From NCBI GenBank assembly GCA_965644295.1, contig CBFFRP010000207.1:1-64000 (forward strand): a stretch of 64,000 nucleotides of DNA. The letters run 5' to 3'. The notes beneath the pieces were generated by a model that searched no databases, was not told the DNA's origin, and saw only the letters and a list, made by a program, of their open reading frames with translations. Numbering within the stretch: the first letter of the stretch is position 1; every line of letters starts with the position of its first letter. Of this stretch, positions 1 to 64,000 are shown piece after piece. The stretch is from Paraphysomonas bandaiensis (Eukaryota > Protista > Chrysophyceae). The translations under genes and the position numbers were made by a program.

Positions 1-1
1 T

Positions 2-3000
2 GCGTATTGACGGCCAAAAATATCTCAATTTCAAAGTTTCAAGCATTCGTTGTGTTCCTGGATGCGTATATCCTTCATGGAAATACTTCATTAGTTGAAA
101 ACGTAACACCTGAGGGACCATAATTTGCCAATCTATTGATCCCTTGTTTTTCTGAACATGTTTTCTCAATAGTGTCTTGTGCGATGGTTCATCTGCATTC
201 TCATGTAACTTGTAAACATGACCATCCACTTCTAACTCATGGCCAGTTTCAAAATTTGATAACTGTGATATAATCAATCCAAGTTGAGTATCATTTTCTT
301 GGATCTGAAACATACTCTCTCTACTCGAAGGCCACTTAATCTCCGGATCTTCTTCCGGATGATCTAATAAATATTGATCTGATAACTCCCATAATCCAGA
401 TTCTCCACATACGGCGAATGGGTGAGTATCATATCTATCCAGTTTCCCTGACAAAGGCCTCCTATGACCAACCACTAACTTATGCGTTTCATCATAATGT
501 ATTGAAGCAATCTCATATTTTTGGAAATTATCGTCATCAATATATTTTCTGCCTACCAGATATTGCAATTCGTCAGCAAGTGATTGGCATTGTACTAGGT
601 TCTCATAAGAGTACTTCTCCAAAGCGTCGGTTTCTAGATATCGGAGAGTTCTCTCGAAATTCCTAGTATTTCGTTCCTCCAACTCAACAAGTTCCTGGAT
701 TCTGAAATTTTCTTCATCGCTGTACTTAAAGACTTTGGAATATAGTTTCTCCTGAACTTTCCGTTTTTGATCGTACACAATTAACTCAAATTCATCTTTA
801 AAAGACACGGTAGTCTTCCGTCGAGATCCATCTAAATTCAGAATTTGATTATCTTCTGGACTAAGTTGATCACTTCTAGTACTCCAAAATTCTTTACCAT
901 AGTCAAAAAATATTTCATCCCCAGGCAAGATCTCTCTAAGAGCCATCAAAACTCCTTTAGATTTTTTCCATATCAATTTCGCATTAATCAATTGTTTGGA
1001 TATCCCATCATTCGCATATCGACCTAAGCTTGAACCAGGTTCCCATCCATCAATAACAATCTTACGATGTGCTCCAGCAATCATCTGCATCCCATAATTG
1101 GAGCTTAATTGATCCACTCCTTCAGATACAACTGGACCCACATAATCACAAATCTCAACATTTGGACAGATCTGTTTGGTGGCAAAAAGTCCCCATCCTG
1201 CTCTTAGCTTTGTCGATGGAAGAATAGTACATTGATTGTAACCAGAAATTCGTCGTTCTCGAATTAACTTCATATCTTCTGACTCATCTGGATTATCCAT
1301 ATAGTTTGTTCGAGATGGATGAAAGCTAGTTCGGTTCGTGTGTGCAGTTGCATGTTGTATATTCTGTCCCGCATTGCTGAATTTCATCCTTGACTCACCA
1401 GTTTCCTGAACTTCCGTGATATTCAATTCTTTAAGTAGATTCTCGACTTGGCAACTATATTGTTCTACATCGATACAAAGCTGCTTCCTTCTTTTTAATG
1501 TAGAGCCAGCAACTTTAAATCTAACTGCAGAATTTTCTAATTCTGAACTTTCCCCTAATACTCCCCCTTCCTTGACATCAGGCAAAGAAGACAACAAATC
1601 CAAATCCAGCGCATCACAATTACAGATTTGAACCTCAAATTTGCTAGAGCAAGTATGAGTTTTCTTAATAGTTTGCGCCTCCACAACCGCTTGGCGTTTC
1701 AATTTACTCAACTGTCGTTTTGCAGCCCCCCATGATCGGATGAGGTCTGGATCCTCATTATCAACCACCGGCCCGAGATGATCTGAGAGCTCCTCCCTAG
1801 TAGCTGGCGGTACATCCCCTATTTGCCAAAGGCGACTTAACATATCAGCAACTACATTTTCCACCCCTTTTTTGTAATGTAAAGCAAAACGATATGATTG
1901 AAGATCCATGAGGTATCCCAGCAATCGTGGATTAAGTGTTGCAGTCACTGAATGGACCATATATTTCAGGCAATTGTGGTCAGAATGGACTTCAAATTTA
2001 CGACCACTACTCAGATAAATATGCCAATGGAGAATAACATCCCTGAGGGCCTTACATTCCAAATCCGTGGCCGAGTAATTTCGTTCAGCAGGAGTTAACT
2101 TACGACTGAAATATTCCACCGGATGGAGCTGCCCTGCGTCATCATGCTGCATGAGAACCCCACCGATACCACGCTTTGTCTTGGAAGCATCCAGGTGAAT
2201 GACAAACGGTTTAGAATTATCAATGTAACGAAGCACAGGAGCCTTCCGCAGCGCCTCTTTAAGCCTCTCCATGGCATGGCCGTGTATCTCTGGGCGCCAG
2301 AGTTTCTTCACGTTGACATTTTTCTTCGTCAAGTCATACAGAGGCAACGCAACGTCTGCGTATTGAGGAATATACTGACGATAGAATGAAGTACTTCCTA
2401 AAAAACATCGAACAGCCGTAACGTCCTCTGGGTCTGCAAGATTTGTAATCGCCTCAACCTTCTTCGGATCAGGGCATCGGCCGTTTCTGGACAGAATATG
2501 TCCAAGGAACCGCAGCTCCCGATAATTAATATGAGTCTTTTCAATTTTAAATGTAAGATGACGATTTCGAAGTCTATCGTATATGGACTGCTGTGTCAGG
2601 AAATGTGCACGAAAACCCCCAGTATGGTTAAGCACATCGTCCAGGTATGCAGAGACTTGAAACCGATCCATGTCTTCAAAAGTCTGGGCAATGACTCTAC
2701 TAAAGTGTGAAGGTGCATTGACCCAGCCTTGTAACATCACCGTATACTGTAAATGAGCGTTATGAGTGCGGAATGCCGTTTTAAATCGACTATCAGCGTC
2801 AAGCTCCACACAGAAAAATGCATCAGCAATATCGCCCGCTGAAAACCGGTCAGTTCCCACAGGAATGCTATCTAGCAAGTCATCAATCCTGGGAAGTGGA
2901 AAAATATCTACCTTAGTTTTCTGATTGAGCGATCGGACATCTGAACACATCCGAAAAAATGTGGCCACTTCAGGCCAGTTAACCTTTTTGAAGATTTCTA

Positions 3001-3598
3001 AATGTGCCGTGTCTCCCCATTTATCTAAAAATTTCTGAATACGGTCATGATAAGGAACCAGAACTAAACCATGGCTCCAATCACTGTTTGAGGGTTGAAG
3101 CTTTTTCTGACGAAGCATCATACCAGTTTTAGCCTCTAAAAATGCTTGTTGCAATAAAGAATATTTCCGAGGTCGCGCCCGAACCGGAACTTCATCAGTA
3201 GTTTCAATACTCACTTTATAATCCTTAATCCGTGGAGGGTTATCGGGATCAGGAAAACAGAAAACATCAATATTGGCCAAAGCTTGAGCCAAAAAATAAT
3301 CACGTTCATTATGATGTGAAGCTATAGTATCCGCGTCGATAGAAATCTCCCCTTGCAACGAGACTGCTTCATCATCCTTATATATATCCAGCTTAGTTAA
3401 AATCAGTTCAATACACTCTTGAAGACGGTCAGGAGTGTACTTGTCAAATCGTGGTTGAACTGAATTTCGCTGACACAAATCCACTAAATTCCATAATTCC
3501 ACAGGGAATGACTCCGGTCGTGGACAATCCGAAGTCGTATCGGCTATGTTAACAGGCGGTGGCTCCGGAGGTGGCCGATTCACCTCTTTGCCGTCTAC
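2..3598 (-). CDS. pol: pol polyprotein (RT, RNase H, SET domain, integrase N-terminal Zn-binding domain), open to the window edge
   Basis: Manual translation gives 1199 codons with no stop: FRMCSDVRSLN..FPLPRIDDLL, KTAFRT..MLQGWVNAPSHF, YLDD (2636-2647), FLGH; RNase H IHLDAS..NYSATDLE..SDH..ENVVADMLSR; SET 884-1231; integrase start VPQVLRFQLMKYFHEGYTHPGTQRMLETLKLRYFWPSIR (2-120). Confidence 0.95.
884..1231 (-). other. SET domain embedded in retrotransposon pol
   Basis: AGWGLFATKQI..EICDYVG ... IVIDG..SSLGRYANDG..INAKL ... LMALREILPGDEIFFDYGKEFW: all four canonical SET motifs in correct order and spacing. Confidence 0.93.
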
Positions 3599-6500
3599 TC
3601 ATTTCGATGAGGACACCAGCCTAGTGACATTTTCGTGATTCTCTTCAGATAACATAGAAACATCTGAATGCTGGAATTTGTCATCAGTAGGCATGATAGT
3701 GGTATCCTCCGTCTCGACACTGCCATTCATAGCAGTTTCCACCGTCTCCTGATTATGAACCTGCATCCCCAATAATATGGGTTGAAGTCGTACAACTAAA
3801 CGCGGTCTACCCGGTAGATGTATCCAATCATCGGTATGATTAGAAGCCCATATATAAGGTCTGTTCGCCGTACAAATAGCATCTTCAAATTGTAAGACGG
3901 GCTCATTAGCATCATCACCTGAATTAATCCTTGCAACCTCTGGCAGAGTCTGTATCCATCCACCTAACGGAGCACCCTTGCCCACTTGAACAGGAATCCG
4001 CATCTTAGAATGCGGTGGGATATGTTTCGATATGCAGACTGCAGCCTTGTGAGGTTGAGGTTTGTTTTCACGGAGATGGCGTGCAACACATTTCTGTACC
4101 ACAGGGTCCTGAGCTGATGCCATTTGCGTAACAGTCTCATTCCAGTTGAATTGAGGCATTGCATACTGAATACCATTAGTTTGGAACAACAGCAGTTTAT
4201 GATCAAACAAGTCAATCATTTTGATACGTCGTAATGCATGCCCTCCAAAGATTACATTCATGGAACAATTCGGGATAATTGGTATCCATGCTTTCAACTG
4301 AACTTGTTCCCTTGCATTGTTCAAAAGTGGTGCCTCTCCCGGCAACACTGCCACAGGTAAGACCCGTTGTGCAGTAACAGTGTAGGTAAGACAAGCTCTC
4401 CAACTCACAGCGATATCCTGTGAACCTATTCCCCGAATAATGTACCGGTCTCTCTTTGGGATTCGTACTCGCTTAAGATTCAAGAGGGCTGCACACTCTT
4501 CGTCGATCAAGGACTCCATAGAGCCATGATCCACCTGGTGCCAACCGACTCTCTGTACTGGTTTACCAGTTTCATCAACTGTATCATATAGAACACGAAA
4601 CATGGATAATGTATCTTGAGATTCATCCCTAGGTGTCACAGTGTGCACTAAGTATCGAACTTTTTGTGCAGCATGAACCTTTCGTTTGGGTTTTGATTTT
4701 GACTTAGTAGATCGTGAACCGGAAAGTGAGTCTGTACTGTGAGCAGGTATAGAGTCATCCAGTGTAGAGAAAGAAGAGTCATCATCACTATCCGCCCAAT
4801 GTACTTGTGGTGTACTAGAAACACTTGATGCTATGGAATTAGATTTCTTCCGTTCGCCACCAATGAAAGTCGTATGCAAAGCACTCCCTCCATCCCACCG
4901 GCTAGTCAAATCCCGAAATGCTGCCTGAAATTCCTCCTTCTGAGCCGTAGGCAACTGAGACCAAGGTTGGCTATACTTATTCAATCTGGACAACCAAAAA
5001 TTGTATATTCGATTCCTTTCAATGTTACGTGGTGTCTCAGACACAAATCCAAGTGGGTCAAATTTCCCATTCGTGATGCGTCGGCATTGAGCGTTGTTAA
5101 TACTATGTCGAAGGCCACATCGTGAACATGTAAGCCTCGCAATCTCAATCGGTGTGAGAGATTGTTTGGGTTCCTCGCGTATGCCGGCATGAACTTTGTG
5201 ATGTCGTCGTAAGCCACCCTCACCCTTAGTTGTGTCTGGTTGTTTACTAGATTGGACATCAGGACGTATAATGTATAGCAGCGTTCCCTGCTGGAATTCT
5301 TCCTGAATCTCTCGCCAGATTGATTCTACCTCCTCCCATGATAGACTCCAATTTTCAGTCGACTTCGCCCTTTCAATTTTTGTGATCTTATTGTCGTACG
5401 CTGCAACCAACGATTTACCCCAAACAGGCTCTTTTCCTACCACTCGGCGCATAGATTCTTCCATCACCTGTGCCGTCTGGCGATCCGGCGTATTATGTTC
5501 AACTACCTCTTTTAGTTCATAATATAGTTGCATAACTGCTGTAGGCGTAGCGAGATCAGGAGCAGCCCAGTCCTCAATCTGTTTGGCACGCTGTTCATTG
5601 GTCTGTACGGGACAATAATTACGGATAGCCCAATGGCAGAAATGCACCCAACGACGCATCCAAAATTCATATTCAGTGGCTAATTGGCTATCCTCCTGGT
5701 CATCCCATATCTCTGGCACACGATTCAAAGACAACCGTTGCAGTTCCTCTTTAAAGCCGCCCTTAAAACACCAACCATTCTTTGTCTGTATGACCAAATC
5801 TTTCAGCCCCATCTTGGCCTGACGTGCCTTCTGGACAGCAAAACGGAGTCCTCGTTCAATGGGGTATCGATTAGAATGATCTTTCTCTAGACGCATCTTG
5901 TCATCAGTCTTCATGTAGAGAGTAGGCTCCTTGACTTCTCTTCTCCATGGAGTAGCTTTGGGCAATGCTTTAGACATTAACCGCATGGCTCTAGACGATC
6001 GCATTTGGTTACAGAGCAGTGACCAGTGTTGCTCTCCAATTTGTTGAAGGTGACACCCGAATGCTTGTGCGTCTAGCAGTCTGCCATCTTCAGTTGGATA
6101 AATACGGGAATTCGATCTTGAACCCCTAGAACTCAACACTCGGGATGTACTTGATCTGGTATCCGCTGACCGACTTCCTCTGCTGACAAAGGAACCCCGA
6201 CTACCATTGCTGACGAAGGAGTGGTATGACTCATCGTCAGAGTCAACGGTCCTCTCTTCCCAAGATCCAAATTTTTTATTTTGCTGACTGAGTTGTTTGC
6301 TGAGGAGATTGCAGCGCATCATTAGTTGGCTATCGGCCTCCTCCCACATAGTTTCAGCCATGTCTCTTATATCAAGGTATTGGTTCAGCACCATACACAA
6401 TTCCGCTGTTTCGTAAATGTGCTCTTCAGCCACTAACTCATGTACATTGTCAAGAACTGTCAGCCTACTTAACCACTCGCGAACATTTGATGGTAATTGC

Positions 6501-7669
6501 AAGCCGTTTCCTCGATTTAAGACTAGTTGGGCAAGCTGAGAAATATCTTCCGCAGAACTCTCTCTTGCTATTTTCATTTGCTCAAAAAAGTGGTCCTTTA
6601 AACGATCAGTGACCTCAGTAGCTGTACAAGCCATGTAAATCTGCTGCTCCCAATGCTGCAGTGGCTCTGCTATATGAGCGGTGTATCGCTGTCTTGACCA
6701 TCTGGTGGTATGTACCCTCCGTCGATCTGCGTACTGTTGCAGGATGTTAAGAGAAATCTTTAGGTCCATAGGGTCTCTAGCCCCACGATCCAGGTACAAA
6801 TGCTCCATATATGTGTCCTCGTTTAGGTCTGGCCGAGGACGCAATCTTCTATGGCCCAATATTATGCACTTCTCTAATGTGTCTGTGGTGGGTCTCTTTG
6901 ATCTGAGTATCCCCCTTCTTACTCGGCATCGATAACATAGACCACCCTGAATTTCCATTGAATTCACCTGGTCCTTACAATCAATACATTGATTTTCCGA
7001 GCAATAATAACATATTCCTCCAGCGGTGAGACGCTTGGGATCTGTGAGTCGCTGACAGATTTGACACCTATCTGCATCTCTACCTAGTTGGTCTGGTCTG
7101 CTGGTGTTATATACACCTTGCAATCCAGAGGTGGAATGTAGCACATTGTGTGCTTCATCCCCTGCGTGAGGTAAGGGTGTATAATGACACTCCTTTGCCT
7201 CAGCCTCCTTGTTACTTTGTTCCTTGAATGGCAAGGGGTCCATATGTAATGGACTATCTCCTGTCGCATCTGCATCAAACGAACAAAAATCATCCTGAGC
7301 CCTCAATGGTTGAATAGCGTCCTTACCGAATGCGAGAGGTTTTCGGGCTGACAAGGGTACCTCCTCCGGACTACTAAGACGATCCACCAGTTCTGGAACA
7401 GTCGTTGCTTGACTGTCTGCTTCATGAGTTTCTGTCTCTCTAAAGTCGTCACTTTGTTTATTGAGAGATGAAATTTCCTTAAAAAATTGAGACACCAACG
7501 TCTCTGATTCGATCTCAGACAACCCAAATGCCAAGCCTATATCCCGGATTTGATCCTCACTGGCATTGGCAATGGAAGGGTCTAACCCTCCAAGCATAAG
7601 CCTGAGGGTCCTTCTCACTGACTCGAATTTAGTAGACTCTTGTGCGCTATCAAGAGTCTCCTCCTCCAT
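3599..7669 (-). CDS. gag: gag-protease ORF (1356 aa) of the Gypsy element
   Basis: CCHC-like knuckle CSRCGLRHSINNAQC (5084-5128), retropepsin-like region VDHGSMESLID...NVIFGGHAL (~4230-4540), N-terminal Cys8 cluster (6926-7066); directly upstream of and in frame with RT. Confidence 0.88.
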   Translation of the reverse strand: MEEETLDSAQESTKFESVRRTLRLMLGGLDPSIANASEDQIRDIGLAFGLSEIESETLVSQFFKEISSLNKQSDDFRETETHEADSQATTVPELVDRLSSPEEVPLSARKPLAFGKDAIQPLRAQDDFCSFDADATGDSPLHMDPLPFKEQSNKEAEAKECHYTPLPHAGDEAHNVLHSTSGLQGVYNTSRPDQLGRDADRCQICQRLTDPKRLTAGGICYYCSENQCIDCKDQVNSMEIQGGLCYRCRVRRGILRSKRPTTDTLEKCIILGHRRLRPRPDLNEDTYMEHLYLDRGARDPMDLKISLNILQQYADRRRVHTTRWSRQRYTAHIAEPLQHWEQQIYMACTATEVTDRLKDHFFEQMKIARESSAEDISQLAQLVLNRGNGLQLPSNVREWLSRLTVLDNVHELVAEEHIYETAELCMVLNQYLDIRDMAETMWEEADSQLMMRCNLLSKQLSQQNKKFGSWEERTVDSDDESYHSFVSNGSRGSFVSRGSRSADTRSSTSRVLSSRGSRSNSRIYPTEDGRLLDAQAFGCHLQQIGEQHWSLLCNQMRSSRAMRLMSKALPKATPWRREVKEPTLYMKTDDKMRLEKDHSNRYPIERGLRFAVQKARQAKMGLKDLVIQTKNGWCFKGGFKEELQRLSLNRVPEIWDDQEDSQLATEYEFWMRRWVHFCHWAIRNYCPVQTNEQRAKQIEDWAAPDLATPTAVMQLYYELKEVVEHNTPDRQTAQVMEESMRRVVGKEPVWGKSLVAAYDNKITKIERAKSTENWSLSWEEVESIWREIQEEFQQGTLLYIIRPDVQSSKQPDTTKGEGGLRRHHKVHAGIREEPKQSLTPIEIARLTCSRCGLRHSINNAQCRRITNGKFDPLGFVSETPRNIERNRIYNFWLSRLNKYSQPWSQLPTAQKEEFQAAFRDLTSRWDGGSALHTTFIGGERKKSNSIASSVSSTPQVHWADSDDDSSFSTLDDSIPAHSTDSLSGSRSTKSKSKPKRKVHAAQKVRYLVHTVTPRDESQDTLSMFRVLYDTVDETGKPVQRVGWHQVDHGSMESLIDEECAALLNLKRVRIPKRDRYIIRGIGSQDIAVSWRACLTYTVTAQRVLPVAVLPGEAPLLNNAREQVQLKAWIPIIPNCSMNVIFGGHALRRIKMIDLFDHKLLLFQTNGIQYAMPQFNWNETVTQMASAQDPVVQKCVARHLRENKPQPHKAAVCISKHIPPHSKMRIPVQVGKGAPLGGWIQTLPEVARINSGDDANEPVLQFEDAICTANRPYIWASNHTDDWIHLPGRPRLVVRLQPILLGMQVHNQETVETAMNGSVETEDTTIMPTDDKFQHSDVSMLSEENHENVTRLVSSSK

Positions 7670-9114
7670 AATAATAGCAATATAATCAAATCACAATGAA
7701 CAAATATATGTCTACAACTACAATGCTATCTACCAGCAATTTCAAGAGTAAGGAAATTGCATCTTATTATCAATAATATAAATATGTCTACCTACGATTC
7801 CGTGATCAATGGAATGAACATCATTCATATTCAATACCAAACACATCAGTCTAACACAGTTGATCATAATAACTCATCACAACTGTATAAGGGAAGATAC
7901 ATTCAGTATTCTCTTTGTAGTTGAAGCCTGGTATTCGTACTCCTTAGTACAATCAATCCCCAATAAGCACTGAAGGAAATACGTAATGTATAACTGTATT
8001 ACTGGATAATCTGGCAATACACATCTATCAGCGTGGATATCAAACCCGGAATTCTCCAGTAAACTTCTCCAGCCTTAAAGTCAATATATATATATAATAA
8101 GAACTTATATATATATCATCCATCATCAGTATCATCATTATGTCTCATTATTGATAATCATGTCTTTCTTTGTCTTTTGAATGATTATGTAAATGTCAAT
8201 GATAAGCATGAATTGTCATAGTCATAATACATCATATATCTCAGTGTGAATTATGGTAATAATAATAATATTCAAGCTATGTTTGCACAGATAGTATGTA
8301 CAAACTTAAGCATATACAATAGAGAGCTTGTAGAATAGAATAACTTGATAGCTGGTTATTACACGAAAACATACGGTACTGTACTGTGTAAAGCTATTAA
8401 TTTATGCTTTTAGTTAGTGCAATATTGACTGATTGATATTATAGGAGATATAGTAAGTAAGTTTATGATGTTGTAGCACTGTGAGTTAGGAACCACGTCA
8501 TTCACCAACATCAACATTCTGTTCTACAAATCATATCTTTAACAGCTACTATATTTTCAGTTTCTTTGTATACTTGTAATAGCTACTCCTATACTGTAGT
8601 CATGTATATTCTGTATTTCATTGCTACATAGAATACAGGATAACTAGTAGCGATTGGCTTTACCAAACTTCAAGTACGCACGTAGGAGTTGGTTGTAGTT
8701 CAATAAAAGCATTAGTACAAGCTGGTAGAAACATGCAGATGTAAACTCTTTTGATTACATCGATGCAATAATTTTCCCTTTCTTTTAACAAGAACACAAA
8801 TCAGCACAGTGGATGATGGCATCTGAAAAGATACGCAACTGCAATAGTTGCATAGTAAAAACGTAAAAACCATGTATATATACGAATACGACACCTCAAG
8901 CGCAATAAAAATACAATTTAACGTTATATTTATTAATTGCTTACTACGAGCTAGAATTGATTACCAAGATATTACATTGATCGTTTTTTCGATATCAACA
9001 TTGCTGACACGGAATTGCGACAAAATGCAGCAGGCATTTGAAAGCAACTGTAAAGATAAAGATGACCGTATATTCTATAAACTTTCTTTCAGTTGTCATA
9101 TTACTTGCCACATT

Positions 9115-10490
9115 TTAGTTATTCGGATCAGTTCCATCGCGAGGGTTAGGCAACAGTCCAGCAGCGATAGCCCTCTCTTTGAATTTCGCGATGAGCTCAC
9201 GGGCATTCGGAATATCAATGCACAGCTCAGAAGCATACTCATCGGTACTCTTAAATCCCAGTATGCACTGGTCCTTGGACATAATATCCGCTGACACCAA
9301 GTGGGCGAAGAGAACAGACATGGCCTCCTGTTTATCAGCGCTCTGGTCAAGGGACAGAGAGATGCCGCGCTTGATGATTTCATGATGAAAGTAAGCAGAA
9401 TTGAGTTCTTGAATGCATCTGACGAAATACAAAGAATATCATATGGTATATTGATAGCGTGAAATCGATAGTATTACCTGGATGCTTCAGTAATATCACC
9501 AGCAAGAATATACTCTCTGAGAAGGAGATCCACAGCCACCTACACACCAGAGACTATTAAAAAAGTAGTATTTCCCAGAAACGCTTGATACCTTCAAGTC
9601 TTGAACGGGACGTCCATCGCCCGGGCCCCATGCGCGCTCAAGCAGGGTGCTTCCATGCTCGCGAGAAAGCATGCGCTTAGCGTGTTCGACAACATCACCG
9701 CCGAGGTTGCGAACAACAACGTCGGATAGGAAAGAAGGCGGGATAACTTCATCCACTACGGCGCGCGCAATGAAGGTCGCAATTCTGTCCCGCGCACTGG
9801 GAACATCTTTTTCCAACTCACTTACAAGCTCCAGTAGTCGTTCAAATCCTTTGCCAATCATGTTCGTTGAGAGAATATCGGGATAACTAGTAGACAACAA
9901 TTGGGATACCAGCTCGCGTTCTCTGTCGGATCGATCCAATGCCATACTTACTGCGCGTTTCACAAGTTCATATGAAAACTCCGGGCATTCTAATTCAAGA
10001 ACTAGTCTCTGAATTTCATCTATATCCCCACTCTCGAAATATTCCTAACGATGCATCGTCATTGTAGCAAGCGATGGAAAAAACAAAATACCTCGATTGC
10101 CGATTCAACTTTCTTTTTGTACTCAGGTAATGGCATAGCGGCCAAAGTCACAGCTTTGCGCAATTCAGGATCATAATTGCACCTCACTGGAGATGTCCCA
10201 GGCACATACTCCCTCCCAGTGTCCTCCTAACACACAACTAAGATAACCCATACGACTTCTGCATTACAAACCTCGCTGTCGTAATTCGGATCATTCTCAT
10301 CTAACGCACATGGATCCTGATAGAGACTCCCATCATCGATTAGTTTAGATTTGTTTGATTTTGAACTGCCTCCACTGCCAGTTCTCTTGCGCACAATGTT
10401 TCGCTTTGAAGATCCCTCCGGGCCCGTTCTAGTCTCAGGGATAACAGGGCGGCGAGGTCCAGCGGAACTGTTGTTTGCAAATGAAGACAT
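9115..10490 (-). CDS. PDCD4: MA3-domain protein, PDCD4-like (multi-exon)
   Basis: LDENDPNYDSE motif, VKRAVSMALDRSDRERELVSQLLS, FIARAVVDEVIPPSFL, FHHEIIKRGI; GT-AG introns (e.g. 10227-10271). Confidence 0.88.
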
Positions 10491-10560
10491 GTCGTAGTTT
10501 GTACTTATGTTATTGTAAATATTCGAAGTAAGAATCCAGAAATCTAAACTTGTATGCAGT

Positions 10561-10780
10561 GGGTGACTACCTAAATTGCACAAACACATAAATGCATAAA
10601 AAATAGGCTGCATAAACTCATGAATTTATGCAGATTTATGTTTTTTTAGGAGACCCCTCCGGACCCCTCGTGCAAACTATCCTATATGCATAAACATATG
10701 CAGAAACTGGGTCTGAATAGATTTCTATAATCCCAGATTTTTTATGCATTTATGTATTTATGCAATTTAGGTAGTCACCC
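10561..10780. mobile_element. 220-bp MITE with 44-bp terminal inverted repeats
   Basis: GGGTGACTACCTAAATTGCA(C/T)AAA(C/T)ACATAAATGCATAAAAAAT at both ends in inverted orientation (2 mismatches); AGT directly flanks both ends (candidate 3-bp TSD). Confidence 0.85.
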
Positions 10781-11345
10781 AGTAATCAGCAGGGTGTTGT
10801 GCATACACACATACACATAAATACAGCGAGACTGACATACCATACATACGATACATGCACTTATACAGAACAGCAACAAGAACTCTTATGATGCAGTGAG
10901 CGATGAATGGGTCTTGAACTGATCAAAAAAAGGGGAAGTTGGAGAACTTTTTCAGTTTGTAGTTTCATATTATCAAATCATCTGGCTGTAGTCCTTGTAT
11001 ACCATGGTATACACAGTACATGAGAGTGTAAGTTGTTGGGTTGGAATTCGAAAGAGTGTACCAGTATACATCCGACATCTGGTATATAGATATAGGAGCA
11101 GTTGCTGTATTTTTGATACGTCTGCAATTTTTATATAAGGGTTGAATTGGTATCTTTTTCCGGGATTTTTATTCCTAAAATTGCACATTCTTATCAAAAA
11201 CAGCTCGATACATAAACACCGTATGGTTTAGCACACAGTCGAGTCGAGTGTTTAAAGTCGTCTAGAATGACAAGTGATCCAACACATTCATAGAACAGTA
11301 TTATATCATGCAAGATATTATCGCTCGTGCCAGGCTGCTTGTAGA

Positions 11346-12106
11346 GCCTGAAAGGAAACGAGAATGGTATGAAGAGGTCGAGCAAGAGGTCTGTTCTCTG
11401 TTCCCAGAAATGACATATCAGCAGCGGCTTATCGGTAATAACATGCTCAATAGAGGGGGATCTGCATTGTAACTCATATACAGGATGCTTTAGCTGTATT
11501 GCTTTTGGATTTCTTTTGTCAATGGGAAGCTTGTTTCGATTAGTGCAGTTGTTGGAAGGAAACCCCGGGCCCTTCGCCCTCATGTACTCTATAGGAAATA
11601 TAGTTGCCCTTTGTGCCTCTTGTTTTCTTTATGGGCCATGGTCACAGATAAAGAAAATGTTTGCATTCACCAGGATAGTCACAACTGTAGTGTATTTAAC
11701 TATGCTTGGACTGACACTGTTTTTGGTAATACATTGTTGAATTTTTGTTTGTACTCATTCGAGATTTAGGCCCTCTACCCTGGTGATATCCCATTGCGAG
11801 TTTTATTTCTTGTATTTTCCATATTTCTTCAGTTTCTTGCGTTGAGTAAGTTATTGCTTTAGGAAGTGTAATATTTACAGGGGTTTACTAACTCCTACTT
11901 CCCTGTAGTTTGGTATACCATCAGCTTCATTCCTTTTGCGCGTGATATGGTTAAGAACTGCTGTATTACAGCTTGTTGCCAGTGTGACGCCTGCAAGGTA
12001 AAGTTATATAACGCCGTTGTGTATTGCTATGACTTTGCCTGTTCGAACCATAAACTAACTTCTTTCGTAGGATAAAAGTTGGCAAGACTTCGGTAACTCG
12101 CTTTAA
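11346..12106 (+). CDS. SFT2: Got1/Sft2-family vesicle transport protein (5' exon(s) not located)
   Basis: Spliced exons give MTYQQRLIG..NPGPFALMYSIGNIVALCASCFLYGPWSQIKKMF..RIVTTVVY..WYTISFIPFARD; stop TAA at 12104-12106. Confidence 0.85.
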
Positions 12107-13232
12107 GGAATGTAATATTAGAGATTTTAATTATGAATCGTGCGTTACTTCAAGGATATTCTATTATATTGTAGTTTTTGCACTAGGGTCCTTCTTGATT
12201 ACATCTTTTAGAAAGACCCAATGCTTGGATATGTGTTTATAAGTCATTTGTTGTCAACTAAAGTAATAAGCCATGACACACAACAGAGTACGATGACCTG
12301 ATTTCTTTCAAAATAATACATCAACTACTCTACGGTTACGACATACGGCAGTACTACTATAAAACCTACTCAACATTACTTTCACTGAAGTTGTTGAGAA
12401 TGGCTCTTTGTAAGCAATTAAAATCTATAGTCTGAGATATTTGAATTATCGAAGAATACAGCAGTGGGTAACTGTATGTTGGAAATTGCTCATTCTTAAC
12501 TAGATCTCAGAGAGAATTTGTCGTTAGACTAGATAGATTAATTAACATCGTTTACATGAAAATGTGACAAACAATACTATCTCACTTTGTTCCACGCATA
12601 ATCTCCTACATATGTGAACCTCTTGTTACTAAACATATCTTGAAAGATCAAACTATTTCAGTTTCTCAATATCATCACAGCATTTGTACATCACAATATT
12701 TCACTATATTCTCGTACATTGTCTTCAAGTGACATACTGAATATACTAGAATATAGTCCATATTTTAATGCTGTATTCTGTGTTACGAATGAGAACTAAT
12801 GTTATGATATAGTGATGTAGTGATGACAGTAGTGAATTATAAAGATCGTAAGTTGTGTGTCTCATCGTAAATGACTGGTAGTTGAGATTTGAGATAACGT
12901 GAATTAGGGTTACCGAAATAAATTACTGCCACAATACTGCAAACGAAGTAATACTATACATAGCAAGAGGGAAGATGGGACAGGTCCTTACATCTTTCAT
13001 GATTAGTATCTATATATATGTAAAATGCACCACCCAGCAATGAAATTGCCTAGCATTTCCTAGTTATAGGAATTGACTATGGTTTGAGATAAGCCGGTCT
13101 CTTTCAACCACGGTTACGGATCAACCACCTAGAATACATTGTTATGCACCAATATCGTTATTGTTGTTGTTAAAAGCTTGCTCACATTGTTTGGAATGTC
13201 TTACTACTAGCAACAAGCGTTTTAGCATTTTT

Positions 13233-13843
13233 CAATATAACTAACTAGTGTTTAATTCTGATATCCTACTATTTAGCGCTACCAAAGCTGCTTGTGCGTC
13301 ACCGCAAGCACCAAGGTGCAACTCCTTTCGCTCTATCACTCTAAGCAAACGCAGCGAGTATGCAGAATGTTGATATATACCTGACATCTGACATATGCTG
13401 ACTTCAGGATTTTCAAGAAGTCCTCAAGGTGAACAGACCGGATGCTTGACTTCAGCAGCAGGCAGCCCTATACCCCGGCGGATGCCCTTGAAGTGGACCC
13501 ATTCCCGGGTGCCTGTTTATTCGTCAAGGTCCAAAGGCGACTACACAAGTGACACTTATTACTGTCCCTTGTACTACACAAGCATTGCCATGCATCCATG
13601 AGGAAAGTTTGACGCATTACTTCGGTCATTGGCCACAGAGATACCGAATAATGTAAACTCATACTCAGCATCAATCACTCAAAGAAAACGCAATGAGCAA
13701 TCAGAATGTTGATATGCCTGATACCCCTGTTACCCCTGTTACCCTTGAGGTGGGGCCATTCTGGGATGCTTGTTTATTCGTCAGGGCCCAAAGACGTCTA
13801 CACAAGCGACACTTATTAGTGTCCCTTGTACCACACAAGCATT
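13233..13843 (+). repeat. Dispersed repeat family copy (homologous to 50347-50605 and 45085-45172) with an internal ~100-bp duplication
   Basis: 13233-13327 aligns to the reverse complement of 50511-50605 and 45085-45172; 13485-13586 is duplicated at 13742-13843 and matches the reverse complement of 50347-50440. Confidence 0.8.
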
Positions 13844-14423
13844 AGGCTACGAGTGGGCTGAGAATTTTCAGCTGACTATGCTTGCGGCTCAAGTTAGTTT
13901 CGCGGAGAAATATCTCCCAGAAAAGATGTGAGTTCGACTGTGTTGATGGTCTTTGGTATATTGGTATATTTCGGGGTTAGGACTGCAATCTCATACATAT
14001 ATTTAATCACAATGCCTGATTTGATAAAAATAAGTTAGTGTATATCACTACAGCTTTTACACTGAATCGATATTCGATAACGACGGTACATTGAGGGAAT
14101 TTCAATTTAGTGGATTTATTCAGCTGAAAGTAATCTGCGGAGCAGCCTCCTAACCACCTCGATTTATTCCTGTGATACAAGAGTTTGGCAATTGTAAAAG
14201 CACTTGAACCTAAAGGCATTGTCCTCTTCAGAATATAATATTATTCACTAGTAATGCTAATGGCTAGAATCGAATACAACTATATATTATTTAATTTATT
14301 CATAGTGCATTATTCGAAAATTCCTCTATAACATTATTCAAATACATGTTTGTAGTTGCGAGAAATTCAGCAACACACATAACTGCCCTATCACCTCCAA
14401 ACGTTTCTCAGACTTGCATCCCA

Positions 14424-16155
14424 TCAGTAAAAATTCTGGAGTGACTGTCTATATCTTAACTCCTTCAGATTTTGTTTTGCTCTCTCGATTCCAGGAATCG
14501 TTTTCTTCACTGCCATCGAAGAATTGAGCCGAAGATCTACCTCCAGCATCTGACTAGCACTAACTGTGTGATATAAATCACACTGCTGATATGGAGTTAA
14601 ATGGGAGTGCTCTGTAACAGATCTAGCTCTTGTTGATGTCAACATGTCTTTAAAAAATCTAGAAATCTCTGCGTCAGGGATATATCTCTCGAATCCAGCT
14701 TTCATGGCGGGAGTAGAGAGAATCATTCCTATTATCTCAGACACTATTCCTGTCACAAGTGCGGTAGAAGCAGATGATCCTGACACCACGCCAAACTCTT
14801 TGTTCGATGGACCGATAAAGGGAGCGGAGATGTCTTCACCGGGGACGTGGACGTCGAGACAGTCACCGAAATTACTTCCTAACAGTGGGAGATTAGAGTA
14901 GCGGCTTGTTGCTCCTACTGTCAGCGCGAAGTCTGAGTTCGCTGGTGACCGACCGCACGAGAACATATCCTCATCACCGGCAGACACCACTGGGAGAACA
15001 ACTACAATTGAGAGGCCCCTGTCAGCAACAATGGTGATGTACTACATATCCAAACCTTGTGATAGCACATAAATGGCGAACTGAAGGGCTCTAGAATGCT
15101 TTCCACTGAAACTCATGTTTACAACGGCGTGTAGCCGGCCGCGAAGGTCAGCTATTTCTCTATGCATATCTGCTCACATGTACGTAAGAATACACGCCAA
15201 TCGACGCAACACTACAATAACGTATACATAGGCACTAAGGCATGATACAGGACACCATTTCGAACCAGCAACAGATATGTAGGATTAGTTCAATGAATGA
15301 AAAATCACCTAGCACATAGTCCAGCCCGGCGATAACATCATCCACACGTCCTGTACCATCCGGTCCGAGCACACGCACATTGATCAGGCGCGTATTGGGG
15401 TTCACTCCGCGCATGCTTCCTCCAATTATACCTACACACCACATAAGTACATGTCTTTGTGCGTCATCGACGAAACGGAAGATTCATACCAGCCACTTGT
15501 GTTCCATGTCCATGGGGGTCGTTTCGTATGTACTCATCGTTAAATGCGTCGAAGCCATGGGTCACCCTCCCGTCGAAGGTCACATGGGTGGACTGAATCC
15601 CAGTGTCGAGTACGTATACGTTCTGTAAGGAGAATATATCAAAACCTAAACAAAGAAATTATGAAAACGACTTACAACTGAAGTTTTAGAAGTTTTATTT
15701 GAAGAAAGAACGCCGTCTATTGTCTCATACGTTATGGTACAACTACCCTCTTTCGTCATTGTCGGCTCAGTACTGAGGCGCTCTGCAGATGGTACAAAAG
15801 GTACAAAGCTAACAAACTTATCAACATTAGCAACTTTAACCAAATCCACTTCCTCAACAAATTTGACTTCATCATAAACCCCCAGCATAGATATGTCCTC
15901 ATCCATAGCCATCGAATAAGCGACAAATCCCATAGTAGCCAAAGACTCGTAACGTCTCAATATTTTAATACTATTAATAGTGTTCGTTACATTCGTAATG
16001 TGGTTATTTAGATAGCTCTTAGCTTCATGACTGGAGCTTATCGCTCCTGTGTCTGTTAGTGGCTTCAGGACGACTATATACTCATCTGCACACACTACAG
16101 CCATACATATGAATACAAACACATGATACATCGCCAGTAGATTCCACATGATCAT
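14424..16155 (-). CDS. Secreted subtilisin-like (S8, proteinase K type) peptidase with I9 propeptide, multi-exon
   Basis: Signal peptide, YIVVLK propeptide motif, VYVLDTGI, DPHGHGTQVAG, VVNMSF, SNFGDCLDVHVPG, SGSSAS. Confidence 0.85.
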
Positions 16156-16614
16156 TCAACGCATTAGTTATAGTGTGGTTATGTTATTGTGTCGCTAACT
16201 GGAGATTGTGCTCTATGGCGAGACCACATTAATAAAATATTCAGGTGGACACTCTCTCTACATAACTAGAGAGCGTGTAGTATACGTATAGTACACACCA
16301 TACAGAGGGTGGATGGGGGATGAGGACTGTATGTAGGTATGTATGTAGGTATGTATGTATATATGTACCAGGATTCCTACTACTATATACGTATATGTCC
16401 AGTGTGTGTGCTATGATATGAGTCCAGTATACGGTATACAGCAGTAGTTGTTATGTTGTGTGACTATTGTAGTCTACATCGCATAGAGCATCAGATATAA
16501 TTAGCGGCGATATCTAACCTAATCTGCAATTAAGGACAGCTATATACACTAACCGCTGTCTCTATTACAACTACCGGCTGATAGAATCAATCTACTCTAC
16601 ACTATAACGCAGAC

Positions 16615-19600
16615 ATGAATATATCTTTCGGTAAAAAGAAATCTCAGTCTCAAGATATTGACGGCCCGCCCACACCTGATACAGAAGCCACACATTCACC
16701 ATCTGGACGAGGATTTTCATCTAAGTTTGGTGATTATGGTCGAAGCATATCGAGTATGTCGAAGAAGATGTCATCCGTTACTAGTGCACTTGGGATGGGA
16801 GAGAATGAAGATAGTGATAATCGGAAGAGTGACAGCAAACAAGCAGAACGATCCAGAGAAGTTGAAAGACTCGTCGAGCATTTCAGGTATACATTACATG
16901 CAGTATATATATATGCGGTTTAACTTTTATCTCAGACTTCAATGCCCTCAAACTCATGCCGGTCTCGTAGTAGCCTTCACCTCGACTACACTTTCTCCTC
17001 TTATCGACCCGAACGTAAAGTTCAAATGGTACCGTATGGGGGCTGACATGGAGGGATTTGTACAAATTGATGAGAGTTCTAGAGCATGGTACCCACCTAC
17101 AGCAGACGATATTGGGATGAAGATATGCGCCAACTGCGAGGACACTATGGATCAGGGATATTGCAGATATGCCGAGGTACATTTCATCCGCATGGAGTTT
17201 CTTATCTATGATGTTAACTGCCTCATGTTAACTTACATTTAATTAGCAAGGATATGTTAAATTGTATATTTTTCCCATACATCACGAAATAACTTACATG
17301 ACATCTTTGGACAGGCTGGGCCCGTGGAAGCAGACCCATTACTTTGCTCTATGGTTGAGTCAGCACTGGAGAATGGGCGATATGAGGTACTGTTTTGTAC
17401 TTGTCTGCGTTTAGTATGTACTGCTACGGGATATGAAGTATGTGCTTTTAAATTGGTGTTCTGGTGTAGGTAAAGGATGTAAGTGTGAGTCTCGGTACCA
17501 AATCGTTGTCACTCTCCGAGCACGGCTTTTCTGCATCAGCCGCTGCTCGTGGTGTATCATCTGGAAATATTACATTTGATATGCACAGTGAAGATAGACC
17601 ATCTGCCCTCTCGTCAAATGCTCCCTTCGTAAAGATCCCTCAAAATATCACGGTGGAGGTGGATAGCAGTGGTGTATTTATATCCGGTGTTTCTGTGTCA
17701 TCTGATGAAGCACGAGCAAGAAAGGGTTTGTTAGTTTACCCCTCACCAGATCTGGATGTGTCATGCACTCTCCCGGCGTCCCTTATAATAGTGGTGCCAT
17801 ACACTAAATCTCCGGGTGGGGGACACAGTACGCCGAAAAGAGTGGATTCTGGAGATGCCGACCCCGACGATGGCGGTAGCGAGGGAAATGATGACGTAAA
17901 ACCGGCATTTGAATGGGTTGGAGACACGCAGGGTGGCGTCCATGAATGCGTAAAGGAGTTCTTGGAGACAATCCCTCCAGATACGACTTGCTTCAAAATA
18001 TGTCTGGCTTGCTCTGACCGTATGATAAGAGACGCGTTGGTACTTAGCTGTCGTGCCCTAGCAGGTTTCAACCCTGATGTTGGCGTGCGCGAGCGACTTC
18101 AGAGCCTGCCATGGTTTTCCTCCGATGGAACGAGGCGTGTAGCTGAAGTACAAAGCATGGCTGGCAGCGATCTGGGAGGTAGACTGAAACAGTTAGAGGA
18201 TGAGAATGCTACCCTAAGGAGGCAGCAACAAGAACTCACCCTCCAGCTAATGGAACATGAGCAGGATTATGGAGGGCCAGGTTATTTACTGCTAAGGTGT
18301 GTAATATTAGTTATAGTATGTCGCAGAGCCTGTCATCCATCTTACTCGAGCGGCATCTGAATCTACTCTCGGAGACGGCGATGCCTCTGGTAATGAGGAT
18401 TCTACTTCGGCATCGCCCAAGCCTGAGGAAAAAGACGAAGAGTCGCAGAATCATTATCAGCAGGCTAGTAACCAGCTAAAATTGAAGAATCGTGAGCTCG
18501 AGAAAGCGCTTCAAGCAGCTAAGCACCGTGAGGTCTGTACATATTAATGCCTGTTGGTGTAGTTGTATATCCATAGTGTATGTGGTTGCAGTGTATATAT
18601 TCTTTTATGAAACCTTGTTGCAGATTGAATCAGAAAAGTCAATATTGGATTTAAGTACCAAGCTAAAGCGTCTCCATACAGATGCTGAGACCCAGGTAGC
18701 TTTGTGCAATCATTCATTGAAGTGTTAATAAATTTTACTCCTTAGCAAAACTCGAATCATGAGTTGCTCCAGCGCGTGGCAGAATCTCATGCAGACGCTA
18801 GGGCCCAGCGGAACGCTGCCGAAAAAAGTCAGGCAGAGGCTGCTGAGCTTCGTCAACGCTTGGAGACAGAAACTGCAGAGTTGCAACGACGACTTGAAAC
18901 TCTTACCTCGGAACTACAAGATAAGGTTCAGTTGGCCTCCTTGGAATCTTCACAGTCGGTGTGTTTCAAACATATTACTGATGCTATATCTATACTAACT
19001 TTTATCAGAGCGAATTGCAAGCTGCACTGGATGAGAAGACATCCACAGTATCTCAATTGCGGGATCGCATTATGTGTCTGCAGACAGATGTGGAAGAGGC
19101 CAAATCTCTACGTGAAAATGCAGAGGTCGCATTGGGACAGTGTCGTCAGGAATTGGAAGCAACGCAGCTTGCAGCAGCAGATAGCGTAAATGTTATTGAG
19201 GAACTGCGGTCTGAGGTCGGGAAGCTAACTGCGAGCAATGAAACGTTGAGTATAGATCTTGCGAAAGTGAAGGAAGAGAGAGATGAGCTGGAAACGAGGT
19301 CCATCCCCAGGCAAAAGTACGAAGAATTAGAAGCATTATGCGACACCGTGCAAGGTACTTGTGATGCGCCATATTGTTATTACTTTCTAATGTGCATCTA
19401 TCTAGGTGAGAAAAATCACTGGCAAAAGAAAGCCGAGAGCTTAGCCAAAGAGGTGAAAAAAGTGCTCAAGGAGTCAAAGCATACAGTTCGTGGCCTGGAG
19501 ATCGATATCGACAACCATCGCAGTATGTGCGCGGTAAGATAGTGCACATTTTGTACACTTCAATTTAAAAAATACATGTATTCCGGATTGTATTGACTGT

Positions 19601-19747
19601 CATGCGCAGAAATTAAGGGAAGAATTAGAGCAGTTAAAGCGGCAGCAAGAACTAGATGAAGCCAAGAGGAAAGAGGAAGAAGCACACAAATCAAGGGGAT
19701 TGTTTCGTTTGAAACGGGGTTCGACTACTGCTCAATCTTCGACTTAG
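16615..19747 (+). CDS. Hypothetical protein with an AIR9-like Ig repeat and a long C-terminal coiled coil (multi-exon)
   Basis: FKWYR..IDESSRAWYPPTADDIGMKICANC resembles AIR9-type Ig repeats; heptad-rich exons 18180-19700 linked by GT-AG introns; stop TAG at 19745-19747. Confidence 0.65.
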
Positions 19748-21131
19748 CTGTTCTTCATTTACTCCATCCCTGACTTATTATATTAGCACTGATGTTCAGT
19801 TGACTCTTACTTGTTAGCATTATGTTGTGCTCGTTGTATGGTTGGAGAAGCTGTATCATAGCGATATGTGTAATACTAGTAAAACGTATAACGATATGAT
19901 GACACTATTATTTAGCTCTGTTTGAATGCTGTTATCAATTCCGAAACAATTTGTTTAAACACAATAAATTTGTGCCGGGACTCTACGACGTGTAATTGTG
20001 TCTATACATCTATTCTATTGCTATAGTTTTCATATCGGGTGGCATTTCTGATAAAATGGAAATGACAGTCACGCAAAGCAATTCAAGTCACTGAAGTAAT
20101 TTCTGGTAACTACCAAACTGGCAGAAGTGTACAATGGAATACTTGCTTAGTTTGTTTACAATTTACAAGTATCGTCAGGAGTTAGTTATCATGGAAGCTC
20201 AATGAGAGGGTTTCCTGATAATATCGAGTGGTTCATGTGTGCTACCACAATGCCATGATGGAACTGATTATTCATGCCCACTGTATGTATTAATCAATAA
20301 GCTTTACGTATCTAGCAGTTACTATACTATACTTTCCCTGCTTAATAGAGTCCCTCGATAAGATCTATAGCGACAGGCACTGTGATCTATTGGCACTATA
20401 TTATATACGTAACACTCTTTACATATCTATATATCTATTGGTGTATACGTATATACCATACAGTGTTGTGCAATATCAGGATATTCACAGTACACATAAA
20501 CTTATAGGTAAAAGTTAGAGGTTTTGAGGCATTATAAATCCCACAACAGTATATAAATAGCTGCATATCATGCATAATGATCCTCGATTCCTATTGGCCA
20601 TCAGACACTTTCACTTCTATCGTTGGAGGGACACTTCACGCTACTGTACTTTGAAGCTCTTTCGTATACAGTATACGTGTACGGTGTCACTGAATCTCTA
20701 CCATATCCATTATCTAAACATCTATATACCCATATCCGGATATTCACAGTGATAACATCCATCCGTATCGGCATCCTTTGTGTATTTTTGTTCAAAGATG
20801 GCTCTAATATAGAGACAACAATTATGTGTATTCCAGCCGTAGTTGTATGTAAGTAATATAGAAAATATTTGCTTCAATTTATTCCCGAAAAATAAGATGC
20901 AGACTGCCGATACGTCTGTGGGCACAAGTCACGCCTGCCTTCAAGACTACAACCGTAGTTCGTAGTATACTCATATTGTGTATGCAGTGTAGATATACGC
21001 CGTATACCTCTTCAGACACTCTGCTTCCTGCTGTGTCGCTTGTGGATGCTCACATATTCATATATGCGTAGATTGTATATGGATACTGTGCATGTCATAG
21101 ATAGCACCATATCACTGTAGTTTTCTCCGTC

Positions 21132-22222
21132 ATGTTACTTAGCAGGGAGGTTTCCTTTTCAAATGACGTGTTTTCCCAGCGGAAGTATTCCGTGTTTGCT
21201 GGTGCTGGATATGAGGAGTTAGGTCAACGGCTCCAGGTGCTCCAGGTGAGACCCTCCCACACATATACACACATACATACATACACATATAGACAGTCAT
21301 ATTAATACTGTCACAGCCAGGGAGATTTGAATATTACCACACGAGTTATGATAAATTTCCGGATGGCACTGATAACATAACTCTCTCCGGCTTCACTCCC
21401 ACTAACGTCATTGCTGGGTCTCATGTTTTATTTCTGGCATCTCTTCTGAATAATGATGCGACTGTATCGCAAATATCTGTTTTAATTGTGTTACTTCAAA
21501 GCTTTATAAAGAGCTTGACTATCGTGATGCCGTTTTACCCCGCTGGTACTATGGATAGGGTTGACGTTGAGGGTAAAGTGGCAACTGCTAATACACTCGC
21601 GATGATATTTAGCTCCCTACCGAGTTGTGGGAAACCGGCCCGTTTAATGATATATGATATCCATGCTCTTCAAGAGCGATTTTATTTCCATGGCTCTGTT
21701 ATTCCAAGCCTGCACACTGCCCTTCCTTTACTGCTCCCGAAATTACGTGAACATAATATCAGTGCAGTGGCATTTCCTGATGACGGGGCGGCCAAACGAT
21801 TTGGCCATTTTTTCTCTAGTAATGGGTTTAATATAATTGTGTGTGGTAAGGTGCGGAATGGAGACACACGTATTGTTACTATACAGGATGGGAATCCGAA
21901 TGGATGCAAAGTGGTAATTGTAGATGACCTAGTGCAAACAGGTGGAACCATATACAAAGCTGGCCAGCAGCTTATGAAATCTGGTGCAACACAGGTGTTT
22001 GCCTATGCCACTCATGGAGTCTTTCCCGAAAATTCCTGGGAAAGATTTCTTTACCCCGTCTCACAGGACAACTCCACTCCATCAACCTCCGAAAGAATAT
22101 TTGAGAAGTTCTGGTTTACGAATAGCATACCACACACTGTATCACGAGTACCATCAGACAACGTCTTTGAGGTTATTGACTTACTACCACAGATAATATC
22201 TGATCTAGAGTTCAGGAGTTAA
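21132..22222 (+). CDS. PRS: Ribose-phosphate pyrophosphokinase, class II (plant PRS4-like)
   Basis: Exon 1 21132-21245, intron, then KFPDGTDNI, PFYPAGTMDRV, DIHALQERFYF, AFPDDGAAKRF, VIVDDLVQTGGT (PRPP loop), YATHGVFP. Confidence 0.92.
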
Positions 22223-23582
22223 TTTAATATAGTGTAGTGTGCAATGATTTTGATACCTACTAGTCTTGAATAGCGATGACGGTAGAGTGGCAAACTTTGA
22301 AAGTACCATACTGTTGATACGATAAGTTTATATTGAAATATTGTGCTACTTGTGTTTATACACTATTATTGCTTTCCCATGGAAAATTTATTTGGGAGGG
22401 TTTCTAGTCAGCTGCGGCTAGTATTGTACGCTGATATCATCATGAACATTGAACACTGTTGCTTTAGTACGTTGGTATGTACTATGTTATGGAGTAATTA
22501 ATAGATTGCTTAGAATTATGTAGAGAGGCCGCAAAGGTTTGGGACTCATCATGTCCAACCCAGTTATTCAGCAGTTCGGAGTGAAAGGGCATGTAACCCA
22601 GGCCCTCTGTACGTTGGAGGGGGTAGGTGGTGATATCGGTAGGCATTACATCCGGCATTGTGTGGAGATTGGCAGCGGAGGATGGAGGTGGTCCGTCTGG
22701 GACTGATGCTGGAGGTGCCATGGTGTTCATTTGAGTAAGTGTGGTGGTAGGTGGCTTCCGTTTGACGGTGAAATAGTCAAATAGTGTAGCGCGCGGCGGG
22801 ATGGTGTCGTTAGTGGATTTGGGTAAGTTGTGGGTGGGTTTGCTGGGTCCGTCGTCGCTGTTGTCGGAAGGAAATTCCTTGCCCTGGAGAGCGTGGGAGG
22901 GATGGCTGCTTATTATTATATAAGAACTTAGGATGATAAGGAAAGAGTAATAAAACATTAAGGATACCTAAGCGGCACAAGCGCCCGGTTTCACCTGCTT
23001 CGTTCTTGTGTGTAAAGCAATTATAACTATCTACTAATAATCAACTGTGTGATTGCGCATAATGAGCTATCTAAGAATACCAGGGGGCGATAACAATATA
23101 TTGCAATATATTGCCCGAAAAATAATAATAACATTTTCAAGACCAATAATAAATGATTAAATATGTTGCAATATATTGATATATATTGGGCGCTAAGAAG
23201 AAGAAATGAGCTCGATCGGCAGTAACTAGTTAGTAGAGGTTACAACACAATGATGAATACCCAATAACAATGCAGCAACTAGTACTCTAAGGATTCCAAA
23301 TCTTCGTCACTGTCGTCCTTATTCTCGTCCTGATGGAACGGTCCATGATCGATAACCTGTTGCACTGTCTTTTCCTCACATAGTGACTTTCCCTCTACCT
23401 CTTTTTTTCTTCCACTACAGTGACACGAGATGCTAGCAATGCTCCCAAACCCCCTAAAATAATTGTCCAGAAATATCTTTACGATATATGCAATACTCAC
23501 TAAATTTGAGAGTGACTTATTAATGAATAAAGCAGATATAATATAATTATTGGTATTTACTTTGTCATACTTCATAGAAATC

Positions 23583-24057
23583 CTAACTAGAAAATCTATA
23601 TGACAATGAACACAGCCAGTGCAGAACATGCGGGTGTCCAAACACAGCAGCAGACGTTTGGCAAGCGTGTATATCCCATGGACATGGAGGGTCCTGTGAA
23701 CGAAGCCACTGCAGAATATCCAAGTTTCTACCCCTAGCAGCAGCTTGGCAGGTCGATGTATCCCAGGGACATGGAGGGTTCTGTGAACGAAGCCATTGTA
23801 GAATATCTAAGTGTCCACTACCAGCAGCATCATGGCAACTACATTCATCCCAGGGACATGGAGGGTCCTGTGAACGAAGCCACTGCAGTACACCCAAGTG
23901 TCCACCACTAGCAGCACCACGGCAAGTACTTTCATCCCAGGGACATGGAGGGTCTTGTGATCGGAGCCACTTCAGTACACCCAAGTGTCCACCACTAGCA
24001 GCAGCATGGCAAGTACTTTCATCCCAGGGACATAGATGGTCCTGTGAACGAAGCCAG
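23583..24057 (-). pseudogene. Ankyrin-like 27-aa repeat gene fragment (WLRSQDPPCPWD family), apparently 5'-truncated
   Basis: About five 81-bp repeats encoding TC..AA.GGHL.VL.WLRSQDPPCPWD; repeat homology begins abruptly at ~24057 with no plausible start or N-terminus. Confidence 0.7.
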
Positions 24058-24762
24058 GCATGTATGTGGCATATAAGAAGTACCGATCTTACACCGAGAT
24101 AACTTCTGCTGTATGATACAGACACAGAGGGTATATATACTAATTATTTAACCCAAAATATATTTTCTTTACATCGCATTATTCACTAATACATGCATTA
24201 TTAACATATAGCATTGACGCTCTTATGTGTTAGTCCATGTTCGGACCACTGGGCACAGCTGTAGTATTGCTATAATACACCAGTATATCATATAGCAGTA
24301 TACACACATATACGCACTGTAGTATAGGAGGGCTCTAAAAAGGGTACGAATGCAAGTGTATAGGAACCCTAGCATAACACACTGAGTACAAGATAATATG
24401 TAAGTATTCAGAGCTAACTAAATAACCTATAGCGATCCTAGTTAAGCAAAACGTTTTTTTTACCCTAGGGATGAAAAAGTCCACTTGTCATGTCGATAAG
24501 AGACACTAAAATGACTGTTTTTCACAACCGCGTGCCAAAAAAGCAGATATTTTTCTTTTCACTATTTTTTGTTCACAACTCTTGCTGGAAATTCGAACCC
24601 AACTAACGTTTTTAGCTGCATTATTATCACACTATGATACAATACTTATACTTACTTCCAACTCATCACAAATGAACTCCCTCACAGTAGAAACACCTCG
24701 AAACCAACACAACCTGAACATACATTCACTATCTGAGTGCTGTCCGCAATTTTCTTCTTTAG

Positions 24763-27545
24763 ATGAATAGTCCATTAAACGTAGCAGCAGCAGGAGGGAA
24801 TCTCGCAGCTGTTAAGCGTTTATTGATGAATGGAGCAAATGGAAGTGCCGTGAACGGCCAGACACCGCTTCATTGGGCAGCATGTAGACAGAGTTTTACG
24901 AAAAAAGAAGGAGATTTTGTGAGTGTGATGGAATGTTTGCTAGATCATGGAATCCCCATCAACGAAAGAGACAATGAAGGATATACTGCTCTTCACAATG
25001 CGGTGATGTATTCTATGCCGAGTGACACTCATGCCATTCTTCGACTCCTTTTGCAACGAGGTGCTGATGCGACCATCAGGTCGCACACCGGCGAGACACC
25101 ATTCGACTGTGCCGAAAGTGAAGATGTTCGTAATTTCCTAAGGATGCATGGTGCGGCTCCTTTGCCAGTTGTAGAAGAACAAATCATCGAGGTGTGTATT
25201 CCGGTGGTTATCACAGGATGCATGTGTTTGGAGAGAATAGTCTCATACTATGTTATTGATGGGCATAGATTGTAAGTAATAGTATTATATTGTGTTTATT
25301 TGCACGATAGGTACGAGGTGTAGAAGATAGAGTCCAAGAATTGAATGACACTGAGGCGGCACTTCTAGTTGCAGCTCTTGCAGCCTCGGAGGAGGAGTAT
25401 GAGCGTGCGACGACTGCCAGGAGATTACAACAAGAAGCTGAGGAGAGAGAGAGGCAAGAAGAGGAGGTCTTGAGAGAGAGAACTGCTCGCCAAGCAGTGG
25501 AGAAGAAGGAGGAAGATGAGAAGGAACACGCTTTGCGGGTTGCTATAGATACAGTATTATCGGGTGGAGCACCCGTCTCCTTGCCCTATGATCTTGTTCG
25601 TAAGTGGACTGGTGGGTTCAAGAACGAACTTGATAGGGGTGCTTATGGAATAGTTTATAAGGGATTGGTGACGTTTGCGGACGTTGAAGAGTGTGGAAGC
25701 GCAGGCGGTGATCATGATGTAGCAGGTGGACGATATGTTGCAGTGAAGGTTTTCAACACTGAAATGTTGACTGATTTTGTCGGAGTGGGTGAAAATAAAC
25801 CAGATATTGATATGGTTAATGGCGACAGTAGTAAGAATAGGATGTTGGAGAGCGCATCCAGGGAAATCAATATATTGAGCACCTTTAATCATCCAAACAT
25901 CATCCGATTACTTGGATATACACTCCCTGCTGTCGATGTGCTTCCTGCGCAAGGGCTAAACAACATTTGCCTAGTGTATGAGTATGCCTCGAGAGGGGGG
26001 TTACATAATGTCCTGAAGGATGATACACAAGCATCAGAGTTGCCCTGGTTCCAACGGGTTAAAATTGCACTTGGTGTGGCAAAAGGTTTGGCGTACATGC
26101 ATCACAGAGATGCTAATCGACCTGCTTTCCATCGAGACATAAAAGCTGCCAATATTGCTCTTACCAGTGGATTAACCCCTAAAATTATTGATTGTGGATT
26201 GGCGAAGTACATGCCAGAAAAAGAAACAAATATGAAAGGTCCTACATCGATTCACTCCATGACTGGAGCTCGGTTTGGGACTGTGGGATACATGTGTGAG
26301 AAATATTGCAAAAGGGCAGAGATGTTGTTTGATGCAAAGTGCGAGATTTTTTCTTTTGGTATTGTCTTATTGGAGTTGTATTGCGGTGAGATTCAAGGAA
26401 GCAATAGTGAACTCAATCTGGAAGAGATGTTAGATGATGAGGACGATATGATATCTGCTGACCAGCGCGCCGGATCATGGCCGGAGGAGGCAGCCAGCTT
26501 GTACCTTGAACTGGCTTCGGAATGTGTAGCCAAGTACTCAAAACGAAGGTCAAACATGCGTTCTGTAGTGCAATCTCTCTCTCGTATACTGGCACTTCAC
26601 CAAGTAAGCACTTTAGAGTCTTCACTCTTACAACTACGTGATCAATTGACGGCCAAAAATGAGTTATTATCATTGAAGTTGGATGTTGCCGACCGACTGT
26701 CTTTGGAGTCTATGCATAACTGTATTGTTTGCTTCAATACTTATCCTTTGAGCAAGGGAGTAATGTGTCCTAGAGAGAACGTGGAGGATTTGAATGAGTG
26801 TCATTTCTTTTGTGATGAGGATTTCAGTGACATGATTAGTTCTCAAAGCTCTGATATTGGTCAGTTCATCAAATTTGGCTGTAAGATTGTCTGTCCGATG
26901 TGTCTGGCAGTGCCTGTACCGCAGGGTGAAGTTCAGGTTCAAACCCAATTGCCTCTATCTGCTCATGCCACAGAGGAAGCATTATCATCATATATTGAAG
27001 CGTGTAGAAGGGCTGATCGAGACCTTGAAGACAGAAAGAATGCAGTAGAGCGGGCTAGAGATCAGGAGAGACATATGGACGAAATGCAGGCGTTGAGAGA
27101 GGAAATGATGGAAAACAAGACAGCGAAGCTAGCTGCCTCTGCTGAGCGTCATCGACAACGTATTATCAATGATATTCTTACGCTAAAGTGTCCACATTGT
27201 GGGCTTACTGTCTTCGACTTTGATGCTTGCTTCGCTGTACAGCATTCTCCAGATGCCATGCGAGGTCACGGTCAGGGCTGTAGTAGATATTTCTGCGGGT
27301 GGTGTTTAGCGCCAAGTGAAGGGTCGGCAGCTTGTCACAGCCATGTCAAAGTATGTCCCGCTGCCCCTGCACAAAGACGAGGAAGCTGGAATGGTAATAT
27401 GGATGAGTTTAATGTTGTTCATGGACAACGACGGCGAGCAGCAGTGTTACAATACTTGGCTGACCGAGTGCCAAATTTGGAGGAGAAGACTGCAGTTTGT
27501 CACGCCATTGCATGCGACTTGAACGATTTGAACATCTATCTGTAA
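24763..27545 (+). CDS. Ankyrin repeat - IRAK/Pelle-like (TKL) kinase - RING/RBR-like fusion protein
   Basis: The ANK ORF (TPLHWAA, TALHNAV, TPFD) joins the kinase ORF in frame via a phase-0 GT-AG intron 25192-25310; kinase motifs LDRGAYGIVY, VAVK, HRDIKAANI, DCGLAK, GTVGY; C-terminal CIVC..C..HFFC..CPMC and CPHC..DFDAC..C..FCGWC. Confidence 0.85.
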
Positions 27546-27574
27546 AGGGTTTTGAATCAGTTCTGTTCTATCTA

Positions 27575-28530
27575 CTAACTGAACCACCTACAGATAATAA
27601 TAACATAATTACAATTTAACAAAATATTAAATACTTGAAAAAATACACATGAAGAAGAGTTCCCGCGCCAAAATATATAAATAGAATGTGCGTTGATATG
27701 TACATGCGTTGATATGTACAGAAATAAATTGACTGAATGATCACCAACAATATCAACAACTTCGCATCCGATGTATGATTTATCTTTGTTCGTTATGCTG
27801 GGCAATTTAGATTTAGAATCCACACAGCTGGCGCTTCTCCTTATTGCCATGTCCGCCATTTTCTTTGCTTCCTTCTTTGATTCCTGATTTTCAGTCAATG
27901 AAGCAACAAATTGACGCATACAAGCGACTTGACTTTCATTTGAAGAATCGCCAAGGGCTTCTATGAACTCTTCAAAGGAAATAAACCCTGACTCATCGGC
28001 ATCAACTCCCTTTAAAAATTGTAGAGCATCAGAAAAGTTATCAAATAAACCTATTTGATGAAATCGTCCGCTGCTCTGTCGAGACGAATACCACCAGTGG
28101 CTTCATGTTCTGACCCATTCACCTCACGACGTGATGAGTACCAAGCCCAAAAGACACGAAACTCTCGTTTAGTGAGCCTGTACACTGGTTTTCCGTTCCG
28201 CTTCTCAAGCCACTTCTTCCAGTTGTATTGTTGTAGATTTAAGCGATTTTCTTTTTCTATTCTTTTCTGTTTGCTTCCTTTCTTGAAGCATTGATTTTCA
28301 AAATTTACTTTTATTTGTCTGAACTCTGCTTTTATCGAAGCTTGTCTTTTGGATGAAACGGTGGCATGCTTAGCATTTACGATGTTCAATCTCGTTGACC
28401 TTGCTGTATCTCCAGGCAAGCGCAAATTTCCTTTAGATTGAACTCGATAAACTTGAGTTTTGATTCCAGTGCTAATGTCTGGTAAAAATGATATCCCAAT
28501 TGTGGGTCGTGATGGTTTCAGATTGATTGT
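27575..28530 (-). pseudogene. EF-hand protein gene broken by single-base indels (pseudogene or assembly error)
   Basis: Adding one A at ~28054 joins ..ADDFIK to IGLFDNFSDALQFLKGVDADESGFISFEEFIEAL (canonical EF loop); a second frame break lies near 28535. Confidence 0.55.
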
Positions 28531-29339
28531 TTTGTATTACGTTTCGATAACGTTATTGTTCTGGCGTCAGGTTTAGGATGTCGGGTAGTTGTTTTCGCAA
28601 CACCTTCGATGGCAAGAGTCAAGATTTCCTAGGCGGTTCCTTGATGATTTCAACACAGAATGTGATCAATGAATGAAGAGAAAAAAACGTGAAACAAGTT
28701 CAACAAATAAATACCGCAATGTTGATAATAATAATGCTCTCATCTTGCTGCTGCTGGCTGTGTGTTTCTGTCGTCCAACGTAACGCAAAACATGAAAAAA
28801 GCAAAACTCCGGAACGAATCGAACTCTAGAACTGGAAAACGAACCTCCAACCTTTTGGCACTGACATGACTTTTTCCAGCGGTTTCGTCGTCGCCAGAGG
28901 GAGCCAAAAACATGCCATGGATCCAGACGCATCATACTTGTACATACCGGTATATATATATACATGTACATGTATAACGTTATATATATAAATAATGTAC
29001 ATGTATAACGTTATATATATATATATACATCATGCATGATGCCAGCAGATTGCCAATACAGGTAAGCTTACGTAGTACCGGATAACAAAAAAAAACTATC
29101 ATTTGTGATTTTGTTTTCACCTCCATTATTGCTCCAACAAACGCCACAACGAATGGGAATGCCAATTCCAGAAATCCCTCATCTATGTCTCCCATTCATC
29201 ATTTCTCTACATTTCATCCAAGTGTGACAGGGTTCTCCTGACTTTCAGCAATGGCCGAGCTATAGCACAGAGCATCGCGCTTCGTATACTCTATTATCGC
29301 CAAGACCATCGAATTTCATCGTGCCTTAAAATCTGAGCG

Positions 29340-30483
29340 ATGTCTAAACTTGCAGCCCCCACTTTACTCACTTTTGTTCTTGGCACAATGTTGGAAATCC
29401 TCGCTTATGTTGACGACAGAGACTTGTACCAGTTTGGATGCTCTTGCAGAAAAGACACTTTATGCTATACTGTGTGGACAAGGAATTTCGTAAATCAATA
29501 TTGACAACAGCATCCAGAACAAGCAGGTTTATCTCGTTTGTAGTGTTTTCTTCTCGTATCTAAGCACATTTATAATACCCAATTCGGATTGTTAGATTTT
29601 TACCCAAAGGTTGGAGAAAAGAGACCGTGGCTCTAGTTAGCTATCCCCGCTCAGGCAACTCGTTCCTGCGACGTGTTCTTGAGAAGTGGAGTGCCACGAT
29701 CACCGGATCTGACAGCCGCCCTAATCGAACATTGAGTTTCAGCCTTCTCAGGTGCGGTTTCCGGGGAGAGGGGGTTACTGATGACTCTGTATGGTTAGTT
29801 AAAACGCACTACCCCGAAAGAATGGGTTTTGTAAAATTTGTGGCTAATCGTGCTGTCCTCATCATTCGAAATCCTTATGATACCATTGAGTCGTATTTTC
29901 ACATGGTGAGGCATTGTATTGAGCTAATCTAATCTGTTAATTTTGATATTGTTGCTAATATATACTGTTGTTTCGTTGTGATTATTTCTTTGGCCTTCTT
30001 ATTGTTGGTATATAGAGCATGACCAACACCCACAACAAGAGTTTATCTACTTCAGCCTTCAATAGCTTACATGCCGTTTGGAATCATTTAATTATCAATG
30101 AAATTAAAATATGGAAGCAATTTTATTTATATTGGTTGCAAGGGGGCAGTGTAGTCTCTGCATCGGAATATGGCACAGTCGTGACTTCGAAACAGACGGA
30201 GTTGCTAGTCATTCGCTATGAAGATTTGCTGCTGCACAAGGAGGTAGGTGTTTTCCTCGACTCTTCATATATATGTTAATTATCATTATTCATCATTGTT
30301 ACTGTGTTGGATTGGCTGTGATGGTAGGGAGTGCAGTCCCTCTTTTTTTATTATCTTGGGGGTGCAAATGGTAACCCGCCTCTCGGCGTCACCTTGGACA
30401 TAGAAGGCGCGCCTCATCCTGCTGCGACTTCTGCCACAACAGGCAACAAAGAAAGAAGGGAACCGGGATATCAACCTCGCCAA
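29340..30483 (+). pseudogene. F-box-like + sulfotransferase-domain gene, frameshifted near 29450 and cut off by the minisatellite
   Basis: MLEILAYVDDRDLYQFGCSCR (F-box-like); PAPS-binding LVSYPRSGNSFLR, VKTHYP, IIRNPYDTIESYFH, LVIRYEDL; last donor at 30484 with no downstream exon recognisable. Confidence 0.65.
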
Positions 30484-30544
30484 GTGCGTAATATGGATAT
30501 CATGAATACTTACTGATGCTCGAAAAGGTTACTATCTGATATTT

Positions 30545-32206
30545 CACAGCCCATGGTACTGCTCACCTGCATCAAACCACCCACATCCACCTCCCCTCCC
30601 GTGCCCGTCCACTAGCACAACACCACCAGCACACGCCAACTCGCGCTCTCACGCGATGCCCAGAGCGGACTGTGGAAATGCTGTGCATGCACCAGGTGTG
30701 CCTGTTCACAGCCCATGGTACTGTTCATCTGCATCAAAACACCCACATCCACCTCCACCTCCCCTCCCGTGCCCGTCCAATAGCACACCACTACCAGCAC
30801 ACGCCAACTCGCACTCTCACGGGATGCCCAGAGCGGACTGTGGAAATGCTGTGCATGCACCAGGTGTGCCTGTTCACAGCCCATGGTACTGCTCACCTGC
30901 ATCAAACCACCCACATCCACCTCCCCTCCCGTGCCCGTCCCCTAGCACAACACCACCTACATCCTCCAACTCACGTTCTCACAGGATGCCCAGAGCGGAC
31001 TGTGGAAATGCTGTGCATGCACCAGGTGTGCCTGTTCACAGCCCATGGTACTGCTCACCTGCATCAAACCACCCACATCCACCTCCCCTCCTGTGTCCGT
31101 CCACTAGCACAACACCACCAGCACACGCCAACTCACGCTCTCACAGGATGCCCAGAGCGGACTGTAGAAACGCTGTGCATGTACCAGGTGTGCATGTTCA
31201 CAGCCCATGGTACTGTTCACCTGCATCAAAACACTCACATCCACATCCACCTCCACCTCCCCTCCCGTGCCCGTCCAATAGCACACCACCAGCACACGCC
31301 AACTCGCACTCTCACGGGATGCCCAGAGCGGACTGTGGAAATGCTGTGCATGCACCAGGTGTGCCTGTTCACAGCCCATGGTACTGTTCACCTGCATCAA
31401 ACCACCCACATCCACCTCCCCTCCCGTGCCCGTCCCCTAGCACACCACCACCTACATCCTCCAACTCGCGCTCTCACAGGATGCACAGAGCGGACTGTGG
31501 AAATGCTGTGCATGCACCAGGTGTGCCTGTTCACAGCCCATGGTACTGCTCACCTGCATCAAACCACCCACATCCACCTCCCCTCCCGTGCCTGTCCAAT
31601 AGCACACCACCACCTACATCCTCCAACTCGCGCTCTCACGGGATGCCCAGCAGAGCGGACTGTGGAAATGCTGTGCATGCACCAGGTGTGCCTGTTCACA
31701 GCCCATGGTACTGTTCACCTGCATCAAACCACCCACATCCACCTCCCCTCCCGTGCCCGTCCAATAGCACACCACCACCTACATCCTCCAACTCACGCTC
31801 TCACAGGATGCACAGAGCGGACTGTGGAAATGCTGTGCATGCACCAGGTGTGCCTGTTCACAGCCCATGGTACTGCTCACCTGCATCAAACCACCCACAT
31901 CCACCTCCCCTCCTGTGTCCGTCCACTAGCACAACACCACCAGCACACGCCAACTCACGCTCTCACAGGATGCCCAGAGCGGACTGTAGAAACGCTGTGC
32001 ATGTGCCAGGTGTGCATGTTCACAGCCCATGGTACTGTTCACCTGCATCAAAACACCCACATCCACATCCACATCCACCTCCCGTGCCTGTCCAATAGCA
32101 CAACACCACCTACATCCTCCAACTCACGCTCTCACAGGATGCCCAGCAGAGCGGACTGTGGAAATGCTGTGCATGCACCAGGTGTGCCTGTTCACAGCCC
32201 ATAGTA
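30545..32206 (+). repeat. Minisatellite, ~10 units of ~160-172 bp
   Basis: Recurring core GATGCCCAGAGCGGACTGTGGAAATGCTGTGCATGCACCAGGTGTGCCTGTTCACAGCCCATGGTACTG with variable C-rich spacers. Confidence 0.95.
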
Positions 32207-32639
32207 CTCACAAGCTTCCACACGACAATCCTCCGACGCAAAGAGGTGCGAAACAACACCAACCCAGACCACGCCAGGTTGGACCTGGTTACAGCAGCGA
32301 CGACAGCAGCGACGGTCCGCCCAAGCGTCGACCACGTAAACCCCCTAAGGTATCTCGACAACTCACAACCCCAGGTAATACCCACCAAGCCGACGCTCCC
32401 ACTCCCATGGCAGCTCCAGATAACGCGGGACAACTCCCCAGAAGACATAACCGTCCTTCCCCTATATCCCAATCCATACATCCCCAGGCTACACTCCCAC
32501 TCTCACTGTTGTGTTCCCTGGGGTCCGAGCTATGTAGTCCCGCCTACACCTCGCACTCACCGCGGAGAACCTACGAAACACTATCACTTTTGTCTCCACC
32601 TCTACACCCAAAACATATTGTAGCTTGGTGTATAACAGC

Positions 32640-33190
32640 GTACCCTGAAGCTCTGATGATGAAAATTTGAAGATTCCATTCCCGAAAGACATCTCTCTTG
32701 AGTACTTCGGCCATCTGTTCACACCGGCTCACGAAGGAGCGAAAGAGGGAATCTAAGGGCCCCAGATGACATTCCAGAAAGTGAACCTGACCCCCCTAGT
32801 AGATCCCACATTAAGGGATATAGAAGCCCTATTGTCTACTTATATACCTTAAGAAATATGAAGCTGGTCGTGGATGTAGTCTTAGACTTAGAACTAAGCC
32901 AGGCGATAGATGGCTATGAGAAAGACATCAATGAACTGACGAAGAAAGCACTCATGAAACCAGAAGAGGGTAAAAGTCCGTTAAAAATGAATGGCTATAA
33001 AATTTTAGCGACGAATATGATGTTGATGGTTCCCTGTGCTATTGCAGGCAGTTAGTCCTATATCTTGTTCATGTAGGCATATTTTGTACTGATGCGGAAT
33101 ATAATGAGTAGATCTGATTCAGTAGCTTGATTGATGTTTGAATATTTTGACTGGAGAGGTGATGCAACGCTTGTTCAAGAGCAAGGAGAC
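32640..33190 (+). mobile_element. Decayed Crypton-type (tyrosine recombinase) DNA transposon fragment
   Basis: HIKGYRSPIVYLY..LSQAIDGYEKDINEL..EEGKSPLKMNGYKILA..S*SYILFM*AYFVLMRNIMSRSDSVA*LMFEYFDWRGDATLV matches the stramenopile Crypton pattern (GYRSAL, EGK.PL...GY..LA, WNLM.RS.SV, W.GDAL); in-frame stops. Confidence 0.72.
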
Positions 33191-33439
33191 ACAAACTGGA
33201 CAAAAAAGACTAGTAATGAAACATTCTCTAGTGCGCTGAATATAATTGTGAATCATATCGTAAGTGTTCATAAGTTAAAGCAGATGGATATAGTTTCGTA
33301 CGGTAGGTTGTACAATGAAATCTGCAAGTTGAAATGTGTATGGAATTGATAAATGACACTTCTTTAAATTTAAGCAGTAGAAATCAAACTCTTGACAAAC
33401 AGCTCTATAAGGCTGATAAATATGTATATATGTTGTCAG

Positions 33440-33662
33440 TAGATATGTTATAACATTATGTGATATACGATATACTTACATCTACACCAGCACCTTCATC
33501 TTGATGAAGGATTAGTAGACAGCTCTACATTACAGTGTCTGATAAACACTGATAGTAATATATGATATAAGTTGTAAGTAAGTGGATATGTATGCTATAG
33601 CATTATGTAATATACGATATACATCCATCTCTTATCTACGACAGCACCTTCATCTTGATGAA
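33440..33662 (+). repeat. Imperfect direct duplication (~70-bp blocks about 145-155 bp apart)
   Basis: CATTATGT(G/A)ATATACGATATAC...CAGCACCTTCATCTTGATGAA occurs at ~33454-33508 and ~33601-33662. Confidence 0.7.
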
Positions 33663-34760
33663 TGATGTATGTAAACCTCAGTCATATTTACAGGACACAG
33701 CAGATCATTACGAGACAATACAGTATTAGGAGTCATATGGTCGACAGTATCGTCCCTATACCACATACATACACTCTCACCACCCCCACAACTCATCCAC
33801 ACTCTCATATTACTCATATGTTATCCTTATAGAGGGAGTCCTCATATGGATGATCACCACCAGCTCCACTAACAACAGCGTCACAGTCATCTAACGGATA
33901 CTATGCTTCCACAGCTCCATTAATGCAGATACACCATATAAAATAACATACTCAGAGGCGCATTAGTGGTGAACGCTTCTGGTTCAGTTGTATGGCTATT
34001 CAGGGTGCTCCATGCGGTCTATGCATGTATGTGTGTGTGGGTGTTCTGTATGTATGTGTGTGTATCTGCTGCGGTATTATTCATATGATCATACGAGTCT
34101 CTCTCCTCATGAGGAGCACACACCACTATACACCACTATGACCACACACTGTTGATAGTCCTCACTCGTGTCTGTGAGTAGAGGCAGCAGCAGAGCCTCT
34201 GAATCATGTACTCATATATGCATATATCCACATCACATTCACTTCGAAGTCACCCAGAGATATACACTCTTATACGCACACGTATACCTATGTATACCAT
34301 ATACACAGTATACAGAGAATACGTTGATTATATATATATATACGATTGTACGATGTATGAACTGCTGTACTGCATTCACAGTTGTAGTAAAAAGTTTCAT
34401 ATATGCACTCATTATATGTATGTATGTACAGTACGGATTACACGACTGGTTTTAGATGGTGATAGTGTAAAAACCCATGGTTTAAGCACTATATTACTTG
34501 TGTTTTTTGTACTGTAGGAAGTGTTTGTACGTAGTCCAACAGTGACTGTTGATGTGTTCTAGATGAATATTCATGTACAGAGCAGTGCATACAGCAGCAG
34601 CAGGCAGCAGTGTATCTGAATATCTACTGCGGATATGCATGATGTGTGTGTAGGTCAGGAGATGCACATATACATACATACATACCATAGTTGTAATATT
34701 AACCACCCCTCATATCCATCTATCCTCTTACCTGATATACCTCACATCCCAAGTGATCAA

Positions 34761-36106
34761 ATGAACATATCTCCTGGTATGATACGATACACAGTCATAG
34801 CTACTATGCAGTCCCCTGGTGTTATAGATGAGTACATCGGGTGGCTTAAAGGAGGGCATATCCAAACCATCATAGACGAAGGAGGTGCCCTACAGGGAGA
34901 TGTCAGCGTACTGGAAGGCACTGATAATGTGCAAGTTGCTTCGACATATATTTTTCCAGACAAGAAGACGTATGATGCCTACTGCAGCGGACTGGCACTG
35001 CGACTACGTCCTGAGGGAGTGGCTCTATTCGTTGACACCAATAAGGTGAAGTTCTCACGAATGGTTTCTGAGGTGAATTTTTCCTATCGCTCAACACCCG
35101 AATACGCTATTACAGAAGCGACGCCGTATTTGTACTTTAACGGAAATTGCAGAGAGGCAATGGAGTTCTATAAGGAGTGTTTGGGGGGTGCACTTGATAT
35201 TATGGTATCAAATATTTTATATCTAATGTATCACAATAATATGGTTTAAGGTTTATGCAGGCTCCCCTACGGCAGCAGAACTGCCCCCTGGTGATCACAA
35301 CAATGTTATGCATTCTAGTCTAGTTCTCTCTGACAAGGCTCGGTTGATGGCATCAGACTCATGCGGTACTAACAAAGAAGTTTCGTTTGGTGATAATGTC
35401 GCTGTTAGCGTGAATTTTACGAATGATGCTGAGATTACAACTGCTTTTGAAAAGCTCTCGGCTGGAGGCACTGTGACTATTCCTCTAGCGGATCAGTTTT
35501 GGGGAGGAAAATTTGCACAGTTTGTTGACAAATTTGGCGTTTTATGGATGCTTCATCTATCCTTAGACGGAGAGTGTATGAAGTCTGTCATTGAAATCAC
35601 TTCATATCTGCGATTTAATGGGGCTTGTCGCGAAGCGACATCTCTGTATAACACTGTTTTGGGGGGTCATTTGGACATCATGGTGAGTAGTACTTAGTCC
35701 TATGTGTGTGTGCAAATTTTAAAATTTGCAATAGACATTCGAAGGCACTGAAATGGGAGCAGCTCTTCCTAAGGAGGATCAAAAGCAGATTATGCACTCC
35801 CTTTTGCAATGGAATAACAAGAAGTGCAGCTTTATGGCCAGCGATTCGGGCCCAGGCAGTGTGATTTCCTTTGGTGATAACGCTAGTGTAAGCCTCTTAT
35901 TCACCAAGGATGACAAGGCACGGGAGGTTTTCGATCGGTTGAGTGAAGGCGGAGTGGTGTTGGAGCCGCTAAAAAAACAGTTTTGGGGAGGCCTTTTCGG
36001 GCACGTCAAAGACCGATTCGGGCTTTGTTGGATGGTTGTGGGGCCACACGAATGTGGGAACTCTGAAACTGAAGATCCTGAGGCGAAGAAAGCAAAGTAC
36101 AACTAA
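34761..36106 (+). CDS. DUF4286-like domain fused to two PhnB/VOC (glyoxalase superfamily) domains
   Basis: TPYLYFNGNCREAMEFYKECLGG..MHSSL..LMASD..LADQFWGGKFAQFVDKFGVLWM present twice; introns 35205-35250 and 35683-35734 restore the frame. Confidence 0.85.
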
Positions 36107-37480
36107 ATGAAGCATATTTATGAGTCGTCTTGTGGGTTTTAAAAGGAACTATAGGGTCGAAGTTGCACATGCTGTGGTCGTAATTGTTTTTTTGCATACG
36201 AATTGGTGTGTACTTTGGTTGCCTTTACTCTTCCTTCAATATGTAGTCGGCTCTTAATCTTTGAGGGCTTTGTTGATTCTGAGTGAATCTAATAATGCTA
36301 TTCTATTGCTTCTGACATACGCGACTCTTGATGAAGCACTAATGGTGCTATATATAATTTGGGTCGAACAATATATAATATAATAAATGCATTTGGCATT
36401 TGAGTAGCATTAAAACTCGCCTGGAAAATATTTATTATTCTCTATTCTTCTGATGTGATCTATTTAGATATCTAGATATTTAGTCATATGCTACAGTCAG
36501 TGTTAGTAACTAGGTTTTGGCCAGGAAAAAGGAATGCTTGTCATTTCCACTGTATCAACTCAGTTGAAATATTCTTGTACATGGGAATGTTACATTATTA
36601 AATGCAGAGGTATGTGATGGTGGTAAGAAGCAGGAAGGCGTCTTATGCCAGAAAGATCAAATTTGAACCTAATAACTGACAGTGTATTGTTTCTTGTCTG
36701 TATGTGTTTACACACACAATACGAAGTCTTGTGTGTGTTGTTTGTATTCCAAGCGGGTCTTGACTATTCCCACTGGAAAAGAAGATGCTTGGCTCTACAG
36801 TGAAAAATGAATCGACTACGAATTAAATGGTTTCCTTGCATAGTGGGACAATAAACAGTCCAGGGAACCCTCTACAATACATTGAGAGCAACTCGAATGA
36901 ACATAACCACCTCGATTTTACATAATTTGTATCAGCAGACATCCAATCAACGCCACTGACTTCTGACCGAATATACAGTGCAATACTATTGTCTGTACAC
37001 AGCTATCAGTGTCCAGTGCATGTAAGGTCCTCTACCTGCAGCTGTCATTGATGGAGCACCTTATAATAGCTTCGTTACACATCGGTAATTACAGAGCGAC
37101 ACATACTTTACACGGAGCGATCTTTACCTATGATATTTCTATGATATTTCGTACTGATCTTACTTTATATCCTTCTTTCGTAGAAGGATGCCATGCTATG
37201 AATATCCAGGATATTGTTGGAGAAATCCTGATGGCTGTTGAGGAGATGATCAAAATCAGTACACATAACAACACCCAGGCCTGAAAATCCCCGTATATTT
37301 GGTGAAACCACAGGTTTTCACACTGTTAATATCTAGATATTATTAATTGTAGTGATTTCAGCCAAGATTTCCGTTCCTTTTGGAGCGAATATATCATGCA
37401 TGTATCGTGTGTGTTCGGGCGGAGCGAGATGGAATTTAAGAATAATCCACAGTCTTACCCACTTCTACAGGCAAACGTTA

Positions 37481-38856
37481 ATGACAAACATTTGGACTTC
37501 ACTCTTGTTTGCAATACTGCTGTCTGATAGTAGTAATGCCCTATTTTCAGGTTTCTACCGCCCCAATACTACTTATTCCCAGGGTACTGATCCACTGTAT
37601 GGTTTCCTGTATAGTGTGTGACGTTTATATGCAGAGACATACGGCGCGTCATGGTTAGCTCCGCGACATATGTTTCTCTCGTCTAGACGAAATATGCTTA
37701 CTATAAATGCGTTGGAGGGCGCCACCACATCTGTGCTCAATGCAAGAGCGGTTATGACTCGGGACTACTTTGACTACTTTGTTGAGCACCTTTCATCGAC
37801 AGTAAATATTTTAACAAACTATGAATTAGATGCTTTATTGGTTGAAAGATTACAACGAAAGATTCAGCACTATCGTTCACACCTGAGAAAATCCCGAAGG
37901 AGTCCTGGGCCGTTTCATAACAACACCGTAGCCATCATGCCCTTCAGCACGAATGCATTCCGCCCAAGCGAACCAGAGGCCATGCGCATCGCATTCTTCG
38001 AACTAACTTACCTGTCAATATATATACACTTCCCCCATATTGCGGTAGCAGTTGAAGATGATAGACATCATCGACTTCTTGAATCTCTAAATCTGCCTGC
38101 AGTATTTCATGTATTTATGTGTCAAAAGACTAATGCAGCGGACTATGACCTGATGAAAAGCATGCTACTACAGACACATGATAAACTCTCAAGTGCTGAT
38201 GTTGTGTGGTCCAAGTTTAAGTATGTGTTTTTCACAGAGTCTGATCAAGTCACCCACTTGCGGGTGCCGTGGGAATTGGCAAGGCTTTTGGAGCGGTCTG
38301 AGGAAAGCTTTATGATAACACCTCATCGCATGAATGTAAGAACCACACAAGTACTCATTTACAGTTGCATTTATTCCATACCTGTGTTGCAGCTAACATG
38401 ATATGTAGACAATGGTTCTGCCTAAAGATATGCCGAATAACCTTCAAGAGCATTCTGGTGAACCATGGAGGATAAATATGTAAGTTTTTGCTGCTTTTTA
38501 TAATTGCATTAACATAGCTGCGGACTACTTGCAGCCTCAAGGATGTCAATTTAATGCACGAAAGTGTTGTTACTCCTCGAGGTTCCTGTTGCGATGATGG
38601 GAGGTATATATTCACCAAGCAATGTGGAAACTTCTGGTATTTCTGTGAAGATTGGGGAATGAAGACCTTAGATAAGAATTGGGTAAAGTTCGGAGCACAC
38701 GGTTTCACGATGCCCCTCGTAACTGAACATCAGGGAAAGTGTAAGTATTATCCCAATAGAATTCAATGCTTGTTACCAGACGATTGTGATAACAGCATTC
38801 CCATGAAAAAAGATAGTGTAGTATGTAAAGAGGTTCAGAAGGCCATAGTTGTATAG
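37481..38856 (+). CDS. Hypothetical secreted protein with Cys-rich C-terminus (multi-exon)
   Basis: Signal-like MTNIWTSLLFAILLSDSSNA; long exon 37636-38335 with YVFFTESDQ..TPHRM; Cys-rich final exon; GT-AG introns. Confidence 0.6.
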
Positions 38857-39922
38857 TAATTAATCTATTTCATGCTGTTATTGCTCCATAAGAGGAAATA
38901 TCTATGACCTAATACCCACTCCATTCTGAAAGAACGACGTGGGAAGCCCCTTTCTACCCTCCAACCCCCAAGGGGCTCTCCCCTTGATAACTTTACTTAA
39001 TACTTTATTTTATTTATATTTTTATAAATTATTTACATTCTAATATTAAAGTTAAAAATTAATATTGGTTCTATGACTATTGGGCTCTATGACTTTTACG
39101 AACCTAAGGAAATGTATCTATAGCTACTGGTTTGTAAGTTGAAAAGATAACCGTCAGGTGCCTACTGTGTGGGTGGGGCAACATAATAGTAATAATAATA
39201 AAGTATACACATAAAATAATAATGTAATTTTAAGTTGACTCAGGAAGAGGGTAACTTGATACTAAATATATTTCATCATAGAGATTGCAAAGTAGAAAAC
39301 ACATAAGGATATAGTAAGAAACGGATTCAGGACGGATCTTCATCTCAAGAAACATTTCTTTCAAGGTTAACATGAATAGAAACATCAACTCTTTATACGT
39401 CATTAGAGTCTGCAGTAGGAGTACCATTGCAAAACGTCTTCCAGATAGACATGTCTCTACAACTGCAGATTAATGACGTATGAAAGAGTCGCAACTCAAC
39501 AGTAACATTCTCAATCCTTCCCATGTACGAAGAGTGCACGTTATTTCGCAATCGTTCCAACCCGCCCAACTTCTCTTCGGGCATCTGATGCATATTCGTA
39601 CACAGCAGTATGTATTAGCTAACAAAAGTCCCCAATTTCATGTGTTTATGCACTTTTGTTGCTGTAGATATTATTAAAAACCCGCAAAATCTTGAAAATT
39701 CACCGATTTTAGTGTACTAAATGTGCATTGTGTCCTTCTCGACTTCCTGATAAGAAGTGCAGAAGTGTGATTTATCAATCCAGCGAATCACTTGACTCCA
39801 AAGTGAAGTTAACTTGTGCATTGCTCACTTCATCTCTTCAAATATCAAACCATAAATGAACCTCATATTTTCATACCTTAATCAAGCTGTACACATCACT
39901 GGACTGATCTATCGGGATCCTC

Positions 39923-42900
39923 ATGGAGTCCGTGGATTCGTTTCTCAAACAGTTGGAGAGTATAATGCGTGGCAAGCGGATCGACGAGAGTGCGTTGCTT
40001 CATCAGGCGAATGATTTTTATTGTAAATCAAGAGAAGAGTTTCAGAGGTCTGATTCAGGTAACACGTATGCCTCATTAGACTGAAAGGCATCTGAATGTG
40101 TGTGATAGAGTCACTGGAGGAGGATAAAGAGGGACGACAGAAAATAATTGATGCCGCCGTGGCGCTTTATAACAAAGCTAAGGCTGTTGTTGTGCAGCCT
40201 AATACCACACTTTCGGAGTGTGTGGCGTATCTTAAGGCTTCAGCCGCCTGGATGTTATCCACCTATGGACATTCTAGCACCAAGTTTGTTGTAATGCATG
40301 TGCGGCTACACTGTAGAGCTGCTAGTGATATGCTGCAAGTAGGACAACGGGAAAATGCTAGTGATAATCTCACACACGCCTGTGAGTGCTGGTCTAAATT
40401 GAATGCACAAGCGCTTGAGAGAATACTTTCTCCTATGGATCTAGAGGGCTTGCGATACGTGGCTTTTAATGGGTTGATGGATTACTGTATGCTTTTGAGG
40501 GAGGGCATAGGCAGAGGTACTGACAAGGATCGAGAGGAAAAACTTGGAAAATGTGTAGGGTTGGTTTTGGACTTACTTCCTTACCTCCCGTCTGAGTGTC
40601 AGCGATTCTGTCGACTTTTACTGGACATTGGACAGGAACAGATACTGGCTGGATCATATGAGGCAGGTTTGCATTACCTTCGCACGACCGTGAGTACACT
40701 GCGCCAGCATCAGATCACACCTGGAAATGACAGAACAGAAAGAGGGGATAACAATAATTTGTTGCTTGTGAAAGCCCTCCTGGCCATGGCATACGCGTTC
40801 CAGGAATTAGGACAGTATGAAAAAGCACTGGAAAGTGTGAATGCTTCGGAGGAGGTACCTTTTCCAGACAATTCTAGCCAGTCTGTATCCTCAGAAACAT
40901 TTGCATTTGCCAAGTTATCCATTCACTGTCGACAAGGGGATGCGGGGTCTGCGAGTGCGCAGTTGCGGCGGCTTATACAGGAGGCAGGGTCCTTTGATAT
41001 GGCCTTGAACGCGGTAGTTTTACTCATACAGGGTGCTGCAGGAATGAATACCTCTGAAGACCAGTGGCTGCAGAATTTAGAGTATTTTCAGCTACTAGGT
41101 GAAAAGTTCCAGCGGTGAGATGATGTGCAGGCTGTTTTTTGAAGATGCTGTATTTTTTAGTACTATTTATTTGTTAATATTGTTGTGTTTATGCGAAGAG
41201 ATCCAGAGTTCACTACATCGCGCATTGCACATCTCCAGTATTCCCTCTTGGGCGCTCGCCCCTCAGATAGCCAAGAAGACAACTCGGGTAGAACTATGAT
41301 GTAGTAAAAAGTGACTTGTTTTTTATGTAACACATGTTGCGCTATTTGCATTTGTACATTCTCATTCACGTTGTATTATGTACACGTAGTGATATATAAA
41401 TAAGTTTGAATGCACAGGTATCTGCTTGTTCTCCAAATGTATATGGATGTACTTTGACTTTCAAATGTTTCATAGGCATACTCACCCAGCGGGCTATGAG
41501 TATTAGTAAAGCCATTATTCTTGACCATCAGCAACGAGTACATCCCTTGACCGAAGGAGATTCTCTTAGGTTTTTGCAGCTCTTGCAGGAAAGAGTGAAG
41601 CTCAAGCGCTTCAGATCAGAATGGGATGAAGTTATTCAATGGTGTGACATGCTGCTTTCGTTTTTACCTGCCTCTGACGTCAACAATAAGGTGTGGTTGT
41701 TTAATGAACATAACTCAATGGTTTATAAGTATTGCACTGCGTGTGAAGGATATCTCGATTCATGCATGTACCCTGTTTGGCATGACGAATGTAATGTTCA
41801 GGTTGTAGTCATGATGTGGAAAGCTGGGGCCTGTACACATGTGTCTGGTCGAGAGGAAGAGGCTCTGGCTTTGTCTGTAGCTTGCGCAGAGATGACCCCC
41901 TGCACCCGCACCATGCTTCTTGTACTTCACGCAGCACTCTGTGTTCGACCTCCCCAACAGGCTGTCCACATATTCCTTGAATTTCATAGAGGGAAGGGTA
42001 ATGTTGACACCAGTCTCCCGGAAGATGGCAATAAATTGTATGTACAGAGCGATGGTGAAATCCCCAGCAGTACTAGTGATTTGTCGCGTTTACTCATGGC
42101 TTGCAAAGTAGTGCGAGAGTGTGAAGCCACGAAAGGAATTTGTGTTGAGGTGGGGAATGGATGGAGTTCAAAATGTGATGTGGTCATAAGTCAACTACTT
42201 GCGGAGTGGGTCGTCGGCTATAAAGTAGGGGAGCACTGGAGACATACACTCCTTGGTCCTAATCCCACAGGGAATGCAAATGGTGGAGGCAATGTAGGAT
42301 TGGATTTATGTGTACATGGGATGACACAAAACGTTGCTGTTCCTGCAATTCTGTCGGAGGACTTTTTGTCTTCTGCCCCCTCTCACAGCGATGAAGGTAC
42401 AACTACTACGCTATTAAGTGTGTTAAGTGAACTCTGCCAACTGTTCCTGTGCATGCATCTGAATATCGTCAGGGATGGTGAGGAAAGACCTTCCATATCG
42501 TACTCTCAAAGTCAACACAATGTAGCAAGCAATAACGCGACAGTCAATAAGTCAGCTGAGGTGACCAGTGACGAACTGCTTGATGGAGTAAAAAATAGTG
42601 TTGAATCGGAAGTGGCCCAGAATAACACTGAAATAGCATCTACAGAAGATTTAAATGGCGCACAGGAGGAATTTGCAATTGATGCTGAGGGAACGTCTAA
42701 TTCTGTGGGAAATAGAAACTCCATTAGCCTTATATTTAGAGAGAATGATGTGGGAAATGAAACTGCCGATGAGACGTATGTTCTTTACGGTAGTCTACAT
42801 CAGATACGTTCTGGCCTGTTAGTTCATATACAGTCCTTTTTGGAGATTCACGATGTCGTTGATTCATCAGGTGCTGTGAATCTCTGTGTATTAGGCGGAG

Positions 42901-44315
42901 TAGCGGATATATACTGGCTTGGTGACTTGGCGTGGAATGTAGGGGTGTTGCTTATGCACAAGGATCGGTGTGGACTATGTGACCCCAGTGGCGAAAGCTG
43001 TGAAGGACAATCTGAGGCGGACAGGTATGCGCTTGGAGCGGAGTTTTTTGAGGCAGCAAGTAGGTTATACAGAACTACAAGTTCTTATCCAAGAACAGAA
43101 GAAGTTGACTGTAAGCGCAACAGTTTCGATTCGGTGTCTCTTCGAAATCAAGTGACTTGTCTGTTGGTAGCATCGGCACTGCGGTTGGACATTGATGAAT
43201 TGATATTTGAAAAATCTGAGTGCAACAAGCAAACTTCAGTCGAAACGATTCTAATAAGTAATGACCAAACGGTAAAAATGCGAGACACAGCATTCGAGAT
43301 TGATAAAAATATAGCAACTGCAGAAAAGAACATTCAACTGGCATCCGATCTTCTCCGACGACTTCTGGGATATGGAGACTCCGAACAACGTCTGCGTAAA
43401 ATATTTCTCATGCTTTCATTAGCGGTCAAGTGCCGCACGAGTGCTGTGGACACCGAAAACTATATCTCACAGCACCAGGACGAGTTACTGTCTTTCTCTG
43501 CGCAGGAATTAGTTCGTTGTGCAGATATAGTCCTCACTGAGAGAGGTGGTACTCAAGAAGGAGGTCGACGAATTCTACTGTATGCTATACAAGTCCTCAC
43601 TCGCGCTACGGCACCAGACTACCCCCTCATTGGCACGTTGTACAGAAGGCTCATTATTCTCAGCCCCAGCCGGACGAAGGTAACGCATATATATTTTCGA
43701 TGTAGTGTTGATGTCGAGTGAAAATTTTACTTTAATATTTAGAGTGCATGCAATGCAGTATGGCTTTTTTGAAACTAAAGATTACTGTGTATATGTGGGC
43801 TATTGTACTGAGGCCACATAACTTCTCTCAATTTAGGCGATGGAGTGGATTGAGGAGTTCGAACAGTTAATAAAAAGTTTTGCTAGCACAGACGCCAATA
43901 ATTCAACTGTCAACGAGGCGTCGCCTTTTCATAATTCCGATATAGACACTATCTGCACTACTTGTTACAACTGGAGTGTCACCTTGGTGGAACTTGGACA
44001 GCATGATCTAGCAGAAAAGTTTGCTTGCAAGTCCCTGGGGCTCACGAAATATGCATCACCGCATATTGCTAAGCTCAAAGAAACAATTCAGGTGATGAGG
44101 TTCACATTCTCTGTTAGTTTTGTGGTAGTTTAAACACCATTACTTGTTTACAGGATGCCTACTTGTACATATTGAAGCTCAAGGCGGACCGCAGAGGTAA
44201 TGACACCGTCAATAGGGTGACCTGCTTTGGTGTGAATGATTCAACACTAGTATCCGTGGATGACGCGAATGCTACTGTTCCAATGGATATAACACACTTG
44301 CAAGAGCCAATGTAG
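39923..44315 (+). CDS. TPR-type helical protein, ZIP4/SPO22/TEX11-like (multi-exon)
   Basis: All-alpha TPR-like exons; motifs IQWCDMLLSFLP, YWLGDLAWNVGV, CYNWSVTLVELGQHDLAEKFACKSL resemble ZIP4/TEX11 (recognised by eye only). Confidence 0.55.
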
Positions 44316-44638
44316 ACTGTGTTAATGAGGTCGCCTCTATAAATATTATATGGTTGATTTGGAGTCATATAGGTGAAATAAATTCGGGAATGCATTTGCC
44401 TGCTTTATCGAAACGTGATTATTTTTTGTCTGCTTTGAGTTTTCAAGATTGGTATAAATATATGTATTTATTAATCGTTGAATTGTGCTTTAAGAGTATG
44501 GATTGGACTAATTTTATTTAAATCGGATGTATGCGTATCTCTTATCTGTTGATTATAAGATACCGGTGTATCAACCATTGAAACTCTTTCCATTAGCATA
44601 AATACGACGAAAATAATCTCAGCTCCCGTATTTTACAT

Positions 44639-45268
44639 CGACTCTCACCTAGACCGCGTCAGCGACGTACGAAGCAAAGCATGGTAGAGTTCACAGGTTT
44701 TTCCCAGATCGCGTCAAACTTGTGGCAACACACGATTTAAATGGAGTAACACCCAGCGCGAGTTCTACGCGAGACCTAACGCACCCCTCCGGTTGCCTTC
44801 CACTTCCACTACCCCCGCCTCTGCGGAGACGCCACAATGCCAACTCCGTCAGCTACTCCTCTGCCCTAGACCCAACTTGCAGCTGGAGCCATTCAAAGAC
44901 ACGCTGGAGCCCCAATATAACCCCTCGCCCATGTATCTCAGGCTACGAACACTTGACTCACTGATACAGAATCCTCCTCCACAAAGTCCTGCGGAGCTCT
45001 ACCCCTAGGGACACCCCCCTGACTAATCCCTTCTGTACCTCAAGAACTCACGTTCATAGAGAGCTTCTCTCCACATACAAGAACGGAAGTGGTTGCACCT
45101 TGGTGCTTGCGGCGACGCACAAGCAGCTTCTGTAGCGTTACATAGTAGGATATGAGAATTTGTGCTAGTTAGTGACAGGTAGAAGTTAATCTATAGCTTG
45201 ACTAGTCTTCATCTAACTACTTATCTGGTGTTAGTCCTTGTCGCCTACTCTAATAATAGGACTTTTAA
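44639..45268 (+). mobile_element. 630-bp insertion flanked by 45-bp direct repeats, carrying the dispersed hairpin repeat
   Basis: 44594-44638 and 45269-45313 are 40/45 identical; internal 45085-45172 matches the 13.3-kb and 50.5-kb repeat. Confidence 0.65.
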
Positions 45269-45580
45269 TAGCATGAATACGACGAAAATAACAACAGCTC
45301 CCATATTTTACATTCATCATTTCTTTTTAGTCATGTCGTAAATAGAGTTGATGCTGTAGCCTTCTTTGAAATTCTTCTCATTGAAAAATGAAATTTTCAT
45401 CTTTAGTGGTTGACGATGTTTAGTGTGTTTTCAGAGTATTCAGTATTCAATAAAGTCTACAAACTCACAATAGAATTAGCAATCAGAAAAATATTATACA
45501 TTCATTTACTTAAAAACCTAGTGCTATCTTTCCATGAATGTTGGGAATAGACTACTAATAAGTATATTTTTCTAGCTAAA

Positions 45581-48210
45581 TTATTGCATATTTACAACGC
45601 TACTTTTTTGTATCGTAGATTCTACATGCTCGAACTCCTCAATTTCATTTTCTTCCGCTGCTATATATTCATTTTCTTCAGGGGGGGCACAATATATTCG
45701 CTTACTTAGCGGACGTGGTAGCGCTCTTCCTTTGGCGGTGTCAGATCTTCTAAAGACATGTGGGAAATAGAGAAGTAACCCATTGGCGTAATAAAACATC
45801 AATAAAAATGTGAGACCCCACCCTGCATTATTCATATAAACATCATATAACGGTACGACGTCGTCACATCCTCCATGCCCATGCTGATTTCCCTCCACGT
45901 AATAACTCAGACATGTATGCTTTTTGTCGTAGTCATTAGCGCCTTCACAGAAATTGGGCCAAAGTCTGTGGTAAGCACATAAAACATGGCTGTTATCAGC
46001 TAAACTGGCAGCTTGTCTAACACAACGGTCCGTAGTGTTGGTGGAGTAGTCGATGACTTCCTTATCAGAGTACACCTCTGCAAACTCGGAAGTAGAAAAG
46101 AGGAGTGCTAGAAGGGCACAGCCTACAGCGAGAGATACGATATACCATATATAGTCAAAGGACCGTCTTCCAGTTATCAAAGTGAAAATATTAGATATTG
46201 CCCATAGTATCGTAAATACGGCGTAGGTTGCCTCCAACTGAAATCCGGCAGGCCAGTGCTTGGCTGCTTCTCCAGCATTGTCAAAATATACGTTTACTTT
46301 ACCGGACTCAGTGTAGAAAGAATTCGCTTCCGCCCACATCACAACGGCTATTACTGGCAAAAACCAAAGCAAAAAAAGATTCAACCAAGTCAGGCGTACT
46401 AGCTGTCTCTTCAGTTTGAAAAAATCTCGACACGGCCCATCACAGAATCTTGCCTGAAACTCCTTCGCAATATATTTAACCCAACTGTCATTGACTTCAA
46501 TATCCCCGAACCACTCCCCAGCAACCGGAAACTTTTCGGTACAAACAAAAGGCTGAGGGGGGCGCACCTTGGTGTAGGCAACGACAAGCTTCTTCTTTGG
46601 GTCAGGTTCAGGTTTCAGATCAGAGGGATACGCAACACACGGTCCCCAGAAAAAAAAATTGAAAGTAAAAGACCCGGTGAACATTCCTTTATCATTATCC
46701 CAAAACATATGGATTGTCACTGTTTGACCTTCATTCTGATCGTTGAATCTATCTCTATCATTCAGCGATCCACGTATGTACTTTTTTTGCATAATTAATG
46801 CTCCTAAAGTGTAGCAATACACCCCGCCGATCACATACTCACCAACATTGTCCATTCCCACGTTATCTGCAATGAGATCTCCCATCTGATGATCAATCGC
46901 ACGGTAATTCATCAAAGGCAAGGGGGCATGATAACGGCCTAGTCGATAGCTTTTCCCGTAAAATTGCTCCTGGACAAATGTGAATTTGTACTTGTCAAAC
47001 AGATCAACTGGGAGGTTGCAACTTCTTCCGGACAATCGAATCAAGTAGATATACATCATTGGTCGGATCTGAGCCACAATTGGAAAAAATGCAAATGTAA
47101 GTACAGTCAATACCGTTCCTATTACAAATATTATAAACATAGAACCCACGAGATTTCCTGAAGTGTATGAGTTGTAACAGTATGGGCCGCGATCATCTGA
47201 AATCAAACACTTCATGAGGCAGGATAATTCGTATGATCATAATATACCTACCACTAGGTCCCTGCCCCACCCAACATGATACCCGCTGCCCTGCAATAAA
47301 CTCGTCATCATCTTCTTCACCTCCCGCTGACACCCCTTCTCCAGCAATTTCACATACTGGTTGTATGCTATGCTTCACATGTTCGGCATCAAGCAAGCAT
47401 TCACTTGAAAAATTGTAATAGAGTACGCCAAATCCTCGATCATTACATTTTTTAATCTTCTCCGCCTTAAAAGAATCTGTTGATGACTCAAAGCAATTTC
47501 CTGTACCGAGAGCAACATATTTATATGCACCACTCGGCGTTTTGTCTTCGCACTCACTCAAGTCGTCGTAATACCTGCATATCAGCGAAACTGGAGTCAC
47601 AAACCCACATAAATAATACATTATAAAACCACTTACTCAAACACAACACTCCGTGGGAGTTTCTTCCATGGCTTCATATTTCTCGTGCACATCAGGTTCT
47701 CAAACCAGCTGTCATCGTCGCCGGTAGCTGAATCGCACACACTTTCCATAGTGGTGGCATACACTCTTGGAACACCCGTACAGTCCGATGAGTTAAAGTA
47801 ATACATTATCCTCGATAGTGACTCCGGGTCATTATCTATCGTACTGCATTCGTAGTAGTGAGAATCACCCTCTGAAGAGTCTGTGATGCATTTTCCCAGC
47901 TGTTGACCTGCAGACCATTAGCCACTACACAGGTTCCAGATGTTGCATTACCATACTGAGAATTAGCCCCTTGACACCCCCCATTAGTGTAGTAGGTGAG
48001 CACCATGTATCCAGTGGTGAATGATGAGGTGAGTCGTCTATCTGATAGTGTGTCTGTGTCTGCCGTCTCTCTCAGTGCATGTGACTTATCTCTACTCACA
48101 ACTGCACTGAAACGACTCTCAAGTAACTTCTTTTGATATTGGAAGAGCTCCGAGTGACTGGGTGTTAAGATACAGGTGACTATGATGAGAAGTATGGAGG
48201 AGTATGTCAT
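45581..48210 (-). CDS. Hypothetical multi-pass membrane protein with signal peptide and Cys-rich extracellular N-terminus (multi-exon)
   Basis: MTYSSILLIIVTCILTPSHS signal; Cys-rich exons; final long exon has about 5 hydrophobic segments. Confidence 0.65.
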
Positions 48211-48709
48211 CGTCTGTGTGTATGTGTATGTATGTATGTACAGTTACTTTCTGACAGTTAAGATACGGCTGTAGTATGAACTACAGGCCAGCGTCTACAT
48301 GACAGGGACGCATAGAGGAGGGGAGGAGGATGATAGCCTACTGTCAACTCTTTCAGATCATCAGGAGTGAGCTGCTGGGTGTAATCTGATAGTTTGATGT
48401 TGTAATTGATATTATCATATATACACACAGCTCATATGGAGTGTGTGTGTACTGCTGTACATGCTGATGTATGCTATGAGCTAAGAACGTGTACATATGT
48501 ACAGGTGCAGCAGTACTCTCCATATACAAATACACCGCTGTGGACTGTATAGCGTATACTACTGCTGTAGTCCACTATACAATGCTACACCGTAACGGAA
48601 CGACTGTTATACAGCAGTATATACCGGTATACAGCAGATGTATTATGGGTGTGATACGGCGGTAGGTCGTGCAGAGTTTGCTGTATGTATATGTATGTAT
48701 ATGTATGTA

Positions 48710-51470
48710 GGAAGTAGGGTCCCAACTAATGCCGATTTCAGATTTTTTGGTTCCTGCTTGTGCCGATTTTTTTATAGAAAAGTGCACGATTGGTATGAAG
48801 ATTAACTGACTTCAGGCAGATCTCTCATACATACATGCACTGAGTCGCACATTGCACATAAGGTTGCACATTATACTGCGCACCATTCATATCAGACAAT
48901 GCCACAACAGTATCAATGTAAGCTCGTGCCCAATACATAACGTAGGGGCTCTGAATCCATGCCGTTGTTGGGACCATCGACCAGTCTGCAGCGATATCGC
49001 AACAACAAGGGATCTTCCTGACTATGTGCCTCATAGGACAGTAGTGAATCGTGTACTTTGATCATTGGGAGACTCGCCTTTGCCTGATAAAGTATCTAGG
49101 AAGGATGGAAACATACCAACTATGACCAGAGAGAGGTCTCATGGTTGGAGGTATGAAACTGCGGTTAAGCTCCTCTCTCTACGGTGAATCTACACTCTGA
49201 AGGAGCGCAAAATATTTGTTTGCAAGGTAGTTGTTATTTTGTGCTTATCTACTTGTGTATATGTCTACGATTTATAATATCATGTATATCTAGTTGCCTT
49301 GTTGAAGGGTGTCATCTCCACAACTGGAAGAGAAATCATACTGGAAAAGTATGGTGCTGTATTGTACACACAATCGATGATAGGGCACAGTTTCGGGATA
49401 TTCTTCGGCTAGACTTTGGTAGTACCGAAGATGCGTCCTCTTTTCGCTACTTCTGCAAAAGACCCTCCAACTACACCATTGTGGATATGGTCTTCCCTCT
49501 TGGTCGTACCCAGAGCCATATTTCCAACAGCGTTGACCGCGATATTATGGCCTCGACGTCTGAACTTCTGGACCGATTAGACGTCTGATCTTCATAAGCG
49601 CTTCATGTAGGAAGTACTACATGTGCATTCACATTCATGCGGTTGGAAGAGGCCTATTGCGGCAAGAGTTCAATTCGCTCCAACTTTATGGTTCCCGGAA
49701 AGCTTTGAATTCCGGTGACGCCAGGCTTCTCCAGACATTCGGATTGTTCTGTCGCTGGTTTCTCACAGGAGCGCCAGGTGGCTGTGGAAGAGCAGCCGAG
49801 GATGAAACACATGGTATTATGTGGAGCCGTATGAGGGGGGTTCAGACTTCTGCCTTCTCATCAAGAGCACCACGGCATATTTCCATGAGAAGGGCTGGAT
49901 CACCCCCGCCCGCGAATACTAATATTTGTAGTAGTTTATATGTTTATATCATGTAAACGATGTGTGAACTGCACACCTTTACACCTGCCATATGTGAACA
50001 ACTACACACCACATTTTTCTCCTATAAGAGTACTCAATATAAATATCTCCTATACTCATTATTAATTTCTTTTAATACTTGAATCTTATTTCCACTACTA
50101 CTTACCAGGGTTGCGAAAAAATTAATTGGTGAGATGCAAACACTACCCAAGAATCCAATTATTGTCGTTGCAATTAATTGCCTTCTACTCTAGTGCTTGA
50201 TTTTAACATAGCTTTCACTACTTACTTCTGCTAGCTACCTTCGCCCTCAAAAAAGTCTGAATCGCACCTTTTATTCTGAGTTCTCCGGGAAACTAACGTG
50301 AGCCCCATATATAGTAAGCAGATATTGTTCTGCCCACTCATAGCAGAATGTTTGTGTGATACACGGGACAAAATAAGTGTCACTTCTCGTATAAACGTCT
50401 TTGGGCCTTGACTATTAAACAGGAATGGGCCCACCTCAAGAGTATCTGGGGTATTGGACTGCATACTGAAGCCATGCATCCGGGCTATTCACCTTAAGGA
50501 CAGAGAGGGAAAGTGGCTGCACCATGGTGCTTGTGGTGACGCACAAGCAGCTTTCGTAGCGCCAAATAGTAGGATATCTTAGTTAAGCACTAGTTAATTA
50601 TATTGCTTGGCTACATTAGTGCTGACTCTTACACGCCTACTGCTAATAATCAGACATTCACTACTAGCTACTTTCGCAAGAACTATCTACTGAATTGATC
50701 CGAAGTCACCAATCAGCATCATCTGAACACTGGCCAGTGGATAGTCCCTTTCCAGCGCTTACAGTGCATTCCAACACGCGCTTCGTCGACCAATGTGTCA
50801 AATATAGTGATATATATTCTTTTACCATTACTAACATCACCATCACCCATATGATTGCATACGTGTCAACCTCTAGTATTGAGGTAGGTGCATTGCTTTG
50901 GATTAATAGGAACGTAATGATGATATCATACAAAATTCATACACAATTATGAGTGCACAGTATCTACAGAGCTACATTCTACAAACATACAGGCTGTGTA
51001 GAGTCACGTGGTGTTTGTATTCCAGGTGATACACACAGTCATGTGTGCTACACAGAGTCTTAAATATCGGGCTACATTCAATGTTTTGAGGGAATTAGGC
51101 CTCGGATTCGAGTCCAGCACTATTGAATTAGTACAGAATGCTGTTTGTGTCCTCAGAGTCACATGGTGTGTTGATGTATCGTGTAGAGTGTGTGAAGGAC
51201 TGTCATCAGTGGAGTGAGGGGGGTCATGAAAACCGGCACTAATAGGATCCTAAAAAAAAAGATAACTGAAAAACCCCTTAAGGGCACTCACTTTGGACAT
51301 GAATAACTCGAGATCCAAATCATGAATCAAGCTGGTCAATTATAATGCATCTCACACAAAATCATTCCACATCTGATGACGTATTTGCTAACGTCATCGC
51401 CACTCTGTGACTGAAACTGTGATTGACTGAAAACACCTAAAAAACCGGCATTAGTGGGGACCCTACTTCC
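48710..51470. mobile_element. 2761-bp non-autonomous DNA transposon with 25-bp TIRs, inserted in a TATG microsatellite
   Basis: GGAAGTAGGGTCCCAACTAATGCCG (48710-48734) versus its inverted copy CGGCATTAGTGGGGACCCTACTTCC (51446-51470), 1 mismatch; TATG/TATATG repeats abut both ends. Confidence 0.8.
50347..50605 (+). repeat. Dispersed repeat copy nested inside the TIR element
   Basis: Reverse complement aligns in blocks with 13233-13586. Confidence 0.8.
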
Positions 51471-51552
51471 TATATGTATGTATATGTATGTATATGTATG
51501 TATATGTATATGTATGTATATGTATGTATATGTATGTATATGTATATGTATG

Positions 51553-51584
<32 letters not shown>

Positions 51585-51750
51585 TGTATGTATGTATGTA
51601 TGTATGTATGTATGTATATGTATGTATATGTATATGTATGTATATGTATGTATATATGTATATGTATGTATATGTATATGTATATGTATGTATATGTATG
51701 TATATGTATATGTATGTATGTATGTATATGAATATGTATGTATATGTATG

Positions 51751-51782
<32 letters not shown>

Positions 51783-52100
51783 TATGTATGTATATGTATG
51801 TATATGTATATGTATGTATGTATGTATATGAATATGTATGTATATGTATGTATATGTATATGTATGTATGTATGTATATGAATATGTATGTATATGTATG
51901 TATATGTATGTATATGTATATGTATGTATATGTATGTATATGTATGTATATGTATATGTATGTATGTATATGTATGTATGTATATGTATGTATATGTATG
52001 TATATGTATGTATATGTATGTATATGTATATGTATGTATATGTATGTATATGTATGTATATGTATATGTATGTATATGTATATGTATGTATATGTATATG
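51471..52100 (+). repeat. Compound (TATG)n/(TATATG)n microsatellite, ~630 bp
   Basis: Directly visible. Confidence 0.98.
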
Positions 52101-52225
52101 ATGGTGCACCAGCCGCAGTATGTATTGGCAGCACGCCGCTTGATAGACTATTAACAGACACACCAGACAGATAGACAGACAGAGAGAGACTGTCAGATCA
52201 CCGAAGAGGAAATATTTCAAGCAAC

Positions 52226-53761
<1,536 letters not shown>

Positions 53762-54237
53762 GTGTAGATGTTTTATTGCACTGTGCCAGTTTAACTCGGC
53801 CTTGATTCTAACATAGTAGGTAGATCACAAATTGACTTGTGGAGTTATTACATGTTCTAATCAATTCAAAATCTTTTTAAGCTGTGAAAGCTATTCGTCC
53901 CACATTTGCATCCCATTTGGCTTCATGCGCATTTGTTGACCATAGAAATCAAATGTGAAATCGTGTTACTTCTCACTTCATTCTAGAAACCAAAATTTTA
54001 TTCGTGGTACATATGTATCATTTCTATAGAGAATAATAGAATATGCTGATGATATGGCCAGCTCTAATTCGTTTCGCTAAAATTTGCCCATATTTGAAAT
54101 ATTCCACATTCAACTTGTTTTTCATAATTTGCAATGACGGATCTATTTACTTTATCGACACACCAACTGCCATATGACAAAAACTATTACTAAGTACTAC
54201 AACAAATCAGCACAGTTATTTTAAATTACAACACTCA

Positions 54238-55295
54238 CTATGTCGCTGATGTTATATCTGGGTAGCTACGTCTATAAGCTCGGTATAAGTGTTCCCCATA
54301 TATATAAACGGGATCTTTATTTTCATGCATCAAAGCAAGAGGATTGCCAGCTGCATCAGACAATTTGCTCTCCAAGTCGGGTTCAAAAAAAAATGGAATA
54401 GAGTAACGTGATCGTTCACACTCAGGGTTCAATACTCGGTGAGGTGTGGCTCGAAAAACATCGCACGACCACGCCTGCAAAGCATCTCCAATATTCACTG
54501 CAAATGTATTCTTAAGTGGTGGTACTGATATCCATTCTCCACTTCGGGTCTGCGCCTCGAGGCCTGCCACGCCATCGTCCTGTAGAATCATAGTAAGGAA
54601 TCCGTAGTCTGTGTGTGGACCTATTCCCTGCTGTTTTTCTCGAGTAGGTGGGTACTTTATAAATCGAACGATGGAGAATGGGTGTTCGAAATACGGAGCC
54701 AGTTCTTTGGGGTCACGGTCAAGAATAAGGGCCGCATTATTCATGATTATTCTTCCGACTTTACACATTTCAAATATATACTGATTCAAAAAAGAACGGA
54801 ACTGTACTTGGTTACGAGATGGCCATTGATTTGGGCCACGTAACGACTTCCAGCCTTTAGTGTCAGTTGCAGTTTCATCCAAACCAAAGTCAAACTACAA
54901 CACTCTATTTAAACAAAGAAATAAGTAATATTTTATAAACTTACGGTTTCCTTAAAGTCTGGCATCCCAAGAGTAAACTCCTCATTGACTGAACTCCATC
55001 CTCTGAAGTGTTGTGATTTGGATAAATGGATCTCACGCTTCTCCTCTACAGTCATATCGAATGAACTCCTCACACACTGATGAGCCTCTGCTATCATACT
55101 ATCAGAGAGACAGTCTGATATGTAGAAGAAGCCCACATCTGTTAAGGCGATCCGCAGCTTCTCTCTTTCTTTAGAACAGTTATTCTTTAGCCTGTGAATG
55201 CTTACAGTCTGCAGAGTGGATATGTATGTATGTCTGTATGAGGGTTTGCTGTTAATTATATGGGAAGATAATAGAGATGAAACCACTCGAGACAT
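54238..55295 (-). CDS. 2-oxoglutarate/Fe(II)-dependent dioxygenase, IPNS-like
   Basis: DVGFFYI, GPNQWP, HTDYGFLT (HxD), VNIGD, ATPHRV, RYSIPFF; intron 54895-54944. Confidence 0.92.
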
Positions 55296-55660
55296 GGAAG
55301 GAGAGAGCGGGGGTGACGCCTGTGTCTTTAGAGTAACGATAGACCCACAGTGATGATACTGTTATGGACTATATGATGATGCTCTTCTGTAATCTTCTCA
55401 GTGATGTACTGCTGTATATATATATCTGTACAAGTACATACAGCAGTACATTATTGATACGGCTGTGCAGTACGAAGTGTGTTTCTGTATTAAAACTGTG
55501 GATTTTCTATTCAAGAACCCTCATTTTATGGTCAGTAGTACATAAAACATCAGCAGCAATAAACTGCAATCATGATGCCATATATACATACAGACACTGC
55601 CGTCTGCTCATATATACTCTACATTCAACCCCATATTTACTCATACACAAGCAACTAACC

Positions 55661-56775
55661 ATGACCCATCTCCTGTCCCTCATCCCATACCTCTCTCTAT
55701 GTCTCCTCTATCAGGTTCAGTCCCATAACTATACTATGGATATATCTCTACAGGGAAACAGTTTCTTCGATGGGTTTATATTCGAGACTATAGACGACCC
55801 CACTCACGGTAACACTACACTACATCCATCGCTTGACCCCTCCCTCACCCCTATACAGGCTATGTCGACTATGTGGATGCCGAGTATGCATATGGGAATG
55901 GTTTGGCGTATGTTACTACTGATGAGAAGGTGTTCATAGGAGCAGACAGCATTAATGTCGTCGGCGACTATGACAGAGGAAGAAAATCTATTCGACTAAA
56001 ATCAAAACAAGCTTACAATGGAAATAATTTGATTGTCATTGACTTGGATCACATGCCCACCACGAATGGGTATCTGCCGGCAGGTTGCTCTGCATGGCCA
56101 GCTTTCTGGTATAATAATTCCGTTCGACGAGAATGTATTTAACATGGTTATGTAATATATAGGTTGTTTGGTCCTGACTGGCCATATAATGGCGAAATTG
56201 ATGTTATTGAATACCAGAATTCTGACTCAATTGTCTCTACCACACTGCATACAAATGATGGGTGCGACCAGTCTGGTGAGGACACCTCCACTTTCACTGG
56301 ACACTGGGGTACGGGAAGTCAAGGAAACCCGTCAGATAACTGTGATGTTAATGCATGGGACCAATGGACAAATGAGGGATGCGGTATTATTGGTGACTCC
56401 CAGCCTGTTGGACAAAGTTTCAATGACCAAGGTGGTGGAGTGTATGCAACCGAATGGGTTGTGGATGAATACATACGGGTATTCTACTTTCCACACGGCT
56501 ACGTACCCGAAGACCTAGCAAGTCGTACGAATCCTAACCCAGATACATGGGGAACTCCCTACGCCCGCTTCGAACTAGGAGACAATTGCCCGTCGAGCCA
56601 TTTTATTGACAATCAGATAGTATTTGATATTACTTTTTGTGGTGACTGGGCAGGCGCGACTTTTCCAGATATGTGTTCTTATGATGTTTCCTGCACAGAC
56701 TATGTGAAGTACAATCCCGATACCTTCAAAGAATCGTACTGGTTAGTTAATTATGTGGATGTATATTCGAGCTAG
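55661..56775 (+). CDS. Secreted GH16 endo-1,3(4)-beta-glucanase
   Basis: Signal peptide, DDPTHG.VDY, GRKSIRL, WPAFW, WPYNGEIDVIE (ExDxxE), ITFCGDWAG. Confidence 0.93.
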
Positions 56776-57406
56776 ATATTCTACCCTACTATTCTAGCCA
56801 CTTATTATGTGCTACCTCTCACAGCATCGTGACTTGTTCACAATTAACCGAGCATAAGTATATGCTAGTCATGGTGTGAGATTGGTTAACTATGTACTAT
56901 GTATCACTGGTTTGTGACAACTATAATTGTGTTTGCCTGACTGAATTTCTTTGTAATAAACAATAATTATTCTGCTATGTATAGTATTTTGAAGCATCAT
57001 AGGTGTTAGATTCTGTCATAAATTTGTCAATGATCTGTAAATATTACTGTTGTTAGGATCAGATCTGATAACGGTTGAATTTATTACTAGAAACAATAGT
57101 AACGACTGGACCATATGTTAAGATTTGAATTGGCTTTAGGGTCAAATGCGAATGGTAGTTTGTATTCTTTGTAGTGTATATCACAGTTCAATAGATATAA
57201 CCTATAATCATTATAATGTAGTAAGGTTCACGCTTCTTCGTGCATACAATGTTATAATTTCTGTGTTTGTTTTTCGCATGCAGAGGATACATATTTATTA
57301 CTTGCCTACTCCACACAAGCAATAAGTGAAACGCATACAATCCGCACAAATGGCACAGTTAGAGTGCTGGTTGTTAGTACGGTAGAAAACGCATCATAGC
57401 CCTAAT

Positions 57407-59169
57407 TTATGGAAACACTTTCGACACTACGTGCTTAACGAAATCACTTTCGACGGTCATTTCAGCTAATATAGATTCCAGAGCCTGTCCATTCATAGCA
57501 TCTTCCGCATCCAAGATTTCAAGGTACTTCTGAGAGAATGTATCCAACACCTCCACAGTTTTCGAATCATCAATGACAACCTCACCTGCTTCATTAAGCG
57601 ACAGGTATCCATGCCTGTTGTACACACCATATGCATAAATCTGAAAGATGATGTACGGTCGCAGCGGCTCGGACTTAAACTTCGCGAAGTACCTGAGGGC
57701 ATCCAATGCAAAATGGGCGAGGCATTCCTTGAGGTGTGGAAGAGTGAGGACATTCTTCGTATACAGCAGACGCAGAGTAAACATTGCTGTCAACTCAGCT
57801 CGCGGTTCTTCAAGCAGAGTCACAACAGACGGGCTACCCAGAGATTCCTCGACCGTCTCCAAGTTATATATGGCATGCCCGACTTCATGGGCAGCAACAT
57901 GCCACACTAGCTGCTCAACCGCATCCGGCTTGTATTTAGCAACCACCTAGGCAACAAAAAACGATAATTAACATGCTACCAAAACAATAAAGGTATATTT
58001 TGACAATAAAATAGACGTAAAATAATTTTTGAAAGTCAGGACAATCTGTGGGCCTACAAACAACATACCGCATTCGGGTCATGGAAGACTTTTTGGATGT
58101 ATAAGAGGTTCTGGTTGACTCTAGCTTCGGTCTCCACTGCATCAAAATAAATCTTGACCCCTTTCTCGACCTTAACATCCACTCGGTTGGGGATAGACTG
58201 GCCAGAAAATGAGAACTGTAACGAAATTCCAGTCTTGAATGGGATGTAGTAAATGCCAGCCATGGTGTTACCCAATGCTGTCAGTCCTTCTCTTGATATT
58301 TGCGTGTCACGTCCTCTAAAGTACTCCATCATGTGATTCTGAATGTCTCGAATAGTTGCATTCTCGGAAGCATAAGTGTCATCCAGAAATCGGAGAGAAA
58401 AATCAGGAGTAGCCTTCCGTCGCAGAGGATCTCCGTACCCAGTCTCAATATCATGAACCACTTGAATATTACCTTTCGTGTCCATCCACTTTCGGTCGAG
58501 GTCTGCCCATAGCTTCTCGAGAGTAGGGGCATCCCCGTCAGAAGAATGACACAGGCGATAATGCTCAAAGAATTCGATGTACTTTTGCTCGTCAGCAGAA
58601 ACATTAGGCAAAGCTTTCATTTGCTCAATCATCTCATCCATTGCACCCAAAATAGGCAGCAAAGAATTTTCAAAATGCTTCGCAAATGAAGTTGTATAGT
58701 AGCCATCCGTATCGTTGTGCAACACAATCGTGTAGTGGGAGTAGCAGGCCTTGTCCGTAGGTGGTGATGCAGCAATCTTTGCTGTAATAGAAGGCTCTTG
58801 CACAGATTGCAAGTAGGCAATATAGTATGCATCATACAATCCAGATATCTTAGCACAGCCGACAATCATAGTCCTCTCAAAGGCACTGAATCCGGTGTCA
58901 TCTCCCATCTCGTTCATCACTGATACAGTGAGATCTCTGCACAGCTGCATGCGATGCATCTTCGCACGAATCACTGTATACCATTCATCAGAAAACTCTT
59001 CAATTCCCGCTAGATTTGATTCGAAGACAACTCTTTCGATCTTTGATCTGACGTGAGAGTCTCTCTCGGAGAGATAATTCGCTGTGAACTCATCTTTAGT
59101 TAATGCATCTATTTGCTTTAGAAGAGCCACTCGGCGAAGACCGTTGAGAGAAGAAGTGGAGGGGGACAT
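57407..59169 (-). CDS. Zincin-type metalloprotein, CiaB/peptidase M49-like
   Basis: Two exons (intron 57947-58068); HEVGH...LEEPRAE metal-binding pattern; WADLDRKWM..IQVVHDIE..DPLRRKA; GQSIPN....EKGVKI. Confidence 0.7.
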
Positions 59170-59245
59170 GATGTGCTGTACTGTGTTTTGGATACCACGA
59201 CACTGATAATAACAATCTAACAATATAGACATACACACACAGAGC

Positions 59246-59802
59246 ATATACATACATACTACATACATACATACATACTACATACATACATACATACATA
59301 CATACATACATACATACATACATACATACATACATACATACATACATACATACATACATACATACATACATACATACATACATACATACATACATACATA
59401 CATACATACATACATACATACATACATACATACATACATACATACATACATACATACATACATACATACATACATACATACATACATACATACATACATA
59501 CATACATACATACATACATACATACATACATACATACATACATACATACATACATACATACATACATACATACATACATACATACATACATACATACATA
59601 CATACATACATACATACATACATACATACATACATACATACATACATACATACATACATACATACATACATACATACATACATACATACATACATACATA
59701 CATACATACATACATACATACATACATACATACATACATACATACATACATACATACATACATACATACATACATACATACATACATACATACATACATA
59801 CA

Positions 59803-59831
<29 letters not shown>
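59246..59831 (+). repeat. Near-perfect (CATA)n microsatellite, ~585 bp
   Basis: Directly visible. Confidence 0.98.
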
Positions 59832-59833
<2 letters not shown>

Positions 59834-60082
59834 CGTAGCGTATTTTGCGAACGTATGCAGGGGGCTGATCACATTTCCCCTACACTGTATTCCTAAAGTG
59901 TGACTCAGTTGCTCTCATAATATGCAGCTAATTATTGGGCTGAGTGTATGGTAATGTAGGCTTCATTATTGTTACTTTGCTATGACATTCGAATCAGATT
60001 TATCAAGTTGTGTGTTTGATCGATATCACTACAAGCAAACTAGCTACAGCATAGGGAGCGACAGTAGGTGATGGATACCTTC

Positions 60083-60647
60083 CTATTTCGACTTGCCTCT
60101 GCGCTCGTATTCTGTGTCCTGTAAAGACTCAGAGGTGATCAGAGGTTCCACCGTAGATGCAGCAAAGGCAGTAAAGGGGACAGTGAGGGAAGCGTACTCA
60201 TTGGCTGCAGGGCATTTCACATACCGGTATCCAATGTCCATGTTCTTCCAGTATTTCACCTTCTGCTCCTCTGGATGAATGACCTGGTCGCACCGCGTGC
60301 AAATGAGGTTTGAAGGCTCGGGCAGGTATTTCTTGTGACAGCAGAGATGTAGCATCTTCTTGCTCTTGAAATGCATTGTTATTAGATGGCCCTCTTGAAC
60401 CTTTTTACGGCAGGCATAGGTACGAACTGGTATTTGGCCAAGTGGACTACCCACCACTTGCACTCTTCTCTGTTGCTGGAACACAAACGTTCGACCTGTC
60501 TACGACATCTGTCATCCCGAATGCACTCCTCGTGTAGAGGACAGTCAGAATCAATACTGAACTGCTTAAATCCCAGTGTAGACACCTCAGCACTATTTGG
60601 TAGAAGCCTACGAATACCCCGTCCTGTTTCCTACAGGCCATTCCATG
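60083..60647 (-). pseudogene. Cys/His-rich (zinc-finger-like) coding remnant with a frameshift at ~60420
   Basis: Joining frames gives HLAKYQFV/xYACRKKVQEGHLITMHFKSKKMLHLCC...ICTRCDQVIHPEEQKVKYWKNMDIGYRYVKC. Confidence 0.4.
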
Positions 60648-60801
60648 GATAACACTCTAGTAGCTATTACATACTTGTAGCTGTCTAGACTTATCCACAT
60701 TGAAACATTTAATCCTTTAAATTTAAATTTCAAGCTCTAAATAAGATTTTTATCTTTTACGAGACATAATAACTCTATGCCAACATACATACATAAATAC
60801 A

Positions 60802-63800
60802 TCATCCACGTAATGAAATTGTGTAGGATGTGTTGTTGTATGGTGTGAGGTAATAAATATGTTCCACTGCGACTTCATATGGCATGGCTGCGGCTATCTA
60901 AAGTGCAATAACATCAGCCACACCGCAGGGGTTCATCCTGTGCAGGTATATTGGCGCCCTTCAGCACACGCTAATAGCATTGATTCGCTATAGGTGCGAC
61001 TCTAAACAGGACGCCGACGTGTGTATATGTGTACAATCGAAGTGGGTGTAACACAAGAATATGCTTACCTTGCCATATCCAATAATGGAGCCGTATGAGT
61101 AACACATCCCACCCATCAGCATATCTACCAATACAATAGTAAGAATAGTTGTCATCCACGTAATGAAATTGTGTAGGATGTGTTGTTGTATGGTGTGAGG
61201 TAATAAATATGTTCCACTGCGACTTCATATGGCATGGCTGCGGCTATCTAAAGTGCAATAATATCAGCCACACCGCAGGGGTTCATCCTGTGCAGGTATA
61301 TTGGCGCCCTTCAGCACACGCTAATAGCATTGATTCGCTATAGGTGCGACTCTAAACAGGACGCCGACGTGTGTATATGTGTACAATCGAAGTGGGTGTA
61401 ACACAAGAATATGCTTACCTTGCCATATCCAATAATGGAGCCGTATGAGTAACACATCCCACCCATCAGCATATCTACCAATACAATAGTAAGAATAGTT
61501 GTCATCCACGTAATGAAATTGTGTAGGATGTGCTGTTGTATGGTGTGAGGTAATAAATATGTTCCACTGCGACTTCATATGGCATGGCTGCGGCTATCTA
61601 AAGTGCAATAACATCAGCCACACCGCAGGGGTTCATCCTGTGCAGGTATATTGGCGCCCTTCAGCACACGCTAATAGCATTGATTCGCTATAGGTGCGAC
61701 TCTAAACAGGACGCCGACGTGTGTATATGTGTACAATCGAAGTGGGTGTAACACAAGAATATGCTTACCTTGCCATATCCAATAATGGAGCCGTATGAGT
61801 AACACATCCCACCCATCAGCATATCTACCAATACAATAGTAAGAATAGTTGTCATCCACGTAATGAAATTGTGTAGGATGTGTTGTTGTATGGTGTGAGG
61901 TAATAAATATGTTCCACTGCGACTTCATATGGCATGGCTGCGGCTATCTAAAGTGCAATAACATCAGCCACACCGCAGGGGTTCATCCTGTGCAGGTATA
62001 TTGGCGCCCTTCAGCACACGCTAATAGCATTGATTCGCTATAGGTGCGACTCTAAACAGGACGCCGACGTGTGTATATGTCTACAATCGAAGTGGGTGTA
62101 ACACAAGAATATGCTTACCTTGCCATATCCAATAATGGAGCCGTATGAGTAACACATCCCACCCATCAGCATATCTACCAATACAATAGTAAGAATAGTT
62201 GTCATCCACGTAATGAAATTGTGTAGGATGTGCTGTTGTATGGTGTGAGGTAATAAATATGTTCCACTGCGACTTCATATGGCATGGCTGCGGCTATCTA
62301 AAGTGCAATAACATCAGCCACACCGCAGGGGTTCATCCTGTGCAGGTATATTGGCGCCCTTCAGCACACGCTAATAGCATTGATTCGCTATAGGTGCGAC
62401 TCTAAACAGGACGCCGACGTGTGTATATGTCTACAATCGAAGTGGGTGTAACACAAGAATATGCTTACCTTGCCATATCCAATAATGGAGCCGTATGAGT
62501 AACACATCCCACCCATCAGCATATCTACCAATACAATAGTAAGAATAGTTGTCATCCACGTAATGAAATTGTGTAGGATGTGCTGTTGTATGGTGTGAGG
62601 TAATAAATATGTTCCACTGCGACTTCATATGGCATGGCTGCGGCTATCTAAAGTGCAATAACATCAGCCACACCGCAGGGGTTCATCCTGTGCAGGTATA
62701 TTGGCGCCCTTCAGCACACGCTAATAGCATTGATTCGCTATAGGTGCGACTCTAAACAGGACGCCGACGTGTGTATATGTCTACAATCGAAGTGGGTGTA
62801 ACACAAGAATATGCTTACCTTGCCATATCCAATAATGGAGCCGTATGAGTAACACATCCCACCCATCAGCATATCTACCAATACAATAGTAAGAATAGTT
62901 GTCATCCACGTAATGAAATTGTGTAGGATGTGCTGTTGTATGGTGTGAGGTAATAAATATGTTCCACTGCGACTTCATATGGCATGGCTGCGGCTATCTA
63001 AAGTGCAATAACATCAGCCACACCGCAGGGGTTCATCCTGTGCAGGTATATTGGCGCCCTTCAGCACACGCTAATAGCATTGATTCGCTATAGGTGCGAC
63101 TCTAAACAGGACGCCGACGTGTGTATATGTCTACAATCGAAGTGGGTGTAACACAAGAATATGCTTACCTTGCCATATCCAATAATGGAGCCGTATGAGT
63201 AACACATCCCACCCATCAGCATATCTACCAATACAATAGTAAGAATAGTTGTCATCCACGTAATGAAATTGTGTAGGATGTGCTGTTGTATGGTGTGAGG
63301 TAATAAATATGTTCCACTGCGACTTCATATGGCATGGCTGCGGCTATCTAAAGTGCAATAACATCAGCCACACCGCAGGGGTTCATCCTGTGCAGGTATA
63401 TTGGCGCCCTTCAGCACACGCTAATAGCATTGATTCGCTATAGGTGCGACTCTAAACAGGACGCCGACGTGTGTATATGTGTACAATCGAAGTGGGTGTA
63501 ACACAAGAATATGCTTACCTTGCCATATCCAATAATGGAGCCGTATGAGTAACACATCCCACCCATCAGCATATCTACCAATACAATAGTAAGAATAGTT
63601 GTCATCCACGTAATGAAATTGTGTAGGATGTGCTGTTGTATGGTGTGAGGTAATAAATATGTTCCACTGCGACTTCATATGGCATGGCTGCGGCTATCTA
63701 AAGTGCAATAACATCAGCCACACCGCAGGGGTTCATCCTGTGCAGGTATATTGGCGCCCTTCAGCACACGCTAATAGCATTGATTCGCTATAGGTGCGAC

Positions 63801-64000
63801 TCTAAACAGGACGCCGACGTGTGTATATGTGTACAATCGAAGTGGGTGTAACACAAGAATATGCTTACCTTGCCATATCCAATAATGGAGCCGTATGAGT
63901 AACACATCCCACCCATCAGCATATCTACCAATACAATAGTAAGAATAGTTGTCATCCACGTAATGAAATTGTGTAGGATGTGTTGTTGTATGGTGTGAGG
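60802..64000. repeat. 350-bp tandem satellite, at least 9.1 near-identical units, continues past the window edge
   Basis: Exact 350-bp periodicity; only about 3 variable positions seen among units. Confidence 0.98.

Follow-up and report, generated by a model that had tools for sequence, protein, structure and literature searches.

Close to the start of contig CBFFRP010000207.1 of Paraphysomonas bandaiensis, we found a Ty3/Gypsy LTR retrotransposon whose Pol polyprotein carries an intact, compact SET domain of the lysine-methyltransferase type between RNase H and integrase. Our preferred reading, to which we assign a probability of roughly 0.55, is that the window (the whole stretch of 64,000 nucleotides analysed) contains a Gypsy element that was active recently, in a copy truncated at the contig end, and that its selected SET domain would travel with integrase and methylate histone lysine at the integration target.

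An earlier note, made from the letters of the window alone, had described a Gypsy element with a stop-free minus-strand pol frame that was missing from the list of open reading frames. Translation of positions 2–3598 (minus strand, as are all features given here) indeed yielded 1199 of the 1526 Pol codons with no stop; the frame is cut within integrase by the contig start and had gone unlisted because it runs off that end. All of the motifs quoted from it were recovered (ENVVADMLSR, GWGLFAT, DYVG, GRYAND, ALREILPGDEIFFDYGKEFW and FHEGYTHPG..RYFWP), and Pfam searches returned RVT_1, RT_RNaseH, SET and Integrase_H2C2 in the expected order, bearing out a Gypsy LTR element with SET between RNase H and integrase. 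Reverse transcriptase occupies Pol amino acids 215–369 (window 2492–2956; RVT_1, E 9e-19), RNase H amino acids 439–569 (1892–2284; RT_RNaseH_2 and RT_RNaseH, E about 1e-28), SET amino acids 791–910 (869–1228) and the H2C2 zinc-binding start of integrase amino acids 1161–1199 (2–118; Integrase_H2C2). The Pfam envelope of SET, at window 896–1198, lies within the range of 884–1231 where the domain had been anticipated. Upstream of pol, a 1356-amino-acid ORF1 (3599–7669), gag-like and with a putative protease, starts at an ATG within the LTR and ends at a TGA (3599–3601). The 5' LTR (7488–8363; 876 bp, TG...CA) was mapped in the window with solo and partner LTR matches, and the contig does not reach as far as the 3' LTR of this copy.

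The complete element, 10,277 bp in length, was read from a copy on C119, where the two LTRs of 876 bp each are 100% identical. Its full 1526-amino-acid Pol contains RVT_1 (215–369), RT_RNaseH (460–569), Integrase_H2C2 (1161–1217) and rve (1235–1331), followed by a weak Tf2-type SH3 match; no Chromo match was obtained in the complete Pol using Pfam. About 230 amino acids separate RNase H from SET, and a further 260 or so separate SET from the integrase zinc finger, within the order of reverse transcriptase, RNase H and, last, integrase that is typical of Ty3/Gypsy elements. ORF1, searched separately from Pol, matched no Pfam family, including the Pfam proteases. A putative aspartic protease region (ORF1 amino acids ~1017–1197; window 4079–4621) was delimited by BLASTP similarity to the N-terminal, DTG-bearing region of the metagenome relative P0013 (E 2e-11), the active-site position reading DHG in the window family, DPG in a sister family from the same genome (family 2) and DTG in P0013. 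An in-frame TGA separates ORF1 from pol in 9/9 full-length copies, and the RNA structure predicted 3' of it is not unusual (z -0.93). The polypurine tract GGAGGGGGTAG directly adjoins the 3' LTR. No TGG-type, tRNA-type primer-binding site was found after the 5' LTR, and a 10-nt self-complementary stretch hints that the element may be self-priming. An EEP domain, absent from ORF1 of the window family, occurs in metagenome Gypsy relatives, where it showed no significant similarity to the APE of the LINE elements in this genome.

Nine full-length copies, at 97.4–100% identity, are present in the genome; four of them differ by 0–2 nt, and all frames are open in every full-length copy except one. 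TG..CA termini and 4-bp target-site duplications were found at six different insertions. The element is young and has recently been active, and its near-identical copies, target duplications and Pol omega below 1 (0.16–0.30, p 4e-19, in the window family) agree with the earlier suggestion of a young element under selection. Sequencing runs from 15 studies contain the element. Four runs were compared with it, three of them (X15, X14 and X7) of undeclared library type; X15 was flagged as probably DNA. The RNA data that touch the element are confined to short contigs of one metatranscriptome, 99–100% identical to it and including one at window 897–1086 inside SET; as a sign of transcription they are weak, since carried-over DNA could account for them. 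Word-index protein searches with the SET and link2 regions of the whole Pol (link2 being a conserved module between SET and integrase) retrieved the same element only, in two ENA assemblies, using an index that is insensitive at ~35% identity.

The identity of the SET domain was established by both profile and structure searches. The single-sequence Pfam match extends over the whole model (1–105 of 105) at Pol amino acids 801–901, with 31.5 bits against a cut-off of 22.4 (E 2.6e-7), and the corresponding domain of sister family 2 scored 44–51 bits. A profile of 63 family sequences matched G9a, EZH2, KMT2C, KMT5A and PRDM at E 1e-16 to 1e-12, its best match to solved SET enzymes having an E of 8e-17. 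An AF2 model built with the 63-sequence alignment reached a pLDDT of 84.5 and a pTM of 0.79, compared with a pLDDT of only 31.5 for the SET region from the single sequence. Foldseek placed this model with SETD8, PRDM9 and G9a at a probability of 1.0, and VIA returned SET7/9 (Z 15.4, rmsd 3.0 over 138 residues) and SETD8 (Z 14.6), the top entries being complexes of SET7/9 with TAF10, ER and DNMT1. Given the profile matches together with the fold matches of the AF2 model, the assignment to SET is not due to chance. The Cys-rich pre- and post-SET clusters are absent, as had been noticed from the letters, and searches of Atlas and BFVD placed it closest to the small SET proteins found in giant viruses and bacteria, the compact type to which the domain had been assigned. 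A predicted complex of SET with H3 and H4 of this genome and SAM scored 0.18, a value that argues for neither binding nor its absence.

The domain is not a one-off capture, being present in nine copies, in sister family 2 and in 11/11 informative metagenome loci. Family 2 has reverse transcriptase, RNase H, SET, link2 and integrase in one frame, with identities to the window family of 45% in reverse transcriptase, 36% in SET, 37–40% in link2 and 45% in integrase. The same architecture was observed in the metagenome proteins P0013, P0014, P0016 and P0153, and the informative metagenome loci retrieved via link2 all had SET in frame upstream. The metagenome relatives sharing this architecture stem from several studies. 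In a SET tree, all transposon-linked SET domains fall on one side of a split with 99/96 support, the window family's SET forming the longest branch of that clade. Omega for SET was 0.03–0.06 in family 2 (Sd 14/Nd 3, p 1.5e-7) and 0.05–0.15 among the metagenome relatives (p 1e-14); the overall range of 0.03–0.15 speaks against the neutral evolution that the earlier note had held out as grounds for abandoning its proposal. Within the window family alone, there were too few substitutions (Sd 3.5/Nd 3.5, p 0.17) for selection on SET to be demonstrated. These codon-based estimates show purifying selection on SET to be about as strong as on reverse transcriptase and integrase. The comparisons further show SET to be an inherited, selected part of the predicted Pol polyprotein that is old in the lineage, the SET-module-integrase block being preserved in a single frame throughout a clade of Gypsy elements from marine protists.

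The two regions flanking SET differ in their conservation. Linker 1 (Pol amino acids 601–790; window 1229–1798) is family-specific: it is unconserved among relatives, its omega is 0.23–0.36, and the near-identical metagenome copy P0001 is the only relative in which phmmer found a match below E 1e-3; in sister family 2 no match fell below 1e-2. The core of link2 (Pol amino acids ~1005–1095; window 314–586) shows conservation throughout the clade, every member matching it at E values between 1e-17 and 1e-31. A 12-sequence profile of link2 found no PDB sequence match, Atlas offered no meaningful neighbour of the module, and relaxing the Pfam threshold to E 5 brought up no family recurrently. We propose that Pol, with a predicted order of protease, reverse transcriptase, RNase H, variable linker, SET, conserved module and integrase, would be processed such that SET and link2 stay attached to integrase, or travel with it, in the pre-integration complex. 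SET would then bind SAM and transfer methyl groups to a lysine in the histone tails of nucleosomes at the integration target or close to it. This may contribute to target choice, to the chromatin state that the new copy adopts, or to both. With a conserved and selected SET domain, this lineage of elements seems to supply a candidate chromatin-marking enzyme of its own to the sites where it inserts.

Most of the residues expected of a SET enzyme are present in the domain, at G801-W-G803, Y819-V-G821, Y835, R860-Y-A-N863-D864, E895 and Y900, the last at the position of the catalytic tyrosine. Both the GxG of motif I and the YxG of motif II are retained among the relatives (G803 in 62/63, Y819 in 61/63 and G821 in 63/63). 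G821, E895 and Y900 are invariant in the 63 SET sequences, and at least 90% of them share G803, Y819, Y835, N863, D864 and W905. Motif IV, G-D-E895-I-F-F-D-Y900-G, aligns with GEELGFDYG of G9a. Motif III departs from the canonical Asn-His, reading R860-Y-A-N863-D864; its Asn is kept in 57/63 sequences and is otherwise Gln, its His position is Asp in 61/63, and many transposon-borne relatives have GRYAQDP. Judged from this alignment, the Asn-Asp variant is conserved, not decayed. SUV39H1 needs the His of motif III, so the replacement of Asn-His leaves canonical catalysis uncertain; PRDM9 is active without this His. The proposal of histone methylation at insertion sites, or of the modification of other proteins, is slightly weakened by the Asp in place of His and the Gln in place of Asn in many relatives.

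These substitutions would also suit a SET domain that has given up catalysis and acts as a histone-tail- or nucleosome-binding tether steering integrase, in the manner of a chromovirus chromodomain, as would the constant occurrence of SET in one block with link2 and integrase. In known elements, chromatin modules linked to integrase serve as tethers (Gao et al., 2008, as cited in 10.1101/2021.11.30.470311). We nevertheless regard a purely binding role as unlikely: with Y900 and E895 invariant, and GxG, YxG, Y835 and W905 near-invariant at the low omega of SET, more than binding seems to be needed, and the conservation of the replacing Asp itself in 61/63 sequences suggests a working variant pocket.

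A second class of SET-bearing retroelement in the same genome bears on the likely substrate. In an abundant LINE-like family, which makes up about half of the 98 SET matches found in this genome, one ORF reads SET, Exo_endo_phos and RVT_1. SET thus adjoins the DNA-inserting enzyme in both classes, namely integrase in the Gypsy elements and the APE endonuclease in the LINE-like elements, and this position in two unrelated classes makes a function at the target chromatin more likely than one in assembling particles or in reverse transcription. An active methyltransferase could instead modify a non-histone substrate, such as the Gag, reverse transcriptase or integrase of the element itself, or a host factor involved in silencing or DNA repair. 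SET7/9, the closest solved fold by VIA, methylates many non-histone proteins, and few of the giant-virus and bacterial small SETs that are the nearest sequence neighbours have a known substrate. This explanation seems improbable to us, however, as the position of SET beside the DNA-inserting enzyme in both classes fits a chromatin target best and none of our results indicates a candidate non-histone substrate. Other conceivable origins of the SET match are coincidence, a chimera created in assembly or annotation, and a recently captured in-frame passenger that evolves neutrally. These would accord with the modest single-sequence Pfam score and with within-family SET substitution counts too few to test, but can hardly be reconciled with the strong profile and fold matches, nine copies at independent sites with target duplications, the recurrence of the architecture in metagenome relatives of several studies and in a sister family of 45% identity, and an omega far below 1.

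Histone-lysine methylation by a SET domain that accompanies integrase is therefore the reading we prefer for the window element. Its extension to both classes is more tentative: Gypsy and LINE-like elements may carry a working histone-lysine writer beside the DNA-inserting enzyme, paired in the Gypsy elements with a possible chromatin-reading module, and might write a mark at the nucleosomes of the integration site as a form of self-marking or anti-silencing. If true, a histone-lysine writer within the Pol of an active LTR element would represent a new move in the conflict between transposons and host chromatin, giving the element a means to establish, or to forestall, the histone state of the site into which it inserts, and the LINE-like family, with SET beside its endonuclease, would be an independent second case in the same genome. 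Such transposon-encoded self-marking would be a type of interaction that we found described in no paper. The system lends itself to experiment, since the copies are intact and almost alike in sequence, empty alleles offer a comparison for insertion sites, and the SET domain is small and expressible; a natural SET-integrase fusion might also interest builders of targeted chromatin tools.

Retrotransposons are known to carry chromatin readers (chromodomains and PHD fingers), DNA methyltransferases and methyl-CpG binders. SET goes unmentioned in a review of retrotransposon accessory domains (PMC6338049), and our literature search found no paper describing elements with reverse transcriptase, RNase H, SET and integrase in this order, the supplementary tables of Grau-Bove et al. 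(2022) being covered in part. That study (10.1101/2021.11.30.470311) lists SET methyltransferases generically among the chromatin families fused to transposons, and these fusions, including SETMAR, likewise combine SET and transposon domains in one predicted protein. None of the fusions in the part of its tables covered here shows an LTR element of this domain order with copies, target duplications and selection, and SETMAR is a domesticated host gene whereas the window element is mobile. Retrotransposons with cytosine DNA methyltransferases or methyl-CpG-binding domains (de Mendoza et al., 2018, 2019, as cited in 10.1101/2021.11.30.470311) are also retroelements with an acquired epigenetic enzyme or reader; compared with the methyltransferase-bearing elements, the predicted substrate class here is protein lysine rather than DNA cytosine, and host lineage and position in Pol differ.

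Among SET proteins, SET7/9, SETD8 and the PRDM type gave the best structural matches (Z 14–15.4), with a C-terminal flank that is helical rather than a zinc post-SET, and the SET of sister family 2 also matches Pfam PRDM2_PR. Sequence identity to these enzymes is only 17–23%, however, in a different domain context and with no orthology. Chlorovirus vSET and the giant-virus and bacterial SET proteins, the nearest neighbours, share a SET core of ~120–150 amino acids devoid of Cys-rich flanks but stand alone, whereas the window SET is embedded in a 1526-amino-acid polyprotein and has Asn-Asp for Asn-His. Chromoviruses such as MAGGY and Tf1 are likewise Ty3/Gypsy elements with an extra chromatin-related domain that is linked to integrase and vertically inherited in the element clade. 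In contrast to their methyl-lysine reader, a chromodomain at the C-terminus of integrase, the window element has a writer-type SET fold, which lies N-terminal of integrase, between it and RNase H.

The minus-strand frame running from 3598 to 2 of the window comprises 1199 stop-free codons and is missing from the ORF list because it runs past the contig start. All the motifs cited in the earlier note were found in its translation, and the Pfam domain order agrees with the placement of a SET domain within a Gypsy Pol, between RNase H and integrase: RVT_1 (Pol residues 215–369), RT_RNaseH (460–569), SET (801–901, window 896–1198) and the first 39 residues of Integrase_H2C2 (1161–1199), all on the minus strand. 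Between SET and integrase lies a second conserved module of about 90 residues, link2 (window 314–586, minus strand; Pol residues about 1005–1095), which is present in every clade member and has no match in Pfam, PDB sequences or the Atlas. Immediately upstream of pol, in the same frame, is ORF1 (1356 aa, window 3599–7669, minus strand), for which a Pfam search gave no family. An in-frame TGA (3599–3601, minus strand) is the sole separator of the two and is kept in 9/9 full-length copies, which suggests candidate stop-codon readthrough; RNA structure 3' of it was nothing unusual (z −0.93). In sister family 2, another SET-bearing Gypsy family of this genome, and in several metagenome relatives, ORF1 and pol run together as a single ORF without an intervening stop. 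At the presumed active site of the protease the window family has D-H-G-S (ORF1 residues 1046–1049, window about 4523–4534, minus strand), sister family 2 has D-P-G-S and one metagenome relative has the canonical D-T-G.

The window copy (G000:C207:1-64000; genome size 62.6 Mb) has its 5' LTR at 7488–8363 on the minus strand and is truncated by the contig end only. A complete copy on contig C119 measures 10,277 bp, with a 876-bp LTR pair that is 100% identical; its 1526-aa Pol extends through the zinc finger to an rve core and a weak Tf2-type SH3, with no chromodomain found over its full length. A polypurine tract directly adjoins the 3' LTR. The genome holds nine full-length copies with 97.4–100% nucleotide identity, four of them 0–2 nt apart across the entire element, in addition to solo LTRs and fragments. 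TG...CA termini and distinct 4-bp target-site duplications (CAAA, CTAG, AGTC, AATA, TTTT and ATAT) flank the six insertions readable at both ends, and the differing duplications therefore mark independent integrase-mediated events, not assembly duplicates. Both ORF1 and pol are open in all full-length copies except one, with pairwise dN/dS against the C119 copy of 0.14–0.30 for ORF1 and 0.16–0.30 for Pol (65 synonymous and 40 non-synonymous Pol changes in the most diverged copy, p 4e-19). Identical LTRs, near-identical open copies and these Pol ratios bear out the view that the element is young and selected.

No tRNA-type primer-binding site was found after the 5' LTR. A 10-nt stretch 7 nt past the LTR complements one within it (element positions 883–892 and 606–615; window about 7472–7481 and 7749–7758, minus strand), and the ORF1 ATG falls within the LTR at element position 695. 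The complementarity, as seen in the window family and with a chance probability of about 0.02, hints at possible Tf1-like self-priming from a transcript starting near element position 606. Host genes downstream, among them a RuvB-like TIP49 ATPase (52457–53761, plus strand) and a protein kinase (25341–27545, plus strand), place the insertion in gene-bearing DNA. The element is present in sequencing runs from 15 studies, including metagenomes (marine, seawater, hydrocarbon) and cultures under four organism labels, with no joints or indels seen across four runs. One metatranscriptome yielded six short contigs with 99–100% identity to it, one at 897–1086 within SET; this is weak evidence of transcription, as DNA carry-over could also yield such contigs.

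Both profile and structure searches recovered the SET domain. Pfam matched the full model at 31.5 bits (cut-off 22.4, E 2.6e-7), and a search of the 191-aa region against 1.84 billion cluster representatives returned 495 matches at E <= 1e-3, 63 of which formed alignment A1. Within A1, G821 (YxG), E895 and Y900 are invariant, while S795, G803, L804, F805, Y819, Y835, N863, D864, N872, I890, G901 and W905 are at least 90% kept. Against solved structures the A1 profile retrieved G9a (E 8e-17), then EZH2, KMT2C, KMT5A, PRDM12 and PRDM9, with GWG, SY, R-x-x-N and GEE-x-x-F-DYG-x-x-W matching up as expected. An AlphaFold2 model built with A1 (pLDDT 84.5, pTM 0.79) matched SETD8, PRDM9, G9a and MLL in Foldseek, each with probability 1.0, and SET7/9 (Z 15.4, rmsd 3.0, 138 residues), MLL1 (14.7) and SETD8 (14.6) in VIA-align; giant-virus SET proteins matched at a similar level. 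The closest Atlas clusters are SET proteins of 140–150 aa from Nucleocytoviricota and bacteria. Cys-rich pre- and post-SET clusters are absent, as previously noted, and the C-terminal flank is helical, like that of SET7/9 and SETD8.

Motif III has Asn-Asp instead of Asn-His in the window SET and in 61 of the 63 relatives; a large subgroup of the relatives borne by transposons has Gln in place of this Asn as well (GRYAQDP). Judged from the alignment, this variant is conserved, not decayed; it leaves candidate catalysis unproven, and the domain might instead be a non-catalytic tether. That reading appears unlikely: the Pol of this young mobile Gypsy element carries a SET fold with its cofactor and catalytic-Tyr motifs retained, and we predict that the domain is probably active.

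The SET domain is not a one-copy capture, being found in the nine copies, the sister family and 11/11 informative metagenome loci. Sister family 2 (contigs C476, C661, C339, C463 and C654) has RT, RNase H, SET (44–51 bits in Pfam) and integrase in identical order, and its identity to the window family across Pol (RT-RH 45%, SET 36%, link2 37–40%, integrase 45%) shows that SET has diverged along with the rest. The complete RT-RH-SET-link2-IN architecture recurs in metagenome-assembled proteins P0013, P0014, P0016 and P0153, and part of it in P0002, P0015, P0025, P0155, P0004, P0007, P0011 and P0057, likewise from metagenome assemblies. Scanning JGI and ENA metagenome contigs for link2, taken as the marker of the clade, recovered 12 loci; SET lies upstream of link2 in all 11 that are long enough, mostly in one frame with link2 and integrase.

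Nor is the domain evolving neutrally. Two copy pairs of sister family 2 gave SET omega values of 0.06 (14 synonymous, 3 non-synonymous, p 1.5e-7) and 0.03 (9 and 1), with 0.04 for link2 and 0.01 for integrase between copies. Metagenome loci with estimable dS gave 0.05–0.15; between L068 and L069, SET omega was 0.05 (35.5 synonymous, 11.5 non-synonymous, p 1e-14), compared with 0.03 for RT and 0.04 for IN. SET, link2 and integrase form one block under strong purifying selection. In the window family SET alone, counts were too few to test selection (3.5 synonymous, 3.5 non-synonymous, p 0.17). A maximum-likelihood tree built from the 63 SET sequences places all 13 rows linked to transposons, interspersed with short fragments of unknown context, on one side of a split with 99/96 support, and on that side the window family has the longest branch. 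The topology fits, but does not prove, a single old acquisition.

An Exo_endo_phos endonuclease-like domain, unusual in an LTR element, lies between protease and RT in Gypsy relatives P0013, P0016 and L046:6206-9751. The window family lacks it, and no similarity was found to the LINE APE of the window genome. Metagenome protein P0028 (2700 aa, on a 140-kb contig) carries PRMT5 and DOT1 methyltransferase domains alongside two SET domains; its SET is a relative of the element's subfamily in a non-transposon context.

A Pfam scan of the genome gave 98 SET matches, about half of them near-identical, full-length and inside open, LINE-like frames of 800–3700 aa; retroelements therefore carry the majority of this genome's SET loci. 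A 2468-aa single ORF (L071:876-8279 on G000:C426, plus strand) represents the abundant LINE-like type, with SET at 1177–1281, Exo_endo_phos (APE) at 1348–1596 and RVT_1 at 2036–2315; further places include L019, L021 and about 45–50 others, and a related type of ORF was also seen. The N-D-P-L-D signature is common to the LINE-like and Gypsy SETs, and in both classes SET adjoins the enzyme responsible for cutting or joining target DNA. Host SET genes in this genome reach at most 24% identity to the Gypsy SET, so there is no sign of recent capture from the host.

We propose that the SET-link2-integrase block would enter the nucleus together with integrase, where SET may methylate a lysine residue, with the histone tails of nucleosomes at the target as the likeliest substrate, and so influence which sites are chosen or what chromatin state a new copy takes on; to this proposal as a whole we assign a probability of roughly 0.55. 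The same predicted activity directed at a non-histone substrate is a minority possibility, about on a par with the tether. That SET is a chance match or passenger, a reading left some room by the few changes in the window family, is highly improbable beside the concordant searches and the low omega values elsewhere.

Grau-Bove et al. (2022, 10.1101/2021.11.30.470311) place SET methyltransferases among the chromatin families fused to transposon domains; the examples seen there are heterogeneous multi-exon gene models plus one singleton 'RT_RNaseH_2,SET', and none of the entries examined has the present architecture, clade, mobility or selection. SET is unmentioned in a review of accessory domains of retrotransposon polyproteins (PMC6338049), and further literature searches found nothing. 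The closest known systems are chromoviruses, whose integrase carries a C-terminal reader, retrotransposons that encode DNA methyltransferases or MBD domains, and compact viral SET proteins. Accessory chromatin domains are already known in LTR retrotransposons, and on this literature we rate the SET-bearing version as new.
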